From Wallemia ichthyophaga EXF-994 (lineage: Eukaryota; Fungi; Basidiomycota), in NCBI RefSeq assembly GCF_000400465.1, contig NW_008806284.1, forward strand, positions 314,932-346,931: a stretch of DNA of 32,000 nt, in the 5' to 3' direction. Shown piece after piece: positions 1-32,000 of the stretch. The translations under genes and the position numbers were made by a program. Position 1 is the first letter of the stretch. Every line of letters begins with the position of its first letter. The notes beneath the pieces are model-generated. The model was not told where the DNA came from. It saw only the letters and a list, made by a program, of their open reading frames with translations, and did not search any database.

Positions 1-533
1 TGTTTTGTACTGCTGACGGATTCTGAATCTACTCGCAGCCTGCTTGTTCCTCTCGCGCTGCTGGAGCTTCTTATCGGCGTCGTTGGTATCTGAGATATTG
101 TGCTGGGTAGTAGTGCTGTTGCTGCCGAGACTATCTGCGGTACTGGCATTGGTATTGGTATTTAAGGATGACTTCCTGCTCGAAGTCGCATTGCTGCCTT
201 CAGATTCATACGAGCTGCGACGCGATCTGGCGAACGAGGGTTGCTGATGTATGTAGTGCGGCAGCGCGAATGGCGGTATCTCTCTTTCCGGTGCTAGGGT
301 ATTTCTATGTTAGAGACATAGCCGAGACGCACGCCACTCACAGGCTTTAATACCGGTAAATCCGTTGGCGGGGTATGTTTGGTAAAAGGGACTTAAATAG
401 GAGGATTCTTGGTGGGAATGTTAGCTGAGTGAGACGTCAACACATCTCACTCACCCTGCTGCGCTGTACAACTCGCGCTGGTCGCATTTGAGTTGCCGGG
501 GCTGTCGTTGTAATTGGTTTTGGTTTTGGACAT
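1..533 (-). CDS. bZIP transcription factor, 5' part (leucine zipper lies beyond the left edge)
   Basis: Spliced model: exons 533-455, 407-342, 293-<1; GTGAGT...AG introns of 47 and 48 nt with GCTAAC/CTAAC branch sites. The translation ends ...DADKKLQQRERNKQAASRFRIRQQYKT, which fits the bZIP basic-region pattern (N-x-x-A-A-x-x-F/C-R). Not in the ORF track. Confidence 0.85.
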
Positions 534-782
534 TTGAACATGAACGTATGATCAGAACCAGCTGTCGATGGCTTTGTTCAGATCGCCCTCCGATTTTAAT
601 CAGATTGATGATCTGGTAACGCAACCCACTCGCGTGTTCGCTTAATGAAGGCAGTGCCTTATGGATGGAGAAAGCGCGTGGCTATGTTTGTGTATTGCTT
701 CATTTTACTTCCATTCCACGCTCTTCCTCACATGCCTATCTTCGCGGCAGCAAATTTAATATAAATGGTCAGATGAGAATGC

Positions 783-963
783 ATGGACACAATCCGAGAA
801 GGGGAAAATAATTGCAACGTGTACCAAACAGCCACGGGATATCGTGGATTCTTTTTTGATCCAAAAGTAAGCGTTTTGAATCCTCCGAGGACTCAACCCG
901 GAGAAGAGGCATTAGTCCGAGATGCGCCAGGGTATTTTTGGCGCTGGAGGCTTCTGGACGTAA
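783..963 (+). CDS. Possible 43-aa micropeptide (2 exons)
   Basis: ATG 783; GTAAGC donor at 867, TAG acceptor at 915 (49-nt intron); TATA-like ATATAAA about 20-25 nt upstream. Gives MDTIREGENNCNVYQTATGYRGFFFDPKSEMRQGIFGAGGFWT*. Weak branch site, no recognised family. Confidence 0.3.
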
Positions 964-1456
964 ATTGAGTTTTCATGCACATACACAATTACGCACCCAT
1001 GTTTACATCACAAAACCTCCGATAGTCCAAATTGCATTCTAAATATATCTCCGATAAAAAGGACAGAGAATCAAATACATATCCATGACAGCGCTGAAAG
1101 CAGTCCCACGATTCTCCCGCATACGCCAACATACCACCGCGCCATGTGACATAAATCTTCAATATGTAAACATCAAGTGGAGGTTAGTCAGCTATGACTA
1201 AACATCCCGTGGCGGGTAAGAAGTGGGTGTAAGGATCTTTAGGGGATTACTGTCCAAAACAACAAGATTGTGCTATTGTTTTTGAAAATTGGCCGCGGAA
1301 ATGAAGCTGCCAATGCTGGGGATGCATATGCATGATTTCATCTGTCCGATCAGTGCGGAAGTGAATAAGCAAGTGTGAAAGCTGCCGCTCAGGCGCTCAA
1401 GCCAGAGCCCGAGCCCAAGCCATAGCGTCCACGTCTTCTCCTCCTTCTCAACATCG

Positions 1457-2245
1457 ATGAGCGTCGATATTGATTACACCAAGCTCGATCAAAGCCTGGC
1501 AGACAATCTGCTCAGCATTCTCAATGAGCGTCTCGAAGAGATGCAGAAACCATCGATCCTCGGCCACATCGAGTTTACGAATCTGAGTTGGTGGGTTTGA
1601 AGATGGCGGGAGATGCGCACCGCTGACGCATCCGCAAGGGGAGATATGGCGCCTGATATTGAACTGGAGGAAATTGGAGAGCTTTCTGAGGAGTTCAACG
1701 AGAGCGATGAGGAGGACGTGAATGGTGAGGATGAGGCGCACGAGGCGGCAGATCTCAAACACCCGGCACAAATTAGAGACAGCAACAACAACCACAACGC
1801 CAGTGAATCACAACCCAAAAGAGCCTCCTCAACAATCCCAAATATGCAGATACAGTTGCGCATTACGCACGAATCAGATATGCGTTTAACGCTGCTCACG
1901 AATCTTCTCGTAAACTTCCCAAGTCCAGGCTTTATGAGTTTGCCCGTCAAACTCGCAGTGCGGGGGATTGTGCTCCACTCGAAAGCCATCATCGGCATCG
2001 ACAGCCAGAGACGCCAGGTGCATTTCTCACTGGTAGAGCCATACGACGAGAACAGCGAGGATGACGACGATGTACAGAATCACATTCTCCAGAGTCTAGT
2101 CGTCGAGAGTGAGATTGGGGATGTGGACAGACACACACTCAAGAATGTGCGCAAGGTCGAGAATTTCGTACTCGAATACCTGCGTAATCTTCTCAATAAC
2201 GAGATTGTATGGCCCAATTACCACACGTTCATTCTCGATGATTAG
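1457..2245 (+). CDS. MDM12: ERMES complex subunit Mdm12 (SMP domain)
   Basis: Exons 1457-1590 and 1639-2245 (48-nt GTGGGT..GCTGAC..AAG intron). N-terminus MSVDIDYTKLD...LGHIEFTNLSWGDMAPDIELEEI, central LLVNFPSPGFMSLPVKL and C-terminal IVWPNYHTF are typical of fungal Mdm12. Confidence 0.9.
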
Positions 2246-2545
2246 CGTGTGCGATTGGCAGGGGAGTTGCACAAAATATACCACAAGCACAGCAAAAACA
2301 TAGCTCGATTGTATAGAATACTCAATGAATTTGTATATTAGACGGCTCGAGGCGAGCGCGGAGACTACTACGGATACATCTCGCAGCTAGCACAAGAAGA
2401 ATTTGAGAAGACAGCACAGTTAATAAAAGGGCTAAAACACCTACACGCGCCTCTAATATACTCTCACTCGATTTTAAATATTTTGAAAATTTGGTGACGA
2501 GAAGACTTTTTCGATGTGAGTTTCTTAGACCGCAACAGCTTCAGC

Positions 2546-2700
2546 GTGAGTAGAATTTTGAAGCAGGGAGAGTACGCAGGGTTAGAGAAGCCATGTGGAA
2601 TTGCTGAGCTTGTTTTTCATACTTTGGTTGTTTTTCTTACTTGGCTTGCTCGCTTTCGTACTCCCCAGCACCTACAAACACATCACTAACAAATCCACAG
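2546..2700 (+). other. 5'-UTR intron of RPL5 (155 nt)
   Basis: GTGAGT at 2546; CACTAAC branch and CACAG ending at 2700, 4 nt before the ATG at 2705. Confidence 0.7.
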
Positions 2701-2704
2701 TAAC

Positions 2705-3649
2705 ATGCCATTCGGTAAATAGACCTACTGTACACTTGCCACACCTCCTAACAAACCCTTAGTCAAGGAAGCCAAGAGCAACGCTTACTTCTCTCGCTAC
2801 CAAGTCAAGTACCGTAGACGTCGTGAGGGAAAGACCGACTTCTACGCTCGTAAGCGCCTTGTGACCCAAGCCAAGAACAAGTACAACGCACCAAAGTACA
2901 GACTTGTCGTCAGATTCACCAACACCAACATCATCTGTCAAATTGTCTCTTCAAAACTTCAAGGTGACGTTACTTTGACCCAAGCTAGTGCACGCGAGCT
3001 TCCAAACTATGGTATGAAGAACGGTCTCACATCATGGACTGCAGCCTACGCTGTTGGTCTCCTCGTCGCCAGAAGAGCGCTCACCAAGCTCGGTTTGGCC
3101 GACAAGTACGAGGGTGATGTCGAAGCCACCGGTGAATACAGTCTCACTGAGCCACTCGGTGATGACGAGCCAAGACCATTCAAGGTCTTCCTTGACGTCG
3201 GTCTTAAGCGTACCTCCACCGGTTCCAAGGTCTTTGGTGCCCTCAAGGGTGCCTCAGACGGTGGTCTCTACGTCCCACACTCCGAAAACCGTTTCCCAGG
3301 TTACGACATTGAGTCCAAGGAGCTCGATGCTGAGATTCTCCAAAAGTACATCATTGGTGGTCACATTGCTGAGTACATGGAGTCTCTTGAGGAGGAAGAT
3401 GAAGAGAGATTCAAGAAGCAATTCTCTCGTTACCTTGCCGACGGTGTTGGCTCCGATGACATAGAAGACATTGTCTCCAACACCCACGAGGCCATCAGAG
3501 CCAACCCAGAGTACAAAAAGACTGAAAAGAGCAAGGACTGGGCTTCCGAGAGCAAGAAACACAAGGCTACTAAGCTCACTAAGCAACAACGTGATGCTGG
3601 TATCCAACAACGTATCCAGTACTTCCAACAAGCTGAGAACGCTGAGTAA
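2705..3649 (+). CDS. RPL5: 60S ribosomal protein L5 (uL18)
   Basis: Exons 2705-2714 and 2763-3649 (48-nt intron) give [57 protein letters not shown]..., an unmistakable uL18 sequence. Confidence 0.98.
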
Positions 3650-3786
3650 ACTCTCTTGTAGCATGCTCTTATATATTAACTGTCTGTTGTTTTACATGAG
3701 TTTGAAGGTGTGGTTGATGTGTTTGAATTATATGAAATTTTTAATCTCTCATTAAAGCGGAAGCCTAGGTAGACCTAATGAATAAT

Positions 3787-5341
3787 TTAAGCAACCAGTT
3801 GATTCATTTTCAAACCTTGTACCGCTTGTGTTGCTTTTAGAAATGGAACACGTGGAGAATATTTTGGACACGCGGAGAGATCAACGAGAATGCAATACCG
3901 GATAAGAAAGTGAGTTTTTGAGGCCAAGCATACGTATGGTATTGCTAAAAACTTCACGTTCACGTGTCGGAGTAATGGACAAGTAGTTAAGAGCTCAGCT
4001 TCAGCACATTTCCTCTTTTCAGTCTTGACATGGATAGTTGAGGACAATTGGTGGACACTGAATACTAGATGAAGATACTAGACACTCGTGGACATTTAGT
4101 TGAAAGTACTTGCCTTAGCTGTCTTGGGAGCTGATCTTACATTATAGGTTGTGGCTACCTCGCCACTGGCATGTCTTCTCTATCACATATGCGCTTTATA
4201 ATTTTCAGTTGCCTTCACTGTATGCTCACTCCTCTAAACCACTCCACAAAACCTGGCTGATCCGTGCGTGTATGGGCTTGGCATAATTTAGAAAATAATA
4301 AATCCCAAAAAGTAGAGGAAATGAATCTGACCAAGGCATAGTCTACTAACTTTAATTCAAACTTCGTCATGACTTGGGTTGATGGTATTGAAGATGAAGA
4401 CGCCAAAGCTGCTGAAACCGTTGGCATTTCTGAAGGCCTTGTATCATTAACTAGTGCTCTGATTTCATATGGAAGATTGTTTGAGTCATTGTGACGCAAA
4501 ATACCAGTGTTTGTGTGTACATAAGTCTCGGATGCGAGCAACTCTATGATTTTGGCCGTTTTCGAATGTAGCATCTTCATAAAAAGCAAGGTCTTGGTCG
4601 CCTTCAAGAGTTACATCTTCCTCGACAGGTGGATATGGCTCAGAAACTTGGAAGGCGACCTCTGAAACTGCAGTAAAAGTGCTAGAGAGCTACTTGTCCA
4701 TTACAAGACCAAACCCGCCATAGATTACAATTGCTCGTATAAAAGCAACGCCGTCTGATTGAAACTTGCAAAGGTAGAATGATCAAAGGATAGCGAAGGG
4801 AAATGTTCAAGACACCGTTTTGGACCTGATCGAGAGGCGCGCAGAATTATTCAAATTCGTTAAACGCGGCGATCTTTGAAGCGGAAGGAAAATTAGGAAG
4901 TGGTGAGAGTAAACTTGTCAAAGGTTTAAACATAGTTATTTATTAACCTACCTTTATCTCCAACCACTGCTCCAGAGCTCAAAATTTGCATTCGAAGATC
5001 CCAGATAATGACAAACGCGTCTTGATTCCTATCATTTAGCCGAAATAAACACGTCAAAGTGAAAAGCCTCGACAAGTCCTATCATGCGCCCAAGTCTTCT
5101 TTTTAGAATACATGCGCAGCTTGACCTATCAATCATTTCTTAAGCCATGCATCCATGAACTTGTGCGAGGCAAATTACGGGAAGCAAGCTCATTAGCGGC
5201 GATTATCTGAGCACGCCTCCGCTGAAAAGATTCTCCTCTTTGAAGATTTTCAGACGAATATCGCCCTGCCCAAAGATCTCTTGGATACTTAAGTCCTGAT
5301 TTGCAATAGCCCAAGATGACGAGATGTTTTAAAAGATTCAA
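3787..5341 (-). pseudogene. Fragmented coding-like region, possibly a decayed LRR/RNI-like (F-box-type) gene
   Basis: Several coding-like frames broken by stops and frameshifts; recurring xCPxL/V motifs (TKCPRV, NCPQL, TTCPLL, SACPK) at 3800-4130. No intact splice path was found. Confidence 0.35.
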
Positions 5342-5883
5342 TTGTCACACATGATATTCATCGTCGTTCTAGCTATAGTCAGAGGACAATGTTCAACGGG
5401 TGCTGATGCTGTGGGAATTGAGTGCAAGCTTGCGACGGTGCTATCATTAAAGAACGTTAGTCTGAAATCTGCATTAAAGTTCAGACGATATGACGATGTG
5501 AAGACAGCAACGCCTTAATTCAATCATGGTGGAGGGCAATACATCAATTCACCAGATGATCAAGACATATGCATAGGAATAGGGGTGAATTGCTAGATCT
5601 GTAGAGTTTCACTTACACGAAACACGATTGTATAGGTAATCTATTGTCGAAATACTTGAACAGCTCCTAGGCATAAGGTACAAGGCACGTCTCCTTCCAA
5701 TTTATTCCGCTGGGCGAAGTTTAAGCTGAGTAGCTATGAAATCAACAGATAGGCATATAATAATTTAAATATATTCATAATCCTGTCAACTTTGTTATAC
5801 ATACAATCAAGCTATCCTTATTATAGTAGAAATCAATAAATAGAAAGTCCTAAAGTGACGAGTGAAAGTGCAATGTCTCGCCG

Positions 5884-8081
5884 CTAAACAGCCTTGTTTC
5901 CCTTCTTATTTTCCAGCTCGTGTATTTCATTCTGTAAGTCTCTCTCCTTCCGATCTCTTTCCATCCGTTCAAGCCCAGCTTTTGCCATGTTGTGCGTTCG
6001 AAACATAGGGTTAATCAACCGTCGCCATTGTTTGCCGGTGAAGTTGACTGGACTACCCAGTCCACTATAGATGCAAAAGTCGTACGCTAATGCACCTAAG
6101 ATCGAGCCGCCGAAGGATCCCAAGATGGGCCCAGTTAGCCACCTGCTATTGTGAGATGATGATGTGTGATGAGAGAAAATTACCCACCACCATCTATCGT
6201 GCGTCCATAGCTCCTTCCCGTAGCCAACGCAACTGAGCATGATGCGTGGGCCGAGGTCGCGAGCTGGGTTCATGGCATATCTGGTGAGTGTGATTGCTCA
6301 GGGAAAATTCACGTGCTAAAGACACCACACTCACCCGCTTAAAGCACCTAGAGACGTACCTATGGCCATAATGATTAGTGCAAGAACTAGAGCACCCAAA
6401 GACGCTCCAGGTGGCGTATTGTCACGATCACCAAGGGCTAAAACACTCGATGTCAATACTGCAGTCGCGATGACTTCCTGATACACTGCAAGACCGATGG
6501 TAGTATTTTCTGTTGTGGGGATTGTAGGGAATAACGCAGCTGTGCCACTCGAAGACACCGTCTTTGCGGGATCTATGTTGTAAAGAGACTGACAGTACAT
6601 TCCATAGACCGTAAAGCTTCCGATAAATGCACCTAGAACCTGTGCAATCCAGTATTTCCAAAGCATTTTCCAAGGAAATCCTCGAAATAAAGCAAGAAAA
6701 AGAGTGATGGCTGGGTTAAGGTGGCCACCAGAAACACCACCAGCAATGTAAACGCCAGTCATGACTCCAACGCCGAATCCCCAATTCAAATTCGTATATG
6801 CAGCTGTCTGATTTGTATAAATAAGTGTCTGACAGCTGGCGCCAGTGCCAATAATCATAAATACACACGTCCCGAGCATCTCTGCGAGCGGTTCCCGCAT
6901 GTATTCTCTAATGTTGAACCAAAAATTGTAAATGGGTTCATCAGGATTCTCATACTTTTCTTGTTCAATGGGATCATCAAGCCACTTATTTTCCATTTCT
7001 CCAACCTGCCCAGTGCCACCGCCTTGTGGGTAATTTTGCGACTTGTCAGTGTTATATGACAGAGAGCGGTCCTGATCAGCGGCCGGTGTGTCCTTTTGAC
7101 CATCTATAATCCCACCGACCTGACCTTCCTCCTTTCCCTGAGTATCGCGATTAGTTAAATCCTTATCGTCTGACTTCTTGTCTGCCATCTCCTTGTCTGC
7201 CTGCTCCTTGTAGTAGCTATGCTGCTGTGTCTGGGTAGGAAACCTTTTGCTAGGCTGAGGACGAGCAAACGACGGTCTTCTGTTGTCATCGATAACACCC
7301 CCGACCTGAAATGGTGTTCTGCTTGATTTTGTACTTTTATTGTCTTCCATCATTCCGCTTACTTGGCCAAAAGGAGTATTATGCTGACCAGGTGTTATTC
7401 CAGGTGTTATTCCAGGTGTTGTTCCAGGTGTTGTACCCGGTAAATTGAAATAGTCACCGGCCTGGTTGGTGTGATGAGATGGTGGCTGGGAACTCGAGTA
7501 GCTAGAGCCGAATTTGGTTGATCCTAAGTTTCCCGTGGGGAGAGATGGTGTGTTACCCGTGATACTAGACGCCTGCTGATAGCCTAGTTCCCTGCCTCTG
7601 GAGAAAACGGCTTCTGCAGCTGCGTTTAAGACTTCTTGGCCACTTCCGCTAATATCGTTGTTTCTGCCTTGAGTCTTTCCACTTTCATGATTGCTAGGCT
7701 TCTCTGAATCCTCAGCAGGGAAGACACCCCCAATGCCCCAAAGGGGACGTTTGCTTTTTACTCTGCGCATGTGCTCATTGTGCTTAGCTGTAATATTATT
7801 TTGGTGCTGTTGCTGTTGTTGCTGCTTCTGCTCTTTCTGGTTCTTTATAAAGCTTTCTTCGTCGTTTGCCTGTTGTTGCTGAGAATCGGTGAGTTTATCC
7901 TGTTGCTCGGGTTGCTTGAGCTGATCTCCCCCTGTGGGTGCTTGTGATTGTGCTTGAGGGGATCCTACGTGTGGTGTGTTTGGTCTGCTCTCTTCTTCTG
8001 GCTCCTCTTTCAACGTATCGTGCGTTGATATCTATGAACGCCTTAGAACACTATCAGATACATAGACATGGCACTCACCAT
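5884..8081 (-). CDS. Aquaglyceroporin (MIP family, GlpF/Fps1-like) with long hydrophilic N-terminus
   Basis: Exons 8081-8079 (ATG only), 8031-6335, 6280-6188, 6142-5884; introns 47, 54 and 45 nt. Both NPA boxes present: GGHLNPAIT and GYAMNPARDLGPR. The D after the second NPA is typical of glycerol channels. Confidence 0.93.
7388..7440 (-). repeat. 12-nt coding tandem repeat (about 4.5 copies) encoding PGTTPGTTPGITPGITPG
   Basis: ccaggtgttatt x2, ccaggtgttgtt, ccaggtgttgta on the + strand. Confidence 0.95.
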
Positions 8082-8549
8082 AAAGTTGAAATTTTGTCCT
8101 TATCGTAAATTCCGAACGGCTTACCAAAAGTGAGGATTTTTGACAGTGTGTCATTCTGATTTCACCGATTTTTCATATTTTTGAGTAATGACGACATGAC
8201 TTTAAAGTTATATAACAGCCGTTGCCGTAAACCTTATATTATTAGCCGTTCCTTCTTAGCCCTGTAAACCAAGCGCTGAATGTCCGTCTCGATGCCGGTG
8301 ATGCCGCCGTTATCACGAGATATTTTACAAATTAGCTGCATTCGTAGATATACATGTACATTCCTGATCGCTAGCCGTGGCGTGCCTCAATAAAGAAGGA
8401 AAGGGTCCTTTGGTTTACAACGGAGTGCCTGATTTGCGAGAAAAGTGTATTTAGCGTGTTTAATTCGTCTGGATAAGCTTCCACAGGCTATACACCAAAT
8501 CATGCCTCCGCTAAAATCTCTCTGACTCCCACTACCTTCACCCTACGTT

Positions 8550-9641
8550 ATGACGTTGCGAGGATTTCTGCAGAACGCCAGGCTGCCCGTCATACAAGCG
8601 CCCATGGCCGGTGCCAGCACGCCCAAGATGGCGATAAGCGCGAGTAACTGCGGTGTACTAGGAAGTATCGGCTGCGGAATGATGCAGCCTAACGCACTCA
8701 AGAGCGCAATTAGAGAGACAAAAGCGGGGACTGAGAGACCATTTAATGTTAATTTATTCGTAACGGACAATCAAGAAGGATACAATGTGGACAGCGTCCG
8801 CGATAGGTTGGCGTGGCTATACGACTACTATACGGAGATGGGACTGGATTCACCACGTCCATCCACATTCGCACCCAAATTCGAGGAGCAGTTTGAAGCC
8901 CTCCTGGAAGCCCAGCCTCCTATTGCGTCGTTTGTCTTCGGTGGGATAGATATTGCACGCGTAAATGCCTTGCATGAGCGAAATATATCTGCAAGTGATG
9001 TAGCTTTACAATTCGCACTACTCACGACCATGTAATCTCAGGTAATAGGCGCCGCCACCACACCAACTGAGGCTGAATACTGGCAGAGAGTGGGTGCAGA
9101 TGGGATAGTTTTGCAGGGAATAGAGGCTGGTGGACACAGGTGCAGTTTCCTAGATCCAGAAAATCCAGGCGAGCCGCTCAGTGAGCTGCTCAAAGCGACG
9201 AGACATCTACACACACCGCTCATCGCAGCTGGCGGGATAATGAATGGTAGGGACGTGAGAGGTGCTTTGAGGCAAGGAGCAGACTGTGCACAGCTCGGCA
9301 CGGCATTTTTGACAACCGAGGAGTCACCTGTACCTGCATCATACCGTGAATCTCTCATCGCTGCCCATAATGACGATACCACTCTCACAAAGGCCTTTTC
9401 AGGGAGATGGGCACGCGGTATTAGGAACAGATTTACAGATATGGCTGGAGTGCAATTCACAGCTCCTTATCCAGTTCAGAATGCCCTCACTCAGCCTCTG
9501 CGTAGCAATGCAGCAACACATCACCGCTCAGATGAGTTATCACTGTGGGCAGGTATGGGTGTTGGGGCTGTTCGTGACTCTCCCTCTACTCCACACCTCA
9601 TCGATAAGCTGCAGAGGGAATATGATGGCTATAATATATGA
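8550..9641 (+). CDS. Nitronate monooxygenase (2-nitropropane dioxygenase family, FMN TIM barrel)
   Basis: Exons 8550-8990 and 9042-9641. Motifs PVIQAPMAG, RPFNVNLF, QGIEAGGHR, LIAAGGIMNG, QLGTAFL, FSGRWARGIRNRF, LSLWAG. Confidence 0.92.
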
Positions 9642-9748
9642 ACTTGAAGAATATATGTAATATTGTATTCAATTAACTCGCTTACAAAAATAAACTATAA
9701 CAAGACTTGCGTTGCTGTGTTTCTGAAAATTTTCTTAGACTACCCAGG

Positions 9749-10042
9749 CTAGTAATCATAATCATTTGGGCCTGGCTCATAGTCTGTTACTTGAACGCGG
9801 TAAAACTTGTTCTTGCTGCCAGGAGTTTCATTTTCGTTGGGGTCTGCGTTGAGGAGTGTATGTGATATACCGCCTCTCTTGAGCGGATAACGTGGCTTTT
9901 GCGGGTGTTCAGCGAGTTCAGTGTCTTTTGAATGCTCAGATTTCCTAGGGTGTTCGCAGTCACCCCCCTTTATTGGCACAGGCGATGCTGCTGTGACAAC
10001 CACTAGCATAATTAAGAGCAGTGTACACAATTGCCAGTTCAT
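9749..10042 (-). CDS. Small secreted protein (97 aa) with internal KR site
   Basis: Single-exon ORF with a classical signal peptide (MNWQLCTLLLIMLVVVTAA|SPVP), a hydrophilic body and a PLKR|GG dibasic site. Confidence 0.7.
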   Translation of the reverse strand: MNWQLCTLLLIMLVVVTAASPVPIKGGDCEHPRKSEHSKDTELAEHPQKPRYPLKRGGISHTLLNADPNENETPGSKNKFYRVQVTDYEPGPNDYDY

Positions 10043-10633
10043 TTCTCAGAAGCAGTTCACTGTGCTCTTTGAACTGTGGCTGATGTTGCTCTAACTTCCA
10101 CTTCTTCGCCACCTTCATACCATTCCATCCATCGGTGATTGAAATTTAGACTAAAGGCCGGGAACAATCCATGTGGAAAGATCAGCAGACAGATTTTGAT
10201 GTGACGGGATAAATATAGGTAGGATACATGATTTACACAAGAATTATGAGAAACGTGGTGTGTCTTAACATTCAACCAAGTTGAAGTGATGACTGGAGAG
10301 TCAGTAAAGTTCTGGTAAGGCTGTAATACCCACTTGAGCCGGCTTGGCTGCTACTATTGGCATGAAAGCCGCTAACGATAAAAGGAAAGATTTGGATTCT
10401 TGAGGGACTCGTAGGTTTTGATGGTGAAGTAAAGTGGAGAGAAATATCACAAATACAGCAAACAACGTCATCATATCATACCTGCTGCGCAAACATTTGC
10501 TTCCTTTTCAAAAGACAATATGCGATCAAGATGACATCAGAAAAAATCTTGGCTAATCAAACGCATTATTGTAGAGTGATGTAAACATAGTATACAAGCA
10601 GGCGTTAAAGGCATGTCTAAGAAAATGAGACAT

Positions 10634-10902
10634 TTAAATAGCCTTGTCTAAGGCGCCGTTAGCAACGTCATTCAAAAGACGCTTCTCTTCCTTCAGGAGG
10701 CTTAGTAAAAATGAAAACACACCACTTTAGTCCACACTTACAGTTCCACGCTTGAGGATCTTGTCAGCAGCGCCGTTGGCGACGTGGTCGAGGAGCTGAG
10801 CTGTTTTAGTATGCGGGTATGTGCTAGTAAAATTCCACTCACTGGTGCAGCAAAGGCGGTAGAGAGAAGGGCAATGGTGGCAGCGATGGCTGAGAGCTTC
10901 AT
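10634..10902 (-). CDS. 56-aa secreted repeat-peptide precursor (Kex2-processed repeat protein-like)
   Basis: Exons 10902-10843, 10795-10742, 10690-10634; introns GTGAGT..TACTAA..CAG (47 nt) and GTAAGT..TACTAAG..AAG (51 nt), all phase 0. Protein MKLSAIAATIALLSTAFAAP-LLDHVANGAADKIL-KR-GTEE-KR-LLNDVANGALDKAI*. Confidence 0.85.
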
Positions 10903-11099
10903 TTGAGCGATGGAAGTTGTCTGAGGAAAGCGTGTTGCGCGAATATTTATTCATTCAACCCGCGTTTACCTTCCTTTTCCGGATATGCTAAAATTTTACA
11001 TTCAAGAGATGTCGCATGTGAGAATTGGAAATTGATTGATTGAATTAATACAGAATCAAAGTTTTTGATGATTTGGTTGATGCTGTATCGTCAAATGGC

Positions 11100-11240
11100 T
11101 CAGCTAGTGTTTGGAAGGTCCTTTCTGGTTCTGAGAATTCCCTCAGCAAAGTTCTTAAATGAATCTTGTAGGATAGGATGTGCTGTGGATGACGTTGAAG
11201 TGGCTATAACGAGACCAGTGACGATTGCTAAAAATTTCAT
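11100..11240 (-). CDS. 46-aa secreted peptide
   Basis: MKFLAIVTGLVIATSTSSTAHPILQDSFKNFAEGILRTRKDLPNTS*. Signal-peptide-like N-terminus; TATA-like TATATTATAA about 45 nt upstream. Below the ORF-track length cutoff. Confidence 0.65.
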   Translation of the reverse strand: MKFLAIVTGLVIATSTSSTAHPILQDSFKNFAEGILRTRKDLPNTS

Positions 11241-11674
11241 TGCCTTGTGAGGAGTAGATGCGCAAAGCTGAGGAAGAAGATTATAATATAAAAAGATGCC
11301 TGCCTGAATTACTTATTTCGGTGTTTATTTGATTTAATATGTCGCAGTTTTGACTCATATTTTTGAGCGAACGAGTGTGAACAGGCTAGGATTTATAACA
11401 TTGTTCTGTTGATGATAAAGCATTTTGCCGGTAGAATAACAAATTATCGGTTTCTTTGTTGCCAGCGGTCACGTGAAATCGCTCGTAACGAACACCAACC
11501 ATGACACACTAAGACATTTACAATCAATTTAGCCACTATAGAATGCGCTTGAAAGCGCTTAAAAACGTTCATTGACTCATTTATTCCATTGACTCAACTA
11601 CGGATGACGAAACTCGGTCACCGCAGACCGAGCGACACTGAGAAATCACTTCATCGACAGCTTAATCGAAAACA

Positions 11675-12774
11675 ATGAGAGGATTATTTATTAAAGGCGA
11701 GCGTAGCGTTGAGATTAAAGACGTCGATCGACCAGCACTTGATGGACACAACGATATTCTCGTCGAGGTGGGTGATAAGCTCTCACAGGCACACCACGCT
11801 CACCAAACCACCAGGTTCACGCGGTTGCACAGAACCCACCCGACAGTTTCTCACTCCTCGGTAGTCCCGGTAAACCTGGCAATCGCCTGGGAAGTGACTA
11901 TGCGGGTGTTGTCGTTGAATCAAAATCAGACTGTGTTAAAATCGGTGACAGAGTCTGTGGTATGGTATCTGGCAACCACTCACCCCACCAAGGCTCATTT
12001 GCTGAATATTTAGCTACTTCCGCAGATCTCACTATCAAGATACCATCAGCGATGTCATTTCAATGCGCCTCTACACTCGGCATGTCCCTCTTCACTGCCA
12101 TTCAAGCGCTCTTTCTCAAATCACCACTTGCTCTCGACCCCAACCACACCAAGGCAGTCCTCATCTGGGGCGCTAGCACTGCTATTGGCATGTACGCGGT
12201 GCAACTCGCTCACATCAGCGGTATAAAGATAGTGGCTACCACGAGTGAGAGGAATAAAGATCTAATTTCCTCCCTTGGTGCCCACATCGTTTTTGATTAC
12301 AAAGATGCAGACGTGGTTGAGAAGGTGAGGGAATCTACAAACGACAATGTCACCTTCGCAATTGATTGCGTCGGCTCGCCAGAAACTCTCAAAAGTACAG
12401 TCGCATGTGCATCTGATGCGCAGTCAGCTACCGTGCACACTGTCCTGCCTCCCGCGAAAGATTTCAAAGCTAAGGCAAGTTCGAACGTCGTCTTCTCGCT
12501 CGTACACTCCGGCTTCGCTGAGGACCTCTCTTGGGCTAACTACCTTTTTCCCCGCCCCGTTACGATGGAGGAGATGATGCAGGAGCGCAAGGAGGCTGTC
12601 GCGTTCTTCGGTTACGACAGAGGCACAATCCCCGGTCTTTTAAGAGATGAAATTCTCAAAACTACACCTATCGTCGCGACCAGCAAAGGGCTGGAAAATA
12701 TCTTACCTTGGCTGCTCAAGATGGAAAAGGGTGAAATCAGAGCTGGTAAAGTTGTACATCTTTTGAAGGAATAA
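11675..12774 (+). CDS. MDR-superfamily enoyl reductase-like / zinc-type alcohol dehydrogenase-like protein (ToxD/LovC-like)
   Basis: Exons 11675-11767 and 11815-12774 (47-nt intron). Motifs VHAVAQNP.D, LGSDYAGVV, GDRVCG, GSFAEY, NADPH-binding VLIWGASTAIG. Confidence 0.9.
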
Positions 12775-13062
12775 TACGTTTTGCGAATAAGCTCATGTGC
12801 TATTTTCTGTATACTTTATTGCTTGATCTAAAATTTCCAAATGAGGATGGTCATTTTGATGAATGGTCTTCTGGTCGTCTAATTCTTATGTTGTTCAGCG
12901 ATGCATGATGTATCGCTTCATAGAAATTGATTGGGGGTAATTATGCAACCTAATCACATAAATTCCATCACACTTCAAATCTCCCAGTTAATCCGACTTC
13001 TGTCTTTCTTTTCACATCGTCTTCGAGTGCATCGACAAGCATGACGCAGCAATGACTCACTG

Positions 13063-13093
13063 AAATCTAATCAAAGACAATCTAATCAAAGAC
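13063..13093. repeat. Short tandem duplication (aatctaatcaaagac x2)
   Basis: Direct 15-nt repeat in intergenic DNA. Confidence 0.8.
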
Positions 13094-13248
13094 ACACATG
13101 AATTGGGCATATGACGGCGTGTATCATAGCGCAAATTAATTTCTCCTACATTATTCAATGCGTGCCTCGACATGCATGATTCACATGTGCTTGTGAGAGC
13201 GTTCAAAAAGGAGGACAGTCACCATATCCTGTATTCATACAACCAAAA

Positions 13249-13563
13249 ATGACAATTGAAACAGGTGACGAGAAGAAAGTATACAAAATCCGCCTTCAGC
13301 TCACGGCCACAGATGCCGCGTTCCAAGACATTTTCGAGCTTATCAATCAGAGTGAGGTGTTTTAGTGAAAGATGCTAGGCTTATACATTCACACAGCTAG
13401 CAATAGGGTATGCACACTTTTACAATACGAGTCAGCCGGTATCTATCGTTGGCTGGACGTTGTCTCCTCATACAATTCCTTATACAGGCTGCAACACGAG
13501 TACTACGGCGGCGCAATTATAGAGGACTTCGTTCTCATAAACAACCTTCCTCCTCCTTATTGA
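13249..13563 (+). CDS. Possible 61-aa protein with a 7-nt microexon
   Basis: Exons 13249-13351, 13401-13407, 13488-13563 (GTGAGG and GTATGC donors) restore one frame: MTIETGDEKKVYKIRLQLTATDAAFQDIFELINQTIGLQHEYYGGAIIEDFVLINNLPPPY*. Confidence 0.35.
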
Positions 13564-13641
13564 GTTGTCCGAACGCTTTTCAGTACCTTATTTGATTACT
13601 GCGCGCTAAATGCATTTGAAATTTCTTTTTGAATCGCATTC

Positions 13642-13983
13642 ATGACTCTTGGTGGGTGCACGCGTGTACTCAGAACCTGTCTTAGCTTTAAAGTCTGTGT
13701 AGGCTTGTTTGTCGTAGTGTTCCACAATTCAACGCCAAAAGACCACATCTTACGATTGATGCGACTGCTGATGCTCTATGGTGGGTGGGTGGATAGGAAT
13801 GTTGATAGTCTTACGAACATCAAGACAGGTGCTAATATACATGAATTCAACGACGACAAAAAAAATAGCACGCAATTAGAGTTTGAAATTGAGGAAGAGA
13901 GTATGGTTATGCAGAATATGCGTAACGACCCACATATTTGGGAAGTCGCCAAGGCTAGTAACTTCAAAAAGGTAAAGCCATAA
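13642..13983 (+). CDS. Hypothetical protein (only the 3' half looks coding; start uncertain)
   Basis: ORF-track 113 aa; the segment RNVDSLTNIK...ASNFKKVKP has normal globular composition. Confidence 0.25.
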   Translation: MTLGGCTRVLRTCLSFKVCVGLFVVVFHNSTPKDHILRLMRLLMLYGGWVDRNVDSLTNIKTGANIHEFNDDKKNSTQLEFEIEEESMVMQNMRNDPHIWEVAKASNFKKVKP

Positions 13984-14901
13984 ACAAGATATGCCCGCAA
14001 GTACTTTAATATCAATCTTAACACTTTAGATACCCCTATTTTTGTATCACTGGCTTTTTAAATAAGGTTTCATATTGTCCATTGTTGTGGTCGGCCAACT
14101 TTATTATGACGTGCTATTGCGACCATGCCTGGCCTTCGGTATGCCATTGCTCCAAAGTGGAGATGCTACTGATAATAGATATTATATGATGTTTACGATT
14201 GCTATTTGCTGCGTATGTGAATATGAGACAATGAGAATAACGCAGGAACGCATGCACTGGCTCCACAATGCATGATATTCGACTCAAACATCACAAGCGC
14301 GCTCTGCAGTCGATATAAAGTATATTTACCATGTAAACCACTCATATCTACTTCAGAGCCCCTGCATAATCAACGAGAATTAATGATGCAGAGCTGCTAT
14401 GGTGACTGATATCATCATGTCAGATAAGTAAATGTGTGCTGTATAATTAACAAATGAAGTCATTGCAGTATGTTTGTAAATGTCATACATGTGTACTGTT
14501 TGACTTAATCCTCGTTGCGTATTTGCCAACAAATGTTCTCAAATCTCTCCTCAGATGTCCATCAGCAATGCTTGAAGCTTAGCTGCAGATTGACGTACTA
14601 ATCAAGCAATATCCATTGACTTGCCGCTAGTTTAGTATGATCCATTGTCTCGATTATTTTGAAAGGTAAATTTTCAGCTTACTGTTTTTTTTCCACTTCA
14701 AGGATCGCCGAAGTTACTTCGATATTTGGCTGAATACTTGAAATCATACATCATAAACAGCCGGCGTGAGCTGAATATTCATAAAGCAGTAGGAAAGATA
14801 GTCCTAAAGCCGGGTTAAGGGTAAGAATCAGGCAAGTATACACATAAACTATTGATTGTTTAATACAAAAGCAGCATCGAAAGTATTAGATGCTAAGCAG
14901 C

Positions 14902-15712
14902 TCAGTATTTCTTATCGTCCTTGTACTTATCTTTGTTGCTGCTGTGCTGTTTGTCGTTGCTGTCGGACTTTTTGTCGCTTGACTTTGTATCGTCGGGCTT
15001 GCCATCGTCGTGTTTCATGTTGTTGTGCTTATCGTCGTAATTTTTATGCTGCTTCTTTTCACTTCCGTCCTTCTCACCACCATGCTTCTTGTTATTGTTG
15101 TCATGCTTCATTTCGTTATATTTCTTTTGGTCATGATACATGTCTTGCTCGTTGTCCTCGTAATTTTTGTTGTCGCTGTGCTTCTTGCCATTGTCAGTAT
15201 ACTGCTTATCTTGGTGCTTCATACCGCTGGACTTCATGTTGTCATACTTGTCATCATGTTTCTTGTCGTTGCTGCCGTGCTTGTCATCATAATTTTTGTC
15301 ATTGCTTTCATACTTGTCATGCTTCTTGTCAGACTTCCAGTATTCGTCAGTCTTCTGGTAAAACATTGTAAGCTAATTTTCACCAAACATCACTTCAACC
15401 AACCCTGACATCCGCTTTGTTCTTCTCAGCAGCCTCATTGTTCAGCTTGATTTGCTTCTCAACTTCCTCGCGATGCTTCTTGAGTGCCTCTTCGTGGGAT
15501 AGCTTGTCTTGCTTGTCGTATTTGCCGTGGTTGTTGTCATTCTTGGCATCGACACCATTACCATAGTTGTAGTCATCCTTGTGGTCTTTGATGGCGTTGG
15601 CGTCTTTCTCATCTCCGCGACGGGCGATGTTGTCTGGTTGTGTGACTGCTGCTGATGCGATGGTGCCAGTGAATGCAAGAACGGCGAGAGCTTTGGCGGT
15701 GTTGAAGTACAT
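14902..15712 (-). CDS. Secreted Asp/Lys/His/Asn-rich repetitive protein (251 aa)
   Basis: Exons 15712-15410 and 15354-14902 (55-nt intron). Signal peptide MYFNTAKALAVLAFTGTIASA, pro-segment ending IARR, then degenerate KHDDKY/NYDDKH repeats. Confidence 0.85.
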
Positions 15713-16344
15713 TTCTGTCTTTTGGGATGTAGAAAAGCAAGAAGGATATAGCGCTTCTTATAAAGCCAGCTGGGCTGATGATTCTTCTGCTATAGTCACA
15801 TCTCGTCATTCTGCCAAGCTAACGAGGCTGAAGCATTATGTGGCGCAAATTAAGGGTATATATGAGCATATATAGTATTGTAATAAGGACATTTTGTTGC
15901 TGGAAAGCTTCTGTTGCTGTCAGAGCTCTATCCACTCTCATCTCGACGGCAAGTGGGCTGATATGGCCAAATTGAGCTTAACTAGGATCTTTAAGCTGCT
16001 CGCGGAGTACAGGCATGTTAACGCCCAGTATATCTCGGAATAGATTTGGTGATAGCCGTTAGATCGCTCAAGAATTCTGATGGCTTTAAGCATTGCAATA
16101 TAGCTTTCTAACGCAATAAGCCTCACGCATACACGCACATACGCACACCCAAGTACTGCATCCTCTAAGATATCCACCGATGAGGCATCTCGGCTATATC
16201 CTCGGATGCGTAACACGCTGAGGAAACCAAAATTGCACGCCCGCGTACAGACCCTGCCCTCGAAAATCGCTTAAAGATTTTATCGAGCTCACCCCTTTAA
16301 TAAAATCTCCACAATGCGGGGTGATCAGTTACCGCTCGACGCTC

Positions 16345-18727
16345 ATGACTAGCACCGAGAAAAGAAACAAGAAGTCGAAGATTACGCGGGCTGTGAGTTG
16401 TGCACGTGCCGATAACCGTCATCTAACGCTTTGACCAGTGCGACGGATGCAGGTGAATAGCGGCACCAGCAGCACGTACACTCTAACATCAGGGCCAGGA
16501 AGAAGAAAATCAAGTGCAATGCTGATATCACGTATCCCAACAAGTGCTCCAACTGCAAAAATATGGAATGCATTTACACGAACAAGGGCTTCCACAGCCC
16601 GAGCTACGTTAGCGATTTGGAGACGAAGCTTGCCGAAAGCGAGGGCGTCATCGAAGAGTATAGGAGACTGCTCGACAAGTACGCACCGCCAGAAGTACTC
16701 GCGGCTGAGACGGACACTGCTAAGCGGAAGCGGAATTTTTCCATCCCCTCCCCCAGCGCGCAAATGCACATGCACATACACACAGAAGCCTCCGATATGA
16801 ATGACGGCATTTATGTCGATGAGACGACGGAGAGCTGCAGGAAGGAGGGATGTCTGCTTAAGACACTTGGCGATGGAAAAACAGTTCATAATCACCCCGG
16901 AAAGCAAAAAAGATTCTTTGGAAAGGGGAGTATCCGTGGAATTATCGAGAGATTGAGCACTTATACTGGCTTCTCCCCTACTGGACTTTTAAGCGGGAAA
17001 AGACCTCACTTTTGGCAAGAGGATTTGCTTATCGATGGACTAGACTACCTTCCTGTGCATATGTTGAGCCCTGACTTGGTGGAGTCTTTGGTTGGCTTGT
17101 ACTTTGAGAAAGTCAATAGCACACTCCCGCTTCTCGATAGAACTCGCTTCTTTGCCGAAATAGCTTATCGCAGGCACGACCGTAACTTTGAAACCCTGCT
17201 AATGACAGTACTGGCGATAGGATCTCAGTACTCCAACGATCCGCGTGTTATGATTGAAGGTCAGCACCAGTTCCTGGCAGGATTCAGATACTACAGTGTT
17301 GCCAAAAGCAAGATGATAGACCCATACATGGATGTGGCGACTATCGAGGATATACAAGCGCTTATTCTGCTGCAAATATACGTACCCAAAAGCATACATT
17401 CGAGGAGCGGATGGATGATTCACGGTACTACCGTGCTTTTAGCGCATGATATTGGACTGCATTCACGTTTTGTTGACACTGATCTACCCCCGCAAGACCA
17501 AGAGTTGAGGAAGAGAGCGTACTGGTCGCTGTATCTTCTCGATCGAGTGCAGGCGTCCACTTTCGGACGTCAGCCGCTGATAAAGGACAACGAGATCAGT
17601 CTAGACCTGCCAGACAATGAGCTAGGTGATGGGGAGTCTGAGTGTTGTGTACTGTACTTCAACATGCTTATCAAGCTGTACAATATCCACGGACAGATCT
17701 TGCAGACAATTGTGAGTATCGTCTTGACGTTGCTCTCAGGCAACGAGCTCACAACACAACAGTATAAACTGAGGAAGACTTCAGATGGTGATGAGCTGTT
17801 GATGTCGTTGACAGACATCGCGTCGCTAAATTCGAAACTGAACAAATGGCTAAATGAAATACCGCAAATGTTGAAGGATGGTAAAAACGAGGTCCCGAAA
17901 AAGCTGGCACACGGAAGCAACGGAAAGGATGAGTATGTTTATCAGCTGTACAGTAATCTGCAACTAGCGTTTCACATAATTCAGGTGAGCACAGAAGTGC
18001 ATGAAATAACACGCATCTAACAAGCGCAGATCGGGCTGTACAAAACATTCCTTCCAAATCCACGCTCGCAGTCAACTTCGAGCTTTAGATACACGAGTCT
18101 AGTCATATGCGCGACCTCAGCGCGGAGCATCATTTCAATATACCGCGACATGCTGCTAGAGCGCAAGATGCAGCATCTGTGGGTGGATGCTACGGTAGCG
18201 TGGGGAGTGAGTGATGAGGATATTTTAAGTGGAGTGCTCTGCTAACTTCCACATAGTCTTTCAGTGCTACGCTGATACTCATCATCAGCGCATGCGAGGG
18301 TCTTAGGAACAACGATCTGGACCCATCAGTGTTTGGATTTATACAGTCAGGCATCCAGATCCTCAGAGTGAGGGAGGAGAGGGAGGTGTTGAATGGGAGG
18401 GCGGTGGATATGATAATGCAGATACTTAAGACATCCAACCTCCCAATGGACCCGTCATTCATGCAAGCGCAGGAAAATATAAGCTACGGGGCATCAGCTG
18501 ACAATTTCTTCACCGACCTGCCCTTCCTCGTCGACACACCACCTAACCACGCTGAGTCGAACGAGCAGATGTTCACAGATCTGCTCGGTCAGGTGCAGTA
18601 TAACACGGTTGACGCGGCCGCACTCGGCGTCGGCGGCACTCCGCCCCTCGATAGCTTCTTGCAAATCAACACTCAGGATTGGTCGAATGTGCTCGAGACG
18701 TTCCTCAGCGGTGCTGGAGGGATGTAG
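16345..18727 (+). CDS. Zn(II)2Cys6 transcription factor with fungal-specific TF (middle homology) domain
   Basis: Exons 16345-16392, 16439-16452, 16499-17711, 17763-17984, 18030-18206, 18257-18727. KITRACDGCRKKKIKC...CSNCKNMEC cluster; RKRAYWSLYLLDR...STFGRQPLI motif; acidic C-terminus. Confidence 0.92.
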
Positions 18728-18872
18728 GTTGTGAGAGTGGGTTGCCTGAGGATACATTAGGATACATTAGGATTTGAGAAGTTGAATAGATTTTTTCAAC
18801 ATTCAGCTTCTTTGTACATTATTTTATAGAAATGGATTGACATTTAAAACAATACATAAGGTAAGTATCCAA

Positions 18873-19244
18873 CTAAAAAGCACCCTGTGACCAAGGATTC
18901 TTGTGTTCTGGCTGCTCACCAGCCAAGCTGCCTCTACGCGGACCACCACCTTTCTTAGCTGGACCAGTTTCGACGACATCTGGATCCGGCTCAGATTCAC
19001 CATCAGTGAGAGCCTTATTTTCTGGCGTCTCGATCTCCTCGCCCTTGCTGGTATGAAGGGTCGAGTGTCTTCTGCTGGGTTTGTTTTGAGTAGGTAAGCT
19101 CTCGTCGTTGTTGGTGTTCTCGCTTTTGCTCGCGGTATTTGACTTTCCTGGTTCTTCTACTTCTTCACTATTTTTAAATGGATTTGTAAATGTAGCAGAG
19201 GTGCTGTTGGAACTAGGACTACTACTGCCGCCGCTTTTGATCAT
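18873..19244 (-). CDS. Small hydrophilic, probably disordered protein (123 aa)
   Basis: Intact ORF, Ser/Glu/Asn/Pro-rich, with PKA-type RRHS and RRGS motifs; no recognised family. Confidence 0.55.
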   Translation of the reverse strand: MIKSGGSSSPSSNSTSATFTNPFKNSEEVEEPGKSNTASKSENTNNDESLPTQNKPSRRHSTLHTSKGEEIETPENKALTDGESEPDPDVVETGPAKKGGGPRRGSLAGEQPEHKNPWSQGAF

Positions 19245-19409
19245 AATGGATAGATATGACGTTACGTAGATGATTCAGTAGTGCAGACACTTTTTAATTT
19301 TATTAACAGTCCACTGGATTATGAGCATGATGGATATTATTAGGGCTACGAGTATTCTTACGGTGACAGTCTGCAGCGAAGTCTTCACACCGCCGACGAT
19401 GAGTTGGAC

Positions 19410-19646
19410 ATGGTGACAGAAGACGCTGAGCGGTGGTTTGTCGTGGATCTGTACGTGACTCTCGGAATCCTTCTCATTACCGCTGTCACTGTCACTCTCT
19501 TTATCCGCCTTCGCCCCAAGCTGACGGTTCAGCAAACAGCGCCCGATTTCCAAGTGCGATACAGCGACAGCCAAGCAGAGGATGAGAAAGTCGACTATGC
19601 GATCTGCGAACGGCATGAAGTTGAGATTGAATTAGTGAGTGAATGA
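19410..19646 (+). CDS. Putative small single-pass membrane protein
   Basis: One hydrophobic stretch (LYVTLGILLITAVTVTLFI) followed by RLRPK. The 5' end is uncertain because of an upstream in-frame TAG at 19341. Confidence 0.4.
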   Translation: MVTEDAERWFVVDLYVTLGILLITAVTVTLFIRLRPKLTVQQTAPDFQVRYSDSQAEDEKVDYAICERHEVEIELVSE

Positions 19647-19730
19647 GAGTGAACTGACGTCAGGAGATAACAGAAAGAGTATGTAAAAGCGTGAAAGCGT
19701 GAAATAAAGAGACTAAACAAGCTACAAAAG

Positions 19731-20058
19731 CTACACGGGAACAATCAGGAAGCACTCCAGTTCCTTTTCGGTGGGAGCAGACTTGGTGCGCACCACTATC
19801 GGCATGACATCCGCAACGCTCGTTGACGCGCTGTCATTAAAGCTCTTCCTACCGGTCCCATCGAAGAGATCAGCTGGGTAGGGCATACTCGGGCGCTTGT
19901 AGGAAATGTCAGCGATGTCAGGCACCTGTGTGCCGACCTGATTGGTGCTTTTAAGGGACTCTACTGCGTCTACTGTGGACTGCACAGATCTGCGCCAGTT
20001 CGTGGTTAGCTTTTCCCCTCCCACCAACATCTGGATATCACTTTTCCTCGTTATTCAT
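19731..20058 (-). CDS. Hypothetical protein (about 91 aa, 2 exons)
   Basis: Exons 20058-20042 and 19989-19731; 52-nt GTGATA..GCTAAC..CAG intron gives MNNEEKSVQSTVDAVESLK... Confidence 0.45.
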
Positions 20059-20364
20059 CTGCTGCGCGAGCGTCGCAGACTCAATTTCAACAGCACAGAA
20101 TTATTTCTCGGTTCTATACTCAACTCCACAATGAAGACTGCGCCTTTTACTTCGCTCTGGATGACAATCAATCTAATCCTTTACAAAAATTTATAAGGTG
20201 AAACACATTTTACATACCTAAAATCGTCCTTAATTTATTCTGTGTGTTACATACCTCTTTGCGTGAACTATTTTTCAATTCAACTTTGGCAAGATCTACA
20301 TATCTCAGTAGTATAAACACTGCTGTCGAGAATTGACCTGAGAAAGATATTATCTGTTCACAAC

Positions 20365-20691
20365 GTGCAAGTCAGTTCGAGCAGAAGGAGATCGGGCGAG
20401 GCATGCCAAGGACATTCAGAAATGCAGATACGTACAGAGGTGGAGCGTGAGTATGAGATGGATGATAAGCTTTCTGCGACGGTTTTTCCGGGGCTTGAAA
20501 GGGCACCGTCGGCCGACACCGAATCGGGGGTTGGCCATAAGGGAACAGTTCTCCAGGATAGCATCGTATATGACGATCGATCTACTAGGCCGATGCGTTG
20601 TATTATTTTATCCCGGGACAATCTCAAGTATGTTCTGGAAAGACTGAAGAAGGGTTATTTGAGGTTTAGATTTGTGCTGAGTCATGTGTAG
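20365..20691 (+). CDS. Hypothetical protein
   Basis: 108-codon ORF of plausible composition; first ATG is internal and no family was recognised. Confidence 0.3.
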   Translation: MQVSSSRRRSGEACQGHSEMQIRTEVEREYEMDDKLSATVFPGLERAPSADTESGVGHKGTVLQDSIVYDDRSTRPMRCIILSRDNLKYVLERLKKGYLRFRFVLSHV

Positions 20692-23124
20692 ATCAACAAG
20701 TCATAGAATTTACTTGCAATCTTGTGTGGTGGTGTTTTTGTGACTTAACATCAGAAACCTAAATATGCAGATATTACACATGTACAATGTTCGTTATCAA
20801 CACATCCACCAATGACATTAACAGTGACCTTAATGACATCAGCAAAATATATAAAGAATTCAAATCTGAGCATTAGCAATTAATGACCTTGATGTCTTTA
20901 CATAAATAACTAGGGTAGTTAATGAGGGATATCTGCGCACATTTAAGCGGCTGTGCGAGGAAAATAATGTACTTTTCATCGCGGACGATAACCAGCCGGT
21001 GGATTGAAACATCAGAGAGTAACAGATACGCTCAAACGTATAACGTGTCCTAGAACGCCCAGAAAAATTTCGGCGTATGCCACGAAGTTTGGCAGCAACC
21101 CGCTCACGTAGACCGTCGCAATGGCGCCGCTGGACGTTACGGTCGATCCTCAATTTGGAATTCGTTGAAGATGACTAGATTCTTTGAGTTTAAACCTTTA
21201 TGTACCTTTGATCTCTTTGCACTCTTTGTGTCTTGGTTTTATTTCTTTGTATGGCTTCATAATAATACCTGTAAAAATTACTGAGAATTAGCTTAAATTT
21301 ACTGAAAAATGCTTAAAGCTAAGTAAAATAACTGCTGGAATAAATGCACTACAAATTAGCGTGGCTGACTGACTTCAAACATCTGTTTCTAAGAATCGTT
21401 GTTACCTCTAGTTTACTATAAAAAAGCGTACGATTTCCATGTCGACCTCTGAAAGTTGTATTATGTTATTGCGATGATCATAATGCCCCAACCTTCAAAA
21501 TACCTCATTCCTGCTATGCTTTTCAACTAAGTCGAACCATAAAGCAGTGTAATCTATTGATAGTTATGTGCTGAGCAATTCGCATAAAGGCGCGCATGGG
21601 TGGGCTCTCATGGCCTTATCCCAGTTACAAAATAATCTTTACCCAATTCAACCGCTTTTACCATTTGGTTTCGGTACAATCCTAGTGGATATCGTTTACA
21701 CTCGGCATTTTTCAGTTGCCTCTTCTAGATATCCCAGCTCTTTCTGGCTGCGTTGCATTGAGTTTGCTGGCTTCTGGCTGATGGTCATCGGTATGTGCTT
21801 CATGTTGTCTGATAAAAAAGGTTACTGTGGGTTAAGCTCGGTGGAGTTCAAAGCGTTGTCACGTAATTGCATGAATTGCTGAAATTTTTGCTGAGGCTAT
21901 TAGCTTCTTGGCTACCTGAAGTGCGGCTCAATCGCATATGCAGACAGCATCTGTTGCGTATTTCATCGAGTAGTGTACAAATTACAAATAAGTGAGTATC
22001 ATCTCAAGGTGGCAGGTCTTTTAATATCGCACTTCTCTTCCCCTTCTTGTTTTGTGTTTTTTTTGCTTGGTTTTGTTTTCATCTGTCTTGAGTTTCTTTC
22101 AAAATTTTCGTCTTGTTAATGTGATTTACTGCATTGCTAACCTCAACTGGATCATTAGAGAGCGCTTTATATTTTCCAAAGATTTTGGTCTTCCATTCTT
22201 GCTCTTCTCGTCGTCCACTTTCTCTTGCTGATCAATCTCTTCTTATTTGAAAGGCTGGTATTGTCAGATAGTGCTAAAAGTAGTATGCTTCACGAACAAA
22301 GTATGCTTTTCCCAATTCTGGCACAACTCAGTGCGAAACTTTTCAACTGAAATACTTCGCGCTGAAGTTTCACTTGATAACAACCACCGATCAACCTCGG
22401 GGGTTATCTTTAATCAAATTCATCCTCTTTATGGGTTGAAGGATCAAGCAAGTAAATCTTTAGTAAATCTTCGAGCAGGGGTAACTGCACGTCTAAATCG
22501 TCGGGGTTTGGAATATTCAAACTTACTTTTTTCTTTGCCTTTTATTATGGTTTCTAATGTTTTTATTGGACATACTTAGTTGTGAATAAATTTGTGAACT
22601 AAGTGAGATGTACATAGTCGAAGACTACCATTGTTGATTTAGTATGTTTGCTGGTTTACTTGGGTAGCTGGGTTTGTGAACACCAAGTCGACCAATCTAT
22701 TAGCAGTATGAAATTATGGACTCGAAGCTAGCGGAGAGTATACTAACGACCACTTAATGGTAAAGATCGTGACGAAGTCTACGTCAAAGGAATGAAAGTG
22801 ACCGTGAATAGTGAAGTCATAAATGTCTGAAGAATCCATTGCAAAGCTAGAAAGCAATTAAAAGACATTCACCAGCATGTGTGCTGCTCGATGCACTTGC
22901 TGGGAGGCATCGCATATGAATGATATAGATCCAGATGAAACCATTGGGTGTATTAAAGCCTACGCAAAGATTTACACTAAACAAGAACAGCTCGATCTCA
23001 GAAGAAGTTATTCTGAAGGAAGAAGAAATGAGCTGGGTGATATATGGACAGAAAAAAGGGGAAAACTGGGTTCTTTTCCTCGATTTCACACAACAGGGAG
23101 AACCGTCTTTAATTTGGACATGTG

Positions 23125-23864
23125 CTATTGAATGAGGTACAAGCAGCTGCTCAGACTGGTGCTGAAGCGCGGGAGCCTCGATGACTGCGTCAGACTGAGC
23201 CTGCTCTTCCCCCACCAACTAATAACGACACTCACACTCGGCTGCAGCGACGGTCTCGCGCTTAAAAAGAGTTCCTCTGCAAGGGTAACACTAAAAATGT
23301 CTAGACGGAAGAGTTGTCGATGCAGGACTTTTTAGACGACTTTATATACTATGTGCTCGGATGGGTTTCTTTGTCTAATTCAAGTACGGTAAAGTCTCTC
23401 TTCGTTGCTCGCGTGGTTGTGCTTTGGAAGAACGCTCGCAGCTAGGTAGTCTTTCCTCGAGAATAAGAGCGATTAAAATCCAGATCACCACGCCTCTGCG
23501 TTGGACACTATAAGAAGCCAGAAGGGGCGAAGAAATTAAGAAAGGTTGGTAAAGTGTGTGATATCGGTCGGTTGAGTGCAGGTGGCTGGTGCTGATGTGC
23601 TGACTGCAGTGATTGTGGTGAACGAGGCCCTATGTTTTAATCACCCACAAACCCATTTTCCAGCTTATCGCAGCCGCTGCTAATTGGATTATCGTGCACC
23701 TTGTTCTGCTTGTTAGTCGTAGGTGGATGAGCGTGTGGGTAGTGATAGCTGAGTGGTCGCTGCTTCGAGTCGAAACCATCAAATTCGTCGGATTCGAGCG
23801 AAAAATCACGCAGCAAGTTGTCGTTAGGTGTATGCTTCCTCATCTGAGGCCCAATCGAATCCAT
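23125..23864 (-). CDS. Hypothetical multi-exon gene (exon structure partly unresolved)
   Basis: MDSIGPQ... first exon; one clear intron at 23235-23185 (GTGAGT..CTGAC..CAG) and further intron-like segments. Confidence 0.35.
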
Positions 23865-24479
23865 TTCGACTTTGTAATGGAAATGATGGTGAGAGATTTG
23901 CACAATGTGACACTTCAAAGTGAGAATAGAGAAATTGGCTTGTGATTTATAGCTTATTCGCCTCCCGTGTACGCTTCGGACTTGATCGCAAATCCGATAC
24001 CTACGTACACAAGATATAGGAGTGTGATAAAAGAACTAAGATATGCTTTACTGTATCACAAAGTTCAGCAAGTTTATAATTCAATAAAACTGACTTTATA
24101 CATAACTACTATACCAACAATACAAACAAAGGAATGATCCATACGCCTTGGCTCGGTTCCTGTTCATTACTATGGGCTGTTGTGGAAAATCAATTCAGGC
24201 GAGCGAATTGAGAGCGAAATAAGATGGGCGATGAAGTGAATTTATCGTTATTATTTTAATCCTGACGCGAGTGAAATGAGATGGGCGATAACATGATTTA
24301 TGTTATTTAATATCTTTTTTTCATTTACAAATGAGAAGAAGAAAAGAAATCACGACACACAGTGTCAGCGGCAAAAAAAACCGCTGGTTGCTTGAAGTGG
24401 AATTATTCATTATTCATCGTTGCTAATACCTGATTCACGTTATTATCTGCAAATAATGATCAACAAAGCAGAGAATCTG

Positions 24480-26400
24480 AGCAATAAAACCTACCACCTA
24501 AGAATGACATAAGACCTGCTCATTAATGATGCACCAGGTCGTAGCAGCTGTTCAAGTTGTGGCTGTTTACCTCTCGTATCGTTTGTTCAGGACTTGGACC
24601 CTGATAAAGATCATTCCTGTTGTGCTCCCCCTCACCAATCATTCTCGCCACTTCCAAAGGAAATTCTCCAGGATCACCACCTATAATTTCAGCACCTTAA
24701 GTGACACGTAACATCATACTCTGATTATTGACTTGATTTGTCCCTAGTGTCTTGTCATGTTGGCGATTGACAAAGACATCGATAAGACATTCCTGAGATA
24801 CCGGCTGTTCTTCTTCCTCTTCCGCAGCAGCACTCTTATCTATTCCACCAACATCTTCGTCGATGTCTTGATTTTCATCCACCCCCGCTGCCCGCCTTGT
24901 GCCTTTTGTTGTAAGACAGGATTTGAAACATGCAAGGCTATCTCGAAGCCATTGGAAGTGGCTGTGTCATCAAACCTATTTGGTATAGCCTTTTCACCAA
25001 CCATTCGGGCCCAGGGTTGCCTGAGTTTTTCTCTGTAAATATTCCTGCCTTCTAGCCCGTTTGCCTCATCGTTAGACATATCAGATGGACTCCAAGCACG
25101 ATTGTCATTTAGAATCTCTGTGTGGATAAAAATGGAGCTGAAACATGTTTGTGATTCACAAATGATCTTCTCATGGGGTAGGTCACTAGTTGAGTGCAGT
25201 AGACCTCCTCCATGAAAGTATTTATCTTTTTCCAAAGCTGGAATGCTGCCGGTAAAATTGACTTGTTATTGAAAATAGAAATCAAACTAATCTTTGAAGG
25301 AGCGTTATTTGAGTTGTTCTTTATCTGTAAGTACTTCAACAAACTAACCTACACTAACCAAGTAAGCTCACTTTGTTAACCGTAAGGGTGAGATCCCTGG
25401 CATAGTGATCTGGAGCTATGAGGCCAAATACTCGTTTAGGTAATTAATAATTTTAAGCAGATAGATCTTCTCTAACGTGCTTGTATGAATCACCATCCTC
25501 AACAACATGGAAAGATTACCCGTTACTCAACCTATTGAAAATGCACTTATAGTTCTCTTGAATAAAGTCTTTCATGGCATATCGTTCTCTTTCGTTTATT
25601 CGATCCAAAACCTTGTTGCGAGCCTTTAGTTGTCCTCTTTTGTTTGATGAGATGTGATAACTGCGGTGGTCAGTCTAAACGCGAGACAAAGCAAAACCAA
25701 CCCTTTTATTATCAGTTTAAAGCCGTGTCTGTTATATTGCCTCTTGAAGTGGGCTGAAAAGCGCGACACGAACGATACAGCAATCTCGGATGGCAGTTGC
25801 GATTCAGGCAGGGTATTGCTGTGAAGATCGTCAAGGATTGTGAAACTTTGGATGGTCTCATTCATCTCCTCTATTTCAACTTTCTCATGTTCTTTACCTA
25901 ATCGATTCGCCGTGTTTTCTATAGGTAGCAGCTTACTACATATAAGCTGCATGATTTTAGGCGTGACCTCAATATTAGGGTGATGAGACAGTTATATGCT
26001 ATGCCCTGTGAAAATATTGCCTCAACCCTTTGAAGATAGTCGAACTTGTCTTTGGAAGTCCGGAGAAGCTCCTGACCCGATAGGTGGTAGCTGATTTCGT
26101 TTGTCCTCTAGTCACCTTACGCAATTATATAGTGACTTTCCTTATCCAAAATTGTCGAGAATCTTGATTATATTGACCAATTAGAAAACGACGCAATGCT
26201 ACGCACGAACAGGTGGCCCGTACCGTCGTTCCTTATCAGGTGGATACATGGCGAAATACTGGCGGATTGTTGAAACGCGTGGGATGAAGCTGAGCTGTGT
26301 TTAACCTGCTACGCTCAAATTGAATTTGGAATCTTTGTCCATCCAATTCAATTTACTTAAAGTTGAGTCAATTTCGTCATGCGATGCTCGTCAGCCATGC
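24480..26400 (-). pseudogene. Decayed multi-exon gene of unknown family
   Basis: Coding-like frames with intact-looking introns (GTAAGG at about 26125, GTGAGC at about 25373) but in-frame stops, e.g. QLKARNKVLDRINERERYAMKDFIQENYKCIFNRLSNG*SFHVVEDGDSYKHVREDLSA*NY*LPKRVFG, plus frameshifts. Confidence 0.5.
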
Positions 26401-26582
26401 CTAGAAATTCTGTTTAGTGACACAAACATGCGTACCTCGTGGAACGGTTATCGGGCAACTTTAAAAAAAATTTCAGCCAAATAAACACGCTTCATTCAAC
26501 ACGTTTGCTTCTTTGCGTGACCTCTTAAGTTTTTAAAAGCCACGAAGAAACAGCTGGACTGACAAAGCCCTATAAGACGGTC

Positions 26583-26894
26583 GCTGAAATAAATCCTAGC
26601 ATCTCAAGGAGTAGTATCCTAATGTGATGGAGATCTAAAGATCCAAGCAATCATAAAGATGTTTTGGCGGCAATAGGTTTAATTGGCTTTTGTAACCCAG
26701 GGCTTGCCCTACAACCGCTACCAGTGGCTATGGAGTGGCTGAAATAAATCCTAGCATCTCAAGGAGTAGTATCCTAATGTGATGGAGATCTAAAGATCCA
26801 AGCAATCATAAAGATGTTTTGGCGGCAATAGGTTTAATTGGCTTTTGTAACCCAGGGCTTGCCCTACAACCGATACCAGTGGCTATGGAGTGGC
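26583..26894. repeat. Tandem duplication of a 155-bp unit (2 copies, 1 mismatch seen)
   Basis: gctgaaataaatcctagcatctc... starts at 26583 and again at 26738; the difference seen is accgCtacc vs accgAtacc. Confidence 0.95.
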
Positions 26895-27001
26895 GTGGTG
26901 TAGCAAGGATATGCAATGGATGATTACATGCGATGGAACCATGTATAATTACATGCGAACACATACAAACAAAAACAAAAACAAAAAAGCACATACCCCT
27001 C

Positions 27002-27886
27002 TTACTCCCGCTCATCTTTGATTCTCGACGATGTAGCTTTGGCCATCGAGTTGTTCACCCCGGCAACAAAGAGACCCTCCCAAGTGGCATGAGCAGCTTC
27101 GGTAAGGAATTTGAGTTCCTGTGTTGTGTAAGGGAGAGCGAGTAAGTGTACTATACTCACAACCATCATCACTGTAAACACCACTATGCGCTCGTACAGA
27201 ACACTATCCACCGGCATAGACATTATCAACACGCCTGACTTGTGTTTGGCAAATGTCTTAAACTGGTATCTGCACAAAACCTCTCCAGTTGCAATATTGC
27301 TTATAATGACATCAAATTTCTTCCCCTCAACGAGATACTCTTTGCCGTTTAGCGTGAACTTCTTCTTGATGCTGAAGTAGTGGCTCCCACGGTTAAGTGT
27401 GATTTCCTCGCCTGGGTGCCCCACTATCGCGACGGTGTATCTCGATCGCATGTATTTACTGCGATGTGAAGTTGAAATCGCCTGTTTGCCGGGTATTTCG
27501 ATAATGTCTTTGTTAAGTGTGTTGGATGTGCTGAGTGTGGATTTGCTATCGCTATCGTTGAAATACTTGACATCATCTGCATCCTTGTACAACGAATCCT
27601 TATCGACGATTGAATTACTGTCCACTAGAGTCTCTGCTAAAGTATCGTTGTCTGCGTACTCGGCGTACTCATCAGCGTTGGCCGAGCGTGTGGATGCGTC
27701 TGTGTTATGGTATATAGTCACACGCGATGCGAAGATAGCCATCTCCACACTGAAAACCTTCGGACGGCTGCGCTTGAGTGCTTCAGTCAGGCTCGATCCC
27801 TGGTACAAGTCGTGATCATATCCCCATCGTCTCCTAGCCACACAGAATTCTGAATTGTGTGAAAGAACTTGTTCCAAGCTCTGCAT
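27002..27886 (-). CDS. Fungal beta-rich protein, DUF6593/tubby-C-like
   Basis: Long ORF with a probable in-frame 42-nt intron at 27160-27119 (GTGAGT..CAG). The segment FTLNGKEYLVEG...NIATGEVLCRY...G.L.....YERIVVFTVMMVE recalls the DUF6593 pattern (recall, not a search result). Confidence 0.6.
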   Translation of the reverse strand: MQSLEQVLSHNSEFCVARRRWGYDHDLYQGSSLTEALKRSRPKVFSVEMAIFASRVTIYHNTDASTRSANADEYAEYADNDTLAETLVDSNSIVDKDSLYKDADDVKYFNDSDSKSTLSTSNTLNKDIIEIPGKQAISTSHRSKYMRSRYTVAIVGHPGEEITLNRGSHYFSIKKKFTLNGKEYLVEGKKFDVIISNIATGEVLCRYQFKTFAKHKSGVLIMSMPVDSVLYERIVVFTVMMVVSIVHLLALPYTTQELKFLTEAAHATWEGLFVAGVNNSMAKATSSRIKDERE

Positions 27887-28005
27887 AATACAAGTTACAC
27901 TAACTTAGACTTACGGAGTTTAGGAGTAATGAGTGAAGGGAATGCGGGGAAATCATCACACCATACACCGGAAGCTTTAGTCACATTTAATTTGTACAAA
28001 ATACA

Positions 28006-28698
28006 TTACTTGCAAGCATCAGCGATCTTCTTGGTGGCAGCTTGGGTGCTCTGCTTAGCCTCCATGTGCTCCATGTATGCCTTGAGAGTTGGGTATCCAC
28101 TCAGATCGAGGCCTGGGAACGCAGCAATACGCAACCAAGCGTGGAAGGACATATCGGCGATCGAGTAGTTCTTACCGGCGATGTAATCGCTTCCCGCCTG
28201 CTTCTGTGCCTTGAGTCTACTCTCCAGCACGCTAAACACACGATAAGTCTCGTTCTCAAAACGCTTTACCACAGATGGCTGACACTCCTCGTTCCAGTAA
28301 TTCTTGAAGAAGAGCTTCGTGTAGTTCACTTGTCCTTGCATAGGGCCATGGCCGGAGATTTGGAATGCGAGCCATGTGAGTACCTCGTACTTCTCGTTTC
28401 CATGGCCACCGCCAATGTACTTATCGCCTCCCTTCTTCGTCTCAGCGAGGTATTGCAGGATCGCGCCACTCTCCCAGACGCAGAAGTCGTTGTTCTCGTG
28501 GTCGACGATGGCTGGAACTCGGCCGTTTGGATTGATTTTAAGGAATGACGCACCCTTCACGCCCGGTTTGTTCTCATCACCCTCGCCGAATACGAGCGAT
28601 TTGATATCGTAGCTAATGCCCAACTCTTCGAGGAGGTATGCAACCTTTGGAGGGTTAGGGCCAGAAGCGCATGCGTAAAGAGTAATTGCTGGTGCCAT
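28006..28698 (-). CDS. Glutathione S-transferase, Ure2p-like
   Basis: Intronless 230 aa. GPNPPKVAYLLEELG, INPNGRVPAIVD, VWESGAIL.YL and YSIADM motifs. Confidence 0.95.
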   Translation of the reverse strand: MAPAITLYACASGPNPPKVAYLLEELGISYDIKSLVFGEGDENKPGVKGASFLKINPNGRVPAIVDHENNDFCVWESGAILQYLAETKKGGDKYIGGGHGNEKYEVLTWLAFQISGHGPMQGQVNYTKLFFKNYWNEECQPSVVKRFENETYRVFSVLESRLKAQKQAGSDYIAGKNYSIADMSFHAWLRIAAFPGLDLSGYPTLKAYMEHMEAKQSTQAATKKIADACK

Positions 28699-29188
28699 TG
28701 TAAATGTGTTGGGTGTTCTAATGCAAAGATGCCTCGCTTAGTTATATTCGATATTAATCAGCGATGAATAAGCTGAGTGACATATGACTGTTGTGCATTG
28801 TCTATTTCAGTAATGTAATACATGAGCAGCTAATTAGCAATGATGCTATATAGAAACTCTAAGTATCATGACTAGCAAGCGTCTATGATCGTCATTGCTA
28901 TTTTGCGTATCTCACCATTCGCGACAGTGATCAACGGTGATAATGAGATAAGCTCAAATAGCAGCTATCATGGACTTCCGTTGATCCACCTGCCATCAAA
29001 TCCCCACTCCACACATTCCTCGGCTTGAACGTGTTGCGTTGTGCGTTGCGCGCGTTAGACGCACTAAATAGCTGCTATCGTCATTGAAATTCAAGAAACA
29101 CCCGAATGAGTGAAGCTGAATCGTTTATCGATGTGAGTGTGCGATTGGCTGTGCGGTGTAGCGTATTAGCTGAGATAGCACTCAGAGC

Positions 29189-29751
29189 ATGCTATCGCAT
29201 CACCTAATCGCTGTCGTCGTGTACAGCAGCATAGTGAGTTGCTCAATTGCTCTGTTGCTTTGTTGCTGTTTCGCTACAACACACCCACCAGCCAGCTTGT
29301 CAAGCAGTGCTGGATAACATATCCTTACTGCAAATACGCAGTAAAGATCTCGTGATACTTGAGTAAGAGACCCTAACTCTCCATCCACTCACACTCTCAC
29401 AATGTCTTTCTCAGCCTCGACGAATTCGATGGCGAAGAGGCCACTGAATTGCGCCAGTATCTCTACAAAATCACTCATAGAGTGGGTCGACGGGGTTCTC
29501 CACGCGTAAACTCACCCTTTCACTCAGTACGACATGCCCTTTGTATTTTTTCGCGGTACTGGTGGGTTCTATGTCTTGTTATTTTTGAAATGAGTCAGAG
29601 TGGCTGATTAGACATGCAGACATACCGAGTAGGTAGCAGTAGTGGCAAACCAACCCCCACTTACCCCTTCCAAGGCGTCTATGGTGTTGATAAAGGCGAC
29701 TTCTATTTCTCAGAGCTTCAACAGCAGCTTTACCGCAATGGTAGGCAATGA
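29189..29751 (+). CDS. Atypical glutaredoxin-fold protein (98 aa, up to 6 exons)
   Basis: Exons 29189-29233, 29292-29362, 29415-29481, 29528-29555, 29620-29628, 29675-29751 (297 nt). Protein MLSHHLIAVVVYSSIPACQAVLDNISLLQIRSKDLVILDLDEFDGEEATELRQYLYKITHRYDMPFVFFRDIPSVYGVDK... aligns by eye with Grx VVVFSKSYCPYC...VIELD..DG.ELQ.YL...TG..TVP.VF. The last two junctions are less certain. Confidence 0.65.
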
Positions 29752-30144
29752 TAAGGATATAACGTGTATTTGAGGTATAATTACATACAAAAACAGTGCA
29801 AACGTGTTACAGTAAGCATTTCTGCAATCTTCGGGTATTTTTGACACATTAGTGTCCATGACCTTCACTCTCACCATATTGATAATTGAGGTAGCTGTCG
29901 ACAATTTCCATATCAATCTCCTCCTCAATTTCGAAATTTCAGTAGAGTGATCGTGCACGATTCTTTTCATCGATCGCACACCTCACCTCATCCCGCGCGC
30001 CTGTGTCTGTCTGCGCGATTTCTGCAACCTGGGACTGAGTAGACGATACTCTGAGTCTGTGAGTGGGTTCTGGTTGTTTGTTTCGTCGTTCAGCGCCGCC
30101 GAATCGATTCGTTGGCGGCAGGTTGGGTAGTATTCTCTAAGATA

Positions 30145-30910
30145 CTAAACCTTCCCATGAATGTCAGTGAGTTCGGTGAATGCGTCAGCTGAATTCGCGC
30201 TTGTGTATACATGGAGATAAATTGTGAGCGTGTATGCGTCCACCTGCTTATACTCTGAGTGAAAGGTATCTTCGACATTCCTAATGAGGATGGTCTGGAG
30301 CGAGATGTTAAGGCTCTCCTTCACCACCCCCTTCACAGCACAGGAAAACGAATCCTGCGCCATTTTGTCGAAACCAGGCATCTTGACGAACGACGGGCGG
30401 TATATTCTGAGTGTTTCAAGAGCGGGGTACTGTTCTAGAATGCACTGCGATCGCACCTTCACCCCGCCTTCATACACACCAGCTCCCTCACGCGCGTCGA
30501 CGAGCCGATCAACTTGCCCACGTTTTCACCCTCATTTAGCCTTTCCAGGTTTACCTCCAGATAATTCAGCGCAGGCAAGACCTTGATCAAGTGAGACAGT
30601 TTCCGGCACTCTTCGAAACGCACATTACCGGTAAAGTGGTCGAGGTTGAGCGTCAGTCTTTCTACTGCATCCCCATATGCCGTGCTCCCCAGCACGGCAT
30701 AAACTTCAGATAGGACTGTATGAGTGGGAGAGTGCTTGCTCCATTGCGTGGCGTCCTGGGACTAAACAGCTGGTGCGTGTGGAGAGAAGCAATTGCGATT
30801 CCGTGTAGACGCTTGTTGACGTAGCGCAGTACCCCACAGTCGTGCTTCTCTACTAGCAGCTTCACTAATTCCGTGGGTATTGCATGCAGTGATGCTCGGT
30901 TTGGTCGCAT
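30145..30910 (-). CDS. F-box-like protein with LRR-like C-terminal region (3' end unresolved)
   Basis: N-terminus SLHAIPTELVKLLVEK...LRYVNKRLHGIA matches the F-box pattern; later LPALNYLEVNL and YPALETLRIY are LRR-like. Two inferred 47-nt introns join the ORF pieces, one with a weak GTCCCA donor. Confidence 0.6.
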
Positions 30911-31361
30911 GGTCGATTGCTACAAAGTGTTTTTCTTTTGTTTGTGGAGGGATGTGCAGAAAAAGTCAAACTCACAATTTAATTGGTGTTTGAATCTCTT
31001 TCCTAGCTGCAGCCTATATCTCGCTGTCACGCTGCTTGATGCTATTTCTACATCGCTGACCCCACTTCCCCATTTCCAACCCCTCTTCGGAACTCTTTGG
31101 CACGATAGATGTGAACTGATTCCACTTCAAAGCAAGTGAAAGAGGAATCCATGGCTTGTAGATGTATTTTTATTTACTTTTACGTTGGTAGTGATTACCC
31201 CAGTGAATGACAAAGCCTATCGGCATGCCAATGCAACAGATCCCGCGTAGTGCTCTCGTCTCTGTTCTCCTCCCTCTCCCCTACACTTCAACTTCCAAAT
31301 GCCCATATTAGTCTTTTAACACTTTTATCCCTATTAAAAAAACATCAGGCTAATCCATGAG

Positions 31362-31629
31362 TGTTAAGGTTTGGGCTTGTCTCAAACTTAGGCTATGAGG
31401 AATTGCTTTTTACACAGCTATACAGGTAGATAGAAGTGAATGTCATTCGTTAAGATACAATAGAGTAGTAGTGAGGCTTTTATATGTGTGCCGTGTGAAG
31501 TATCGGAGGCTAAGCCGCCAGGGCGGCGGTTTGAATGTGCGGCGAAGTATCTGAGGCGGAATTGGGAAATGTGGGAAGTAAACTGTAAGTTAAGGGGTTA
31601 TGCTTAAGGCGTGGTCTCGTCACCTAACA
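31362..31629 (-). mobile_element. Putative 3' LTR (268 bp)
   Basis: On the minus strand begins TGTTAGG and ends CCTTAACA (5-bp terminal inverted repeat TGTTA/TAACA); internal TATAAAAG; two copies of GCCTCmGATACTTC. Lies directly downstream of the RNase H. Confidence 0.6.
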
Positions 31630-31679
31630 GGAACCCGTCTTCAATTCTACTTATATTCAACATGTTGATTTCTGTTATT

Positions 31680-32000
31680 ATTGATAACGCATTACTGCTT
31701 TATTTATTTTCCCTGGCTTGTATAATACCTTTATGTCAAATTCTGCCCATATCTCCGACTATTTAGCTATCCTTGACGAAAACTCTGCTTTTCCAAATGT
31801 TTCGATAGTCCTGTGATCTGTAATAACTTTGATGCTCCTTCCCAGGAGGTAATTTTTCCACTTCTTAATGGCTACTATGATTGCGTATAACTCCTTGTCT
31901 CTGATACTCCTATTTAATTGCGATCCATTCAATTTCTGAGATAAATATGTAACGAAGACACCTTCTAGATCGCACAAGAAACCTTTGATGACATCACTAT
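31680..32000 (-). mobile_element. Degenerate Ty3/gypsy retrotransposon RNase H (continues off the right edge)
   Basis: YLSQKLNGSQLNRSIRDKELYAIIVAIKKWKNYLLGRSIKVITDHRT...RIAK*SEIWAEFDIKVLYKPGK.NKA matches the Ty3 RNase H consensus; conserved W is now TAG and a frameshift lies near the expected ADALSR. Confidence 0.92.

Follow-up and report, generated by a model that had tools for sequence, protein, structure and literature searches.

Three very short open reading frames (g1, g2 and g3) lie side by side between two oxidoreductase genes of Wallemia ichthyophaga EXF-994, to our knowledge the most halophilic fungus known, and they raise the question of whether they are genes at all and, if so, whether they work together as one secreted-peptide system. 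A sequence-only reading of the 32-kb window (the whole stretch of DNA that was analysed) had seen in them a co-regulated secreted-peptide locus and a candidate for an undescribed system. The ORF listing bore out the three microgenes, all on one strand at the lengths and coordinates given in Table 1, and Pfam matches on either side confirmed that they sit between a nitronate monooxygenase (NMO) gene and a reductase gene, for which the strain annotation also lists an ADH_N domain. The divergent spacer between g1 and the reductase gene is 435 bp long. The reading that we favour, at a probability of roughly 0.55, is that these are three independent, Wallemia-restricted small secreted pro-peptide genes that have been adjacent since before two Wallemia species split.

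Table 1. Positions of the microgenes, their flanking genes and the conserved elements in the window.
Feature	Position	Strand	Description
NMO gene	8550-9641	plus	Pfam PF03060; convergent with g3; syntenic in L005
g3	10042-9749	minus	97-aa ORF
66-nt island	10341-10404	minus	between g2 and g3; 77% identical to L005 11287-11352
g2	10902-10634	minus	56 aa, two introns; identical to NCBI J056_000800
g2 exon 1	10843-10902	minus	signal peptide MKLSAIAATIALLSTAFA, then AP
g2 intron 1	10796-10842	minus	GTGAGT...CTCAG, 47 nt; position kept in L005, sequence diverged with indels; matches NCBI model
g2 exon 2	10742-10795	minus	repeat 1, LLDHVANGAADKIL-KR-GT
g2 intron 2	10691-10741	minus	GTAAGT...GAAG, 51 nt; in-frame TAA in this strain
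g2 exon 3	10634-10690	minus	EE-KR-LLNDVANGALDKAI and stop (repeat 2)
g2 3'UTR	10557-10633	minus	blocks conserved between species, CTGCTTGTATACTAT and TACAATAATGCGTYTGA
g1	11240-11100	minus	46 aa, single ORF, unannotated
24-nt element CAAAAYTGCGACATATTAAATCA	11330-11353	minus	upstream of g1; 96% identical between two species (blastn island)
Zinc-type ADH/MDR-family reductase gene (ADH_zinc_N)	11675-12774	plus	Pfam PF00107; divergent from g1; syntenic in L005

The order MIP-NMO-g3-g2-g1-reductase was found in three other W. ichthyophaga strains, and the same block, in the same order and on the same strands, was found in a second Wallemia-like species (L005/L006), although the outer flanks of the block are rearranged between the two species. 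The synteny check therefore held, with g1, g2 and g3 kept between the same two oxidoreductase genes in L005, the one other species to which the depth of conservation refers. Apart from the two short elements in Table 1, the microgenes were the sole alignable islands in the spacer when it was compared with L005 by blastn, and the remaining spacer was unalignable. The check for purifying selection gave an omega of 0.086 for g2 (dN 0.047, dS 0.54, 52 of 56 residues identical), ~0.12 for g3 and ~0.52 for g1, compared with 0.20 for the NMO gene and 0.13 for the reductase gene. At the protein level g2 is 93% identical between the species, whereas the flanking enzymes are ~71-78% identical. Within the species, 7 of 606 coding columns were variable versus 59 of 1265 spacer columns (Fisher p = 4e-5), which is about four times less variation in the coding part. 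These results demonstrate that g1, g2 and g3 are real, syntenically conserved genes under purifying selection.

Homologues outside Wallemia were not found in any of our searches. The search with g2 returned W. ichthyophaga only, the search with the long g1 of L005 returned only itself, two metagenome scans gave no match, and the exact g1 sequence had no match in the public protein collection. A full HMMER scan with g3 against 1.84 billion representatives returned Wallemia only, plus weak, multi-stretch matches to CCDC53-repeat proteins. We rejected these WASH-subunit repeats as homologues, since the L005 orthologue of g3 does not match them (E = 4.6) and the matching segment overlaps a pro-region that is partly deleted in L005, so that the match is a chance one. 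Pfam held no family for g1, g2, g3 or the long L005 g1, and Rfam none in 9600-11700. The three are real lineage-restricted pro-peptide genes of Wallemia; they are not undescribed, however, because g2 and g3 already have public entries as hypothetical proteins (g3 falls within the sequence cluster of J056_000799) and the architecture of g2 is that of the known KEP/alpha-factor-like precursor class. The public record is incomplete in other ways. The g1 gene is missing from the annotation because it lies below the 150-bp cut-off, and the public 103-aa model of g3, J056_000799, has no signal peptide. The 73-aa models of g2 in other strains retain intron 2, which is unlikely to be correct because this intron is 47 nt long in L005, where retention would shift the frame, and because its variation within the species (4 of 51 columns) exceeds that of the exons (1 of 171). 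Surveys of the Wallemia secretome and of its KEPs thus undercount such precursors.

To call signal peptides we used a crude rule of our own (n-region, hydrophobic core, small residues at -3/-1) rather than a dedicated predictor. Under this heuristic the signal peptide predicted for each microgene was found, and that of g2 is conserved in L005. All three N-termini open with an n-region containing Lys/Asn and continue with at least 10 hydrophobic core residues (mean Kyte-Doolittle 2.2-3.4), a small -3/-1 site (STA/HP in g1, AFA/AP in g2, TAA/SP in g3) and a hydrophilic remainder, suggesting that each product enters the secretory pathway. The mature N-termini HP, AP and SP stood as predicted, and the orthologues (RP, AP and AP) keep the proline at +2. 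Among the 130 ATG-ORFs of 40 aa or more in the whole window the rule passed 12, and 4 of these 12 lie inside the 1.5 kb of the cluster, where ~0.56 would be expected, a post hoc count. The proposed basic sites fared unevenly: g2 has two KR sites and g3 has one (PLKR/G), and g1 has only RTRK, which is non-canonical for Kex2. The C-termini are PNTS (g1), DKAI (g2) and DYDY (g3), and cysteines number none in g1, none in g2 and two in g3 (one in the signal peptide and one in the pro-region).

The clearest precursor architecture is that of g2. After the signal peptide and AP come two 14-mers separated by KR-GTEE-KR; the similarity of the two repeats is significant (shuffle p ~2e-4), and the KR sites coincide exactly with their boundaries and are both kept in L005. 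The first 14-mer and its KR are identical in L005, all changes in the 14-mer being synonymous, and the lone replacement in exon 2 (T38S) lies in the spacer between the repeats. Furthermore, both intron positions and their splice signals are kept in L005 despite diverged intron sequence. The predicted structure of g2 is helical (pLDDT 77), with the mature part as one continuous helix. The 14-mers have helical hydrophobic moments of 0.33-0.50, not exceptional for g2 against shuffles, and with these unremarkable values we rejected them as markedly amphipathic helices. Reasoning by analogy with the alpha-factor of yeast and the KEPs of basidiomycetes, we suggest that g2 may be a Kex2-processed repeat precursor reduced to two cores. 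In this scheme AFA/AP would be the signal peptidase site, AP would be lost to a Ste13-type dipeptidyl aminopeptidase, and each KR would be cut on its C-terminal side by Kex2 and trimmed by Kex1. The expected products would be the linear 14-mers LLDHVANGAADKIL and LLNDVANGALDKAI (predicted monoisotopic masses 1448.80 Da and 1425.78 Da) and the GTEE spacer.

The third gene is organised differently, with a signal peptide (MNWQLCTLLLIMLVVVTAA, then SP), a variable pro-region, a conserved PLKR/G and a conserved C-terminal peptide of 41 aa. Its L005 orthologue has 77 aa, the 17-aa indel being limited to the pro-region, next to which PLKRG is kept. The replacements within the species (S35P/T and S38P) are also in the pro-region only. 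AlphaFold gave g3 a pLDDT below 50 and no secondary structure past residue 18. A single cut at PLKR/G, on the same analogy, would drop the fast-evolving pro-region and free the disordered, acidic, Tyr-rich peptide. Since the models predict g2 as helical and g3 as disordered, they appear to favour peptide precursors over folded domains.

The g1 product consists of the signal peptide MKFLAIVTGLVIATSTSSTA followed by HP, ILQDSFKNFAEGIL and RTRKDLPNTS. Its N-terminal part has an L005 orthologue at 12503..12381 with 56% identity, which reads KTRQ in place of RTRK. This orthologue runs to 146 aa and contains three significant repeats of ~34 aa, with boundaries of R or KR plus DAP, KR being present at one boundary only. 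We suggest by analogy that g1 may be a short W. ichthyophaga form of the three-repeat gene of the sister species, in which only the first 14-residue unit would have been kept. In addition, the 66-nt island between g2 and g3 reads ATG, MQFFTLLALAAIVPFLAARPIP and GTAGGT in L005, whereas in the window ATC replaces this ATG and strain L004 carries a 1-nt deletion; the island is possibly a relic of a fourth signal-peptide microgene.

These features allow a different reading, in which at least one part of the W. ichthyophaga cluster is in decay or has no function, with g1 as a truncated relic and the island as a dead fourth gene. It accords with the stop after 46 codons where the orthologue has 146 aa, with the omega of ~0.5, with the frameshifting indel and missing ATG of the island, and with a hint that the DNA past the g1 stop resembles L005 coding sequence (p ~0.02), though this remnant is non-significant at the protein level. 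However, all four strains preserve the complete g1 ORF, and its 141 nt differ among them by a single synonymous change, whereas 4.66% of spacer columns are variable (p = 0.025). Conservation extends to the 24-nt stretch ahead of g1 in the g1/reductase spacer, a probable promoter element, and either form of g1, long or short, may be the derived one in this two-species comparison. We regard decay as possible but on the unlikely side.

Another alternative to the pro-peptide reading is that the products are small secreted orphan proteins of an ordinary kind and stay uncut at their basic sites. The KR dipeptides would then be incidental and the proteins would function whole, g2 yielding a 36-residue helical protein and g3 a 77-residue disordered acidic one. 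One KR in the 77 residues of g3 is near chance expectation, g1 has neither KR nor RR, and the mature part of g2 is modelled as a single helix. Processing rules may not be simple either, as none of the kex knockouts examined in Coprinopsis, not even the kex2a/kex2c double, eliminated the KEP-derived peptides, kex2b having been deleted singly only (PMC9769878). Against this, the conserved KR pair of g2 coincides with the boundaries of a significant repeat, and PLKRG of g3 is kept while the indel and every replacement within the species lie just upstream. We therefore consider this alternative doubtful and return to the pro-peptide reading.

How g2 relates to known precursors depends on the class. 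Under the KEP definition of Le Marquer et al. 2019 (PMC6339444), which requires that in-silico cleavage at KR, RR or KK give three or more similar fragments and that repeats make up at least 15% of the protein, W. ichthyophaga has already been reported as KEP-rich, with 6 KEPs under the three-repeat rule. Like these, g2 has a signal peptide without a transmembrane domain (by our heuristic: AFA/AP and a hydrophilic remainder), near-identical short tandem cores with Kex2 sites between them (...KIL-KR-GTEE-KR-LLND...) and a repeat content of 28 of 56 residues (50%); the three repeats of the L005 g1 with their R or KR boundaries recall KEPs as well. The number of similar fragments falls short of three, with two cores in g2, none in g3 and three repeats but one KR boundary in the L005 g1. 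Unlike the surveyed KEPs, g2 also has no pro-region and carries each core in its own exon, and its processing is predicted. Pipelines that need three repeats miss two-core precursors such as g2. In basidiomycetes such precursors have been shown to undergo KEX2/KEX1/STE13-type processing (Vogt et al. 2022, PMC9769878), and Basidioascus undulatus (Geminibasidiales, tentatively Wallemiomycetes) is reported to have orthologues of KEX1, KEX2 and STE13 (PMC4500085). The family is genus-restricted, as most KEPs are, and the lack of a DUF3328 neighbour, shared with ~78% of KEPs in the survey of Umemura 2020 (PMC7329392), would give linear peptides.

The alpha-factor precursors of S. cerevisiae (MFalpha1/2), which yield linear peptides of 13-14 residues through Kex2, Kex1 and Ste13, resemble g2 in that its first core follows AP. 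Unlike in MFalpha1/2, the X-P of g2 follows the signal peptidase site and not a KR, after which come GTEE and LLND rather than XA or XP, and g2 has no glycosylated pro-region. As far as we know, the pheromones of basidiomycetes are lipopeptides and their receptors are of the Ste3 type, so that a mating role of the g2 peptides is not expected. The microgene products are not such a-factor-type lipopeptides, for none has a CAAX C-terminus and all three have signal-peptide-like N-termini. They show no multi-cysteine pattern of hydrophobins or small secreted cysteine-rich proteins. Ustilago maydis Rep1, as cited in PMC7329392 and PMC9769878, is comparable as a Kex2-cut secreted repeat protein of a basidiomycete whose peptides act at the hyphal surface; it gives many peptides of ~35-55 residues and has no sequence similarity to the microgenes, and a surface role in Wallemia is speculation.

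The closest layout to g3 is that of Kex2-processed pro-domain (K2PP) effectors such as SnTox3, in which the signal peptide is followed by a short pro-domain that ends in a conserved LxKR/KR site; in g3 the pro-domain is variable and ends in L-K-R, and the mature part is conserved. These effectors are folded and usually cysteine-rich, whereas the mature part of g3 has no cysteine and no predicted fold, and Wallemia is no plant pathogen. Another basidiomycete small secreted pro-peptide, Qsp1 of Cryptococcus neoformans, is matured to a short linear quorum-sensing peptide by the extracellular protease Pqp1; it has no sequence similarity to the microgene products and its maturation route differs.

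The claim that the three genes form one system was not supported. Their products have no significant mutual similarity: g1 and g2 share a layout of X-P, 14 residues and a basic site, and we rejected them as paralogues because the similarity is non-significant (p 0.06-0.3), while a match between g2 and g3 (LKRG...LLN) is marginal (p 0.04). Co-regulation found no support either. Among the upstream regions of the three microgenes, no motif of at least 8 nt was both conserved between species and common to the genes. In the published comparison of 10% and 30% NaCl, with GME numbers mapped by length and sequence (GME3030 as L5e, GME3032 as NMO, GME3036 as the 89-aa gene), the two annotated genes between the NMO and reductase genes, GME3033 and GME3034, taken as g2 and g3 by gene order, are absent from the responsive list; both lie below an RPKM of ~68 in the published Table S4, like 58% of all genes.

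The sequence-only reading had also pointed to a fourth secreted protein with an RR site and to a nearby Zn2Cys6 factor. The fourth protein exists (14902-15712, minus strand, 254 aa in the strain annotations, with a signal peptide and ARRG), but its tie to the cluster found no support, since the 20-kb syntenic locus of L005 lacks it and has no Zn2Cys6 gene either. The most elaborate version of a functional link would be a RiPP-like cluster in which the NMO and the MDR reductase, perhaps under the Zn2Cys6 factor, modify the peptides. The block preserved amid rearranged flanks and the conserved element in the divergent spacer agree with it, although two species with no breakpoint over 6 kb is weak evidence. 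We found no peptide-modifying family within ~9 kb, whether DUF3328/UstYa (by Pfam none in the scanned window ORFs or in the strain-locus table, window 617-20912), as in dikaritin-type (ustiloxin-like) RiPPs, or a methyltransferase, P450, tyrosinase or prolyl oligopeptidase. In addition, the two enzyme genes lie on the other strand, and no conserved motif was common to the microgene promoters. Such a cluster is very improbable, and the adjacency is best read as shared history rather than as an operon-like functional unit. That the three are chance ORFs or a non-coding feature, as their shortness, the unannotated g1 and the lack of Pfam and Rfam families might suggest, is most improbable of all and already refuted for g2 and g3, given substitutions skewed to synonymous sites, a conserved intron-exon structure and coding variation below that of the spacer.

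Should the processing model for independent pro-peptide genes be right, W. ichthyophaga would secrete two peptides of 14 residues and one of 41 residues, all nearly unchanged between Wallemia species. Orphan genes rarely show such constancy, and the peptides would be tractable candidates for extracellular signalling or cell-surface roles. They most likely have an extracellular function, whether as signals or at the cell surface. An improbable extension is that the near-invariant g2 14-mers diffuse as a Wallemiomycetes-specific signal of an autocrine or quorum type, with g1, g3 and the relic island as remnants of an old pro-peptide gene 'nursery'; this would amount to an alpha-factor-like peptide system in a basidiomycete class without a known sexual cycle. 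The locus itself sits within an unusually polymorphic haplotype block.

In the obligately halophilic basidiomycete Wallemia ichthyophaga, the region holding the microgenes g1, g2 and g3 sits between a nitronate monooxygenase (NMO) gene and a zinc-type ADH/MDR reductase gene, both assigned by Pfam. Reading the ORFs of the window recovered the three small minus-strand genes that the sequence-only reading had described. The signal peptide claimed for each was borne out by a heuristic rule rather than a dedicated predictor: all three N-termini were signal-peptide-like in having a hydrophobic core, small residues at -3/-1 and a hydrophilic remainder. This rule was passed by 12 of the window's 130 ATG-ORFs, and four fell in this 1.5 kb against ~0.56 expected, in a post hoc count. 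The dibasic or basic site also attributed to each gene held fully for g2 (two Lys-Arg, KR, candidate Kex2 sites) and g3 (one KR) but loosely for g1 (RTRK). No homologues of g1-g3 were found outside Wallemia in searches of billions of proteins and in metagenome scans, and no DUF3328 neighbour, CAAX box or cysteine pattern was found for any of them.

Features of the g1-g3 locus (window positions unless L005 is named)
Feature	Position	Strand	Description
MIP (major-intrinsic-protein) gene, upstream of NMO	ORF 6331-8013	-	Pfam; part of 692-aa model in strain annotation
NMO	8550-9641	+	Pfam
g3	10042-9749	-	97 aa
66-nt island	10341-10404 (ORF 10301-10474)	-	77% identical to L005
g2	exons 10902-10843, 10795-10742, 10690-10634	-	56 aa
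g1	11240-11100	-	46 aa; unannotated
Zinc-type ADH/MDR reductase gene	11675-12774	+	Pfam
"Fourth" protein	14902-15712	-	254 aa, secreted, low complexity, extremely K/D/N/H-rich
Fungal_trans transcription factor	16563-18020	+	Pfam
g1 orthologue in L005	L005 12063-12503	-	146 aa, secreted

The locus was also present in three more W. ichthyophaga strains (L002-L004) and on L005. This contig belongs to a Wallemia-like species other than W. ichthyophaga and comes from Logan, a collection of assemblies built from public sequencing runs. L005 has the order MIP-NMO-spacer-reductase, with flanking genes ~75-77% identical to the window at the nucleotide level and the C-terminal part of NMO 71% identical. 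The proposed synteny check in a related genome was positive, as g1, g2 and g3 lie in the L005 spacer in unchanged order and strand. Apart from g1, g2 with its introns and UTRs and both halves of g3, this spacer could be aligned with that of the window only in two short islands, one of 24 nt upstream of g1 and one of 66 nt between g2 and g3. Using the Nei-Gojobori method on the window versus L005, omega (dN/dS) was 0.086 for g2 (dN 0.047, dS 0.54), about 0.12 for g3 (dN 0.17, dS saturating) and about 0.52 for the N-terminal 43 codons of g1 (dN 0.31, dS 0.61); the C-terminal parts of NMO and the reductase gave 0.20 (dN 0.173, dS 0.87) and 0.13 (dN 0.129, dS 0.97), respectively. Among W. ichthyophaga strains, variable columns made up 4.66% of the spacer, compared to 1/141 in g1, 1/171 in the g2 exons and 5/294 in g3 (all coding sequence versus spacer, Fisher p = 4e-5). 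Furthermore, both g2 intron positions and splice signals are kept in L005 despite many substitutions and indels in the intron sequences. The omega values, the conserved introns and the low coding variation relative to the spacer thus exclude chance ORFs for g2 and g3 and make this reading unlikely for g1. These comparisons collectively argue that g1-g3 are genuine genes, conserved and restricted to Wallemia, and that they encode small secreted pro-peptides, whose products would be extracellular peptides. This part of the earlier interpretation stands; co-regulation, an enzyme link and an "undescribed system" are not supported. The main value of the locus lies in providing three clearly defined candidate peptides and in correcting several annotations.

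EXF-994 differed from the other strains by 1-5.4% per kb at ~4000-16000, and also at 1-2000, with peaks of 4.4% at 6-7 kb (MIP gene) and 5.4% at 8-9 kb. The difference fell to 0.2-0.7% at 16-21 kb and was 0-0.3% at 2-4 kb, and genome-wide SNP density is 0.13-0.40% (PMC6738226); the cluster is therefore embedded in a haplotype block of high diversity.

The spliced g2 product, MKLSAIAATIALLSTAFA/AP-LLDHVANGAADKIL-KR-GTEE-KR-LLNDVANGALDKAI, was 100% identical to J056_000800 (hypothetical protein, W. ichthyophaga EXF-994), and 52/56 residues were identical in L005. Immediately after its signal peptide come two 14-residue units whose similarity is significant (p about 2e-4), one exon per unit, with KR at both unit boundaries. 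Cleavage by signal peptidase at AFA/AP and removal of AP by an X-Pro dipeptidase would release two 14-residue peptides, both starting with LL. The AlphaFold model was a helix (pLDDT 77), and the hydrophobic moments of the peptides were moderate and unexceptional. A cationic antimicrobial type was ruled out because their net charge is -1. In other strains, g2 models of 73 aa keep intron 2. Since this intron is hypervariable (4/51 columns vary within W. ichthyophaga), contains a stop codon in EXF-994 and measures 47 nt in L005, the conserved product appears to be the 56-aa form. [quoted passage not shown] Basidiomycete KEPs give rise to linear peptides, XA/XP dipeptide removal included (Vogt et al., PMC9769878). 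By analogy, g2 would be a two-core member of the known KEP/alpha-factor-like class.

The g3 product, MNWQLCTLLLIMLVVVTAA/SPVPIKGGDCEHPRKSEHSKDTELAEHPQKPRYPLKR/GGISHTLLNADPNENETPGSKNKFYRVQVTDYEPGPNDYDY, has a pro-region with a 17-aa indel between the window and L005, in which all within-species replacements (S35P/T, S38P) also fall, then a conserved PLKR/G and a conserved tail (TLLNADP..., KFYR[VI]QVTDYEP..NDY). It resembles Kex2-processed pro-domain precursors but is without a folded mature domain, and AlphaFold predicted no fold. The public model (J056_000799 / EOR00601.1, 103 aa; region 10003-10118) has an upstream exon, MKVAKKWKLEQHQPQFKEH, plus an intron in place of the signal peptide, and this exon has no counterpart in L005. 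Because the ATG at 10042 is kept in L005, as is the hydrophobic N-terminus, with synonymous changes, the 97-aa g3 is the better model. Models in other strains are 86 aa and begin at internal Met12.

The g1 product is MKFLAIVTGLVIATSTSSTA/HPILQDSFKNFAEGILRTRKDLPNTS; at 141 bp, its gene is below the 150 bp under which coding sequences were dropped by a population-genomics pipeline (PMC6738226). The L005 orthologue continues from the shared N-terminal unit into three significant ~34-aa repeats (DAPxDLGxDxDxxQINxN...V.G....F) bounded by TR/KR, then DAP/DATAP; it matched no Pfam family, and a search of the protein collection gave no relatives. W. ichthyophaga g1 ends after the first unit, and there are weak signs of a possible DNA remnant of the long form downstream of its stop. 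The 66-nt island reads ATG, a signal-peptide-like MQFFTLLALAAIVPFLAARPIP and a GTAGGT splice donor in L005; the window has ATC in place of ATG, and one nucleotide is deleted in strain L004. The island may be what is left of a fourth microgene, or else a non-coding element that has been conserved.

Pairwise comparison of the g1, g2 and g3 products gave no significant similarity. The idea of an undescribed system is not supported, given this dissimilarity and the known KEP/alpha-factor-like architecture of g2. Nor is co-regulation supported: the upstream regions of g1-g3 in the window and L005 held no motif (at least an 8-mer) both kept between species and common to the genes. Additionally, GME3033 and GME3034 of Zajc et al. 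(2013), taken as g2 and g3 by gene order (two annotated genes between NMO and the reductase), were absent from the differential table for 10% versus 30% NaCl and from the expression-table genes listed (RPKM at least ~68), in common with the 58% of all genes that are below that level; salt regulation of g2 and g3 is thus not supported. An 89-aa gene without a family at ~13243-13563 (+) corresponds to GME3036, listed as induced at 30% NaCl on only 0 versus 12 reads (Zajc et al., 2013).

The secreted "fourth" protein exists as described, but neither it nor the Zn2Cys6 gene is at the L005 locus, and its link to g1-g3 is not supported. It had no Pfam family; its region contains a 33-nt tandem repeat at 15243-15320. 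A functional link to the flanking oxidoreductases or the Zn2Cys6 factor, speculative from the start, is not supported either, as no peptide-modifying family was found within about 9 kb of g1-g3 (Pfam of window ORFs and strain loci). The sole, weak hint of linkage is that the MIP-NMO-g3-g2-g1-reductase block, 6 kb in two species, is preserved whole between rearranged outer flanks. The rearrangement involves the ribosomal L5e and Mdm12/MMM1 genes, which are located upstream of MIP in W. ichthyophaga (1489-3649) and downstream of the reductase in L005 (16644-18664), past an extra short-chain dehydrogenase gene; its breakpoints flank the conserved block. Elsewhere in the window, a 155-bp unit is tandemly duplicated at 26583-26894 with 99% identity.
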